Assembly: GCA_030674475.1 (NCBI GenBank)
Contig: JAUSCZ010000037.1
Coordinates: 1 to 60,805 of the forward strand
DNA from: Candidatus Omnitrophota bacterium
GTDB lineage: Bacteria; Omnitrophota; Gorgyraeia; Gygaellales; UBA12090
Length of the DNA: 60,805 nt
Direction: 5' to 3'
Position numbers and translations under genes: made by a program
The notes under the pieces: model-generated
Told to the model about the DNA's origin: nothing
Seen by the model: the letters and a program-made list of their open reading frames with translations, nothing else
The model's database searches: none
In this document: one piece after another, positions 1-60,805 of the stretch
How positions within the stretch are numbered: position 1 is the first letter of the stretch
Layout: each line of letters starts with the position of its first letter

Positions 1-2403
1 GTTAATGTCAGTTTCTTAAATAATATTTTTTATTCCGAGAACAATCAACCATATTATTCTGATTCAAGTTATACAGGTACTCGTATTTCAGATTATAATG
101 CTTGGTATGGTAATGGTGCAAGACCTGCTTGGGCTACCGGTGCAAATGACAAAAATAACATTGATCCTCTGATTACGAGTCTTGCAACTCATGATTTTTA
201 TTTACAAGCTTCAAGCCCGGCCAAGGATACGGGAACATCTACGGTGAATAGCGTGGTTACTAATGATTATGACGGAATCTCCAGGCCGCAGGAAGCAGGA
301 TTTGATATCGGGGCGTATGAGTATGTGGGGTCAGACACAATCGCGCCGAATGCGGTGAACAATTTAACTGCTGCTGCCGGAACAGGCCAGGGTCAGGTAA
401 GCTTAAGCTGGACTGCTCCGGGAAATGATGGAAATTCTGGAACCGCCGCTACGTATATAATAAAATATTCGACTTCCGCTATAACTACAGATACGCAGTT
501 TGACGCGGCTTTAGAAGTAGCAGGGGAACCCGCGCCTCTTATTGCCGGCACAAGCCAATCTATGACTGTCAGCGAGCTTACCGCCGGACAAACCTATTAT
601 TTTGCCATGAAGACAGAGGATGAGGTCCCGAATATCTCCGAGCTTTCTAATTCTGTTAGTGCTGTAGCGCAAACTAACAATGCCCCGGTCTTAGCGGCTA
701 TCGGTAACCAGTCTGTGGATGAGAACGCCAGCCTCACCTTTACCCTGAGCGCTACCGATGCCGATGGCGATACCCTTAGTTATTCCGCGACAGATCTTCC
801 TTCCGGAGCAACCCTGGATAACTCCAGCGGAGCATTTTCCTGGACGCCTGACTATTCTCAAGCCGGAAGCCATAGCACAACTTTTATTGTCAATGACGGA
901 AGCGCGAGTGTGGGGTCTGACTCAGAAACTATCACCATTACCGTAAATAATGCCAACAATGCCCCGGTCTTAGCGGCTATCGGTAACCAGTCTGTGGATG
1001 AGAACGCCAGCCTCACCTTTACCCTGAGCGCTACCGATGCCGATGGCGATGCCCTTAGTTATTCCGCGACAGATCTTCCTTCCGGAGCAACCCTGGATAA
1101 CTCCAGCGGCACTTTTAGTTGGACACCCACTTATTCGCAGGCAGGAAGCTATAGCCTAATTTTTAACGTCAATGACGGAAACGTGAGCGACGGATCTGAC
1201 TCCGAGACCATTACCATTACCGTAAATAATAACGAAAGCGGTGGTGGAGGTGGCGGAGGAAGTGGTGATGGTGGTGGTGGAGGTGGTGGTGGTGGAGGTG
1301 GTGGAAATGATGTCAACCGAACTCCGGTATTATCCGCCATCGGTAGCCAGTCAGTAGCTGAGAATGTTGTCCTGACCTTTGCTTTGAGCGCCACTGACGC
1401 TGATGGCGATAGCTTAACCTATTCTGCCAGCAACCTGCCCAGCGGCGCAACCTTTAACGTTACAACTAGAGTATTCTATTGGACGCCCACATACTCTCAG
1501 TCCGGAACTTATACCGCGGTGCATTTTCAGGTAACCGACGGAGATTTAACCGACAGCGAGGAGATCACTATCACCGTCAAAAACAATAACCGGTCGCCGG
1601 TTTTAGATTCAATAGGCAATAAAACCATAGCTGAGAACTCTAAACTTACTTTTACGGTTAGTGCTTCGGACAAAGACGGCGACGCCTTAACTTACTCCGC
1701 CAGTAATTTACCTTCCGGCGCGGCTTTTAATACAGCCACCCGGGCATTCTCCTGGACGCCTAACTATTCTCAGGTGGGAATCTACCGAGCGGTGCATTTT
1801 CAGGTAACCGATGGAAATTCACCTGTCAGTGAACAGATAACTATTGCCGTAACCAACGTCAACCAGCCGCCGGCTATAGATTCAATAGGCAATAAAACCA
1901 TAGCTGAGAACTCTAAACTTACTTTTACGGTTAATGCTTCGGACAAAGACGGCGACGCCTTAACTTACTCCGCCAGTAATTTACCTTCCGGAGCGGCTTT
2001 TAATACAGCCACCCGGGCATTCTCCTGGACGCCTACCTATTCGCAGGCAGGAAGCTATAATGTAACTTTTAGCGTCAATGACGGAAACGGAGGAACTGAC
2101 TCTGAGACCATCACCCTCACCGTGACCAAGATTAACCAAGCCCCGGTATTGGATTTTATAGGCAAGAAAACTATAATTGTAAATTCTAAGCTCAAGTTTA
2201 GAATTACTGCTTCGGATAAAGACGGTGACGCCTTAACCTATTCCGCCAGTAATTTACCTTCCGGAGCGGCTTTTAATGCCAAGACACGCGTATTTAAATG
2301 GATTCCTAAGCGTAGCCAAAAGGGAAAATATATGGTTACCTTTAAGGTTACTGACGTTAATAACGCTTCGGATTCAAAGACCGTTAGCATTCGTTGTAAT
2401 TAA
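1..2403 (+). CDS. Large secreted/surface protein, 5'-truncated by the window: choice-of-anchor-Q-like beta-helix end, Fn3 domain, six He_PIG/cadherin-like Ig repeats, poly-Gly linker
   Basis: Frame 1 is open from base 1 (VNVSFLNNIFY...DFYLQASSPAKDTG...DYDGISRPQ..FDIGAYEY). Fn3 motif LSWTAPGNDG. Repeated N.APVL..IGN..V.EN..LTF..SA.D.DGD.L.YSA..LPSGA units. Confidence 0.85.
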   Translation, partial: VNVSFLNNIFYSENNQPYYSDSSYTGTRISDYNAWYGNGARPAWATGANDKNNIDPLITSLATHDFYLQASSPAKDTGTSTVNSVVTNDYDGISRPQEAGFDIGAYEYVGSDTIAPNAVNNLTAAAGTGQGQVSLSWTAPGNDGNSGTAATYIIKYSTSAITTDTQFDAALEVAGEPAPLIAGTSQSMTVSELTAGQTYYFAMKTEDEVPNISELSNSVSAVAQTNNAPVLAAIGNQSVDENASLTFTLSATDADGDTLSYSATDLPSGATLDNSSGAFSWTPDYSQAGSHSTTFIVNDGSASVGSDSETITITVNNANNAPVLAAIGNQSVDENASLTFTLSATDADGDALSYSATDLPSGATLDNSSGTFSWTPTYSQAGSYSLIFNVNDGNVSDGSDSETITITVNNNESGGGGGGGSGDGGGGGGGGGGGGNDVNRTPVLSAIGSQSVAENVVLTFALSATDADGDSLTYSASNLPSGATFNVTTRVFYWTPTYSQSGTYTAVHFQVTDGDLTDSEEITITVKNNNRSPVLDSIGNKTIAENSKLTFTVSASDKDGDALTYSASNLPSGAAFNTATRAFSWTPNYSQVGIYRAVHFQVTDGNSPVSEQITIAVTNVNQPPAIDSIGNKTIAENSKLTFTVNASDKDGDALTYSASNLPSGAAFNTATRAFSWTPTYSQAGSYNVTFSVNDGNGGTDSETITLTVTKINQAPVLDFIGKKTIIVNSKLKFRITASDKDGDALTYSASNLPSGAAFNAKTRVFKWIPKRSQKGKYMVTFKVTDVNNASDSKTVSIRCN

Positions 2404-2481
2404 AAAAGGCCAAGGGCGGGTTTTTAATTGGCTGTTTGCTTGGGCCATTTTTTCTCTAGCGGCAATGGAATGGGGGAATTT
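2395..2481 (+). pseudogene. Diverged duplicate of an N-terminal prsK segment
   Basis: 75/87 nt identical to 2815-2901. Translates VIKKGQGRVFNWLFAWAIFSLAAMEWGN versus VIKKGRGQVFNWLFALAILSLAVMELGN in PrsK. Confidence 0.85.
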
Positions 2482-2700
2482 AAAGTATCTACAAGAGTTT
2501 AGTATTTCATATAGTTAAGCTTTATGATATACTCTAATTATGAAAAATAGACCATTTTGGAAAAATTCCATAGTCGCATAATGTGAGCCATCCTTATAGC
2601 CGTAGATACGGTAATTTTACGTTTAAGTTCATAAATCTCGCGGGCCTTCGGAATATTTGTTAACATTTATAATTTTACAATGACTACGAAAGAACCATTT

Positions 2701-2750
2701 TTTTTATCCGTGTGTATCCGTATTTTTAAATCCGTGTCCATCCGTGTTTA
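2701..2750. repeat. ATCCGTGT-type short repeat cluster
   Basis: Four ATCCGT(G/A)T units. Inverted counterpart (ACACGGAT units) at 9338-9395. Confidence 0.7.
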
Positions 2751-4855
2751 AAATTAATCCTTATAATTTAGCGCCGCTCATCAGTTTTATTTTTCTTCTG
2801 GCCGGTGGATTTTATGTAATTAAAAAAGGCCGCGGACAGGTTTTCAATTGGCTGTTTGCTTTGGCCATTCTTTCCCTGGCGGTAATGGAATTAGGGAATT
2901 TTATGGTCCTGATTTCAGCTTCAAACGCCAGGGCCTTATTCTGGCAGAGATGGGTATTCGTCAGCGCCGCTTTTCTGCCTCTTGCCTGGGTTGTGTTTAG
3001 CCTGATATTTGCCAGAGATAATTATCGGCTATTATTGAAAAAATGGCTTTGGTATTTGGCGTTAATTTTGTTTATTACTTTAGGATTTTTGTTCTTTCTT
3101 GGGCATAAATCTCTGCTCAGGCCGGCAGAGGAACATTCTCGCTTTATCCTGGGGCCGGTGGGCCGTTATTTTTTGAATTTATTCTTATTAAATTTAGTGC
3201 TTGTCCTCTTGAATTTTGAGAACACCCTCCGTTTTTCTTTCGGAAAACAACGAAGTAGGATTAAGTGGATGATTCGAGGATTCTCTATTTATCTTTGGTC
3301 GTATGTTGTCTTGAGCAGTCTGGCTTTACTTTTTTCCTACATTGATCCGCGGTTTACTGCTTTGGGCTCTCTGGCTATAATCAGCGGAGTTTTTTCCTGC
3401 GCCTATTCCGTTTATAGGTATGGACTTGTGGATGTGGATGTGTATATCGGCAGGCAGGCAGTGTATGCCTCAGCTACCATTACCATTGTCGGGTTCTATT
3501 TATTATTGGTTGGCCTGGTAACCAAGATAGCTATGTTCTGGGGGTTAAATTTAAGGTCATTCTTCTCTTTTTTATTCGCTTTCTTTGTATTCTTCATATT
3601 TATTTGCCTGGTTTTCTCCGGCGGCCTTAAGGAGAGGCTGCGGGTCTTTATTGATCGGGCTATCTATAAAGGTAAGTATGATTACCGAAAAGCATGGGCA
3701 GAGATCAGCCGCAAGATAAGCTCTGAATTCGGGCTGGAGGGAATAGTATCCGCTATTATTCAAGTCGTCGCTGAAGATATTAACCTGAAGCAGGTCTCTA
3801 TTTTGCTTTTGAATAAAGAGAGAGGATATTTTTATGTAGCCAGGGCCAAAGCCATAAATGGGAAGGTTTCTAAGAATGTCCAGTTCAATCAGGATAGTGA
3901 ATTTGTGGATTGGTTAGTCAGATACGCGGATCCGCTGGTGATAAAGATGTTGGCGGACAAGTCGGATACTCTTAAGATTTTTGAAAGCGAAAAGAAGAAT
4001 TTTGAGGATTTAGGGGCAGAGGTGATAGTTTCGCTGGTGGCAAAACAACAGTTAGTCGGAATATTGTGCGCGGGGGGAAAGCCCTCGGGCGAGCCTTTTG
4101 CCGGCGAGGATCTGGAATTGTTAAAGAGAATCGCCGAACAGGCGGGAATCGCTATTTTAAACGCTCAGCTATCCGAAGAGTTAATGGTCTCCAAAGAGAT
4201 GGAGTCGCTTTATAAGGTATCTTCATTTTTAATTCACGATCTGAAGAATTTCTCCTCCGTGCTTTCTATGGTAGCTCATAACGCGCGGGAGAATTTTGAT
4301 AAGCCGGAATTTCGCCGGGATGCCTTAGCTACAATATCCAATACTGTGCTGAGAATGAATAATCTTATGCAAAAGCTGTCTATTTTACCTAAAGAGCTGG
4401 AGCTCAAATTCAGTTTAACTGATTTAAATTATGCTGTATCCCAGGCGCTGGCTAAATCCAGGGTGGAGGATGCCTCTGGAATACGGTTAGTTAAAGAGCT
4501 TAACGCGATACCGCGAGTAATGGCGGACAGCGAATATATCGAGAAGGTGTTTTTGAATCTTATTCTTAATGCCGTAGAAGCAATGCCCGGGGGAGGAGAA
4601 ATAAGGATAAGCTCCCGGGTTAATGAAAAATTCGTGGAATTTAACTTAAGAGATACCGGCTGTGGTATGCCTCTTGAGTTTATAGACAAGCATTTGTTTA
4701 AGCCGTTTCAAAGCACCAAGAATAAAGGGCTGGGAATAGGGTTATTTCAGTGTAAGACGATTATCGAGGCGCATAAGGGTAAGATGGACGTCCAGTCAAA
4801 GGTGGGCGAGGGCACAACCTTTATCCTGCGATTGCCCATTAACCGGGATAGATGA
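2744..4855 (+). CDS. prsK: PEP-CTERM system histidine kinase PrsK (multi-TM sensor, GAF, HisKA, HATPase)
   Basis: Multiple TM helices, YDYRKAW, H-box SSFLIHDLKN, LFKPFQSTK..GLGIGLFQCK. Adjacent to a PrsR-like regulator and PEP-CTERM genes. Confidence 0.85.
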   Translation: MFKINPYNLAPLISFIFLLAGGFYVIKKGRGQVFNWLFALAILSLAVMELGNFMVLISASNARALFWQRWVFVSAAFLPLAWVVFSLIFARDNYRLLLKKWLWYLALILFITLGFLFFLGHKSLLRPAEEHSRFILGPVGRYFLNLFLLNLVLVLLNFENTLRFSFGKQRSRIKWMIRGFSIYLWSYVVLSSLALLFSYIDPRFTALGSLAIISGVFSCAYSVYRYGLVDVDVYIGRQAVYASATITIVGFYLLLVGLVTKIAMFWGLNLRSFFSFLFAFFVFFIFICLVFSGGLKERLRVFIDRAIYKGKYDYRKAWAEISRKISSEFGLEGIVSAIIQVVAEDINLKQVSILLLNKERGYFYVARAKAINGKVSKNVQFNQDSEFVDWLVRYADPLVIKMLADKSDTLKIFESEKKNFEDLGAEVIVSLVAKQQLVGILCAGGKPSGEPFAGEDLELLKRIAEQAGIAILNAQLSEELMVSKEMESLYKVSSFLIHDLKNFSSVLSMVAHNARENFDKPEFRRDALATISNTVLRMNNLMQKLSILPKELELKFSLTDLNYAVSQALAKSRVEDASGIRLVKELNAIPRVMADSEYIEKVFLNLILNAVEAMPGGGEIRISSRVNEKFVEFNLRDTGCGMPLEFIDKHLFKPFQSTKNKGLGIGLFQCKTIIEAHKGKMDVQSKVGEGTTFILRLPINRDR

Positions 4856-6225
4856 TGGAAAAAGATAAAATATTGATTGTTGATGATGAAGAAGAAATAA
4901 GAAGGCAACTGAAGTGGGCTTTAGCCGATGACTACGAAGTTATGGAGGCATCTAATAAAGCCGCGGCTATGGATTTAATCCGGGAGAAAAAGCCTCAATT
5001 GGTAACCTTGGATATCAGCTTAGACGCGTCTTCAAATGATACTCAGGAAGGAATGTATCTTCTGGCAGAGGCGCTTAGTATTGACCCCAAATTGAAGGTA
5101 ATAATGATTACCGGAAATAATAATCGGGAGTTTGCTTTGAGGGCGATCAAGCTGGGAGCTTATGATTACTATGAGAAGCCTATTAACCTGGAGGAGATAA
5201 AAGTAATCCTTAAGCGGGCCCTTTATATCCAGAAATTAGAACGGGAAAACGAAAGACTGACGCGAGAATTAGAGGAAATGCATAAGTTTGAAAATATTAT
5301 CGGTTCCTGCCCCGGAATGCAGGATGTATTTAGCGTTATTCGCAGGGTTTCACCTACCGATGTTACAGTGCTGATTAACGGTGAAAGCGGCACCGGCAAG
5401 GAATTGGCGGCCAGGGCGGTTCATTATTGCAGTCCGCGCAAAGACAAGCTGTTAGGGGTAATAAATTGCGGCGCGATACCGGAAAATCTTTTGGAAAGTG
5501 AACTTTTTGGCCATGAAAGAGGGTCTTTTACCGATGCCTATGCCAAAAAAATAGGTAAATTAGAGCTGGTTAACGGGGGAACGGTTTTTCTGGATGAAAT
5601 CGGCGAGATGAGCTTAAGCTTACAGGTTAAGATGCTAAGATTTTTACAGGAAAGGGTAATAGAAAGGGTAGGATCCAACGAGCAGATAGCCTTGGATGTG
5701 AGGATCGTTGCCGCTACCAACAGCGACTTAAAAAAGAAGATTCGGGACGGCACTTTCAGGGAAGACCTGTATTATCGCTTAAGTGTAGTTACCATTTTAT
5801 TGCCGCCTTTAAGAGAACGGGGAGAGGATGTCCTGCTTTTGGCTGAGTATTACCTGAACAGGTTCGCTCAGGAAAACAATAAACCGGTAAAGGGATTTAA
5901 CAAGGAAGCCTTAAAAGCCATTAGCGAATATTCCTGGCCAGGCAATGTCCGGGAATTAGAGAATAAGATTAAAAGGGCGGTAATCCTGACTAATAATCCT
6001 CAGATTGCGCCTGAAGACCTGGGTTTACAAATCGGTCTAGATAATCAGACGAGGTCCTTGAAAAAAGCCCGAGAGGAGCTAGATATCAAGTTTATTCAAG
6101 AAGCTTTAGTTAAAAATAGAGGGAGCGTCAGTGAGGCGGCTAAAGAGATTGGCATCAGCCGGGTTTCTTTTTACGATTTAATCCGAAAATATAAAATAAC
6201 TGTTGAAAAAACTTACAGTAGATAA
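4852..6225 (+). CDS. prsR: Sigma54-dependent response regulator PrsR (REC-AAA-HTH)
   Basis: ILIVDDE...QLKWAL, LVTLD, GESGTGKE, GSFTDA, WPGNVRELEN, Fis-type HTH. Confidence 0.85.
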   Translation: MMEKDKILIVDDEEEIRRQLKWALADDYEVMEASNKAAAMDLIREKKPQLVTLDISLDASSNDTQEGMYLLAEALSIDPKLKVIMITGNNNREFALRAIKLGAYDYYEKPINLEEIKVILKRALYIQKLERENERLTRELEEMHKFENIIGSCPGMQDVFSVIRRVSPTDVTVLINGESGTGKELAARAVHYCSPRKDKLLGVINCGAIPENLLESELFGHERGSFTDAYAKKIGKLELVNGGTVFLDEIGEMSLSLQVKMLRFLQERVIERVGSNEQIALDVRIVAATNSDLKKKIRDGTFREDLYYRLSVVTILLPPLRERGEDVLLLAEYYLNRFAQENNKPVKGFNKEALKAISEYSWPGNVRELENKIKRAVILTNNPQIAPEDLGLQIGLDNQTRSLKKAREELDIKFIQEALVKNRGSVSEAAKEIGISRVSFYDLIRKYKITVEKTYSR

Positions 6226-6425
6226 CATTATTATTTTAGATAAGTTAAGTAACTATTTTTTTCTCAATTAAATTATCTCCGTAGTAAATCCTAACACTTT
6301 CTTCCTATCAGTTTGGTCTAAATCTAAAATTAAAGAAGCGGGATAAATATTTTTTATTTATGTAACTTATTATTTTAAAGTAGGTTGCGAGAGGTGTGTA
6401 AAATTATTCCGAGGAATAATCTTTG

Positions 6426-6442
6426 TTGGCATAGTAGTTGCT
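6426..6442 (+). promoter_or_regulatory. Sigma54 (-24/-12) promoter of the PEP-CTERM genes
   Basis: TTGGCATAGTAGTTGCT, with GG at 6428-9 and GC at 6440-1 (canonical spacing). Confidence 0.8.
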
Positions 6443-6507
6443 CTAATAAAGTATAGAGCGAGAAGTAAAGAAGCAAAAATACGAGAGGAAGGAGGAAAAA
6501 TAAAAAT

Positions 6508-7173
6508 ATGAGAAGCAAGAAGCTAGGATTAATCTTAGGAGCAATGATCATAGGGTTAGCACTGGTTGCAGGAAGAGCTGACGCAGCCTTATTAAATCTA
6601 AATATGGGACTGCCGGATATACATTCTAATTCCACGGGAGTGTATAGCTATGATGCTGCTTCTGATCTGTTTACCAGCTCAGCTACACCTTATTATGTCA
6701 CTTTTACCGGAGCATTCGGTGACACCATAAACATTACCGGAACCAAAAGTTATAATGTTGGTTTCTATGTTGACGCGGCGGGGAATTTCGTGAACGGAAT
6801 TGCCGGTAATGATTTGGTTGTGAGAGGTGATATAGATGTTGACGGTAATGGCTCGGTTGATTTAACCGGAGATTTAATCAGAGGAGAAATTACAAATTTT
6901 GGTTGGCTGGATACCGGCACCCCATTTGATTTGTTTAATTTCACCTTTGATTTTACCGGAGGAGCCTTAAGTTCATATTATGCGGTATCTGGATATAAAG
7001 GTGCCGATTCTATGAGCAGCGAGAATAGTACTTTCGGGGGAAGTTTTGCTACAAATTTCTCTGGAACTGCTGTTAAACACGACACTGCACCTGTTCCCGA
7101 GCCAAGCAGTTTACTTTTATTAGGCAGCGGCTTATTGAGCGTGGCCTTATTAAGAGTGAGAAGGAAGAAATAA
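6508..7173 (+). CDS. PEP-CTERM sorting domain protein
   Basis: Signal peptide. C-terminus VPEPSSLLLLGSGLLSVALLRVRRKK. Confidence 0.92.
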   Translation: MRSKKLGLILGAMIIGLALVAGRADAALLNLNMGLPDIHSNSTGVYSYDAASDLFTSSATPYYVTFTGAFGDTINITGTKSYNVGFYVDAAGNFVNGIAGNDLVVRGDIDVDGNGSVDLTGDLIRGEITNFGWLDTGTPFDLFNFTFDFTGGALSSYYAVSGYKGADSMSSENSTFGGSFATNFSGTAVKHDTAPVPEPSSLLLLGSGLLSVALLRVRRKK

Positions 7174-7289
7174 ATTGGCTTGATTTAAAAGAACACAGGT
7201 TTGTTTAATGAGAAGAGGGGCGGAGATCACTCTTCTCCCCTCTTCTTACTTAAGATAAGAAAGCGGCAAAAGGAAAAAGGAATTAAAAA

Positions 7290-7940
7290 ATGAAAAAATA
7301 CCTAGGTATTTTAATATTAGTAGTAATCGCTTTCTGCGGTCTAATCAAATCGGCCGAGGCTGTTCCATCGCTTCAGTTGTATGCTGAAGGAGCGATTTTT
7401 GACAGCTTAACTGAAACCTGGATTTCTTCATCTGCTTCAGACTTTAACCTGCAGGTGATTGGCGCGAATAATGCAGTTGAGGATGTTTACTTAGCCATTG
7501 CGGTCCCGACCGGAGAAAGCGGAACAATTATGATCAACTCAACCGCTATTGGACCATTTACTTATGGAACACCAATTACCGGCGATGGCACCGCATTGCC
7601 TTCTCATGGTATATACCCCGCGGATTTTGCTACTTATTTTATGGGTGATTTTGGGCTGATAGAAACAGTCTATAATATGCAACCCGGAGAAACCGGCAGC
7701 GCCCTAGGTGAGATAAAAACAGTCAACGTTTCAATATCCGGCTATTCCTGGGCCCATTTTGATGCCTATGACCATATTTACTCTAAGAATTCGATTAAAT
7801 ATGTCAATGCTCCATTTTCCCATGATGCCGAAGCCAGCACGAACCCAATTCCTGAACCGGCCAGTCTGCTTTTGTTGGGCTCAGGACTATTTGCCTTGAA
7901 GGTATTTGGCCGCGGGAAAGCGAAAGCAAAAAGGGCTTAG
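7290..7940 (+). CDS. PEP-CTERM protein with choice-of-anchor N-like domain
   Basis: Signal peptide, PSLQLY..GA, HFDAY, APFSHDA. C-terminus IPEPASLLLLGSGL plus basic tail. Confidence 0.88.
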   Translation: MKKYLGILILVVIAFCGLIKSAEAVPSLQLYAEGAIFDSLTETWISSSASDFNLQVIGANNAVEDVYLAIAVPTGESGTIMINSTAIGPFTYGTPITGDGTALPSHGIYPADFATYFMGDFGLIETVYNMQPGETGSALGEIKTVNVSISGYSWAHFDAYDHIYSKNSIKYVNAPFSHDAEASTNPIPEPASLLLLGSGLFALKVFGRGKAKAKRA

Positions 7941-7985
7941 TTAGCGCTTTTTAGGTAACCGGTCACAACGGGGGCGGTTTTTTTA

Positions 7986-8063
7986 AAAAATCCCCCTAAT
8001 CCCCTTTTCCAAAGGGGGAATTTATATTCCCCTCTTTCATAGAGAGGGGTGAGGGGAGATTTT
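7986..8063. repeat. CCCC/GGGG-rich palindromic element
   Basis: AAATCCCCCTAATCCCCTTTTCCAAAGGGGG...CCCCTCTTTCATAGAGAGGGGTGAGGGGAGATTTT nested hairpins. Related element inside miaB at 60018-60056. Confidence 0.65.
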
Positions 8064-8111
8064 CCCCCGTTTAGTGATCCATTACCTTTTTAGTTTTTTA
8101 GCTTTAGAAAT

Positions 8112-8148
8112 AAAAGGGACGGTATAGATAACTGTCCCTTTTTTGTTT
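8112..8148 (+). terminator. Rho-independent terminator
   Basis: AAAAGGGACGGT-loop-ACTGTCCCTTTTTTGTTT. Confidence 0.65.
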
Positions 8149-8411
8149 ATATATATAGACAGCCTGTTAACTAACCTGACAAAAAAAGTAAGTCATAACA
8201 CTCTGTAATAATTACTTTTATAATTTATCTTTTTTTGAGAGGGCGCGCGGTTGAATTGGATAGACATTTTCTTGTGACTGAGAGAATACATGCAAAATGG
8301 CGTGCCGGTATAAATTAGACAAATATATTTATTTATTGGTATAACGCTTTATAAATGAAAAGGTTGTGGGAAGGATAAAAACTTTTTTATTCTTATGATA
8401 AAGTAAAGAGA

Positions 8412-8427
8412 TGGCATAAAACTTGCT
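8412..8427 (+). promoter_or_regulatory. Sigma54 promoter upstream of the sugar transferase
   Basis: TGGCATAAAACTTGCT, with GG at 8413-4 and GC at 8425-6. Confidence 0.75.
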
Positions 8428-8455
8428 CTTTTAATTGTCTATGGAACAAACAAAA

Positions 8456-9337
8456 ATGAAGGAATTTAATGATCTGATATGTGCCTGGAGGGATTATCTC
8501 CGGCATTATTTCTACTCTAAGCGCCGCCTGCGCCGGATAAAAAAAGCAATGCCCCGGAAATTACCGGTTATGGCCTTATTTATATTTTTTATAGTAATGA
8601 GCGTCTCCTGGCTTATTAGTAATAAACTATATGCCATAGAAAAGCTTTCTTTATCCGAAGTAAACTGGTTGGCTAATTTAAGCGGTCTTTTTCCCTGGGC
8701 AGTAAGTTGCAGCTTTGTGAGCGTTTTTGTTCATTTTTTACGCAAAAGGTTTGTTACATTCAAGCGTGTTGTAGACTTCATAGTTGCTAGTTTAGGTTTA
8801 ATTATTATTTCTCCTTTACTTTTCATTATTTCTGTTATAATTAAAATAGATTCTCCAGGACCGGCCTTTTTTAACACGCAGAGACGGGTGGGCAAGGATG
8901 GACAAATATTTCTGATTTGGAAGTTTAGAACCATGCGGGTAGATGCTGAGGCGGGAACCGGTCCGGTTTGGGCTGGTGAGGATGACCCGCGGATAACCCG
9001 GTTAGGCCGTTTTTTAAGGAAATCTCATATTGATGAAATTCCCCAGTTGATTAATGTCTTTAAGGGAGAAATGAGTATGATTGGCCCGCGTCCCGAGCGT
9101 CCGGAGTTAATAAAAGAGATCAACAGCCGCATTCCTAATTTTAATAAACGGTTGAAAATAAAGCCGGGGATAACCGGGTTGGCTCAGGTGCGCTATAGCT
9201 ATGGAGCTTCATTTAAAGACGCGGCCAGGAAATTAGAATACGATTTATTGTATATTAAAAAAATGTGCTGGTTGCTTGATATGAGAATAATATACTGGAC
9301 ATTAGGCCGGGCATTGACCGGAGAGGGAGCCAGATAA
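8456..9337 (+). CDS. Priming glycosyltransferase (bacterial sugar transferase, WcaJ/EpsB family)
   Basis: KRVVD, KFRTM, DDPRITRLGRFLRK..IDEIPQL.NV.KGEMSMIGPRPER, KPGITGLAQV. Start uncertain; the ORF track begins at 8435, upstream of the predicted sigma54 start site. Confidence 0.9.
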   Translation: MKEFNDLICAWRDYLRHYFYSKRRLRRIKKAMPRKLPVMALFIFFIVMSVSWLISNKLYAIEKLSLSEVNWLANLSGLFPWAVSCSFVSVFVHFLRKRFVTFKRVVDFIVASLGLIIISPLLFIISVIIKIDSPGPAFFNTQRRVGKDGQIFLIWKFRTMRVDAEAGTGPVWAGEDDPRITRLGRFLRKSHIDEIPQLINVFKGEMSMIGPRPERPELIKEINSRIPNFNKRLKIKPGITGLAQVRYSYGASFKDAARKLEYDLLYIKKMCWLLDMRIIYWTLGRALTGEGAR

Positions 9338-9395
9338 GACACGGATACACGCGGATTGAAGACACGGATACGCGCTGATTAGCGGTATCCGTGTT
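9338..9395. repeat. ACACGGAT-type short repeat cluster
   Basis: GACACGGATACACGCGGATTGAAGACACGGATACGCGCTGAT...ATCCGTGT. Confidence 0.7.
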
Positions 9396-9456
9396 TTATT
9401 AATAGTACAATGAAACCTTCCTGCCGGCAAAAAGCCGGCACCAGTAAACATGAAAA

Positions 9457-9610
9457 TAACCAATCACCAATTTCCAATAACCAAACAATACCCAAACACC
9501 AATAACCAAATTCCAAACAAGTTGTTTTGGTTATTGATTATTGGTTATTGAAATTTGCTTGGTTATTGCCTGCCTGCCGGTAGGCAGGTATCTTGATTAT
9601 TGGTTATTTC
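9457..9610. repeat. Inverted heptamer tandem array (TAACCAA/TTGGTTA) with nested GCCTGCCTGCCGGTAGGCAGG palindrome (9568-9588)
   Basis: Seen directly. The palindrome recurs at 13624-13645 and 57728-57748. Confidence 0.75.
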
Positions 9611-9642
9611 GTGCTAAAATATTATAGATAGGAGATTTTCAG

Positions 9643-10470
9643 TTGAAAAAGAAGCTTAAGATAGCCATGGATGTCTGGAGGATGACCTTTGGATTATTTA
9701 AACAAAATCCCAATGTCCTCATTCCTTTCTTGCTGGTTGGGCTTGTGGATGTAGTTCTGCTTTTTATGATATATCTGGCGCCTCAGCCGCCCTTGTCCGC
9801 TCTCTTAGGGCCGCCGATTAGGGTTTTCTGGGGAGAGCGGTTTCTGCACTATCCCTTTAACCTCCTGTTAATTCCGCAATTATTTGATATTGCCCGCATA
9901 TTTTCCACGGCTTTGATGGGGGTTCTAATGACCGGCGCGGCCGTGAGGATGCTTAAAGAAGCCCATAGCGGCATAAAGCCCGATATTGTTCTTGGTTTGA
10001 GTAACTCTTTGCGGGTGTATCTGAAATTACTGGTTATCTGGCTGGTGATGTTTGGCTTGGTAAGCGTGGTTTTTAAGGCCTTGCCGGCCATTTTTCATTT
10101 TAAACAGCATATTGCTTCACAGATGGTGTTGGGCGCGTGTTTTTTGATCAGTATTCTCATTCAAGCCCTTTTTATATATGCCATACCGGCGGTAATTATT
10201 GAGGAGAAGAAAATATGGCCGGCAATTAAAAGGAGTGTGTCTTTTTGTCAAAGCGCCTTCCTGCCCACTTTAATCCTGGTAGGCCTGCCCACACTTGTAT
10301 ATATCCCAATGGTAATTTTAAAAGGAAAACTGCCTTTCTTGATGAGCAAGACTTTTCCCGAACTGGTGGTAGTTTTTGTAGGCCTGGGAATAGTTATTTC
10401 TGTAATTATGGATTGCCTGATTACCAGCTCAACCACAGTGCTATTTTTAAACAAAAGGAAAGACGAGTGA
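9643..10470 (+). CDS. Polytopic membrane protein of unknown function
   Basis: About 6 hydrophobic segments, AIPAVIIEE...AIKRS motif, GGAG RBS before the TTG start. Confidence 0.75.
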   Translation: MKKKLKIAMDVWRMTFGLFKQNPNVLIPFLLVGLVDVVLLFMIYLAPQPPLSALLGPPIRVFWGERFLHYPFNLLLIPQLFDIARIFSTALMGVLMTGAAVRMLKEAHSGIKPDIVLGLSNSLRVYLKLLVIWLVMFGLVSVVFKALPAIFHFKQHIASQMVLGACFLISILIQALFIYAIPAVIIEEKKIWPAIKRSVSFCQSAFLPTLILVGLPTLVYIPMVILKGKLPFLMSKTFPELVVVFVGLGIVISVIMDCLITSSTTVLFLNKRKDE

Positions 10471-11921
10471 AAAAAATCTATCCGCTATACGCTATCCGCT
10501 ATCCGCTATCTTTTTTTGTTCTTATCCTCCTGCTTGGCGGCTGCGGAAGCCAGTATTCGGCGGAGAAACTTTATTGGCAGGCCAATCAGGCCTCAAAGGA
10601 AATAGCTAAAGGCAGGCCCTTAGATAAGCTCAATGGCCAGGAGTATGAGAAAATAATTTCCGGATATCGTCGGTTGGTAGGAAGGTTTCCCCTGGAATCA
10701 GTATCCGCTCAATCCCAGTTTATAATTACTCAAATCTATATCTTGCGAAAGCAATACCCTCAAGCCGAAGAAGAGTTAGTTAAGGTAATTCAGAATTTTT
10801 CTAATAACCCGGAATTAGCTTCTCAGGCCCAATTTATGATTGGTAACCTTTACGAACGCCAGGGCAAACAGAAGAAAGCTATTCTGGAATATGAGAAAAT
10901 CAGTAATCTTTACCCTTTAAGCAGGATAGGACTCAAGGTGCCTGTTTATATTGCCGAATACTATCAGCGTGATAAAAATGAGGTTGAGGCAGTCAAGGCT
11001 TACGATAAGGCGATAAAATATTATAAGAGGCTAATTAACGAGTATTCCGGGACAAGCTTTTCCGCGGTATTGAAGGATTTCCTGGCTTTAGCCTATGTGA
11101 GCCAGGGGAGTTGGGATAAGGCGGTAGATGTCTGGCAGACGATAGTTGATGAAAATCCTCAGGACCAGGTGGGAGAAAACCTGCTGTTTACTTTAGGCGA
11201 AACATATTTAAGGCAGATAAAAGATCTTCAGAAGGCAATTGATACTTACGAGGATTTTGTAAGTAAAAATCCTAATAGTAAGATAATCAAATACGCTAAA
11301 TTTCAAATTGGCCGGCTGTATCTTATAAAAGAGGATTTTCCTAGCGCCATAAAGATATTTAAGGAAATAATAGAGAATTATCCTAAAGAAATTAAACTCT
11401 GCGCCGATGCCAAGTTGGCTATTGCCGCCTGCTATGAAAAGCAGGGTGATTGGGAGGGAGTAATGCGGGTGTATGCTGAGATAAAAGCCGCTTACCCGGA
11501 TACTTCCACGGCTTTGTCTATACCGCTGTTTATCGCCAAGCATTACCAAAAAGAGAAGCAGCCTGTGGAAGCCGAATCTGCCTTTAAAGAAGCGATTTCC
11601 GGATATGAGAAGATAATTAAACAAAATCCCAATAGCCCTCAGGCGGCCCAGGCGCAGGATTTAATTAGCTTGGGATATCTCAGTCAGCAAAAATGGGATA
11701 AAGCCGTGGACTCCCTGCGGGTGTTAGTGGAGACCTATTCTAATAATCCCCGGGCTCCCAAAGCGATGTTCACCGTGGCGATTATTTATCGTAGACAACT
11801 GCATAAACCTAAGCTGGCGAAAGAAATATTTGAAAAGTTTATTCAGCAGTATCCCGGACATGAATTAGCCAGCCTGGCTAAGTCTGAAATTGAATCTTTA
11901 CAGGGTGCCCTTACCCCTTAA
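10467..11921 (+). CDS. TPR-repeat lipoprotein (BamD/YbgF-like repeats)
   Basis: GTG start overlapping the upstream stop, lipobox LLGGC, many TPR units (..YP.S..A..AQF.IG..Y). Confidence 0.85.
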   Translation: MKKIYPLYAIRYPLSFFVLILLLGGCGSQYSAEKLYWQANQASKEIAKGRPLDKLNGQEYEKIISGYRRLVGRFPLESVSAQSQFIITQIYILRKQYPQAEEELVKVIQNFSNNPELASQAQFMIGNLYERQGKQKKAILEYEKISNLYPLSRIGLKVPVYIAEYYQRDKNEVEAVKAYDKAIKYYKRLINEYSGTSFSAVLKDFLALAYVSQGSWDKAVDVWQTIVDENPQDQVGENLLFTLGETYLRQIKDLQKAIDTYEDFVSKNPNSKIIKYAKFQIGRLYLIKEDFPSAIKIFKEIIENYPKEIKLCADAKLAIAACYEKQGDWEGVMRVYAEIKAAYPDTSTALSIPLFIAKHYQKEKQPVEAESAFKEAISGYEKIIKQNPNSPQAAQAQDLISLGYLSQQKWDKAVDSLRVLVETYSNNPRAPKAMFTVAIIYRRQLHKPKLAKEIFEKFIQQYPGHELASLAKSEIESLQGALTP

Positions 11922-12141
11922 CCTGACTCGAAGCAGGGTTAAGATACTCTTATTCCCATGGCTTTCTAGTGCCCGTGGTGAGCGCCTACCTCAGGAGAAA
12001 GAGAATCTATGCCTTTTTGTCTAGCGCTCAATCCTCACGGTACGGGTTAATTTTATTGACTGCGGGATTGCTGTATTAGACTGCTGGCGCCCTTATTGCC
12101 TGACTATATTATCCCGGGGAAGAAAAAAATAAAGGCTGTGG

Positions 12142-12170
12142 TTGACATAACCCGAGTAGTATGGTATACT
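12142..12170 (+). promoter_or_regulatory. Sigma70 promoter of the kinase/NtrC operon
   Basis: TTGACA-17 nt-TATACT with extended TG. Confidence 0.75.
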
Positions 12171-12392
12171 ATAGCATAATATGGCTTAAATCTGTCAAGA
12201 CAGAAACAATTTTTTTATTGCCGGAGGCCGAAGCGGTCTAAAAATTGACCACTCCGGCCTTATCTCGCGATAATAGGCTATATAGCCTATTATCCTCATT
12301 ATCTAAAATGATTAACCAGATGAAACAGTCATGCCCCGACAGAGGCGGGGCACCAATGATGATAAAAATAGAGCTTGGATCATTCGTGTCGC

Positions 12393-12414
12393 GTAGCGGT
12401 GCGATTTATCGCAC
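12393..12414 (+). repeat. GTAG-type REP variant
   Basis: GTAG-CG-GTGCGAT-TT-ATCGCAC, the same architecture as the REPs at 22522-26816. Confidence 0.65.
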
Positions 12415-12432
12415 TTAAGAGGAGATTTTCAA

Positions 12433-13680
12433 GTGAAAGTTATTATGTATGAAAACAATTTAAAAGATTTTCTGAAATTGACCCTGAAGAATTGTATGCA
12501 TCTTTTAAAATCAAAAGGAGGGTCGGTTTTTTTATTTGATAACGAGAAACAGGATTTGGCGCTGAAGATATACCGCAGTTCCAACAGCCGGCGCCTGAGC
12601 GGGATAAGAGAAAGGTTAGGGCAGGGTGTTTCGGGAGTGGTTGCCTCTAAAAGGGAGCCCATCCTGGTGAGAGATATCAGGATTGACCCGCGTTTCCGGA
12701 ATATGAAGAGATTCAGCCATTATCGGACCAATTCTTTTCTTTCCGTGCCTTTGGTGGCCGCGGACAAGCTTATTGGTGTTATCAATATCAGCGAGAGGAT
12801 TTCCGGGAAGCCCTTTACTTCAAAAGACCTGCAAATTCTTTTCCTTATTTCAAATTATATCGCGATCGCGATACACAAAAACCAGCTCTATGAAAAGACC
12901 AGGGAGCTTAACCAGGCGTTAAGCGTGGCGAAAGACATTGAAGACGGCGAGCAGGATCAGTTAAAAAAATTCGCCTCTATCGGTAAGCTTGTTGCTGGAA
13001 TCGCGCATGAGTTAAACAACCCGCTGGATGGAGTTATGAGGTATGTTAATATTTCCTTAGGCCACCTGAATGATGACGGCATTGTCCGTGAATATCTGCT
13101 GAACGCCAAAAAGGGCTTAAGCCGGATTGCCGGCACCATAAGGTCTCTTTTGGATTTCGCGCAAGTGTATTCCCCGGTATTCAACAGGCCCATTGACATA
13201 AATAAGACGATTGAAGACTCTCTTCTTATGACCAGCCATCATATCCTTATTAATAATATTAAAGTGGTAAAACAGCTCAACCCGCGCTTACCCGCGGCCT
13301 GCGACAACGGATTAAAATTAGTATTTATTAATATTATAAAGAACGCCTGCGATGCTATCGGCACGGGTGGCGGCACCATAAAGGTTTCAACCGGAATAAA
13401 AAATAGACGTATTGAAATCAGGTTTAAGGATACGGGCCACGGCATACCGGAGGAAATCCAGAAAAAGATATTTGAACCATTTTTCACCACTAAAGAATTA
13501 GGAAACGGTTCAGGTTTAGGCCTGGCTATCTGCCGCGACATTGTGCAAAGATATAAGGGCAAAATATATTTGGAACAAGGTAAAGGCAGGGGGGCAAATT
13601 TTGTCATAGAACTGCCTGTTGATGCCTGCCTGCCGGACAGGCAGGAGTTGAATCCGCCCAGAGGCAAAAACGATGGTTGA
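12433..13680 (+). CDS. GAF-domain sensor histidine kinase (NtrB-like)
   Basis: GAF (G.GVSG.VA, FLSVPL), H-box AGIAHELNNPL, FEPFFTTK..G.GSGLGL. Confidence 0.9.
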   Translation: MKVIMYENNLKDFLKLTLKNCMHLLKSKGGSVFLFDNEKQDLALKIYRSSNSRRLSGIRERLGQGVSGVVASKREPILVRDIRIDPRFRNMKRFSHYRTNSFLSVPLVAADKLIGVINISERISGKPFTSKDLQILFLISNYIAIAIHKNQLYEKTRELNQALSVAKDIEDGEQDQLKKFASIGKLVAGIAHELNNPLDGVMRYVNISLGHLNDDGIVREYLLNAKKGLSRIAGTIRSLLDFAQVYSPVFNRPIDINKTIEDSLLMTSHHILINNIKVVKQLNPRLPAACDNGLKLVFINIIKNACDAIGTGGGTIKVSTGIKNRRIEIRFKDTGHGIPEEIQKKIFEPFFTTKELGNGSGLGLAICRDIVQRYKGKIYLEQGKGRGANFVIELPVDACLPDRQELNPPRGKNDG

Positions 13681-15103
13681 TAATCATATCCTTATAGCGG
13701 ATGACGAGCCGTTGACCAGGCAATCTCTTTATGAGATTTTAAAATTCGAGGGATACCGGGTTACTACCGCTAAGGATGGGCTGGAAGCCCTGGGATTGAT
13801 AGAAAAACTCCTGCCGGATATAGTGATTTCTGATATGAAGATGCCCGGGATGGAGGGGCTGCAGTTAGTCAAAGAGATGAAGGCCAGGGGCCTGGAGATA
13901 CCGGTGATATTAATTACCGGATATGGCTCTATTGAAGCCGCGGTAGAGGCGATGCGGGAGGGGGCGTTTGATTATGTCACTAAACCCATAGTGGACAGTG
14001 AAATAAAGGTAGTTATTGAGAAGATAATAAAACAACAGCAGTTAATTGAGGAAAACCGCTGCTTACGGGAGGCCCTTAAGGATACCACCAGGAAAAGTTT
14101 CCAGAATATAGTCGGACAAGACCCCCAGATGCAAAAGATTTACGCCTTGATTGAGATGGTGGCCGACTCTAATGCCACTATTTTACTTCATGGAGAAAGT
14201 GGAACCGGTAAGAGTCTAATCGCCTACGCTATTCATCAGAGCGACACTGCCCGCCGGGATAAGCCGTTAGTTGAAGTGAGCTGCGGAGCTTTGCCTGAGA
14301 CGCTGTTAGAAACCGAATTGTTTGGCCATGTGAGAGGCGCTTTTACCGGAGCCATAAAAGACAGGATCGGGAGGTTTGAACTGGCTGAGAAAGGTTCTAT
14401 ATTTTTGGATGAAATAGACGCCTTCAGCCCCAATCTGCAGGTTAAGCTGCTACGCATACTTCAGAGCGGAGAGTTTGAAAGGGTGGGAGATACTAAGACC
14501 GTAAAGGTTGATGTGCGGGTTATTGCCGCCACTAACCAGGACTTAAACGAAGCCATAAAAAAAGGAAAGTTCCGGGAGGATTTGTATTATCGTTTAAACG
14601 TGATTTCCATCAAGATTCCGCCTTTAAGAGAAAGAAGAAACGATATCCCGCTGTTATTGGAATATTTTCTGGAAAAGAAAAATAATGAGGTTAATAAGAA
14701 TAATAAAAAGGTAACCGGCATCTCTAAAGAGGCAATGTTGGTTTTATCGCAATATAATTGGCCGGGTAATGTCAGGGAACTGGAAAATATTGTTGAGCGT
14801 TCGGTTATTCTTACCAGAGGAAACATTGTGGGAATACAGGACCTGCCCGAATTTTTTCATAAAACGGATATTCCGTTTGAGGAAGCTATGTTAACAGGCG
14901 TTTCAGGCAGGCCGCAGGCGAAATCACTGCGCCAGGCGCTTAAGAGCCCGGAGAGACAGGTTATCCAGGATGCTTTAGAACAGGCCGGAGGGAATCGTAA
15001 GGATACCGCGGCCAGATTAGGTATAAATCGCACCACATTATATAATAAAATGAAGGAGTATGGTTTATTGAAAAGAAGAACCGCGGTTAAGGAATCAGAA
15101 TGA
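13673..15103 (+). CDS. Sigma54-dependent NtrC/AtoC-family response regulator
   Basis: REC domain, GESGTGKS, GAFTGA, WPGNVRELEN, HTH. Confidence 0.93.
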   Translation: MVDNHILIADDEPLTRQSLYEILKFEGYRVTTAKDGLEALGLIEKLLPDIVISDMKMPGMEGLQLVKEMKARGLEIPVILITGYGSIEAAVEAMREGAFDYVTKPIVDSEIKVVIEKIIKQQQLIEENRCLREALKDTTRKSFQNIVGQDPQMQKIYALIEMVADSNATILLHGESGTGKSLIAYAIHQSDTARRDKPLVEVSCGALPETLLETELFGHVRGAFTGAIKDRIGRFELAEKGSIFLDEIDAFSPNLQVKLLRILQSGEFERVGDTKTVKVDVRVIAATNQDLNEAIKKGKFREDLYYRLNVISIKIPPLRERRNDIPLLLEYFLEKKNNEVNKNNKKVTGISKEAMLVLSQYNWPGNVRELENIVERSVILTRGNIVGIQDLPEFFHKTDIPFEEAMLTGVSGRPQAKSLRQALKSPERQVIQDALEQAGGNRKDTAARLGINRTTLYNKMKEYGLLKRRTAVKESE

Positions 15104-16116
15104 AGAAGGTCAACTCCTTCGAGGAGCTTGTTGATATTAAGCAATGGCAGGGAATACAAGAGCATTTTTCCGAGGTTATAGGGGCTGCTATTCGCACTAT
15201 AGACCCACTCGGTAACCCGCTTACCGCCATTAGCAGGCCTACTAGGCTCTGCGCGGAGATTATTAACGCTTCCCCGATGGGCATGGCTAAATGCGTGGAG
15301 TGCTTTTCGCCTTCTTTAGTTAATTTGGTAACAAATGAGATGTGGAAGGATGGCAGGCAGTGTCATCTTGGTTTATATAATTTTTCCATTCCGGTCAGCC
15401 TGCCCGAGAATCAGATAATCGCTTATATCCTGGTTGGCCCGGTTCTTTTGGGTGAACGTCAGAAGCCGGAAAAATATCGTGAGAAAGCGGCGGAATTAGG
15501 CATAGATTTTGATAAATTTGCCGATGCCTTTATAGAAATCAAGGATTTTTCTTTCTCCGCGATTCAATCGGTGCTTGAATTGCTGTGGGATGTTGTTTCT
15601 TACATTGTGGAAATAGACTACCACCGGTTTAAACTTGGAAAAACCATTCCTCTGCCCAGCTTAAGCAAAATGGTGTATAAATTTTACACTGAGAAACTGC
15701 TGAACGCGCTTTTAGACGTTTCTTGCGGTGTGTTTGGCGGTGAACTTGGCTCTATTATGTTATTGAACGAGGAAACCGGCGAGCTATTCATCAAGATAAG
15801 CCGGGGTATAAAGAAAGATATAATTAAAAATACCCGCCTTAAAATAGGCGAGGGAATTGCCGGTTTAGCGGCCCAGGAGGGAAAAATTTTATTGGTTAAC
15901 GATAAAATCGCGGATGAACGAATCAAGGGACGGTTTCAGCGGCCGGAGATACAATCCGCGGTCGTGGCTCCAATCCAGACAGAGGGTAAGCTTCTGGGGG
16001 TTATGAATATCGGGACCCGCTATGCTTCGAATAAATTTGATTTAGAAAATGTTGAGATTTTGCGCCAATTAGTAAAGTTAACCGTAGTTTCCTTCCAGGA
16101 TATTCCCGCCGCGTAA
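15100..16116 (+). CDS. PocR ligand-binding + GAF domain protein with no output domain
   Basis: PocR pattern (C...C...CHLGL.....PV......YILVGP) followed by GAF (GSIMLL, LKIGEGIAG, LLGVMNI). Confidence 0.75.
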   Translation: MKKVNSFEELVDIKQWQGIQEHFSEVIGAAIRTIDPLGNPLTAISRPTRLCAEIINASPMGMAKCVECFSPSLVNLVTNEMWKDGRQCHLGLYNFSIPVSLPENQIIAYILVGPVLLGERQKPEKYREKAAELGIDFDKFADAFIEIKDFSFSAIQSVLELLWDVVSYIVEIDYHRFKLGKTIPLPSLSKMVYKFYTEKLLNALLDVSCGVFGGELGSIMLLNEETGELFIKISRGIKKDIIKNTRLKIGEGIAGLAAQEGKILLVNDKIADERIKGRFQRPEIQSAVVAPIQTEGKLLGVMNIGTRYASNKFDLENVEILRQLVKLTVVSFQDIPAA

Positions 16117-16138
16117 AACGAGATTGTTTCGTAATCTT

Positions 16139-17521
16139 TCATTTTTTCCTAAGATAGGAAGGAAGGATCTTTAATTCTTCCCGATATTTAGCAATTGTCC
16201 GCCGGGCCACCCGCAGGCCTTGGCCGCGTAAGATACTTACGACTTTAGCATCGCTTAAAGGATGCTGTCCGTCTTCGCTGTCAATAAGCGAGGCTATCTG
16301 CGTCTTTACCGTATTCGTGGATATGTCGCCTTCCTGGTCAGTCTTAAAAGAACCGCTAAAAAAATAACTTAATCCAAATATGCCATAAGGGGTCTGGATA
16401 TACTTGCTGTTGACCACCCGGCTGATAGTAGATTCGTTTCTTTCCACTTTTTGGGCGACTTCCTTCATGGTCAGCGGCTTAAGGTGGCCGTATCCGTGTT
16501 CAAAGAATTCCCTTTGTTTTTGGACTATGTATTCCGCGACCCTGCTAATGGTTTCTTGTCTCTGGCTCACCGCCCTGGCTAACCAAATCGCGGAGCCTAA
16601 TCGCTCTTTTAAATATTTTCTGACTTCTTCGGGGGTATCTTTTTTTTTGAGCAGATCCTTATACTGTGAGCTTATCTTAAGGGAAGGAAGGTCTTGGCCA
16701 TTAACGGTTATTTCGTAGTCATTATCCCTCTTTTCTACGATTACGTCAGGCAGAATCCGTCTGGTTGCTGATTGGTGAAAAATTCTTCCTGGTTTGGGAT
16801 CCAGGGCGGAGATTTCCTTTAAAGCCGTCTTTATTAATTCAGGAGTGACCTTCAACTTCCGGGCAATTAATTCAACCTTATTCTTAGCTAAATCAACCAG
16901 GTGGTTTTCCACAACCTTATAGGCTAAAGAATTACGCCTTCCTTTGAAGTTAAGCTGAATGAGCAGACACTCCTTTAAATTCCTCGATCCCGCTCCAGGA
17001 GGCTCAAAGGTCTGAATCAGGGAAAGCACGCTTTGAGTGTTTTGGGGGCTGACTTTTAAATTTTCCGTTATTATTTCTAAACTGCCCTGGAAATAGCCAT
17101 TTTCATCTATCTCGCCGATGATAAGCTCGCCTATTTTATAATCCGTTTTACTAAGCGGTTGCAGCCTTAACTGCCTGAGGAGATGCTCGTGGAGGGTCTG
17201 TTGTTTAATAATCAAGCTTTCTTGATAGCCTTGTCTTTTTTTTAGTTCCTGCTGGCTATACCCCGTGTCAAAGCCGTCCTCAAAATCTCTTCGGTCCTGG
17301 TCAATCAATTCTGTCAATCGTTCAATTTCCAGGTCTTGCGCGCGCTCCTTAAGCTCTGATTCCTGCGGTAGGTCTTCTATGGCCGGATTTTCTTCTATTT
17401 GCTGTTCCAGATAGGTCTTTAGTTCAAATAAAGGCAACTGCAGGATATGTATAGACTGCCTCATCTGAGGCGTCAAAGCCATTTTCTGAGCTAATTTTTG
17501 CGATAATCGCACCTTCATCAC
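16139..17521 (-). CDS. rpoN: RNA polymerase sigma-54 factor
   Basis: LTPQMRQSIHILQL, LKPLTMKEVA...ESTISR, RpoN box ARRTIAKYRE. Confidence 0.97.
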   Translation of the reverse strand: MMKVRLSQKLAQKMALTPQMRQSIHILQLPLFELKTYLEQQIEENPAIEDLPQESELKERAQDLEIERLTELIDQDRRDFEDGFDTGYSQQELKKRQGYQESLIIKQQTLHEHLLRQLRLQPLSKTDYKIGELIIGEIDENGYFQGSLEIITENLKVSPQNTQSVLSLIQTFEPPGAGSRNLKECLLIQLNFKGRRNSLAYKVVENHLVDLAKNKVELIARKLKVTPELIKTALKEISALDPKPGRIFHQSATRRILPDVIVEKRDNDYEITVNGQDLPSLKISSQYKDLLKKKDTPEEVRKYLKERLGSAIWLARAVSQRQETISRVAEYIVQKQREFFEHGYGHLKPLTMKEVAQKVERNESTISRVVNSKYIQTPYGIFGLSYFFSGSFKTDQEGDISTNTVKTQIASLIDSEDGQHPLSDAKVVSILRGQGLRVARRTIAKYREELKILPSYLRKK

Positions 17522-17570
17522 CGTATACTCCTATGCCTGTATAGTTACTGTTTTAAAAAGTAGTGCCTGT

Positions 17571-17587
17571 AGCATATTATATGCCAA
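17571..17587 (-). promoter_or_regulatory. Sigma54-type -24/-12 site upstream of rpoN (overlaps a degenerate dif-like 28-mer at 17562-17589)
   Basis: Minus strand TTGGCATATAATATGCT with correct GG-GC spacing, about 50 nt before the rpoN start. Confidence 0.6.
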
Positions 17588-17855
17588 CTTACCACTTTAG
17601 ACAAGATTTTATTTTACTAAGCCTTGACAAAGTAAAATTTCGGGGTATATTTACTATTTTGCATTCCCAGTCTGCATCCAATCCAACAGAGATTCTCTTG
17701 ACGGTTGGCTATTTTGTATTAAAATATGAATATAATCTCATAATAACCTGCATGTTTATGTTTAAAGCGTAAAGTGAAACAAATAAAACCGTAGAGAGCC
17801 TAATAGATAATAAAGAGAATAGCAATAAACCTTTAGCCGGGCACTTACCAGGAAA

Positions 17856-18701
17856 ATGGGAAAATTATATAATTTAACCAAAGATAAATTAATTAGCTTG
17901 TATATAAATGATAAAAAATCTCTCGGAGACATTGCTAAATTATATATAGTCTCGCGAACAGCGGTCTTTAAAAAACTCAAGAAATATGGTATTGCGCAAC
18001 GTTCGAAGTCTGACGCTAGGATCGAAGCTCAGAAACAAGGCAAAGTGCCGCAACAGTTCTTTGATATAAACGAAAACTTTTTCCGTAGTTGGTCGCCAGA
18101 GATGGCATATGTATTAGGCCTGCTCATAACTGATGGATGCATTTCCAATAACGGCACAGTATTGCTTTGTATGAACGATCAAGAGATACTTGAAAAAGTT
18201 AAGAAAGTCATGGGATCGACCCATAAAATTGAGCCGTCCAAGTATCAGGAAAAGTTATATATTTTTCATTTTGCAAGAGAAAATATGGTAAAGGATTTAG
18301 AAAGTCTAGGAGTAGTCCCTAAAAAAAGCCTTATTGTTACTTTTCCCAATGTACCTGATGAACATTTGTCAGATTTTATAAGGGGCGTCTTTGATGGCGA
18401 TGGGAGCATTTTTCTTGATAAAAGGAGCAAAAATTGCCCCATAAGGAGCGCTTTTTATAGCGGTTCAAAACATTTTATTGAAAAATTAGAAGATAACCTA
18501 ATTAATCTCGGGATGCCTAAAAGAAGAATATCACAGCAAAAAACCAAGAATGGGATATATTATGGGATTAGATATGGCCATAAAAATAGTCTGAAGTTGT
18601 TCAATATTTTATACAAAAACGCTAAAAATAGGCTATATTTGGACCGTAAATACAGGCGGTTTTTAGAAGGGATTAAAATAGGCGGCGGTTTGGATGGATA
18701 A
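17856..18701 (+). CDS. Free-standing double-motif LAGLIDADG endonuclease-like protein with N-terminal HTH
   Basis: MAYVLGLLITDG and FIRGVFDGDGS motifs. N-terminal HTH SLGDIAKLYIVSRTAVFKKLKKYGI. Confidence 0.85.
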   Translation: MGKLYNLTKDKLISLYINDKKSLGDIAKLYIVSRTAVFKKLKKYGIAQRSKSDARIEAQKQGKVPQQFFDINENFFRSWSPEMAYVLGLLITDGCISNNGTVLLCMNDQEILEKVKKVMGSTHKIEPSKYQEKLYIFHFARENMVKDLESLGVVPKKSLIVTFPNVPDEHLSDFIRGVFDGDGSIFLDKRSKNCPIRSAFYSGSKHFIEKLEDNLINLGMPKRRISQQKTKNGIYYGIRYGHKNSLKLFNILYKNAKNRLYLDRKYRRFLEGIKIGGGLDG

Positions 18702-18900
18702 AGAGCTACAGGAATGGTATAATTTACATAAATTTCATTTTTATAGCGGTAGTTATGAAACTAAAGACTTGGCTAATTTCTTAGTAGTTAGCCCCCGGAC
18801 AATTCAGAGATGGCTGAAAGAAAGCACCAAGCCAAATAAGGCGCAATTAGTCCAGATTAATAAATATTTGGCTCAAAAAGAGCTCAAAGACTCTTTATAA
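18694..18900 (+). CDS. Small HTH DNA-binding protein
   Basis: TKDLANFLVVSPRTIQRWLKESTKP. Overlaps the LAGLIDADG stop. Confidence 0.7.
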   Translation: MDKELQEWYNLHKFHFYSGSYETKDLANFLVVSPRTIQRWLKESTKPNKAQLVQINKYLAQKELKDSL

Positions 18901-18933
18901 ACAGGGTAATTCTTTCCGTCTGTCTGTCGCACT

Positions 18934-18961
18934 ACTTCCTCTAATATATCTTATGTTAACT
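18934..18961 (+). other. dif: Chromosomal dif site (XerC arm - 6 bp - XerD arm)
   Basis: ACTTCCTCTAA TATATC TTATGTTAACT, close to B. subtilis dif (ACTTCCTAGAA TATATA TTATGTAAACT). Intergenic, and located where gene orientation switches. Confidence 0.88.
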
Positions 18962-26772: not shown

Positions 26773-26816
26773 GCGGCATAAATGCCTCTAATTGGTGGCA
26801 TAAATGCCACCGCTAC
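26773..26816 (-). repeat. Tandem GTAG-type REPs (one partial, one with compensatory changes)
   Basis: GTAG-CG-GTGGCAT-TT-ATGCCAC at 26795-26816. Partial copy at 26773-26786. Confidence 0.75.
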
Positions 26817-26831
26817 AATAGTTTCATAGAG

Positions 26832-27788
26832 TTAAAGATTAGTTTTAATGTTTACGCCCGCGAACCTATCTAATCCTTGCTCGTCCTGGACCCAGCCGTT
26901 ATGTAGGCCATAAGAATGCATAATATCCATAGCTTCCTGATATTCGTCTAAGGTAAGCCGCCGGGTTAATTCCGGGTAATCCTTGGCCTTGTGGCAGGGA
27001 AAGTATTGGCTCATTAGGCTGATATAGGTATCTGGGCCTAATTCCCGGGCAATAAAGGCCATAATTTCACCGGTTCCGGAAAGCTTATTGGGCAGAACCA
27101 GATGTCGGATTATCAGGCCTTTTTCGATGATTTCATCGGGATTAAACTGGGCAACTCCGACCTGGCGCCGCATTTCCTTAAGCGCTTGCTGGTTTATTTC
27201 CCAATAATCTTTGGCCTGGGAGAGCTTAAGGGCGGTTTGGTTGTCGGCATAGCGGGCATCCGGCAGGTAGATGTCAAAAATGCCCTCTAAGAGCCTCAAG
27301 GTTTCTACTGAATCATAGCCGCTGGAGTTATACACTAGGGGTATTTTTAGGCCTTTTTCCACGGCTAAGACCAGGGCCTTTAATATCTGGGGGATGTTAT
27401 GGGTAGGAGTAACAAAGTTGATGTTATGGCAGCCTTCTTGCTGTAATTCCAGCATAAAGGAGGCAAGTTCCTCCTCCCCGGCCTCCCTGCCTTTATCTGA
27501 TTGGCTGAATTCATAATTCTGGCAGTAGACGCACCTTAGGTTACAGTTAGTAAAAAAAATGGTTCCGGAGCCTTTGGTTCCGGAGATGGCTGGTTCCTCG
27601 CCGTGGTGGGCAAAATAGCTGTAAACTTTCGCCTTTTTTCCGGTTTTGCAGAAGCCGAGCCGGTTATTTAAACGGTCTGCCTTACAAAGCCTGGGGCAGA
27701 TGTCGCAGGAGCCTAAACGGCTATAAAGGCTTTCGGCCTTTTTCCGCAGTGAACCTTCTTGATGGGCCTTTAGATAACTGGGGGGCAT
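26832..27788 (-). CDS. Radical SAM protein, PflX-like
   Basis: CDICPRLC, HHGEEPAISG..GSGTIFF, CNLRCVYCQN, RHLVLP. Confidence 0.9.
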   Translation of the reverse strand: MPPSYLKAHQEGSLRKKAESLYSRLGSCDICPRLCKADRLNNRLGFCKTGKKAKVYSYFAHHGEEPAISGTKGSGTIFFTNCNLRCVYCQNYEFSQSDKGREAGEEELASFMLELQQEGCHNINFVTPTHNIPQILKALVLAVEKGLKIPLVYNSSGYDSVETLRLLEGIFDIYLPDARYADNQTALKLSQAKDYWEINQQALKEMRRQVGVAQFNPDEIIEKGLIIRHLVLPNKLSGTGEIMAFIARELGPDTYISLMSQYFPCHKAKDYPELTRRLTLDEYQEAMDIMHSYGLHNGWVQDEQGLDRFAGVNIKTNL

Positions 27789-28308
27789 CTTTTATTTGTT
27801 TTTGGTATATCGCGCGGATGGAATTAAAAATTTCCAGATATTCCCGGCTTTGATAATCCGGGTAGGTCCAGGGCCAGGGATTAAAGGTTTTCTGTTTATA
27901 AAATAGGGTTACCTCAGCAAATATACCTTTACCCAGATACACGCGGTGGCATTGGTCTTTGGTGGTGGCTAATATTAGTTTCCCGCCAGAGAGAAATCCG
28001 GGGTCAATATTTATCCGGCGTTTTCCTTTCACCGAAAGCCTTTCTTCCAGTTTATTGGTGTGTAATTTTATTTCGGCTAATTCGTCCTCTTGTCTCAATT
28101 GGTCAAAACTGATAAACGCGCGTTTTAGCGGCGCGCCTAATTCCGGAAAATAGTAATCGGTATAATTAAAATCTAGTTCAGGGCCTTGAAAATCTATTTT
28201 CCCGAAGCGTTTTTTAAATATAGAAACGGCCTTATCTTTTATTAAGATATCGCGGTAGATTAATCCGATAATCAGCTTTGAGGGGCGAAGCGCGCTAATT
28301 TGCCCCAA
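27721..28308 (-). CDS. DUF4416-family protein
   Basis: F.YTDYY..E.G..LKR, KLHTN.LE, RRINIDPG.L, HRVYL..GIFAEVTL, PWTYPDY. Confidence 0.85.
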   Translation of the reverse strand: MGQISALRPSKLIIGLIYRDILIKDKAVSIFKKRFGKIDFQGPELDFNYTDYYFPELGAPLKRAFISFDQLRQEDELAEIKLHTNKLEERLSVKGKRRINIDPGFLSGGKLILATTKDQCHRVYLGKGIFAEVTLFYKQKTFNPWPWTYPDYQSREYLEIFNSIRAIYQKQIKDAPQLSKGPSRRFTAEKGRKPL

Positions 28309-28747
28309 GGGAATAGCGCCGGATTCCTCCGGAGTTATGGATAGGATTTGGTTGGAGGTGGGTTTCGATGTAGCGGTTTATATTTTCCGCGTCAGCCTCA
28401 GGCACATCGCTAAAGAGTATGGCTATATTAAATTTATCCCCCGCGGAGTTTTTCTCTGTTCTTACCACTACTCCTTTACAGGTTACTTTTTTGGTTACCG
28501 CGGTATTGTTTTTAAGTTTCAGGGGAAGGATTAGGACCATGCTTACCTTAGTCATTGGTTCTAGGTATTTATCTATCTGGCAGTAGACGCCGGATGAGCT
28601 TATATTCAGCGTTTCAGTGGCTAAATCAAATGAATTAATTTTAAGCTTGAGGGGAAGTTTTTTGAAGATTCGGGGATGTCTTCGTCTCTCAGAGCCATCC
28701 GCCGGGTTATTATTGGGGAGCATCTTTTGACGGTTTGGATTTATCAA
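28295..28747 (-). CDS. PilZ domain protein
   Basis: ERRRHPR and NISSSG motifs. Confidence 0.85.
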   Translation of the reverse strand: MINPNRQKMLPNNNPADGSERRRHPRIFKKLPLKLKINSFDLATETLNISSSGVYCQIDKYLEPMTKVSMVLILPLKLKNNTAVTKKVTCKGVVVRTEKNSAGDKFNIAILFSDVPEADAENINRYIETHLQPNPIHNSGGIRRYSLGAN

Positions 28748-28990
28748 GATAGGTTTTGTGGCATTTTTTGGCGCAAAAATATTTTCCTTCGCGGTAGTAA
28801 CGTCTTATTTTTTTTATTGGCTTATTACATCCTCCGCAATTTCCAAACTTTTCCTTTTTATCTTTTTTTTCTTCAGCCATTTAACTATTATTCCTTTCTG
28901 TGCTTACGAACAAAAATACATTATTTCATGAAGTTTTTATAGTCGGGGTAAACAAAAAGATGGGTTTTAAAACTAAGATTTGGCGAAACA

Positions 28991-29344
28991 CTAATTGCGT
29001 GTTGCGATATACTCGGATATACTGCGCTTAATATCCGGGCTGACATCTTTGAATTCCAACCCCGTTTGGTAGTAATTTGAATAGGCAACCCGTTGAGACC
29101 ACTTGATTTCTCCGTTGAGCTCTATGAGTTTACGGGGGGAGAGATTTACCTGCACGGCAATCTTAGACAGGCGGGGAATAAATCCGTCTGAGAGCATCCT
29201 TATTCCGCCCTCAGATATATCCTGGGTTAAGACATTGGAGTATTTTTTTTCCGCCCTTAGCTCGCAGTGCGCGGTCAATTTTGCCTTTAACCGCTGGGCC
29301 CTTCTTCTATCGTCGTAAGGCGCCGCGCTATAATACATAGCCAC
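28991..29344 (-). CDS. PilZ domain protein
   Basis: DRRRAQR and DISEGG motifs. Confidence 0.87.
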   Translation of the reverse strand: MAMYYSAAPYDDRRRAQRLKAKLTAHCELRAEKKYSNVLTQDISEGGIRMLSDGFIPRLSKIAVQVNLSPRKLIELNGEIKWSQRVAYSNYYQTGLEFKDVSPDIKRSISEYIATRN

Positions 29345-29545
29345 ATTCTCCTCTTTTTACCGGATTTCCGCTTTCAGATCCCGCTAAAATCTATCCTTTA
29401 TCAAACACGATAAGGGATTTTAAGGAGCCGTGGCTATACATCCTTAGGGATTAGGTTTTTTCCCGCTTTGATTATAATTCTACATAAAAAGGATAACATA
29501 TTTCTTGTCTCTTGTCAAATTCTTTTTTCCTGTTATAATAAAAAT

Positions 29546-30409
29546 ATGTATTTGGAATATTTTGGATTATCCGAGAAGCCTTTTAACGTAACCTGCGACC
29601 CTTCCTTTTTCTTCTTCAGCCGCAGGCATAAAGAGGCTATTGCCTGTATGTCCTATGGGATACAGGAGCGTAAAGGCATAATCATGGTTACCGGCGAAAT
29701 AGGCATCGGTAAGACCACGATGTGCCGCAGTCTGCTTAGCCAGCTGGATAAATCCGTCAAGACGGCCCTGGTGCTTAATCCCTATTTTTCCGAGGTTCAA
29801 CTGCTTGAATTTATAGTTCAGGATTTCGGAATCAAGGTCCACAAGAGGTCGCGCTTGAGCTTTGTGAATGAGTTAAACAAATTCTTGCTTGAGGAGTCCG
29901 CCTTAGGCAATAACGCGGTAATTATCATTGATGAAGCCCAGAACTTAAGCTGTAGGCAATTGGAACAGGTCCGGCTTTTGTCAAATCTGGAGACGGATAA
30001 AGAAAAGCTTCTGCAGATTATATTGGTGGGCCAGCCGGAATTAAGAGATAAACTTAACCTTTTCCAACTGCGTCAGTTAAAACAAAGAGTTATGGTGGAT
30101 TATCATATCGAGCCGTTGGATGAGTTTGAGCTGGGAGATTATATCAACCATCGCCTGGGCATAGCCTGCGGAAATAATCCTAAGACAATCGGGTTTACTG
30201 ATGAAGCGGTTAAGGAAATATGTCAATTCTCCCAGCGGGTTCCCCGTTTAATTAATTTGATTTGCGACCGGGCGTTACTTTTAGGATTCATCAAAGAGAA
30301 AAACATTATCGGTGAAGATATTATCCGGGAGTGTATTAAGGACATACGGTTTGATGGTTCGACTGCGCTCACCACAGGTGGTTCGGCTGTGCTCGCTAAT
30401 CAAAGATGA
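29546..30409 (+). CDS. ExeA/GspA-family AAA ATPase
   Basis: MYLEYFGL.EKPF, GEIGIGKTT, IIDEAQNL, ILVGQPEL, PRLINLICDRALL. Confidence 0.9.
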   Translation: MYLEYFGLSEKPFNVTCDPSFFFFSRRHKEAIACMSYGIQERKGIIMVTGEIGIGKTTMCRSLLSQLDKSVKTALVLNPYFSEVQLLEFIVQDFGIKVHKRSRLSFVNELNKFLLEESALGNNAVIIIDEAQNLSCRQLEQVRLLSNLETDKEKLLQIILVGQPELRDKLNLFQLRQLKQRVMVDYHIEPLDEFELGDYINHRLGIACGNNPKTIGFTDEAVKEICQFSQRVPRLINLICDRALLLGFIKEKNIIGEDIIRECIKDIRFDGSTALTTGGSAVLANQR

Positions 30410-30984
30410 GTATTATCTACGAAGCCTTAAAAAAGACCCAAAATAGCTCTAAAAGTATGCCGCCTGCCGGCATTATCCCCAACATTATACAAAAACAAGG
30501 CCTCAAGAAAACCGTAAAATTTCCTTACGTGCCGGCTTTGGGCATTGTTATCGGCCTGGGCCTTGTTTTCTTTATTTCAGTAAGCTCGCGCTTGGGAAAA
30601 TCTCAAAAAATAAGCGAGTCTCCTATTGTCCGCCAGCCCGAAAGTAAGGAACCTATCAGCCTGGCGCTTTCTTTTACTGATAAGCCCGAAAATAGCCTAT
30701 CCCAGAGTGGTCTTTCTCCGCTTCAATCAGAGAAAGATCAAATCCCCTCTCCTCCTGCTTTTTTTTCTCAGGATGTTCCCGGAGAAGAGAAAAAACCCCA
30801 AAGGCGTCAGCCGGATTTCGTGGTAAACGGCATAGTAATCTCCCCGGAGGGAAATATCGCTTTAATCAATGATCAGATAATCAGGGCCGGTGATACTATT
30901 GAGGGGGCTAAGGTGGAGAGGATTGAGGATAGCTCTGTGGTGTTGTCGGACGGGGACAGGGAAATAATCCTAAAATCTAAATAG
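30406..30984 (+). CDS. GspB/ExeB-like membrane protein
   Basis: MSIIYEALKK start, one TM helix, C-terminal VNGIV...ALINDQI...GD.IEGAKV..I. Confidence 0.75.
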   Translation: MSIIYEALKKTQNSSKSMPPAGIIPNIIQKQGLKKTVKFPYVPALGIVIGLGLVFFISVSSRLGKSQKISESPIVRQPESKEPISLALSFTDKPENSLSQSGLSPLQSEKDQIPSPPAFFSQDVPGEEKKPQRRQPDFVVNGIVISPEGNIALINDQIIRAGDTIEGAKVERIEDSSVVLSDGDREIILKSK

Positions 30985-30994
30985 TCTCTAAAGA

Positions 30995-31071
30995 ATAGTG
31001 TATAGTTGATGGTGTATAGTTTATAGCTGTTATTGTAAAGCCATAAACTATATGCTATCAATCATAAACTA
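30995..31071. repeat. Inverted heptamer array between convergent genes
   Basis: ATAGTGT/ATAGTTT units versus ATAAACT units forming a long hairpin. Confidence 0.6.
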
Positions 31072-31080
31072 AGTACTTTT

Positions 31081-34000
31081 TTATTTCAAGGAAAGGTCTA
31101 AAACCTCCCGTTCCTCTGCCGGAAGCTCCGCCGGCGCGGCGGCTTGCTCTGGTCTTTTATTATTAACATTATCCGCTAATTTTACCGAAACAATCTTCGA
31201 TATTCCCGCCTTTTCCATTGTAATTCCATACATAATATTGGCATTGGCAATAGTCTTTTTATTGTGAGTAATCACGATAAATTGCGATTGAGCGGTAAAT
31301 TCCACCAAGGTCCGGGCAAAGCGGTCCACATTCGCCTCATCCAGGGCCGCGTCTATTTCGTCCAAGACACAAAACGGCGATGGCTTTACCTTGAAAATAG
31401 CGAATAAAAGGGCTATTGCCGACATTGATTTCTCTCCGCCTGAAAGAAGCAGGACGTTCTGGAGTTTCTTTCCCGGCGGGCGGCAGACAATCTCTATCCC
31501 GCTTTCCAGGATGTCCTGTTCATCCAGCAGGAACAATTGGGCGTCTCCTCCCCCAAAGAGCAGGCGGAAATACTTCTTGAATTCCACGGCCAGCTTTTCA
31601 AAAGTTTCCATAAACATCTTTTTGGTGACGCGGTTGATTTTGAGTATGGCCTCATGCAGGGACTCTTTGGCTTTAATCAGGTCCGCCTGCTGATTGCTTA
31701 GAAAATCGAATCTCTGTTTTAATTCTTCAAATTCTTCAATTGCTACCAGGTTTACCTGGCCGTAGGAATTTATCTTCTGTTTGAGCAGTTCTATTTCCGG
31801 GGATAACTCTTCGCGATTTGTTTCTGGATGGTAATAGTTTTTAAGTTCGTCAGGATTGATTTTATAGACCTGGGATATCCTTTCGAAAAGAGAATTCCTT
31901 AGAAAAGTAAGTTCCTGAGAACGCATCTGTAATTGATGGATTTCGGCTTTGAGGGCATCCAGGTTTTCCTTATTGTTTCTAATGTCTGTTTCAAGTGATT
32001 TGAGCCGGCGTTTTTCTTCCTCAAGCCCGGAGGCGCTTGACTTAATTTCATTCTCTAAGACGGCTTGCTGTTTCTTGTCCGCCTCAATATTCAGGGTTAA
32101 ATCCGCGCTGGTTTCCTCCAGCTCCTTGAGGCGCGCGCTTACGCTTGATTCCTGGCTGAGGATGTCTTCGTAAGAAGATCGGTCTTTCTGATATTCTTCT
32201 TCAAATATCCTGCAGGTTTCATCGGCCTTTAAAACTTTTTCCTCACCGGCCTGGATTTCCGCTTTTAGTTTAGCGGAGGAAACCGCTATCTCTTCTCTTT
32301 GGATATTCTTAGCCGCGGCTTCCTCTTGTCCCTGATCTATTATTTTCTGGTTATTTTCGGATTCTTCCTGTATCTTGCGTAAGTTTTCTTTTAGGTTTTT
32401 TTCCTTAAAGCTTAATTTATCTAATTCCTGCCCGGATTCATTTAATTCAATAGAGATCAGCTCAGCTTCTTCCTTGAGTTTAAGAAAGTGTCTCTGGATA
32501 TTTTCGGCATAGTTTTTGCGGTTATTATGTTCTATCTCATTTCCCCTTAAGTCTTTTTCCAGGGAGGATGTCCTCACCGCGAGCTCATCTATGCTTTTAT
32601 TCTTTTGTCCGAGGTTATTATTGGTTTCGGCTATTTGAATTTTAAACTTTTCTAATTTTTCTTCAAGTAGCCTGGGGTCTAAGGAAATGGGCTTAGCCGT
32701 TCCCCGGGCTTTAAATTTAGCCGAAGCCATAGCCGCGAGATCACCTTCCGCGGCGGCTTCTATCGCGTTTATTTTAATGATGATGCCGCCAATATTTTCC
32801 GAAGCGAAAGAATCAAGCAGGACCGTGGCATTGGCGGATTCGGAGATGTTTTCGTATTTAAGTTTTAAGGTTTCCAAAAATTCTTTTTGTGACTCCAGGG
32901 TAAGTTTGTCTATTTCCAGGCTTTGCAGTGATGAAATCAGCTCATCCTTGTCGCGCAGGTTATTTTCATATATGGTTTTTAAGCTTTCAAGCTCCTCTCT
33001 GCTGAGGTTGAATTTCCTGAAGGCTTCATCCTGGGCGGATGAGGCCGTCTTTAAGTCGTTATCCACTCCGGAGAGCTCTTCTTTCGTCTTAAGCCTTTCG
33101 ATGTCCAGCCTTTTTTTGCGGGCGGAGGTGGCTTGAAGCTCACTTACAAAATCGCTCAGCTGATTGTGTGAAGCCGCTTCTTCAGCGGCAAATTCCAGGA
33201 TGCGGTTTTTGGCCTTATGGATATTTTCCTGGAGCGAATCTATGGCGCGGGTAATTTCCGTTAGTTCGTTGTCAAGTGTAAGCCCAAGCGTTTTTTTCTC
33301 ATTCAGCTCCTTGGTTATAGCATTTAAGCCGGACTTGAGATTATTTATTCTTTCCTGGTCTTTTGAGGCTTTAACCGACAGCTCTTCTTTTTGACGCTCG
33401 AGTCCCTGGAGCCGGGAATTGAGTTCCTGGGCGCGCTCGCGGTTAAAATCTAATTGCTGGTTATCGCGGGTAATGTTGTTTTCTAAATTATTCAACCCGG
33501 TTCGCGCCTTATCTAAGATTTCTTCTTTCCGGTTCAATTCGTCTTGTCTTTGGGTGAATTCGCTATTTTGTTCTCCGCTGAGCCGGGCGTGTTCTGCTTC
33601 GCGGGCAATGAGTTCATGTAGAGACGCGTTTAGCCCATCCAGTTCTTTCTCGTGCCCGGCAGACTCAAAGCTGGATACTTTACACTCAAGCTCTTTTAAT
33701 TTTTCAAATATTTCTTTATAGCGTTTGGCTTTAGCCGCCTGGCGCTCTAAGGAATTTATCTGGCGCCTGACTTCGGCGATAATGTCGGTCAGGCGCAAAA
33801 GATTCGCTTCGGTGTCTTCGAGTTTGCGCAGGGTTTCTTTTTTCTGGGATTTATAGCGGCTGATTCCTGAAGCCTCGTCAAAGACCATGCGCCGTTCTTC
33901 GGGCCGGGAGCTGAGAATGAGGTCAATTTTACCTTGTTCAATCAGGGAGTAGCTTTCCGCGCCAATTCCGGTGCCCATGAATGTTTCCAGGATATCTTTA

Positions 34001-34362
34001 AGGCGCACCTGGGTTTTGTTGAGAAGGTATTCGCTTTCACCGGAGCGGTAAAGCCTGCGGGTAACGGTTACCTCATCAAATTCAACCGGAAGGGCCCGGG
34101 TTTCGTTGGAAAAAGTCAAAGATACCTCGGCATAGCCCAAGGCGGGGATGGTCTCCGTGCCGTTAAATATCACGTCCTCCATTTTTGAGCCGCGCATGGA
34201 TTTAACCGACTGTTCCCCCAGGACCCAGCGGATGGAGTCGAAAATGTTTGATTTGCCGCAGCCGTTAGGCCCGACAACCGCGGTTATCCCAGGCTCAAAA
34301 TAAAGCGCGGTCTTCTCGGCGAAAGATTTAAATCCCAAGAGCTCCAATTTCTTAAAATACAT
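31081..34362 (-). CDS. smc: Chromosome segregation protein SMC with atypical short hinge
   Basis: GFKSFA, GPNGCGKSN, LIEQG, LSGGEK, FCVLDEIDAALD, FIVITH. Long coiled coils. Confidence 0.93.
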   Translation of the reverse strand: MYFKKLELLGFKSFAEKTALYFEPGITAVVGPNGCGKSNIFDSIRWVLGEQSVKSMRGSKMEDVIFNGTETIPALGYAEVSLTFSNETRALPVEFDEVTVTRRLYRSGESEYLLNKTQVRLKDILETFMGTGIGAESYSLIEQGKIDLILSSRPEERRMVFDEASGISRYKSQKKETLRKLEDTEANLLRLTDIIAEVRRQINSLERQAAKAKRYKEIFEKLKELECKVSSFESAGHEKELDGLNASLHELIAREAEHARLSGEQNSEFTQRQDELNRKEEILDKARTGLNNLENNITRDNQQLDFNRERAQELNSRLQGLERQKEELSVKASKDQERINNLKSGLNAITKELNEKKTLGLTLDNELTEITRAIDSLQENIHKAKNRILEFAAEEAASHNQLSDFVSELQATSARKKRLDIERLKTKEELSGVDNDLKTASSAQDEAFRKFNLSREELESLKTIYENNLRDKDELISSLQSLEIDKLTLESQKEFLETLKLKYENISESANATVLLDSFASENIGGIIIKINAIEAAAEGDLAAMASAKFKARGTAKPISLDPRLLEEKLEKFKIQIAETNNNLGQKNKSIDELAVRTSSLEKDLRGNEIEHNNRKNYAENIQRHFLKLKEEAELISIELNESGQELDKLSFKEKNLKENLRKIQEESENNQKIIDQGQEEAAAKNIQREEIAVSSAKLKAEIQAGEEKVLKADETCRIFEEEYQKDRSSYEDILSQESSVSARLKELEETSADLTLNIEADKKQQAVLENEIKSSASGLEEEKRRLKSLETDIRNNKENLDALKAEIHQLQMRSQELTFLRNSLFERISQVYKINPDELKNYYHPETNREELSPEIELLKQKINSYGQVNLVAIEEFEELKQRFDFLSNQQADLIKAKESLHEAILKINRVTKKMFMETFEKLAVEFKKYFRLLFGGGDAQLFLLDEQDILESGIEIVCRPPGKKLQNVLLLSGGEKSMSAIALLFAIFKVKPSPFCVLDEIDAALDEANVDRFARTLVEFTAQSQFIVITHNKKTIANANIMYGITMEKAGISKIVSVKLADNVNNKRPEQAAAPAELPAEEREVLDLSLK

Positions 34363-34535
34363 TCGCTTCCTCCATAGTGCGCTGTGACATTAATTCTTAA
34401 TATGACAGCGCACAGAGCAATTGAGCAATAGACAATAGAACAATAGACAAACAAAAGCTCAATTGCGGTCTAATGTTCAACTGCTCTATTGTTCAAAACG
34501 ATAGTTTTGCCACGAAAAACTAATTTAACAATGTA

Positions 34536-34721
34536 TTATCCGTCTATTTTAAACCACTTATCTATTTTATCCCGGCTGAAACGCCATTGTCCGATTACTT
34601 TGGAAGCGGGAACTTTTTTAAGTTTCAGCCATTCATAAATTGTGCGCTTTTTTACCTTCAAAAATCCCGCTAATTCATCAATCGTCATCAAATTTTCGGA
34701 GACCATAGTCAGAATATACAA
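34536..34721 (-). CDS. Excisionase-like HTH protein
   Basis: LMTIDELAGFLKVKKRTIYEW....VPASKV.GQWRF...IDKW. Confidence 0.85.
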   Translation of the reverse strand: MYILTMVSENLMTIDELAGFLKVKKRTIYEWLKLKKVPASKVIGQWRFSRDKIDKWFKIDG

Positions 34722-34770
34722 TCTTTTAGAAAATATGTCAAGTCAAATAGTGACATCCTTTCACATCCTT

Positions 34771-35655
34771 TTACATATATTCGCGTTCGATATAATCTTT
34801 AACTGCCGTCTGCCATTTTCTGGGTAGTTTTCCGGTTAATCTTAGGTATTTAGTAGTATCCAGAGCTGAAAAGACCGGCCTCCTGGCCTTGAAATTGATT
34901 TGACCCATTTTTATCGGCTCTAATTTTATCCGGGTTATCTTCGCGGATTTTAATATTACCTGGGCATACTCATACCAGGAGCAGTATCCGGAATTAGATA
35001 TATGGTAGGTTCCGTAAACTTTATCCTGACCAGCGGAGCCGTCAATTAAATTAATTATTTCAGCTATTGCCCGGGCTAAATCCAGGGCATAGGTGGGAGA
35101 GGAATATTTATCGGAGGCAATTCTTAAAACCTTTTCTTTTCGGGATCGTTTAATGATGTTGCTGATGAAATTATCTTTTCCTTTTCCGAAAAGCCAGGAA
35201 GTCCGGATGATAATGTGTTTCTTAACCGTTTTCCGGAGCAGCCTTTCTCCTTCCAACTTAGTTTCTCCGTATATATTGACCGGAGAGGCATAGTCATTTT
35301 CTTGGTAGGGTTTGTTTTTCCTTCCGCTGAAGACATAATCCGTGCTAATCTGAATTACTATCGCGTTATGTTTTCCGGCGGCTTTGGCGATATTATAAGG
35401 CCCCTTAGCGTTTACCGCGCGGGCTTTTTCAGGATTCTCCTGGCAGGCGTCAACATTAGTCATAGCCGCGGCATTAAGCGCCAGCCAGGGCCGGTAACGG
35501 TTAAATATCTCCGCCACCCGCTTAGAATCGGTAATATCGCACTCAATATGCCCCAGGGCGATGACTTTGTATTCCCGGCTTAATCTTTCGGCTAAGGCCG
35601 CACCCAGCATTCCCCTGGCGCCCAAGAGCAGGATTATTTTTTTAGCTTTTTCCAC
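34771..35655 (-). CDS. rfbD: dTDP-4-dehydrorhamnose reductase
   Basis: GARGMLG, AAAMTNVD, ISTDYVF, YGETKLEGE, RTSWLFG. Confidence 0.95.
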   Translation of the reverse strand: MEKAKKIILLLGARGMLGAALAERLSREYKVIALGHIECDITDSKRVAEIFNRYRPWLALNAAAMTNVDACQENPEKARAVNAKGPYNIAKAAGKHNAIVIQISTDYVFSGRKNKPYQENDYASPVNIYGETKLEGERLLRKTVKKHIIIRTSWLFGKGKDNFISNIIKRSRKEKVLRIASDKYSSPTYALDLARAIAEIINLIDGSAGQDKVYGTYHISNSGYCSWYEYAQVILKSAKITRIKLEPIKMGQINFKARRPVFSALDTTKYLRLTGKLPRKWQTAVKDYIEREYM

Positions 35656-36590
35656 CAGCCTTGATTATTCTTATACCAGTCTATAGTTATTTTTAGCGCC
35701 GGCTCTAATTTAAATTCCTTTTGCCAGCCCAAGCTTCTTAATTTAGCGCAATTAAGGGCGTACCTGCGGTCGTGTCCGGGCCGGTCCGGAACATATTCAA
35801 TGAAGCTGTCCGGTTTTCGGGTGAGGGAAAGGATTTTCTTTACCAGAAGGATATTGGGAATTTCGCTTCCGGTCCCGATATTGTAAATTTCTCCTGTTTT
35901 TCCCTTATGCATAACCGTGTCAATCGCCCGGCAATTATCCAAGACAAAGATCCAATCCCGGCAATTTAACCCATCTCCGTAAAGGGGAATCTTCTTCCCT
36001 TCCAGCAGGTTGGTTACAAATAAAGGAATGGCCTTTTCCGGATATTGATAAGGTCCGAAATTATTAGAAGAGCGGGTGATTATAGCCGGAAGTTTATAGG
36101 TGATATGATAAGACCTGACTAAATGGTCGGCTGAGGCCTTGCTGGCTGAGTAAGGGCTGTTTGGCTCAAGCGGGTCTTTTTCCCGGGATTTACCCTTAGG
36201 GATACTGCCGTAAACCTCGTCGGTGGAAATCTGCAGGAACAGCTTTAGCTTTTTGTGCCTGGCGGCCTCAAGCAGGGAATAGGTTCCCTGGATATTAGCG
36301 CGGATAAAGTCTGAGGCGTCTTTGATTGAGCGGTCAACATGGGTGGCAGCGGCAAAATTTATCAAGCGGTCGCAGCGGGTGAGTATCTTCTCAACTAATT
36401 TAGTATCGCAAATATCTCCTTTTACGAAGGCATAGTTTTTGTTTTTCTCGACATCTCTTAGGTTTTCCGGGTTTCCGGCATAGGTGAGTTTATCCAGATT
36501 GATTATTTTGTAATCCGGATATTTAGTTAACATATGCCGGATGAAATTAGAACCGATAAATCCACAGCCGCCGGTGATTAGGAGTTTCAT
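35634..36590 (-). CDS. rfbB: dTDP-glucose 4,6-dehydratase
   Basis: TGGCGFIGSN, DKLTYAGN, ISTDEVYG, SPYSASKA, DRPGHDRRY. Confidence 0.96.
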   Translation of the reverse strand: MKLLITGGCGFIGSNFIRHMLTKYPDYKIINLDKLTYAGNPENLRDVEKNKNYAFVKGDICDTKLVEKILTRCDRLINFAAATHVDRSIKDASDFIRANIQGTYSLLEAARHKKLKLFLQISTDEVYGSIPKGKSREKDPLEPNSPYSASKASADHLVRSYHITYKLPAIITRSSNNFGPYQYPEKAIPLFVTNLLEGKKIPLYGDGLNCRDWIFVLDNCRAIDTVMHKGKTGEIYNIGTGSEIPNILLVKKILSLTRKPDSFIEYVPDRPGHDRRYALNCAKLRSLGWQKEFKLEPALKITIDWYKNNQGWWKKLKK

Positions 36591-37333
36591 TTCTCGCTCA
36601 AGGCTTTTCTGCGCGCCAGCGTGGCCGCCCGATACAGGGTCTCCGGCAGGCCGCAGTCGGTCCACCAGCCGCTTAAGGTATCGTAATAGAGCTCTTCGCG
36701 CTTGAGATAAAAATTATTTACGTCGGTGATTTCGAGTTCGCCGCGCTGTGAGGGTTTCAGGGTTTTAGCGATATCAAATACCCGGTAATCATACATATAG
36801 ATACCGGTAACCGCGTATTTGGATTTTGGTTTTTTGGGTTTTTCCTCTATGGATAAAATCTTTCCGTCCTTGATTTCAGCAACCCCGAATCTTTCAGGGT
36901 CTTTCACTGCCTTAAGTAGGACCCTGGCTCCTTTTTCCTGCTTTAAGAATTTTTCCACGTATTTTTTTATGGAGCATCCGATTAAGTTGTCTCCCAGGAT
37001 AACCACTACTTTTGAGCCGTCAACAAAGTGTTCAGCCAGCCTCAAAGCCTCGGCAATTCCGCCTTCCCCCCTCTGGTAGGTGTAGTTGATGTGCCGGAGG
37101 CCAAATTCCTGGCCGTTACCGATAAGCCTCAAGAAATCTCCGGCGTTGTTTCCTCCGGTAACTATCATTATATCTTTTATCCCGGCCTCAACCAGGGTCT
37201 CCAGCGGATAGTAAACCATCGGTTTGTTATAAATCGGAAGCAAATGCTTGTTGGTGATTCGGGTTAAAGGCTCAAGGCGCTTGCCTAATCCGCCGGCCAG
37301 GATTACGCCTTTTAGTCCGGAGACATCCGTCAT
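36587..37333 (-). CDS. rfbA: Glucose-1-phosphate thymidylyltransferase (short RfbA/SpsI type)
   Basis: ILAGGLGKRL, NKHLLP, LGDN, EEKP, RGELEITDVN. Confidence 0.9.
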   Translation of the reverse strand: MTDVSGLKGVILAGGLGKRLEPLTRITNKHLLPIYNKPMVYYPLETLVEAGIKDIMIVTGGNNAGDFLRLIGNGQEFGLRHINYTYQRGEGGIAEALRLAEHFVDGSKVVVILGDNLIGCSIKKYVEKFLKQEKGARVLLKAVKDPERFGVAEIKDGKILSIEEKPKKPKSKYAVTGIYMYDYRVFDIAKTLKPSQRGELEITDVNNFYLKREELYYDTLSGWWTDCGLPETLYRAATLARRKALSEK

Positions 37334-37789
37334 TTATTTTCTCCAATCATAAGGTATGTCGTTATCTAACTCATCCAGGCGATATTCATCGGGTTCTTCG
37401 CGGTTATAGGCCAAGGTAGGGATATTGATTACTATTGCCTCATCAGGGCTGACGCATTTAAAGCCGTGATAAACCTTTTTAGGTATTTTTACTAAAATCG
37501 GCTCATCCAGGCTTAGCTCAAACTCGTTGATTTTTTTATAGGTTTTTGATTTTGGCCGGGCATCATAGAGGACAAGCCTTATTTTTCCCTTGACGCAGGT
37601 AAAATGATCGTCCTGTTTTTGATGGTAGTGCCAGGCCTTAACCACGTTCGGGAAGGCGGTGGTAAAATAAACCTGGCCGAATTTGGCGAAGATTTCATCG
37701 TCGTGTCTTAAAATTTCCATCAACCGGCCGCGCTCATCACAGACTAATTTTAATTTTTTTATTTTTACTCCGCTGATCATTTGGCTCAT
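37334..37789 (-). CDS. rfbC: dTDP-4-dehydrorhamnose 3,5-epimerase family protein
   Basis: DERGRLME, KAWHYH, VYHGFK cupin motifs, within the rfb cluster. Confidence 0.88.
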   Translation of the reverse strand: MSQMISGVKIKKLKLVCDERGRLMEILRHDDEIFAKFGQVYFTTAFPNVVKAWHYHQKQDDHFTCVKGKIRLVLYDARPKSKTYKKINEFELSLDEPILVKIPKKVYHGFKCVSPDEAIVINIPTLAYNREEPDEYRLDELDNDIPYDWRK

Positions 37790-39099
37790 TTTCCCGATGT
37801 CCTTCCTATGCCGATGTAACGAAATCCCGCGTCGAGCATCTCTTTGGGGTCGTAGATATTTCTTCCGTCCACGATTATCGGCTGACGCATAATTTTCTTT
37901 ATTGCCTGTAAATCTAACTTTTTGAATTCATTCCATTCGGTAGTGATAACTAAGCAGTCGGAGTTCCGGGCGGTTTCGTAGACATCTTTACATAATTTTA
38001 CCCCGGGTAAGATATCTTTGGCCTTATCCATACTCTGGGGATCAAAGGCCTTTATTTTTGAGCCTTCAGCTTGTAATTGCCTGATGATGTCTATGGCCGG
38101 GGCGCTGCGCAGGTCATCGGTGTTGGGCTTAAAAGAAAGCCCTAATACGCCTATCTGCTTGTCTTTTAAAAGCCACAAGGCGTCTTTGATCTTTTTAACC
38201 AAGAGTTTTTTTTGGGAATCGTTGACATCTCTTGTTGCCTTAAGCAGTTGAAAGTCATAGCCGTTTTTCTTGGCTATGGTGATAAAGGCATCCAGGTCTT
38301 TGGGGAAGCAGGAGCCGCCATAGCCGATTCCGGCGTCTAAGAAGGCCCGGCCGATTCTTTTATCCAGGCCCATACCTTCGGCCACCTTAACTACATCCGC
38401 GCCGGTGGATTCGCAAATTCGGGAAATGGCGTTGATAAAGGAGATTTTAACCGCTAAAAACGAATTTGAGGCATGTTTGATAATTTCCGCGGATTTAATA
38501 TCCGTAACCACCATGTTGGTCTTAAGCGGCCCATAAAGCTTGAGCAGTAAGTTTTTGGCGGTTTCGGATTCTACGCCTAAGACAATTCTGTCCGGATTCA
38601 TAAAATCGTTTATCGCCTGGCCTTCCCGCAAAAACTCCGGGTTAGAGGCGACATCAAATTTGAACTTACCTTTTTTGGCCTTGGGCAGGTTGACTTTGAT
38701 GGTATGTTCTACCCAGGAACCGGTTTCAACCGGAACCGTGGATTTTTCCACAATCAACTTATAGCCGTTCATATTCTGGGCTATGGTTTTGGCTACATTT
38801 TCCACTCCGGTTAAATCCGCTTCGCCATTGTCTAAGGAGGGAGTACCTACGGCAATAAAAATAATCTCGGCTTGCTTAACCGCTTCTTTGATATCTGAGG
38901 TAAAGTTAAGCCGTTTTTCCCGGGTGTTGCGCCTGACTACATCTTCCAGCCCGGGTTCGTAGATGGGCATTACCATCTTTTTAAGCGCGGTTATTTTTGT
39001 CTTGTCGTTGTCGGCGCAGGTTACATTGTTCCCTAAATCCGCCAGACAGGCTCCGGTAACCAAGCCAACGTATCCAGTGCCGATAATGGTGATATTCAT
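37786..39099 (-). CDS. ugd: UDP-glucose/GDP-mannose dehydrogenase
   Basis: GTGYVGL, KSTVP, SNPEFLREG, GYGGSCFPKD, FKPNTDD. Confidence 0.95.
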   Translation of the reverse strand: MNITIIGTGYVGLVTGACLADLGNNVTCADNDKTKITALKKMVMPIYEPGLEDVVRRNTREKRLNFTSDIKEAVKQAEIIFIAVGTPSLDNGEADLTGVENVAKTIAQNMNGYKLIVEKSTVPVETGSWVEHTIKVNLPKAKKGKFKFDVASNPEFLREGQAINDFMNPDRIVLGVESETAKNLLLKLYGPLKTNMVVTDIKSAEIIKHASNSFLAVKISFINAISRICESTGADVVKVAEGMGLDKRIGRAFLDAGIGYGGSCFPKDLDAFITIAKKNGYDFQLLKATRDVNDSQKKLLVKKIKDALWLLKDKQIGVLGLSFKPNTDDLRSAPAIDIIRQLQAEGSKIKAFDPQSMDKAKDILPGVKLCKDVYETARNSDCLVITTEWNEFKKLDLQAIKKIMRQPIIVDGRNIYDPKEMLDAGFRYIGIGRTSGK

Positions 39100-39185
39100 T
39101 TTTTTCTCCTGGTATAATCATCAGGTATAAATCTTAAGATTATACCTGATCAGACATCCTACTCTTTGTCATTAGGGGATGTCTT

Positions 39186-41462
39186 TTAATCTGACGACCT
39201 GCCTTGGGCATACCCCTGGGAAAGAGGTTTGGGGTCGTGATAGTTTTGATTGTAGTCAATAGACATCTCCGGGAAGGCCTTCAGCCGTAAAACCAGCCAG
39301 ATGGTTTCTCCCCGCTCCCTTAAGACGTTATAATTCACATCCAAAATCCAGCAGTGCAGTTCCTTAGAAACGACATAATTCTGTTCTTTGACCAAACTAT
39401 TGCCTTTAAATTGCAGCCTTTGATACACCTTAAATGACCAGCCTTTGATAAGGTTGAATAAGATTTCTCCGGTCATCTGACTGCTGGACTTTCTTTCGTA
39501 GCGGTATCCGCCTCCCCAGGAGACGGTTTTGCCGGAGGCCTTAAGGTCAAAATTGGCGGAGGTGAAATACTTCTTTTTGCGGTCTAAGTTGGCGTCAGTC
39601 TCAAACCTCAGCCAGTCATAGGGAATGGCCTCCAGATCAAAAGTGACATTATGGTTCCAACGGCGGTTCCGGCCTTCAATATTGAAATAGTAGTTATTAC
39701 TGGTGAGCAGGCGCAGAAAATCCACGGTTTTGTTGCGGCGTTTGGTCTGGAGTTTATTTTCCAGGGACATATCTATCTGGTTGGCCTGGCCGATGGAATC
39801 CAGGTCAATAAGTTTGGAGGCGCTGACTGTGGGAGGATGAGTATAGGCCCAGCCTACATTTGGGCTGATGATATGACGGAGCTTATTAAACTTCATGCCC
39901 CAAATATCCGCGTCTACGTCAAAAATACGGTAAAATCTGGTAGTCAGATTAATTCCGCTGTCCCAGACTTCCCGGAAAATACCCACTTCCCTTCCGGCAA
40001 TCCTGCGGTAATAGGTTTCACGGGTTCCGGCATAGGGATTAAGGTCAAGAAAGGCTAATTTAAAAGGCAGGGATAGCCGGGTGTAATTATCTATTTTTTG
40101 ATTGGAATCATCTTCGTCGGTGGGCGCGGGGTAGGTGGCGAATTTTTTATTAAAGCTGGCATAGGAGGCGTTGTTGCTGAAATAAAGCGGGGTTTCAAAG
40201 ATCCGGGTGCTGGATTTATCGTGTTTAATCTCCGGGAGTTTTTCGGTCTCGGTAAAGATACGGTTAGTGCGCTTTTGGTTAAGTATGCTCAAATTAGAAT
40301 AATCCGGCAGAATCCGGTTATAGAGGATATACGAAGTTGGCTGGCTCTCCTTTTCGTATTCGCGAAAAAAGTAATCCTTGATGAATTTGGTATCTCTCAT
40401 TTTATGATACTCGGCCAGCCAATAGGTATTTTTATCCACTTCCCATTTATGCCGCCACTGGATGCGGTAGCGTTCGGTATCATCGGTAGCTTTAAGGGTT
40501 GTGGGATATTTATAGAGACGTTTTCTCCCGAGCACCCTTTCGTTCATATAATAGGTTTTAAAATAGCCCTTACCAACAACCTTGGTGTCATAATAATTAT
40601 CAATTCCCCAGGCCAGCTCCTTCTTCTCCCGGTAATCAAGATGGATTCGGCCTCCGGAGTTTGCCAGAAAATCATACCTCCAGGCAGTCAAAATAAAAAG
40701 CCCCCAATCTTTACTTTTTCCCGGAGTAACCTGGACATGCATCCGGTCATCTTTTAGATTCTGGGTATATTTAGGCATATACATTATCGGGGTATTGGCT
40801 ACCCGAAAGGTCATCGCCCGGGTGGTAACCTTGTCTTCGGGAAACAGTTCCAGCAGACGGCTTTGAATGCGGTAATGCGGACGTTTCTCATGGTCGCAGG
40901 TGGTAAAATATCCGTTTTTTATCTGGATTTCATCCTCGGAAACCTTTTTAATGATTTTTCCTTGTCCATAATAGGGCAGATAAGCTAAGGTAGCGTCAAA
41001 GGCCTGTCCGGTTTTGGTCTTAAAATTAAAGTCGCAGGATTTGGCCTTGATGGTGCCTTTTTTATCTTTTAAAACCACATTGCCTTCAGCGTGGGCGTCG
41101 TTGGTCAAGGTGTTGACTGTGGCTCGATCGCAGGTGAGGACCGATTCTCCCTTGGTTACCACAACATTCCCTTCAACTATGACAACATTAGTATCCTTGG
41201 AGTATTCAATTTTATCGCCATTGACCGTTATCGGGGCATCCGAATCCAACTTGAAGCTGTCGGTTATATCAGGTAGCTTCTCGGTTTCTTCCGAATCCGG
41301 GATATCCAGAGCGTTTTCTGCTTCTTTCTCTTTAATCTCTTTTTTCTGGGAGGCCTTAGCTGAAGTTTCCGATAAGGTGCTATTGATTAAGGATTCGGCC
41401 AGTAGAAACTTATTGGCTCCCAAAACGCACATAAGCGCGATTAAAATTATTTTTAATTTCAT
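39186..41462 (-). CDS. lptD: LPS-assembly outer membrane protein LptD-like
   Basis: Signal peptide, OstA-like jellyroll (AEGNV), FTTCD...PHY, aromatic beta-barrel, LHCW near the C-terminus. Confidence 0.8.
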   Translation of the reverse strand: MKLKIILIALMCVLGANKFLLAESLINSTLSETSAKASQKKEIKEKEAENALDIPDSEETEKLPDITDSFKLDSDAPITVNGDKIEYSKDTNVVIVEGNVVVTKGESVLTCDRATVNTLTNDAHAEGNVVLKDKKGTIKAKSCDFNFKTKTGQAFDATLAYLPYYGQGKIIKKVSEDEIQIKNGYFTTCDHEKRPHYRIQSRLLELFPEDKVTTRAMTFRVANTPIMYMPKYTQNLKDDRMHVQVTPGKSKDWGLFILTAWRYDFLANSGGRIHLDYREKKELAWGIDNYYDTKVVGKGYFKTYYMNERVLGRKRLYKYPTTLKATDDTERYRIQWRHKWEVDKNTYWLAEYHKMRDTKFIKDYFFREYEKESQPTSYILYNRILPDYSNLSILNQKRTNRIFTETEKLPEIKHDKSSTRIFETPLYFSNNASYASFNKKFATYPAPTDEDDSNQKIDNYTRLSLPFKLAFLDLNPYAGTRETYYRRIAGREVGIFREVWDSGINLTTRFYRIFDVDADIWGMKFNKLRHIISPNVGWAYTHPPTVSASKLIDLDSIGQANQIDMSLENKLQTKRRNKTVDFLRLLTSNNYYFNIEGRNRRWNHNVTFDLEAIPYDWLRFETDANLDRKKKYFTSANFDLKASGKTVSWGGGYRYERKSSSQMTGEILFNLIKGWSFKVYQRLQFKGNSLVKEQNYVVSKELHCWILDVNYNVLRERGETIWLVLRLKAFPEMSIDYNQNYHDPKPLSQGYAQGRSSD

Positions 41463-42391
41463 CTCTTATGAAGTTCTTCCTTAACCAATAACCCCGCCCC
41501 AATCATTCCGGCGTCATTACCTAATTTCGCTTTGACTATTCTTACGGCTCTGGCTGAGGTGGGCATCGAGCGCGCCCGGATAACTTTTCTTACTGTAGCA
41601 AAGATTATTTCTCCGGCATTGGCAACCCCCCCGCCGATTACTATAGTGTCCGGGTTAAAAAAGTTAACTACCCCGGAAAGGGCTATTCCTAAATGTTGGG
41701 CCGCGTTCTCCCAGATTTTTCGCGCTGCTTTATTTCCGCTTAAGCTCATCCGGCTTAATTCTTCTAAAGATATTGTTTCCCCAAAGGATTTTTTGGCCTG
41801 ATCCAATATCCGGCTATTTCCCACATAGCGTTCCAGGCAGGCGGTTCCTCCGCAGGGACATTTAGGCCCGGATTCGTTAAGCGGGATGTGCCCGATTTCA
41901 CCCGCGGTAAGGCTTGAGCCGCGGTATAATTTTCCCTGGACAATGATGCCGCCGCCGACTCCGGTGCCTAAGGTGATGCCTACCACATTAGTTTTTCCTT
42001 TAGCTGAACCTATCCTGGCTTCAGCTAAGGCCATCAAGTTGGCATCGTTATCAATAAATACCGGTAAACTGGTTCTTTTTTTCAGGATATCTCTTAAGCG
42101 GACATTGCGCCAGCCCGGGATATTGGGGAAATAATGCACAATCCCCTTTAAGGAATCAATTGGTCCGGGTAAGCCGATACCGATTCCCAGGACATTTTTC
42201 TTGGGGACATTAGCTTCGGATAAAATTTCTTCTATTGTCTGGCCAAGAGCAAAAATCAAATTTTCGCGGGAAGGGAAATCCCGGGTAGGCAGGCTTTTCT
42301 TGGAGATAATTTTGCCTTTGTATAGCAGGCCGAATTTGATATTAGTCGCGCCTAAGTCTATGCCAATTATATGTTTTTCATTCCTCGCCAT
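41459..42391 (-). CDS. ROK-family sugar kinase (glucokinase)
   Basis: GIDLGAT, DNDAN, LGTGVGGG, GEIGH, CPCG..ACLE. Confidence 0.92.
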   Translation of the reverse strand: MARNEKHIIGIDLGATNIKFGLLYKGKIISKKSLPTRDFPSRENLIFALGQTIEEILSEANVPKKNVLGIGIGLPGPIDSLKGIVHYFPNIPGWRNVRLRDILKKRTSLPVFIDNDANLMALAEARIGSAKGKTNVVGITLGTGVGGGIIVQGKLYRGSSLTAGEIGHIPLNESGPKCPCGGTACLERYVGNSRILDQAKKSFGETISLEELSRMSLSGNKAARKIWENAAQHLGIALSGVVNFFNPDTIVIGGGVANAGEIIFATVRKVIRARSMPTSARAVRIVKAKLGNDAGMIGAGLLVKEELHKR

Positions 42392-42459
42392 AGAAAAAGC
42401 ATTGTAGCCTAAATCATCTTTTTTTGCAAGGGAATTTTAGTCAGCGGTTACTCAGTGTT

Positions 42460-43449
42460 TTAATTTGAGCAGACCCGGTTGCGGCCTTGGGCCTTGGCCT
42501 GATAGAGGGCTTTATCCGCTTTATCAATTAAGCCGCTAAGTGCCTGCGCGTCATCAGGATATACGGATACGCCTATGCTTATGGTGCATCTGATATTTTC
42601 GTTATAGACGCGGATTCGCGCCTCTTCCACGCTCAGGCATAGGCGCTGGGCCACCAGGAATGAGCCTCCCTTGTCTGTTTCCGGAAGCAAAATGCACAGT
42701 TCTTCGCCTCCGTATCTGGCGCACATATCTATCTGGCGCAGGGAATATTTCAGGATTTTGGCGATTTCCTTTAAAATGGCGTCTCCGGTTATGTGCCCAT
42801 AGGTATCGTTATAGGTCTTAAAGTTATCCACGTCAATAAGCAGGAATGATAAAGGGTAATTGTTGTGTTTTGACCTTATCAGTTCTTGTTTTAGCCTTTC
42901 TAAGAAATATCCCCGCGCGTAGAGCCCGGTGAGGCCGTCGGTAATAGAAATTTCTTGAATTTCAGCAAAAAGCCTCGCGCGCTTCAGGGAGAGTTCGAGC
43001 TGGATTAAGAGGACGGCCATCTTCGCCCGGTCTATCTTTCCGGAATCTTTAATTGCCAAATAGCGCGTTTTTTGCTCTTTGGCGCTAAACTTAAACAGGC
43101 TGTAGTCTATATTATTTTTTATGAGCTGGTCGTCGCTAAAAAAGCATTCCGGGGTGTTGAAGATGCCGGATATCTTTTCTTTGAAGGCGTTCAGGATGCT
43201 CTCCTCATCAGTTGATTTAGATAATTCTTTGCTGACTTCGTATATGGCCGATTCGGTTTCAATAGAGTTAGCCAGCGCCTGATTGTGATCTTGGATATAT
43301 TTAAGCCTGTTTTCTATGGTTTGAAACAACTCGTTTCTGGCCTGAATAAGCAGAGAGAGATTGCTTAAGCCCAGATCAAGGTTTTTCTTAAGCCAGCGGA
43401 GAATAAAAAACGCGCTTAACGCTGCCGGCAGTAATCCTAAAATAGGCAT
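42460..43449 (-). CDS. Diguanylate cyclase (GGEEL) with RxxD I-site
   Basis: TDGLTGLY, DVDNFK.YND.YGH..GD, RQID, RYGGEEL. Confidence 0.9.
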   Translation of the reverse strand: MPILGLLPAALSAFFILRWLKKNLDLGLSNLSLLIQARNELFQTIENRLKYIQDHNQALANSIETESAIYEVSKELSKSTDEESILNAFKEKISGIFNTPECFFSDDQLIKNNIDYSLFKFSAKEQKTRYLAIKDSGKIDRAKMAVLLIQLELSLKRARLFAEIQEISITDGLTGLYARGYFLERLKQELIRSKHNNYPLSFLLIDVDNFKTYNDTYGHITGDAILKEIAKILKYSLRQIDMCARYGGEELCILLPETDKGGSFLVAQRLCLSVEEARIRVYNENIRCTISIGVSVYPDDAQALSGLIDKADKALYQAKAQGRNRVCSN

Positions 43450-44738
43450 ACCCGATTTCTCCCTAACCGCTTTGCCTCATAAAGAGCCGTATCGGCCTTA
43501 TTAATCAAATCTCCCGCTGAGTCGGCATCCTGAGGAAATCCGGCCGCGCCGATTGAAACCGTAATGCCGGTTTTATTGCGGCGTAGATTTATGGTTTTGG
43601 CCTGGATGAAGGCGCGCGTATTTTCCGCTAAAGAAAACGCCTCTTGCTTGGAGGCCGCGGGCAGGATTAACAGGAACTCTTCTCCCCCAAAACGGCCGAT
43701 AATCGCGTCTTGACCTTTGAGTGAGTCTTTAAGCCAGAAGCTTAAATTTTTTAAAACTATATCTCCGGCCAGATGTCCGTAGCGGTCATTATATTTTTTA
43801 AATAAATCTATATCCAGCATCAATACCGACAAAGAATTCTCATTGGTTAAACAGCGCTTTAATTCTTCGTCTAATCTTTCTAGTATATGTGTATGGGTGT
43901 AGAGGCCGGTGAGGGAATCTTTAATTGCCAGTTCTTTTATGTTTTGGTAGCATTTGGCATTGTCAATAGCTATGCTGGCTATATCCGCTATGGTGCTCAA
44001 GAGCCTTAAGTCTTCCAGCGTCCATAGCTTTTTTTCGGGTGAGTCTAAACGTAGTATTCCCAGCGCCCTGTTTTGACTGATGAGACAACTTGAAATCAAG
44101 GAGCTGATTTTTCGCTGAGCTATTTTCTTTACTGTGTGCTTGTCAAAGCGGAAATCAGAAGAGGTGTCTTCAACCAAAAGCGGCTGGGTATGCGCTAAGG
44201 CCCACTGGCTGAAGATATCCCCCTTTTTATCTTTGATGACGGAATCATCTGCCGCGGGCCCGTAAGAAGCGGCTAAAGATAGCTCTGAATAGCTGTCGCT
44301 AAGATAAATCAGGCAGGTGCTTTTTTGCTGCCCCAGCAATTGGAAGCATTCTTCAGCCAGTAATTTCAAGGCGTCGTCTAAAGAAAGATTTTGGTTGAAT
44401 TTTTCGGTGAGCAAAGCCAGATTATCATATTTCTTAAGTTTTAGATGTAAGGCCTTATTCTTGGTTTCTTCAATCTGAAGCTGGTCGTAAAGGATGTTGA
44501 TTCTTCCCTGAAGGTCTTCTATCTCGGAATTAAGCCGCTGTTCCTTCTTATTTTTTTGCTCTAAAAAAACAAAAAATAAAACAATGGCCCCTGCCGGGAT
44601 AGCCAGGTAAGGCAATAAGAAGGAAGGATTATTTCGCGGTCCGAAATATAAGCTTAGTAGAAGGGTGAATACAGGTAAAATAAGCAGAAAAGGACTGCTC
44701 TCTTTTGGGGGATATAGTGTAGGGCTGACGCGGCGCAT
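43437..44738 (-). CDS. Membrane GAF-GGDEF diguanylate cyclase
   Basis: Two TM helices, coiled coil, GAF, DSLTGLY, RFGGEEF. Confidence 0.9.
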   Translation of the reverse strand: MRRVSPTLYPPKESSPFLLILPVFTLLLSLYFGPRNNPSFLLPYLAIPAGAIVLFFVFLEQKNKKEQRLNSEIEDLQGRINILYDQLQIEETKNKALHLKLKKYDNLALLTEKFNQNLSLDDALKLLAEECFQLLGQQKSTCLIYLSDSYSELSLAASYGPAADDSVIKDKKGDIFSQWALAHTQPLLVEDTSSDFRFDKHTVKKIAQRKISSLISSCLISQNRALGILRLDSPEKKLWTLEDLRLLSTIADIASIAIDNAKCYQNIKELAIKDSLTGLYTHTHILERLDEELKRCLTNENSLSVLMLDIDLFKKYNDRYGHLAGDIVLKNLSFWLKDSLKGQDAIIGRFGGEEFLLILPAASKQEAFSLAENTRAFIQAKTINLRRNKTGITVSIGAAGFPQDADSAGDLINKADTALYEAKRLGRNRVCLF

Positions 44739-44778
44739 ACGGCGTGTGGGGGTGAGTTTTTGACTGCGCTTGATAAGG

Positions 44779-45882
44779 TTAAATAATAGTTACTTCGGTA
44801 TCCTTATCAAAAAAGTGCACCTTGCTCATATCAAAAACCAGGTCCATGTCCTGGTTTATCGGCGGCCGGTCGTGGGCTCCTACCCGGGCAATAAAGGTGT
44901 GTTTTCCGGTGTTGAGATACAGATAGACCTCTGAGCCCAGAGGTTCAACCACTTCGCAGGTTACCTTGACTACATTTTCCGCCGTGGCGCTGGAGACAAA
45001 GAGTTTATCGTATATATCCTCAGAACGCAGGCCCATAGTAATTTCTTTTCCTGTGTAGGGGTTAAGCTTCTTATACATCTCTTCAGCTATTCTTACGATA
45101 ACCTTTCCTTCGTCAAAATACAGCTTGCCGTCTTTTTTGATTATCCTGCCCAGCATAAAATTCATCGGGGGAGAGCCGATGAAGCTGGCCACGAATTTAT
45201 TTACCGGAGAATCGTAGATAGTTATAGGGTCAGCCGCCTGTTGGATTATCCCGTCTTTCATTACCGCGATGCGGTCTCCCATAGTCATGGCTTCGGTTTG
45301 GTCGTGGGTAACATAAATCATCGTGGTAGCCAGCCTCAGGTGCAGTTTATGGATTTCGGTGCGCATCTGGACCCGGAGTTTGGCATCGAGATTGCTCAAG
45401 GGTTCGTCAAACAAAAAGACCAGCGGTTTTCTGACTATCGCCCTTCCCACCGCTACCCTTTGGCGTTCGCCTCCGGAAAGTTCTTTGGGTCTGCGATTCA
45501 TAAGGGCCTTTATGCCTAATATACCGGCGGCATCAGTTACCCTTTTATTTATCTCCTGTTTTGGGTATTTTCTTAATTTTAAGCCGAAGGCCATATTTTC
45601 AAAGACGGTCATATGCGGATACAGGGCGTAATTCTGAAAGACCATGGCGATATCCCGGTCTTTGGCCGGAACCTCATTTACCAGCTTGTCCCCGATGTAA
45701 ATCCGGCCTTCGCTCATCTCCTCTAATCCGGCAATCATCCTTAAGGTGGTAGATTTTCCGCATCCCGACGGCCCGACCAAAACCATAAATTCCCGGTTTT
45801 CTATCCCTAGGTTTACCTTATCTACGGCGGCTATCCCGCCGTCATATATCTTGGAGACATCTTTTAAGCTTACCTGCGCCAT
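44779..45882 (-). CDS. Sugar ABC transporter ATP-binding protein (MalK/UgpC/MsmX)
   Basis: GPSGCGKS, VFQNYALYPHM, LSGGERQR, DEPLSNLD, TOBE domain. Confidence 0.93.
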   Translation of the reverse strand: MAQVSLKDVSKIYDGGIAAVDKVNLGIENREFMVLVGPSGCGKSTTLRMIAGLEEMSEGRIYIGDKLVNEVPAKDRDIAMVFQNYALYPHMTVFENMAFGLKLRKYPKQEINKRVTDAAGILGIKALMNRRPKELSGGERQRVAVGRAIVRKPLVFLFDEPLSNLDAKLRVQMRTEIHKLHLRLATTMIYVTHDQTEAMTMGDRIAVMKDGIIQQAADPITIYDSPVNKFVASFIGSPPMNFMLGRIIKKDGKLYFDEGKVIVRIAEEMYKKLNPYTGKEITMGLRSEDIYDKLFVSSATAENVVKVTCEVVEPLGSEVYLYLNTGKHTFIARVGAHDRPPINQDMDLVFDMSKVHFFDKDTEVTII

Positions 45883-45885
45883 TTG

Positions 45886-46050
45886 CCCTCACTTTGTTCG
45901 GGAGTAACCAGTAACCAGTAACCAGAAACCTGAAACCAGAGAACAGAAGCCAGAGAACTGTCCCGATTAACTATCGGGATCCCGACTCTGTCGGGAGAAC
46001 CAGATGGTAACTATTACAATCTGGTTACTGGCAACTGGTTTCTGGTTACT
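45886..46050. repeat. Inverted heptamer array (TAACCAG/CTGGTTA) with nested CCCGA...TCGGG palindromes
   Basis: Seen directly. 26 nt identical to 48922-48947. CCCGACTCTGTCGGGA also occurs at 23391-23406. Confidence 0.75.
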
Positions 46051-46073
46051 TATGATTATACCCATTAAAAAAA

Positions 46074-46910
46074 TTATGTCAAATATTCTATCAAATCGCT
46101 TAAAGTTTTTTTGAGATTTTTACGCGGGGTAATCATATCAATAAGGCCGTGCTCCAGGAGAAACTCTGAGCTTTGAAAACCTTTGGGCAGTCTTTGTCTT
46201 ATGGTTTGTTCAATAACCCGCGGCCCGGTAAAGCCTATCAGGGCTTTCGGCTCGGCAATGATTATATCGCCTAAACCGGCAAATGAGGCCATAATCCCGG
46301 CCATAGTGGGGTTAGTCAGCACTGATATATAAAGCAGGCCCGCTTTATGATGCAGGCCCAGGGCGTTTGAAGTTTTAGCCATCTGCATCAGGCTTAAGGC
46401 TCCTTCGTACATCCTGGCTCCTCCCCCTGAGCCGGAAACGATGACCATGGGGATTTTGGCGGCGGTGGCTGTTTCGATTGCCCGGGTAATTTTTTCTCCT
46501 ACCACTGAACCCATTGATCCCATAATAAAGCGGGAATCGGTAGCCGCGATTACCGCTTTTTTGTTCAGAATTTTACCTTCTCCGCATATTGCCGCTTCTC
46601 TTAAGCCGGTGGCCTCTTGATCGCTCTTTATTTTATCTAAGTAAGTCTTAGGGCCTTTGAAGTTTAAAGGGTCGGTTGAAGTCATATCCGCGTCGCTTTC
46701 CTGAAATGTCCCTTCGTCAATGAGCAGGCTTATTCTTTCCTTGGCGCTCAGCGTAAAGTGATAGCCGCATTTAGGGCAAACCCTGGAATTCTCCTCCAAC
46801 GTTTTATTGAAAATAGGATTTGAACATTCCTCGCATTTTGTCCAGACCCCCTCAGGGATTTCCTTCTTTCGGACCTTGACTATGGTGTATTTGGGCTTAA
46901 AAAGCGACAT
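46074..46910 (-). CDS. accD: Acetyl-CoA carboxylase carboxyltransferase beta subunit
   Basis: WTKC..C...CPKC, GSMGSVVGEK, GGARMYEG, GFTGPRVIEQTI. Confidence 0.96.
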   Translation of the reverse strand: MSLFKPKYTIVKVRKKEIPEGVWTKCEECSNPIFNKTLEENSRVCPKCGYHFTLSAKERISLLIDEGTFQESDADMTSTDPLNFKGPKTYLDKIKSDQEATGLREAAICGEGKILNKKAVIAATDSRFIMGSMGSVVGEKITRAIETATAAKIPMVIVSGSGGGARMYEGALSLMQMAKTSNALGLHHKAGLLYISVLTNPTMAGIMASFAGLGDIIIAEPKALIGFTGPRVIEQTIRQRLPKGFQSSEFLLEHGLIDMITPRKNLKKTLSDLIEYLT

Positions 46911-48234
46911 GGGAGGCGCCTTCCATATCTAATTTATTAATCACTAATCCTGAAAGCGGCTTAGGATAAAAGTAGGTAGATTTATGCGGCATTTTCTTGA
47001 GGCTTTCGGAAATAGCGCTTATTTGGCTCGGCTGGGGTGGATTCATAAAGAAAGCGGCTTGATATTTTTTTGAGTCTACCAGTTGTATCGCTGAATTTTC
47101 TTCTCTGGTGTAGAGGATTTGCTGATCCCTGCTGTTTTCTTCTTTAATTCCCAGGATTTTTTTAAAAATAAGGCTGTGCAGGATAACCACATCTAAATCT
47201 TTATACGAGCCGGCAGGATGTTTCACGTTTTTATCGGTTATTTTCTTTAGTTTGAGCAGATAAAAAATTTTATTACCTAAATATAAGCCAAAGAAATGTT
47301 CAGTAATTTTCGCGGATTTAAGCTTCTGAGATAGATCCGCGTAGTTTGTAAAATACTCAATTATAAAATGCTTAGCCAGGGCCTGCTTTAAGGAATAGAG
47401 TTTTACGTTAGGCAGGTTGTTGATCACCCGGTGAGTGGGCAGGACTTTCAAACCCCTGGATTCCAGGGCAGAGAAATACATCATTATATAAGCGCTGTTT
47501 AACCTGTGCAGCTTGTCTGCCTTTTGGGATTTTCCCACTTGCGCAGCCTTGCTGCTAAGTTTATTATAAAGGCAGGCCACCTCGTAGCGGTGATGTCCGT
47601 CAGCAATAAATATCTTCTTGCTCCCGGTTATTTTTTCAAGCTTGATGATGAAATCAGGATCAGTAATCATCCATAACCGGTTTCTTACCTGTTCAAGCTC
47701 AAAATCCAGCAGAGGTTTATTTCGGCATTTGTTTTTAATAAGGTTTTCTATCTTTGAATCGGAATCGGAATACAGCCCGAATATCGGGCTTAGGTTGGCC
47801 CGGGTTGACCTGAGAAGGGAGAGCCGGTCTTCCTTGGGCTTGCAGAATGTCTTTTCGTGAGGAAAAACCACTCCTTTTCCCGAGGGCTCGAGCTTAAGCA
47901 GGCCGATAAAGCCAAGCCGGGATATTTTTTCCCCCTCAAAATCAAACAATTGCTGGTAAATATATATCGCGGGCGATTTATCTTGTATAAATACGCCTTC
48001 TTTAATCCACTTATCCAGATAGGCCGCGGACCGGGTGTATTTGTTGTTTTGCTGATTGTCGCCTTTCTTTTCCTGTCCCAGGATTATCCGGATGAGGTTA
48101 CGCGTATGGGCGCGGTAGAATTGAGATTGCTGATATGTGGATATGACATCGTAGGGCGGGGTTACTACCAGGGAGATTTCTTTGATTTTTTCTAAATTAT
48201 AACGTAAGGCCGGGAATGCTTTTATGGTAGCCAT
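46897..48234 (-). CDS. DUF1015 family protein
   Basis: PPYDVIS, PHEKT, ANLSPIF, IADGHHRY, PTHR, MPHKSTYFYPK. Confidence 0.9.
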   Translation of the reverse strand: MATIKAFPALRYNLEKIKEISLVVTPPYDVISTYQQSQFYRAHTRNLIRIILGQEKKGDNQQNNKYTRSAAYLDKWIKEGVFIQDKSPAIYIYQQLFDFEGEKISRLGFIGLLKLEPSGKGVVFPHEKTFCKPKEDRLSLLRSTRANLSPIFGLYSDSDSKIENLIKNKCRNKPLLDFELEQVRNRLWMITDPDFIIKLEKITGSKKIFIADGHHRYEVACLYNKLSSKAAQVGKSQKADKLHRLNSAYIMMYFSALESRGLKVLPTHRVINNLPNVKLYSLKQALAKHFIIEYFTNYADLSQKLKSAKITEHFFGLYLGNKIFYLLKLKKITDKNVKHPAGSYKDLDVVILHSLIFKKILGIKEENSRDQQILYTREENSAIQLVDSKKYQAAFFMNPPQPSQISAISESLKKMPHKSTYFYPKPLSGLVINKLDMEGASHVAF

Positions 48235-48635
48235 TATTTTCCTGGGCCTTTCCTTATCAGAAAGGAAAGCCTGTCTTTTGGGATTAACAGACAAAAAGAG
48301 CCGAACGCCGAACCGTAAAGATCCACCAGCCAATCAGAAAAATCCGCTTTTCTTCCGATAATAAACCCCTGATGGAGCTCATCGCTGGCTCCGTAAGCTG
48401 CCGCTATCAAGAGAGCGATCAATTTTAAACCGGTGTGATTAAATTTAAAATATTCTTTTTTCAGGGCCCTGATTAAAAGCAATCCCAGCAGGGCATATTC
48501 AAAAAAATGGGTAATCTTATCGTTTAAGAGTAAAAAAGAAGGTACTTCCGGCTCAGACTGCGCGGAAAGGTGGTAGATGAGCCCCATATAGAGATACACC
48601 GGAAGCCAATACCAGGCAAATGTTTTCAGGCGCAC
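48234..48635 (-). CDS. VanZ family membrane protein
   Basis: DKITHFFEY, YGASDELHQ, DW.VD. Confidence 0.88.
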   Translation of the reverse strand: MRLKTFAWYWLPVYLYMGLIYHLSAQSEPEVPSFLLLNDKITHFFEYALLGLLLIRALKKEYFKFNHTGLKLIALLIAAAYGASDELHQGFIIGRKADFSDWLVDLYGSAFGSFCLLIPKDRLSFLIRKGPGK

Positions 48636-48638
48636 GAT

Positions 48639-48917
48639 TTATGAAGCTGACGGGCATCCCTGACAGGAAGGTTTGACATTCGCGCAAGGCGCCGCCGCCG
48701 GGGACTTTTCTGATTTTTCTTTTTCGCTGTAACCTGATTTGCGGTAGTCGGTGGCGTAGAACCCGGAGCCTTTAAAGATTATCCCCGCGCCGTTACCGAT
48801 AACCCGGCGCACGCCTTTAGCGCACTCGGGGCACTTGCGCAAAGGTTTATCCAGCATGCTCTGGGATTTCTCAAAACGATGACCGCAGGATTTACATTCG
48901 TATTCATAAGTTGGCAT
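48639..48917 (-). CDS. FmdB-family zinc ribbon protein
   Basis: MPTYEYECKSCG...CPEC...FKGSGFYATDY. Confidence 0.92.
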   Translation of the reverse strand: MPTYEYECKSCGHRFEKSQSMLDKPLRKCPECAKGVRRVIGNGAGIIFKGSGFYATDYRKSGYSEKEKSEKSPAAAPCANVKPSCQGCPSAS

Positions 48918-48921
48918 TTTT

Positions 48922-49040
48922 CCCTCACTTTGTTCGGGAGTAACCAGAGGCCAGTTGCCAGAGGCCAGATTTTTTCTGGTTACTGGTTTCCCCGGCCTGT
49001 TTCGCTTTACCGGGGCAGGCTGGTTACTGGCAACTAGTTT
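48922..49040. repeat. Inverted heptamer array (TAACCAG family) with nested hairpin
   Basis: TAACCAG AGGCCAG TTGCCAG units versus CTGGTTA CTGGCAA units. Confidence 0.7.
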
Positions 49041-49041
49041 C

Positions 49042-50202
49042 TCACCGAAATGTTTTTTTCAGTTTATCCACAAAACCTTCTTTTTCTATGTCTTCTCCTC
49101 GTAAGGCCGCGAATTGTTCGATAAGTTTTCTTTCCTGACTGTTTAGCTCGGCAGGAATTTCCACGTTGATTCTTACTAATTGGTCTCCCCTGGTGTAGCT
49201 GTGCACATCCGGCATGCCTTTTTCTTTAAGGCGAAATATTTTTCCTCCCTGGGTTCCGGCAGGTATTTTCATTTTAACCTTCCCGCTTAAAGTGGGTACC
49301 TCTACCTCGCCTCCCAGAATAGCCTTAACTAAGCTTATGCTGATTCCGCTTAAAATATCGTTGTTATGGCGTTCAAAATTATTGTCGGATTTAACATTAA
49401 TTAAAACATAGAGGTCGCCGTGTCCCTGGGTTCCGGCTTCTCCTTCGCCGCGCACCCTTAGGGATGAACCGGTATCTACGCCGGCTGGGATTTTTACTTC
49501 TATTTTGCGGGTAATCTTAGCCCTTCCCTCTCCATAACAGGAAGGACAGACCTGGCCTATAGTGTATCCTTCGCCGCGGCATTTAGGGCAGGTTTGCCTT
49601 ATCTGGAAGAAACCGCTGGACATAACCACCTGGCCCTGGCCTTTACACTGGACGCAGGTACTCTTTTTTGAACCCGGCTTTGCCCCTGAGCCTTGGCAGG
49701 TGGAACAGGGTTCATAACGGGGGACAGTTATTGGTTTCTCCGCTCCGGAATAGGCCTCTTCCAGGGTTATATCTATTTCAATCTGGAGATCTCTTCCCCG
49801 TTTACCCCGCTGTCTTTGCCGGCTTCCCGCGGAGCCGGATATATCAAAGCCTAAATCTCCGAAAATTTCCTCAAATATGCCGCCGCCAAAACCGGAATCT
49901 TTCATATTTCCAAAGATGCTTCCGAAGTCCGCGCCTTTAAAGATATCTTCGTAGGCATACTTTTGGTCAATCCCGGAATGGCCGTATTGGTCGTAAAGAG
50001 TTCTTTTTTGGGTATCGGAGAGCACCGCGTAGGCCTCGGAGATTTCCTTGAATTTCTCCTCAGCCTCTTTCTTTTTCTCCTGAGGCACCCGGTCTGGATG
50101 ATGCTGCATGGCCAGGTTGCGGTAGGCCTTCTTTATCTCATCCAGAGAAGAACTCTTATTTATACCCAGTATTTCGTAATAGTCGCGTTTAGTAGACATC
50201 AT
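49042..50202 (-). CDS. dnaJ: Chaperone DnaJ
   Basis: HPD J-domain, four CxxCxGxG repeats. Confidence 0.97.
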   Translation of the reverse strand: MMSTKRDYYEILGINKSSSLDEIKKAYRNLAMQHHPDRVPQEKKKEAEEKFKEISEAYAVLSDTQKRTLYDQYGHSGIDQKYAYEDIFKGADFGSIFGNMKDSGFGGGIFEEIFGDLGFDISGSAGSRQRQRGKRGRDLQIEIDITLEEAYSGAEKPITVPRYEPCSTCQGSGAKPGSKKSTCVQCKGQGQVVMSSGFFQIRQTCPKCRGEGYTIGQVCPSCYGEGRAKITRKIEVKIPAGVDTGSSLRVRGEGEAGTQGHGDLYVLINVKSDNNFERHNNDILSGISISLVKAILGGEVEVPTLSGKVKMKIPAGTQGGKIFRLKEKGMPDVHSYTRGDQLVRINVEIPAELNSQERKLIEQFAALRGEDIEKEGFVDKLKKTFR

Positions 50203-50204
50203 AA

Positions 50205-50299
50205 AAACTTAAAAGTAAAAAGGCAAAAGCAAAAACACAACTCAAAATTAAAAACTTTTGAATTTTAACTTGTAGTTTTGACTTTTTCCTTTTAACTTT
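50205..50299. repeat. A-rich/T-rich inverted heptamer array between dnaK and dnaJ
   Basis: TTAAAAG TAAAAAG GCAAAAG units versus TTTTGAA TTTTAAC TTTTGAC units. Confidence 0.6.
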
Positions 50300-52183
50300 T
50301 TACTTTCCTTCGTCTTCCGCCTTATACTCGGCGTCAATTATATCCTCTTCTTTATTCTTTTCTTTTGCCTGACCCTCTGACTTTTTATCTTCCGGACCTT
50401 GTTTTTTTTCTTCGGTTTTTTGCTGTTTGGCCGCGGACTGTTTATAAATCTCTTCAGCTAATTTATGCGAAACGGAATTCAGTTCTTCCGTTGCTTTCTT
50501 GGTCCGGGCGATATCCTTGCCCTTTAACGCCTCTTTCAACTCATCGATTTTCTTTTGAATATTTTCTTTATCTTCGCTGGACACCTTATCCCCGAATTCT
50601 TTTAAAGATTTCTCCGTGGAATAAACTAAGGTGTCCGCCTGATTTTTAATCTCTACCTCTTCTTTTTTCTTGGCGTCATCAGCGGCAAATTTATCCGCGT
50701 CTTTGACCATCTTTTCTATTTCTTCTTTAGAGAGTTTTTTAGGCGCGGTAATGCGGATAGATTGTTCTTTACCGGTGCCTAAGTCCTTTGCCGAGACATG
50801 CACAATTCCGTTGACATCAATATCAAAGGCTACCTCAATCTGAGGGATACCCCGCTGCGCCGCTGGCAGCCCGACTAAATCAAACCTGCCCAATTCCACA
50901 TTGTCATCAGCCATTTGCCGTTCACCCTGGAGCACGCGGATGGTAACCGCGGTTTGATTATCGGCGGCGGTAGAGAATACCTGGCTTTTTTTCGTGGGGA
51001 TAGTGGTATTCCTTTCAATAAGTTTAGTATTGACTCCGCCCAGGGTTTCAATGCCTAAAGACAGCGGCGTAACGTCTAAAAGCAGGACATCCTTCAAATC
51101 ACCCTTGATGATAGCTACCTGGATTGCCGCCCCTAAGGCCACGCATTCCATGGGATCAACCCCGCGTTCTATCTTTTTGCCTACATAGTCCTCAACATAT
51201 TTCTGGACAATCGGCATCCGGGTTGGTCCGCCGACCATAATTACCCGGTCAATATCCTTAGAGGTGAGTTTGGAATCGCTAAGGGCCTGTTCCATGGGAT
51301 GATGGCACCGGTCAATAATCGGCTGGATCAGTTCTTCTAATTTTGCCCGGGTGAAAGTCATAGTTAAATGTTTTGGCCCTGAGGCATCAGCGGTAATAAA
51401 GGGCAGATTGAGGTCAGTGCTTACGGTTGAGGAAAGCTCAATCTTGGCTTTTTCCCCGGCCTCGCGCACCCTTTGGGTGGCCATCTTATCATTCTTCAGG
51501 TCTATGCCGGTATCTTTCTTGAATTCCCGCGTGATATAATCTATGATGGCGTTATCCATATCGGTTCCGCCTAATTGGGTGTCTCCGGAGGTGGCCTTAA
51601 CCTCAAATACGCCCTGGGCCATTTCCATTATAGTAACATCCAGAGTGCCGCCACCCAAGTCAAAGACCATAATTTTTTGCTCTTTATGTGATTTTTCTAA
51701 GCCATACGCCAGGCAGGCGGCGGTAGGTTCGTTGATTACGCGCAGGACCTTTAAGCCGGCAATCTCGCCGGCATCCTTGGTGGCGGTTCTTTGGTTATCG
51801 TCAAAATAGGCCGGGCAGGTGATCACCGCCTCTTCCACCTTATCGCCCAGATAGGCCTCGGCATCCTGTTTTATCTTTTGTAAAATAAAGGCGGAAACCT
51901 GCTGGGGGGTATATTCTTTGCCTGGGACTTTAAATTTATAATCGGTTCCCATCTTGCGCTTGGCCGCCTGGATTGTTCCCTCGGCGTTTATCGCCGCCTG
52001 CCGGCGCGCCGGCTCTCCTACCAACCTTTGCCCGTCTTTAGTAAAAGCGACGTAAGAAGGAAAGGCCTTGCCTGAGGCTACCCCCGCTCCTTCAGCCGAA
52101 GGGATAATTACCGGCCGGCCTCCCTCCATAACTGCCGCCGCTGAATTAGATGTTCCTAAGTCTATACCGATTACTTTTGCCAT
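50300..52183 (-). CDS. dnaK: Chaperone DnaK (lacks the diderm-type insertion)
   Basis: [35 protein letters not shown]. Confidence 0.98.
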
Positions 52184-52235
52184 TTTACTGCCTCCTTATG
52201 TGTAATTTTAAAGCCGCAAAGGTTCACAAAAAATG

Positions 52236-52832
52236 TTAATCTTTTTGCGGATTTTGCGGGGTTAATTCTTTTTGCGCTTTCGCGGTCGCGACTTTAACCT
52301 TAGCTGTTCTGAGCACTCTATCGTTTAAAAAATAACCTTTTTGCAGCTCCTCTACTACCGTATGTTCAGGCAGTTCTGAATCTACCTGCATCAGGGCCTC
52401 AGAGGTATGGGGATCAAAAGGCCTTCCCTCAACCTCAATGGGTTTTACTCCGTTTTTTTTCAGCATTTCATAGAGATGGGCCAGAATCATCTCGATTCCT
52501 TTTAAGAATGTCTCTAAATTCGCGGATTTATTCTCGGCGTTTTGGGTGGTTCTCTCTAAATCATCAAGGATGCCTAATAATTCTGAGATTATGCCTTCAT
52601 TGGCGTATTTTGTGAAATCCTGGCCTTGCTTTTCCATCCGCTTGCGGGCGTTGTCAAAATCCGCCTGCATACGCAGGAGCCTCTCTTGATGGTCCTGGCT
52701 TTTTAATACTTCTTCCTTAAGCCGGTTATACTCTTCTTCTTTAAGGGTTATTAGTTTTTCCTGAACCGCCTCCTGCTCTACCTGGGTCTCCGGTTTTTTT
52801 TCTTCTTTTTCTTTCTTGTGGTTAGTAGTCAT
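52236..52832 (-). CDS. grpE: Nucleotide exchange factor GrpE
   Basis: LRMQADFDNARKR, FDPH..EA, QKGY..NDRVLR.AKVKV. Confidence 0.96.
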   Translation of the reverse strand: MTTNHKKEKEEKKPETQVEQEAVQEKLITLKEEEYNRLKEEVLKSQDHQERLLRMQADFDNARKRMEKQGQDFTKYANEGIISELLGILDDLERTTQNAENKSANLETFLKGIEMILAHLYEMLKKNGVKPIEVEGRPFDPHTSEALMQVDSELPEHTVVEELQKGYFLNDRVLRTAKVKVATAKAQKELTPQNPQKD

Positions 52833-52835
52833 TTT

Positions 52836-53570
52836 TTATAAATTTTCTAAAGCCTTACTGATTAGCCCCGAAACATATTCAATGGTGGGAATCACCTGGC
52901 TGTAGTTCATGCTCCGCGGGCCCAGGACCGCGATTCTCCCCAAAGGTTTATTTTCCACATCATAGGTAGATACGATTAAAGAACATCCGGAGATTTCTTC
53001 GCACTCAAGCTCTCCTCCAATATAGACATTCAATTTTTTTTCTAAATTCCGGTTGAGGATGTCTAAGAGCCGCTTTTTTTCCTCCAAAACTTTTAAGACA
53101 TTGCGTATTTTTTCGATATTCCTGAATTCCGGATGTTCAGCTATAAAAGAGGCGCCATTATAGTATATCTTATTGCCTTTGTTTAAAAAAGAAACTATTC
53201 CCGCGCAGTGGGTAAAGCTGGAAAGCACCTCTGATGTTTTTTCTAAAATGTCCTCCAGCACCTTTATCTGCCGCTGGTATTGTCCGGTAAGACGTTTTTT
53301 TTCTTCTTCTAAAAGCCGCATCTGGGTCAAGAGCGTATCCACATAATAACGGTAGCCTTTATCCGTGGGCACGCGCCCGCCGGAGGTATGCATATGGGTA
53401 AGATATCCCAGATCTTCCAGCTCCGACATGGTGTTTCTGACTGTGGCTGAGGAGCAGTCAAAATGCGGGCAGATGTCTTCCGAACTGATGGCGTTCGAAG
53501 TTTTAATATGACTTTCAATTACCGCGGAAAGCATTTCCCGGTTTCTATTGTGACGGTCGCTTGAGCGCAT
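52836..53570 (-). CDS. hrcA: Heat-inducible repressor HrcA (short form)
   Basis: SSATVRNTMSELE..GYL...HTSGGRVPTDKGYRYYVD, GRIAVLGP..MNY. Confidence 0.92.
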   Translation of the reverse strand: MRSSDRHNRNREMLSAVIESHIKTSNAISSEDICPHFDCSSATVRNTMSELEDLGYLTHMHTSGGRVPTDKGYRYYVDTLLTQMRLLEEEKKRLTGQYQRQIKVLEDILEKTSEVLSSFTHCAGIVSFLNKGNKIYYNGASFIAEHPEFRNIEKIRNVLKVLEEKKRLLDILNRNLEKKLNVYIGGELECEEISGCSLIVSTYDVENKPLGRIAVLGPRSMNYSQVIPTIEYVSGLISKALENL

Positions 53571-53615
53571 TTATAAAGGTTGGTTTATAGGTAATCATTC
53601 TTAAGAAACTTAACG

Positions 53616-56243
53616 CTATATTTTAACAAAAATAATCTCGTTGTCAATGGTTTGGCTTGTTTCGGTCTTGGGCTTGGCTGTTTCCTCATCTATTTCCGGG
53701 AGATGTTTTATCCGGTGTATGATTTTGTTGGTGTCTATATTTTTTATTTCTTTAGCGGTTATTATTTTTATATTCTCCCCCTCCTTGATTTCACCGCCCA
53801 GGATTTTTAAAGATAGTGGGTTCTGAATGTATCTTTGGATAATCCTCTTTAATGGCCTGGCTCCGTATACAGGGTCAAATCCGATTTTAGAAAAGAACTC
53901 CTTGGCTTTATCGCTTAACTGGAGGCCTATTTTTTTCTCTTCTAATCTCTTCTGAAGCAAATTGAGCTGGATATCAATAATCTTTTTAATTTCGTTTATA
54001 GGTAAGCTTCTAAAAACGATTATTTCGTCAATCCGGTTGATAAATTCCGGCCTTAGCCTTTCTTTCAGTTCTTTTTTGTCGCGCAGGTTTGAGGTCATTA
54101 TGATCAGGGTATTTTTGAAATTAATTGTTCTTCCCTGGCCGTCAGTGGCGCGTCCGTCATCCAAAATCTGCAATAAGACATCCAGGACTTCGGGGTGGGC
54201 CTTTTCAATCTCATCAAAGAGCACCACTGAATAGGGTTTGCGCCTAACGGCTTCGGTAAGCTGTCCGCCTTCATCATAGCCGACATATCCGGGAGGCGCG
54301 CCCAGGAGCCTGGAGGTGGTATGCTTTTCCATATATTCGGACATATCAATCCGGATTAAGGATTGTTCGTCGTCAAACAAAAACCAGGCCAGGGATTTAG
54401 CTAATTCGGTTTTTCCCACTCCGGTGGGCCCCATAAAGATGAAAGACCCCAGGGGTTTATGCGGATCGCTCAACCCGGAGCGCGAGCGCAGGATGCAGTT
54501 AGAAATTGCCTCCACTGCTTCATCCTGGCCAATGACCCGGCTTTTAAGCCGTTCCTCGGTCTTGAGCAGTTTATCTTTTTCTCCTTCTAAGAGTTTGTTT
54601 AAAGGGACGCGCGTCCAGCGGGAAACCACTCCGGCAATATCCTCTTCATCCACCTCTTCCTTGAGCATTGATTTTGAGCTTTGTAGTTTTTGTAAGCCCA
54701 AGTTTTGGGCGTCTAATTTTTTCTGCAGGTCTAATAATTTTCCGTAACGGATTTCGGCTACCTTGTCTAGGTTACCGGCGCGCTCGTATTTTTTTTCTTG
54801 AGCCTTTAATTCTTCAGTATCGTTTTTAAGTTTGCGGATTTCCTGGATTATCTCTTTTTCTAATTTCCAGTGTCCGGATAGCTCTTTAGACTTTTCTTTT
54901 AAAGAAGCCAATTCCTTTTCTATTTTTTTAAGCCGTTCTAAGGAATTCTCGTCTTTTTCCTTTTTCAGGGCTTGTCTTTCAATCTCAATCTGCATTATTT
55001 TGCGCTCAATAACATCTAACTCCTGGGGCTTGCTGTCAATTTCAATTCTTAGGCCCGAGGCCGCCTCATCAATCAAATCAATGGCCTTGTCCGGCAGGAA
55101 TCTATCGCTGATGTAGCGGCTGGAGAGGGTGGCCGCGGCAATAATCGCTGAGTCTTTGATGCGCACCCCGTGATAGGTCTCGTAACGTTCTTTTAAGCCG
55201 CGCAGGATGGCAATGGTATTCTCAACCGTGGGTTCGCCCACCATAATCGGCTGAAATCTGCGCTCTAAGGCCGCGTCCTTTTCAATATATTTGCGGTATT
55301 CATCCAAAGTAGTCGCGCCGATACAACGCAGTTCTCCCCGGGCCAGGGCCGGCTTAAGCATATTCGCGGCATCCACCGCTCCTTCACTGGAACCGGCGCC
55401 AACCACGGTATGCAATTCATCAATAAAAAGGATAATTTCACCTGTCCGGGAATGAATCTCTTTTAACACCGCCTTAAGCCTGTCTTCAAATTCACCCCGG
55501 AATTTTGCCCCGGCGATTAAAGCCCCTAAATCTAAGGAGAGGACTTGTTTTTCTTTCAGGCCTTCCGGGATATCCTGATTGATTATCCTCTGGGCTAATC
55601 CTTCCACGATCGCGGTCTTGCCGACCCCGGGTTCGCCGATTAAAACCGGATTATTTTTGGTCCGCCGGGATAAAACCTGAATCAGCCGTCGGATTTCTTC
55701 ATCCCGGCCGATGACCGGGTCTAATTTTCCTTTCTGGGCTAAATCAGTGAGATTGCGGCTGTATTTCTCCAGGGCCTTGTATTTTGCCTCAGGGTCGGCA
55801 TCACTAACCCGCTGATTACCCCTGATCTTAGCCAGTTCCGCTAAGAATTTATCCCGGTTGAGGTTATATTTGGCCAACAGGGTATCCTTGTGGTCAAGGA
55901 CAGCCAACAACAGGTGTTCCCAGGAAACGTATTCATCACCCATTTGCTGGGCTTCTTTCTCGGCACTTTGTAAGGCGTTATTCAATCGGGAAGAAAGATG
56001 GGCTTCGTTTGAGGAAGAATACACCTTGGGTCGTCCGCTTAGGTCATCCCGGAGTTGTTTTCCTAAAGAAGCGGTATTGACACCCAGGGCGGATAAAAGT
56101 TCGGCAGTCAGACCACCCTCTTGCTTAAGCAGGGTGGATAAGAGATGTTCGATATCCACCTGTTGATGGTTTAATTCCCGGGCCGACTCCAGGGCCGCGT
56201 GCAGGGCCTCTTGTAATTTTAAAGTATATTTTTCCAAACGCAT
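53616..56243 (-). CDS. clpB: Disaggregase ClpB
   Basis: Two AAA+ modules ([16 protein letters not shown]) with a coiled-coil M domain. Confidence 0.96.
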
Positions 56244-56298
56244 ATTATTGCCCGTTATTCTCTCTGCTTCTTTACTCTTTGTTCTTAATTTACTTATT

Positions 56299-56325
56299 TT
56301 AGCACTCTTTTGGTGAGAGTGCTAA
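56299..56325. promoter_or_regulatory. CIRCE operator (HrcA site)
   Basis: Perfect TTAGCACTC-N9-GAGTGCTAA upstream of clpB-hrcA-grpE-dnaK-dnaJ. Confidence 0.97.
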
Positions 56326-56353
56326 TAAAAATATAAAAAAGTATGGAAATATT

Positions 56354-57622
56354 TTATTTCTTTAGGTATTCGTTAAACCTATGGATTATTGTATCCGGAA
56401 TCTGGGCGGTGATGGCGATGGACTTGCTGTTATATTTTATTTTTTCTACCTGGCCTTCCCGGTAAATCAGGTCTACCAAGCTCATCTTATCTAAAGGAAG
56501 AGATAGCTCGATTCTTTGTATGGTTTTAGCGACTTTTTGGGATATTCGGGACAAGAGTCCGTCTATATTTTCTTTTTTTAGGGCCGAGATGGCTACGGAA
56601 TCAGGAAAATCCAGTTTGTATTTCTCAATCCAGTTTTGCTCCTCTAATTTATCTACTTTATTTAAGACGGTGATAACCGGCTTACCCGCGCAATCTAATT
56701 CTTTGAGCACCGCCTCCACTGCCTGATGATAATCGTAGCGTAGGGCCGAGGATATATCTAGAACATGCAGCAGCAAATCCGCCTCTTTGACGTCTTCTAA
56801 AGTGGCCTTGAAGGCCTCAATCAGATGGTGGGGCAGGTTATGCAAAAATCCCACGGTATCTGAAATTATTACCTTTTGATGGTTAGGCAGAATCAGGATT
56901 CTGCTTAAAGGATCCAGGGTAGTAAAGAGCTGGTTATCGGCTAATTGATGTTCGTTGACCAGGGTGTTGAGCAGAGTAGTTTTTCCGGCATTGGTGTAGC
57001 CCACCAGAGCAATCAGCGGTAATTTTTGCGCTATTCTTTTTTTGCGGATTAGATACCGTTGGGAGCGGATTTTTTCTAAATCCGCCTTTAGCCGGGTAAT
57101 CCGGCCGCGAATTCTCCGGCGGTCAAGCTCAAGTTTTTGTTCTCCCGGGCCGGATGTGCCGATGCCGCCTCCTAAGCGGGAGAGCATTATGCCTTTACCG
57201 GTCAGCCGGGGCAGAAGATATTCCAGTTGAGCCAGCTCCACCTGGGTTTTCCCCTCCGGGGATTTAGCGTGCCGGGAGAAGATGTCCAAAATAAGCTGGG
57301 TGCGGTCAATTACCTTGCGTCCGATCGCCTCTTCCAGGTTTCTCTGCTGGGTTCCGGAGAGGTCAACCGAGAATAGCACTACATCAGCATTAAATTCAGC
57401 GGCGATCAGGTTTAACTCTTCGGCCTTGCCTTTGCCGATAAAAAGGTTGGGCGAGGGATTATCATAATGGCAGGTTAATTCCTCAATAATCTCCAGCCCC
57501 GCGGTCTTGGCTAATTCCTTTAATTCCCCGGCCTCATCTTCAATCTTAAGCGCCTTATCCCTGAAGGCGAATACGTCAACTGTAACTAATAAGGCCTTTT
57601 CTTTTTGATTCAGCTCGATCAT
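56354..57622 (-). CDS. hflX: GTPase HflX
   Basis: QVELAQL.Y.LPRL, GPGE..LE.DRR, GYTNAGKT, DTVGF, NKVD. Confidence 0.97.
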   Translation of the reverse strand: MIELNQKEKALLVTVDVFAFRDKALKIEDEAGELKELAKTAGLEIIEELTCHYDNPSPNLFIGKGKAEELNLIAAEFNADVVLFSVDLSGTQQRNLEEAIGRKVIDRTQLILDIFSRHAKSPEGKTQVELAQLEYLLPRLTGKGIMLSRLGGGIGTSGPGEQKLELDRRRIRGRITRLKADLEKIRSQRYLIRKKRIAQKLPLIALVGYTNAGKTTLLNTLVNEHQLADNQLFTTLDPLSRILILPNHQKVIISDTVGFLHNLPHHLIEAFKATLEDVKEADLLLHVLDISSALRYDYHQAVEAVLKELDCAGKPVITVLNKVDKLEEQNWIEKYKLDFPDSVAISALKKENIDGLLSRISQKVAKTIQRIELSLPLDKMSLVDLIYREGQVEKIKYNSKSIAITAQIPDTIIHRFNEYLKK

Positions 57623-57698
57623 TTTAGATGAGGTTGTATTCCAGTTTATTTATGTCTAAATTATGGTAATAGTTTAGTTTTCAGAAGCAAACCGAAAT

Positions 57699-57803
57699 GT
57701 CATTCCCGCGAAAGCGGGAATCCAGACGCCTGCCTGCCGGTAGGCAGGGAACTATCTGGATTGCGTCCTCCGGCTTGACCGGGGGATCAAGCCGGACAAT
57801 GAC
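57699..57803. repeat. Composite palindromic element (GTCATTCCCGCGAAAGCGGGAATCCAG ... CTGGATT...AATGAC) with nested CCTGCC palindrome
   Basis: Seen directly. Supplies the last codons of miaA. Confidence 0.8.
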
Positions 57804-58744
57804 GCTAATTTGGACAGCAATGATTGTATTCTTTTGATTAATTGTTTGTCATCGGCATCTAACCAGATAATCTTTTTATCTTTCCTGAACCAGGTCAATT
57901 GTCTTTTGGCGTAATTACGGGTGTTTTTTTTAAGTAGGTCTTTGGCCTGTTCTAAATCGTGCTTTCCTTCCAGGTAATCCCGGATTTCCCGGATTCCGAT
58001 GGCCTGTTTACAGGTAAGGCTTAAGTTTCCAGTGAGCAGTTTTTTTACCTCATTTACCAGGCCGCGCTCAAACATCTCATCTACTCTCCGGTCTATGCTT
58101 TTATATAAAACCTCCCGGTCCTTATTTAATCCAAAAACAATAACTTCATATTTATCCAAAAGGCCTTTTCTTTTTTTCTGTAGTTCGGAGATCGGCTTTC
58201 CGGTGAGTTTATACACCTCAAGCGCCCGGATGATTCGCTTGGTGTCATGGGGATGGATCCTTGCGGCGGACTCTTTATCTACCTCTTTTAGTTTTTGATG
58301 AAGATGTTCGCTTCCTAAAATTTCCGCCTCATGGTAAAACTCCTGACGCAGGGCCTCATCCTTGCCCGCTCCGGTAAAGATTCCCTCCAGGAGCACTTTT
58401 AGATAAAGTCCGGTGCCGCCAACAAACAAGGGAATTTTACCTTTTTGGTAAATGTCCTTAATTGCCTTGACGGCCAATCTCCGGTAGCAAGCGGCATCAA
58501 ACTCTTTATCCGGGCTTAGGATGTCTATGAGATGATGTTTGATTTCCCGGCGCTGTTTTAGGCCCGGCTTTGAGCTTAAGATATCAATCCCTTGATAGAC
58601 TTGCATTGAGTCCAGAGAGATTATTTCGGCATTGATTTTCCGGGCTAATTTTAAGGATAACTCGGTTTTTCCCACCGCGGTAGGGCCGGTGAGAAAGATT
58701 ATTTTTGGCTGTGGGTGTGAGTGGGGCTCAGGCCGGTGGGTCAT
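57752..58744 (-). CDS. miaA: tRNA dimethylallyltransferase
   Basis: GPTAVGKT, DSMQVY, VGGTGLY, RALEV, YAKRQLTWFR. Confidence 0.97.
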   Translation of the reverse strand: MTHRPEPHSHPQPKIIFLTGPTAVGKTELSLKLARKINAEIISLDSMQVYQGIDILSSKPGLKQRREIKHHLIDILSPDKEFDAACYRRLAVKAIKDIYQKGKIPLFVGGTGLYLKVLLEGIFTGAGKDEALRQEFYHEAEILGSEHLHQKLKEVDKESAARIHPHDTKRIIRALEVYKLTGKPISELQKKRKGLLDKYEVIVFGLNKDREVLYKSIDRRVDEMFERGLVNEVKKLLTGNLSLTCKQAIGIREIRDYLEGKHDLEQAKDLLKKNTRNYAKRQLTWFRKDKKIIWLDADDKQLIKRIQSLLSKLASLSGLIPRSSRRTQSR

Positions 58745-59505
58745 TAAGGATAGATTCTGGAGGGATAACCTTTTTCTTCTAATATTTGCTTTAGGCTTTC
58801 AGCCTGTTGGCGAGTGTTTAATTTTCCCACGCGCACCCGGTAAAGGGTTTTCGCGCCTGAGTTTGTTTCTTCAATATAGGCGTCAAAATTACTCTTTTTG
58901 AGATTTTCTGAAAGTTTTTTGGCGTTCTGGGGATTGGCAAAAGAGCCGACCTGAACCGTAAAAAACTGATTATTTATTTCGTTAACTATATTAGTAGGAA
59001 TATTTGCCTCTAAACTCAAGGGGTATTTTTGCTTTAGGTTATCCGTGTATTCCTTGGCTTTGGACCAACTTCCGGACTTTAAAGCGCATTGGCTTAATCT
59101 TAAGAGCAGGGCGCTGGCCAATTTGGAATTAGCTTTAAGCGTGTCTTCATACAGCTGTCCGGCTTTAGAATAATCTTGCTCCATAAAAAAGGTATCGGCA
59201 TAAGCTAATTTTGCCACTTCAAGATAACGGCTGGACTTGAAATTATCCATCACCTGGGTAAGTTTTTCCCGGGCCTTCTCAGTATCGTTTATTCTTAAGA
59301 AATTCAGGCCGGCTAAATAAAGCGCGCTGTCCGGTGAATTGTCTCTGGCGATATTAATTCCGCATTCGTTGAGGCTCTCGCTGTAACTGCCTTGTAAATA
59401 TAAAGAGGCGGCTTTGTTTAGGGTGTCGGCATAGAGAGAGATAGTCAATAGTCCACAGTCAATAGTCAGTAGAAAAAAAATAAAGAAGAGTGTTTTGGGT
59501 TTCAT
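58744..59505 (-). CDS. TPR + SPOR domain protein
   Basis: Signal peptide, TPR-like helices, FTVQVGSF....NA...YRVRVG. Confidence 0.88.
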   Translation of the reverse strand: MKPKTLFFIFFLLTIDCGLLTISLYADTLNKAASLYLQGSYSESLNECGINIARDNSPDSALYLAGLNFLRINDTEKAREKLTQVMDNFKSSRYLEVAKLAYADTFFMEQDYSKAGQLYEDTLKANSKLASALLLRLSQCALKSGSWSKAKEYTDNLKQKYPLSLEANIPTNIVNEINNQFFTVQVGSFANPQNAKKLSENLKKSNFDAYIEETNSGAKTLYRVRVGKLNTRQQAESLKQILEEKGYPSRIYP

Positions 59506-60764
59506 GTTTTTGATTTTAATTCCCGGGAAATTTGTCTTTGCGAATCGAGTAAAATTTTATGCCGTCTTTCTTTTTCATCTTTAGGCACGTCGTCTTTAAG
59601 TTTTTCAGCTTTGGTATTGAGCCGGGGCGAATATTTAAAGATGTAGGCGTGGTTAAATCGGACTGCCTCCAGCAGCTTTTTGGTTTCTAGGAAATCTTCC
59701 TCAGTTTCTCCGGGAAACCCCACAATTACATCCGTAGAAAGCACGCCTTCCGGAATAATCTTTCGGTATTGCTTAGCCAGCTCCAGATAATGCTTTGAGC
59801 TGTAACCCCTATGCATTAACTCTAATATTCTATTTGAACCGGATTGAAAAGGCAAGTGTAAATATTTTTTTAATTTTTCTAAATCCGCCATAGCCTGAAA
59901 AAGCCCCGGCGAGGCATCCTTGGGGTGTGAAGTTACAAAGCTGAATTCCCGTAAACCGTCTATATTATTAACCAACTCCAATAATTGTATAAAATTAACT
60001 ATTGACCGCGAACGGTATTCCCTCCCCCTATGTGGGGAGGGCAAGGGAGGGGGTGATATCCGTATTTCCTGATCTTGACTGACAGCTTTGAACTGATACG
60101 CGTTCACATTCTGGCCTAAAAGAGTGATTGACTTAATCCCCTTTTTAATGCAGCTTTCAATCTCTTTCTGGATATTTTCTGGATTGCGATGGCGCAGCCG
60201 TAAGCGCACATACGGCACAATACAGTAAGAGCAGAAGTTATCGCACCCCTCGGAAATAACCACAAAGGAATGATTTTCTTCCTGGCGAAACTCAGGCTGA
60301 TACACGAATTCATCACGATTAGCTTTACCCACAGATAGCTTTCGTTTTATGTCTTGGGCCTTACGTCTGGTGTCAAAAATATCTTTTAACAATTGAGGAA
60401 TTTCCCCGATATTATTCGTTCCCACCACCAAGTCTATTCCCGGCATCCTTTTAAAAGCACTATCCTTATAATTCTCCGCCATACAGCCGATCAACCCAAT
60501 AACCGGCTTAGGCACCATTTTAGAAAACCGGCCAATCTCCGACCAAACCTTATCCTCCGCATGCTGGCGCACCGAACACGCCACTAATAATACCGTATCA
60601 GCCCTCTTTTCTTCCTCTGTTATCCCAAAGCCTTGTTCCAGAAGCAGTCCCGTAATCACTTCAGAATCTCTAAGATTCATCTGACAACCGTAGGTTGCAA
60701 TATACACACTTCTCGGTCTGTCTGTGTTTTTGTTGCTATCTCCTGGTTTTTCAATGTGTTGCAC
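59502..60764 (-). CDS. miaB: tRNA methylthiotransferase MiaB (no TRAM domain)
   Basis: TYGCQMN..DSE, CSVR, EGCDNFCSYCIVPY, GQNVNAY, TSHP, IVGFPGETEEDF, FKYSPR. GAGGAGG RBS. Confidence 0.93.
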   Translation of the reverse strand: MQHIEKPGDSNKNTDRPRSVYIATYGCQMNLRDSEVITGLLLEQGFGITEEEKRADTVLLVACSVRQHAEDKVWSEIGRFSKMVPKPVIGLIGCMAENYKDSAFKRMPGIDLVVGTNNIGEIPQLLKDIFDTRRKAQDIKRKLSVGKANRDEFVYQPEFRQEENHSFVVISEGCDNFCSYCIVPYVRLRLRHRNPENIQKEIESCIKKGIKSITLLGQNVNAYQFKAVSQDQEIRISPPPLPSPHRGREYRSRSIVNFIQLLELVNNIDGLREFSFVTSHPKDASPGLFQAMADLEKLKKYLHLPFQSGSNRILELMHRGYSSKHYLELAKQYRKIIPEGVLSTDVIVGFPGETEEDFLETKKLLEAVRFNHAYIFKYSPRLNTKAEKLKDDVPKDEKERRHKILLDSQRQISRELKSKT

Positions 60765-60805
60765 TCTTTTAACACCTCCTCATACATTTGCTGAAATGGT
60801 GGGTA

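Follow-up and report, generated by a model that had tools for sequence, protein, structure and literature searches.

The question raised by this locus is how an HTH-LAGLIDADG gene and a small HTH gene came to lie directly beside dif in the chromosome of a Candidatus Omnitrophota bacterium. The window, by which we mean the whole 60,805-nt stretch that was analysed, carries the host gene rpoN (sigma-54; 16139..17521, minus strand; Pfam Sigma54_AID, CBD and DBD, E 1e-17 to 6e-59) to the left of the cassette. On the plus strand lie a free-standing, apparently intact homing-endonuclease gene of 281 aa (17856..18701; Pfam LAGLIDADG_3) and, overlapping it by 8 nt, an XRE/Cro-type HTH gene of 68 aa (18694..18900; weak HTH_3/HTH_17 matches), which is the constant dif-linked gene. 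The dif site, ACTTCCTCTAATATATCTTATGTTAACT (18934..18961, plus strand), starts 33 nt past this small ORF and is abutted by the box CTGTCGCACT (18924..18933, plus strand; consensus ATGTCGCACT). It consists of a left arm (18934-18944), a central region (18945-18950) and a right arm (18951-18961), and by analogy we take the arms to be the XerC and the XerD side, respectively. The positions of both genes, of dif and of a 19/28 dif-like motif given in the initial annotation were borne out on re-reading the sequence.

The site at 18934 is the single dif of the 2.19-Mb assembly, in which the runner-up match reaches 21/28, and the sign of the GC skew flips at about 17-19 kb of the window. The 16-nt core of dif was present in 46 of 61 related genomes, mostly in single copy, while a control with the reversed pattern gave a handful of matches. 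Compared with the canonical dif of the order, ACTTCCTATAATATATCTTATGTTAACT, the dif of the window has C instead of A at position 8. The window holds no integrase, as had been annotated, and the only two PF00589 genes of the whole assembly score as XerD (TIGR02225, 394 bits) and XerC (TIGR02224, 357 bits), both over the cut-off. A XerC query was matched in 41 of 41 relatives, and most of the listed genomes had two matches, which is consistent with XerC plus XerD.

The initial annotation had read the motif at 17562..17589 (plus strand) as a second, direct-repeat dif and had placed an intact minimal 1.4-kb IMEX, mobile via XerCD, between it and dif at 18934. Such an element would fit the lack of a nearby integrase and the direct 19/28 match 1.37 kb upstream of dif. 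In the genome background, 32 of 4.39 million strand-positions matched at 19/28 or better, i.e., about 0.015 would be expected per 2 kb on one strand, but this rarity is only nominal because the earlier reader was free in the choice of position and side. Around 71 cassette loci, second sites were not in excess upstream: matches to canonical dif of at least 19/28 numbered five in 137 kb upstream versus four in 128 kb downstream, and those of at least 18/28 numbered 20 versus 22. Moreover, in the same-genus alleles G002 and L081, both of which have the cassette, the left half of the motif is different and only its right half, TATTATATGCCAA, is conserved. As G002 lacks the LAGLIDADG gene only, 17562 is not the boundary of the variable unit, and in some other contexts the cassette begins 10-20 bp past the end of the host gene with no dif-like sequence there. 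No circle or deletion joint of the cassette was seen in the contigs of four runs, in which rare forms would be invisible. We thus regard the two-site element as very improbable, and the motif is a chance-level match rather than a second Xer site.

A possible -24/-12 element of the sigma-54 type, placed before rpoN, overlaps the same motif. The minus strand of 17571..17586 reads TGGCATATAATATGCT, with the spacing of a sigma-54 -24 GG and -12 GC. The sigma-54 consensus with at most two mismatches occurs in the window at chance frequency (20 found, 21 expected), so that only its position and its conservation within the genus speak for the promoter reading of 17571..17586. A sigma-70-like promoter, TTGACA-16-TATATT (17624..17651, plus strand; 11/12 consensus matches), points into the cassette and is conserved in G002, where it stands directly before the small ORF. 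The stretch 17578-17591 (ATATGCCA followed by ACTTAC) was also considered as a relic of the ancestral left flank and outer arm and was too weak for use.

By its motifs and predicted fold, the 281-aa protein is a double-motif monomeric LAGLIDADG homing endonuclease. Pfam LAGLIDADG_3 matched it in two stretches (E 2.5e-12), with weak matches to an N-terminal HTH, and it is similar to the phage family phrog_4645, annotated 'endonuclease', across residues 8-271 (E 5e-49). Both motifs, GLLITDGC (D93) and GVFDGDGS (D182), are recognisable, and their Asp residues are invariant in alignments of four and of 23 sequences. An AF2 model (pLDDT 85.7) has the order alpha-beta-beta-alpha-beta-beta-alpha twice, at 81-150 and 168-253, and its top Foldseek matches were intein and intron LAGLIDADG enzymes, namely the TliVMA endonuclease domain (4e-10), I-Tsp061I (4e-9) and I-DmoI (1e-6). 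The enzyme is probably catalytically active, with the 5' region of the small ORF and the left arm of canonical dif as candidate cleavage targets. PADLOC gave weak matches only (HEase 0.0015; mad1 0.0009).

The initial annotation had made this gene the dif-linked core, an assignment that falls to the small HTH gene and the box instead, both of which persist where the LAGLIDADG gene is gone. It is missing from G002, G005 and G007. In a blastn comparison, 12456..17652 and 18694..19872 of the window align to adjoining DNA of G002, 36 bp apart, which leaves an insertion of about 1.03 kb at 17653..18693 (plus strand) that is absent from this genome of the same genus. Among 79 loci scored, the gene was intact in 25, a remnant in 13 and absent in 27. 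Some seemingly empty alleles retain codon relics of its N- and C-terminal parts, full and truncated alleles occur together in contigs of the same three runs, and at L149 the gene sits inside a copy of the small ORF. It is thus separable from the dif-linked core, being often decayed or missing while the core persists, and its site polymorphism, decay and horizontal transfer follow the life cycle of a selfish gene.

The linkage of the module to dif is strong. In Candidatus Omnitrophota, after 46 weaker metagenome relatives had been left out, a same-strand dif core lay at most 150 bp downstream of the 68-aa HTH gene at 71 of the 78 testable loci, i.e., those whose downstream sequence spans 170 bp or more. 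Close homologues of the LAGLIDADG gene, which occur in only five of the 61 relatives, lay beside dif in five of five cases among these relatives and in nine of nine cases in a scan of species genomes; three contigs were common to both sets, and all 11 distinct loci from genomes adjoin dif. The proposed association of the module with dif was therefore upheld by the distances of both homologue sets, and the empty allele that had been suggested as a check exists in G006, where 55 bp separate rpoN from a canonical dif.

The distribution of the cassette is patchy (7/61 related genomes), and genomes with a canonical dif and no HTH gene occur within the same genus, as in G046 compared with G045 and in six genomes of the genus of G036. 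About ten kinds of left neighbours were recorded, including DUF134, rpoN, epimerase, response regulator, AcrB, HD-domain and nitroreductase genes. As judged from identity values, the cassette has been exchanged horizontally. Between G000 and G002, the same-genus pair that includes the window, RpoN is 92.8% identical and the NtrC-like protein 96.6%, while the small ORF is only 62.7% identical. Families in which RpoN is 36% identical share 66-71% identity in the LAGLIDADG protein. The two genes are also discordant with each other, since L083 shares 68% identity with the window in LAGLIDADG and 82% in HTH.

The constant unit consists of the small HTH gene, the box (A)TGTCGCAC(T/A) in a fixed register and a dif with non-canonical outer six bases on the XerC side. 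In 66 unique cassette sites, TGTCGCAC was exact in 57 and had one mismatch in nine, and its register to dif was always identical, although between 17 and 73 nt separate the stop codon of the small ORF from the box. Across these 66 sites, 30 forms of the outer six left-arm bases were seen (entropy 1.0-1.5 bits per position); the inner TATAA was kept in 54 and the right arm TTATGTTAACT in 63. Sites without the box read exactly ACTTCCTATAA in 33 of 40 cases, and the outer left arm is relaxed only at sites that have the box. Elsewhere in the genome, a search for a box regulon by means of the 9-mer found three copies, fewer than the approximately 14 expected; this lack of enrichment is neutral for the dif reading.

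These observations bear on an explanation by homing alone, in which the LAGLIDADG enzyme cuts canonical dif of cassette-free chromosomes in its left arm or flank and double-strand-break repair fills the break with a copy of the endonuclease and HTH genes, the box and a cleavage-resistant left arm, the phage copy described below being a secondary capture. An enzyme that looks active in its invariant Asp residues and modelled fold would be able to do so. When genomes are compared at the genus level, the cassette is seen to take the place of 107-132 bp, outer left arm included, between conserved flanks, namely the 3' end of DUF134 and dif, and this DUF134-dif synteny would provide the homology arms. 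A perfectly canonical left arm was found in none of the 25 loci with an intact endonuclease gene and in two of the 40 in which it is absent or a remnant, but these counts are statistically without weight, and loci with and without the gene have the same range of left-arm variants. Box and HTH gene are conserved where the endonuclease gene has gone, the ten or so left contexts have no common left homology, and the similarities of the two genes disagree. In addition, the homology break at the central region and the attP-like site of a phage, both presented below, are signatures of Xer rather than of homing. We consider homing unlikely as the whole explanation.

The evidence for a phage origin comes from G061, a virus record of 42,321 bp with direct terminal repeats and, by the tool's figures, 100% completeness, whose genes include tail, lysin, RecT, exonuclease and replication-initiator genes. 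In it, a 63-aa homologue of the small HTH protein (75% identity) is followed in order by the box-like GTTCGTCGCACC, the dif-like left arm TAGGGGTATAA, the central region TGGTTC and the non-dif right arm AGGAGTTAGCA. The complete record contains neither a PF00589 nor a PF00239 match and no host-type right arm. By its sequence, this site is attP-like, and the HTH-box module lies between the late and the early genes, a typical position of an attachment site. L152 is a fragment of a phage related to G061. In scans of the viral collection, the LAGLIDADG profile had no match, the HTH profile matched only G061 and one further sequence weakly, and two box patterns gave 178 loci with the HTH gene in the same phage G061 only.

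The point of exchange can be located on the chromosomal side as well. L145, which has the host right arm, and L146, which has a foreign one, share 72% identity across 2 kb that stop where the central region ends, past which the two are unrelated. L099 combines a cassette with a foreign right arm, and the DNA of its right flank shows homology to that on the right of the attP-like site of the phage. Box, left arm and central region are likewise kept in L099, L124 and L146, while their right arms are foreign. Several features of an IMEX are therefore present, namely a dif-like site without a recombinase of its own (G061), a host with XerC, XerD and dif, and junctions at the borders of the central region. 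Bounding by attL and attR was not seen: an attL is lacking in the window and at 70 other cassette loci, where second sites showed no upstream excess, and prophage genes were found to the left of the cassette in no chromosomal locus examined. A search for full lysogens by means of the phage RecT in 401 genomes of the phylum gave three weak, uninformative matches; the HTH-box-dif arrangement was absent from these regions in G055, G352 and G403, and a complete integrated prophage with its two junctions was not encountered.

That the HTH-box-arm unit came to lie against dif is best explained by exploitation of host XerCD, which is favoured because an attP-like site occurs in a complete phage without an integrase and because homology breaks at the border of the central region. 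The initial proposal of a Xer-exploiting element was right in this respect and wrong in its two-site, 1.4-kb form, for which no attL could be found at 71 loci. On balance, we give an even chance to the reading that the locus is the stranded attR of a Xer-exploiting phage lineage, now serving as the dif of the chromosome and carrying a homing-endonuclease gene as a passenger. The region of about 17.65-18.96 kb would then be a composite selfish cassette joined to the XerC side of the only dif of the chromosome. Its core, i.e., the 68-aa HTH gene, the 10-bp box and a dif left arm with non-host outer six bases, would be the attachment module of integrase-less temperate Omnitrophota phages. In the free phage, this module would end in a non-dif right arm (attP) and in chromosomes in the central region and right arm of the host (attR), as from a strand exchange at the central region, with XerCD presumably doing the joining. 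Since neither an attL nor a prophage body accompanies it, the locus would be a stranded remnant, the right end alone being left in the window and in more than 70 other loci and now working as the dif of the cell. The HTH-LAGLIDADG gene, of a free-standing phage type, would invade, decay and be lost independently of this core.

Two points weigh on this reading. As attL and prophage genes are missing leftward, all chromosomal copies would descend from trimmed remnants, and the model leaves the trimming step unexplained. What counts against the phage link, moreover, is its basis of a single complete phage genome and a short fragment of a related phage, and the module could have entered the phage from a host through aberrant excision, in which case the phage would not be its source.

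The role of the small HTH protein is closely connected with this issue. An AF2 model of the 68-aa protein (pLDDT 83.7) has four helices, and its best PDB neighbours, the P22 c2 repressor and controller C proteins, are all weak (E>0.1). W8, H12, R39, W40 and P47 are invariant in 51 aligned members of the family. When XerC (alignment A4) and the small HTH protein (A3) were modelled as a complex, the score was 0.00, which is no evidence either way. DUF3653 is described in PMC6744903 as the XerD-activating part of Xer activation factors. The 68-aa protein was considered as such a XafT/DUF3653 factor and rejected: a Pfam scan at E<=0.1 found generic HTH families and no DUF3653 match in this short, four-helix protein. 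We infer that the box is the binding site of the protein, which would assist or control Xer at the weakened arm.

Such a role could also serve the host. The HTH gene and the box might regulate Xer, either limiting phage integration or controlling dimer resolution, and be exchanged by homologous recombination, with the LAGLIDADG gene a parasite upstream and the pair sometimes acquired by phages. In agreement with this, the ORF is intact and conserved in the 51 aligned members regardless of the endonuclease gene, the register of box and dif is strict, relaxation of the outer arm is confined to sites with the box, and the endonuclease gene is polymorphic directly upstream and once lies inside the ORF. 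A beneficial accessory of dif would hardly be expected to be as patchy as the cassette is, down to genomes of the same genus that do without the HTH gene. Phage-like elements still integrate at cassette-bearing dif sites (L099 and L146), so the cassette does not block integration, and the complete phage has the module where an attachment site would typically be. We therefore hold a primarily host-beneficial accessory to be improbable. Rather more tentatively than the stranded attR itself, and with some doubt, we suggest that the HTH protein and the 10-bp box form a new Xer accessory module by which tailed temperate Omnitrophota phages without an integrase use dif. The module would let XerCD recombine a site with a half-degenerate XerC-side arm, and decay of the prophage would leave dif dependent on the phage HTH gene. 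Such an addiction would account for dozens of lineages with an intact HTH gene and box beside a rotting endonuclease gene.

Most Xer-exploiting elements known so far are filamentous phages and islands of Proteobacteria. If the stranded attR reading is true, Xer exploitation also occurs in an uncultured phylum and is used by a 42-kb phage that has tail and RecT genes, the only dif of a chromosome is a phage-host hybrid, and a 68-aa protein with a 10-bp box is a simple candidate for steering Xer on a weak site. The homing-endonuclease gene family documented here is linked to the dif region, and a full-text literature search found no description of such a family. Even if the accessory-module reading is wrong, the locus is a clear natural case of layered selfish elements at the replication terminus.

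Among known systems, the endonuclease resembles I-DmoI and I-Tsp061I in its predicted double-motif monomeric fold and retained acidic residues, and phrog_4645 in its full-length similarity. Like the free-standing homing-endonuclease genes of phages (T4 seg and mob), its gene is intergenic, present or absent at one exact spot and often decayed. It differs from phage, intron and intein enzymes in its location in a bacterial chromosome, in the extra N-terminal HTH and in always adjoining the dif-linked HTH gene. WhiA likewise combines a LAGLIDADG fold with an HTH, and its LAGLIDADG domain is a weaker structural neighbour (Foldseek rank 18), but WhiA is conserved and vertically inherited, its HTH is C-terminal and the catalytic residues are lacking. 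The suggestion of a WhiA-like domestication fails because the HTH of the window protein is N-terminal, both catalytic Asp residues, D93 and D182, are kept and invariant, and the gene is patchy in distribution and often decayed.

The box finds a possible analogue in the plasmid Xer sites cer and psi, which have accessory sequences of about 180 bp bound up with PepA, ArgR and ArcA. As in these sites, a conserved element would stand outside the core on the XerC side at a fixed distance, possibly under the control of an accessory protein; unlike them, it is a single 10-bp box, and its presumed binding protein is encoded alongside. A close comparison is with the IMEXs of the TLC-phi and GGI type. 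They also have no integrase of their own and hosts with XerC and XerD, and the chromosomal copies described here differ from them in having neither attL nor element body. The host is an Omnitrophota bacterium, the 42-kb phage with tail, lysin and RecT genes is neither filamentous nor a secretion island, and the small protein has no DUF3653. According to PMC5357621 and PMC6744903, the XerC arm and the central region are retained in the attP of TLC-phi and in difGGI and the XerD arm diverges, which agrees with the dif-like inner left arm, the central region and the divergent right arm of the G061 site. In the Omnitrophota sites, the outer half of the XerC-side arm is degenerate as well and a fixed 10-bp box abuts it, while the good dif at the right end of the element after integration and the small HTH-containing gene beside the site are common to both.

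The assembly comprises 2.19 Mb in 42 contigs, of which the window is one entire contig of 60.8 kb. The rpoN gene occupies 16139..17521 on the minus strand (ORF and Pfam evidence), and the plus strand carries a 281-aa LAGLIDADG ORF at 17856..18701 (LAGLIDADG_3 match, E 2.5e-12), an overlapping small HTH ORF of 68 aa at 18694..18900 (weak HTH_3 and HTH_17 matches) and, 33 nt past it, dif, ACTTCCTCTAATATATCTTATGTTAACT, at 18934..18961. The first 50 residues of the 281-aa ORF gave weak YlxM/sigma-70-region-4-like HTH matches. The arrangement at 17856..18961 is as the initial annotation described it. The site is a genuine dif because it is single-copy in the assembly (the runner-up match reaches only 21/28), the GC skew changes sign around it, and its 16-nt core was found in 46 of the 61 related genomes, mostly as one copy, versus a handful of matches for the reversed control pattern. 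XerD and XerC, each scoring above its NCBIfam cut-off, are the only two tyrosine recombinases encoded in the genome, and an XerC protein query had matches in 41/41 relatives, most with two, consistent with XerC and XerD. The DNA immediately right of dif (19114-20631) contains two toxin-antitoxin pairs, a PIN (VapC) toxin with a MazE/AbrB-type antitoxin and a RelE/ParE-like toxin with an AbrB-like antitoxin, the latter pair judged by eye only, and further pairs follow up to approximately 23 kb. A semi-conserved motif, T(G/C)AGCATATTGG, lies 3' of the right arm of dif in many genomes, in both empty and cassette loci (18962-18975 in the window), and a mirrored ATATTGCCA occurs on the left of some empty sites; given these two motifs, dif in this order may extend beyond 28 bp or have a further binding site beside it.

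Close LAGLIDADG homologues (58-70% identity, N-terminal HTH kept) were present in five of the 61 related genomes, and in all five a same-strand dif follows 250-360 bp downstream; none of the 16 loci with distant LAGLIDADG paralogues or inteins in the related genomes had a dif nearby. A scan of one genome per species revealed nine LAGLIDADG loci, all in Omnitrophota and all adjoining dif, three of which are the same contigs as among the five close-homologue loci. For the small ORF, the best 80 of 126 metagenome relatives were pooled with the genomes to give 92 loci, 78 of which had at least 170 bp downstream, and the dif core began within 150 bp in 71 of these 78; these are loci rather than independent events, as some contigs were recovered twice (e.g., L075 and L123, L128 and L129, L125 and L126). 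The seven exceptions were L099, L124 and L146, in which the box described below, the left arm and the central region are joined to a foreign right arm; L145, with an additional ORF ahead of dif; L149 and L150, in which the endonuclease gene lies within a copy of the small ORF and a second HTH gene (76 aa) comes next, then a variant box and dif; and L152, which is too short for judgement. The association with dif proposed in the initial annotation is thus real across genomes, but its core is the small HTH gene, from which the LAGLIDADG gene is separable.

The latter is a homing-endonuclease gene. An acidic residue was retained in both LAGLIDADG motifs in 23/23 aligned sequences, and in the AF2 model of the 281-aa protein (pLDDT 85.7), a four-helix domain at the N terminus precedes two halves of alpha-beta-beta-alpha-beta-beta-alpha topology. 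Its closest structural neighbours were LAGLIDADG enzymes encoded by inteins and introns, whereas WhiA appeared only at rank 18; moreover, the protein matches the phage endonuclease family phrog_4645 across its full length (E 5e-49). In three related genomes (G002, G005 and G007), the gene is missing and the small ORF, box and dif are all retained. In 79 loci with the small ORF and dif, it was scored as intact in 25 (including G045, in which an internal deletion takes out motif 1), full-length with a stop in two, a remnant in 13 and absent in 27; it was cut by a contig end in five and undecidable in seven. Leftover N- or C-terminal codons were found in several seemingly empty alleles, and contigs of three groundwater runs contained both the full gene and a truncated allele of the type seen in L081. 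In G036 and L072, the gene adjoins a different HTH gene of 98 aa with a different box-like end. A model of homing alone explains part of the data and is retained as a rival to the phage account given below.

The spot upstream of the cassette collects small selfish genes. The same-genus allele L081 has a hicB/hicA-like pair (2728-3298) with the rpoN promoter region on one side and 57 remnant codons of the LAGLIDADG gene on the other; its HicA match is weak (E 0.07) and its HicB-like ORF is without a Pfam match. A deleted relic of this same pair lies upstream of the intact LAGLIDADG gene in L079 (1-215). In L149 (192-644 and 651-1880), the LAGLIDADG gene, itself frameshifted, is inserted in frame after approximately residue 50 of the small HTH gene copy, the 76-aa paralogue that adjoins dif has the variant box AATCTGACACT, and ORFs upstream resemble, by eye, a HEPN/nucleotidyltransferase pair. 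LAGLIDADG domains within open frames of 809-1639 aa (G000:C38:45625-46194 in the window's own genome and several relatives) are probably inteins, and the related genomes also encode many shorter free-standing paralogues without the N-terminal HTH, none near dif.

The initial annotation had further proposed a degenerate second dif at 17562, which would delimit a 1.4-kb Xer-exploiting element. The sequence at 17562..17589 does match the window dif at 19/28, a score of at least 19/28 being reached at 32 of 4.39 million strand-positions genome-wide. More informatively, scoring 71 cassette loci of metagenomes and other genomes against the canonical dif showed no excess of second sites upstream over downstream: five matches of at least 19/28 in 137 kb upstream versus four in 128 kb downstream, 20 versus 22 at 18/28 or better, and 72 versus 70 at 17/28 or better. 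In the two further same-genus alleles, genome G002 and metagenome contig L081, only TATTATATGCCAA(C/T)TTA of the motif is conserved and the supposed left arm differs. G002 retains the DNA through 17652 and from 18694 on, lacking only the approximately 1.03 kb that hold the LAGLIDADG gene, and the limits of the variable unit therefore do not coincide with the motif; the second dif was not upheld. On the minus strand, the conserved part reads TGGCAT-N5-ATGCT, with sigma-54 -24/-12 spacing ahead of rpoN, and is a possible sigma-54 element of that gene, graded no higher because the consensus alone occurs at chance frequency in the window.

The canonical dif of the host order is ACTTCCTATAATATATCTTATGTTAACT, and its left (XerC-side) arm was exact in 33/40 unique sites without the box. 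In 66 unique cassette sites, a 10-bp box, (A)TGTCGCAC(T/A), adjoins dif in one fixed register, exact in 57 and with one mismatch in nine, with 17 to 73 nt between the stop codon and the box. The right arm TTATGTTAACT was retained in 63/66 and the inner left-arm TATAA in 54/66, and the outer six left-arm bases took 30 forms (1.0-1.5 bits per position). These six bases turn over faster than the adjoining ORF; between the window and L080, five of six differ at a tree distance of 0.11. Genomes without the cassette have ACTTCC there with almost no exceptions; the outer arm is thus under relaxed constraint precisely at those sites that have the box and the HTH gene. To account for the fixed register and the relaxed outer arm, we favour a mechanism in which the HTH protein, predicted to have a generic XRE/Cro-type fold, would bind the box and help Xer on the weakened arm. 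A role as a host accessory factor likewise explains part of the data and is retained as a second rival account. The dif sites of G013 (L030) and G030 (L068) have a canonical central region and right arm, no box and wholly different left arms (TGTTGCTGGAG and GGATAAAGTAG), and are possibly attR junctions (right ends after integration) of other dif-integrated elements.

Protein identities show that the cassette genes have been exchanged horizontally. Between the window's genome and G002, RpoN is 92.8% and the NtrC-like activator 96.6% identical, and the small ORF only 62.7%; between families f1 and f4, identity is 66-71% for the LAGLIDADG proteins, 36% for RpoN and 58% for the activator. Family f4 has the cassette between dif and a DUF134 gene (PF02001), the usual left neighbour of dif in the host order, and in genus-level comparisons it substitutes for 107-132 bp from the last DUF134 codons to the middle of the left arm. 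A DUF134 gene immediately precedes dif in the same orientation (gap 12-250 bp; L022-L069 and many of L070-L158) in most genomes of the order, across several of its families, even where genes further left differ. Other left neighbours include rpoN, an epimerase, a response regulator, AcrB, an HD-domain protein, a nitroreductase and toxin-antitoxin genes. The empty allele anticipated by the initial annotation, rpoN beside a single dif, was found in G006, 55 bp from a canonical site.

One exceptional locus, L124, lies within the IMG/VR virus record G061 (42,321 bp), which has direct terminal repeats and a tool-reported completeness of 100%. Its genes include those for tail and amidase proteins, RecT, a CHAP lysin, exonucleases and HNH endonucleases, a replication initiator and a protein of 1098 aa with matches to phage families that have no known function; the whole record contains neither a tyrosine or serine recombinase nor a host-type dif right arm. 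Between its late and early genes, a small-ORF homologue of 63 aa (75% identity) is followed by a promoter-like sequence, a hairpin and then the box-like GTTCGTCGCACC, the dif-like left arm TAGGGGTATAA of the G-rich class common among chromosomal cassettes, the central region TGGTTC, one base off the common TAGTTC, and lastly AGGAGTTAGCA, a right arm that does not resemble dif. This attachment region corresponds to L191 10001-10320. L152 is a fragment of a related phage. The exchange point could be located because L145 and L146 are 72% identical across 2 kb up to the last central-region base, past which L145 continues into the host right arm and L146 into unrelated DNA, and because the DNA right of the L099 hybrid site is homologous to that right of the G061 site. 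In the metagenome contigs L099 (1375-1420) and L146 (2325-2360), phage-like DNA replaces the right arm of a cassette-bearing dif. G061 and the elements at L099 and L146 are candidate tailed Xer-exploiting phages of Omnitrophota.

In the simplest account, the HTH-box-arm unit would arrive at dif through XerCD recombination of G061-like phages, and the chromosomal HTH-box-dif form would be the attR product. The window would hold such a stranded right end, now serving as the cell's dif, with the homing-endonuclease gene as its passenger. If the resident HTH gene recombined with that of a newly integrated phage, the prophage would be lost and the outer arm exchanged, from which the fast turnover of the outer six bases would follow. 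The phage evidence consists of one complete genome (G061) and one short fragment (L152), neither attL nor prophage genes were found left of the cassette in any chromosomal locus, and this account leaves the trimming of the prophage unexplained; transfer may have run from phage to host or in the opposite direction. Full-text literature searches yielded no account of homing-endonuclease genes that form a family at dif, of an Omnitrophota dif, or of a module in which an HTH gene and a box adjoin a degenerate XerC arm. XafT has a DUF3653 domain, which by Pfam the small HTH protein lacks. The G061 site shows the same pattern as those of TLC-phi and the gonococcal island, for which PMC5357621 and PMC6744903 describe retention of the XerC side and central region together with a divergent XerD side.
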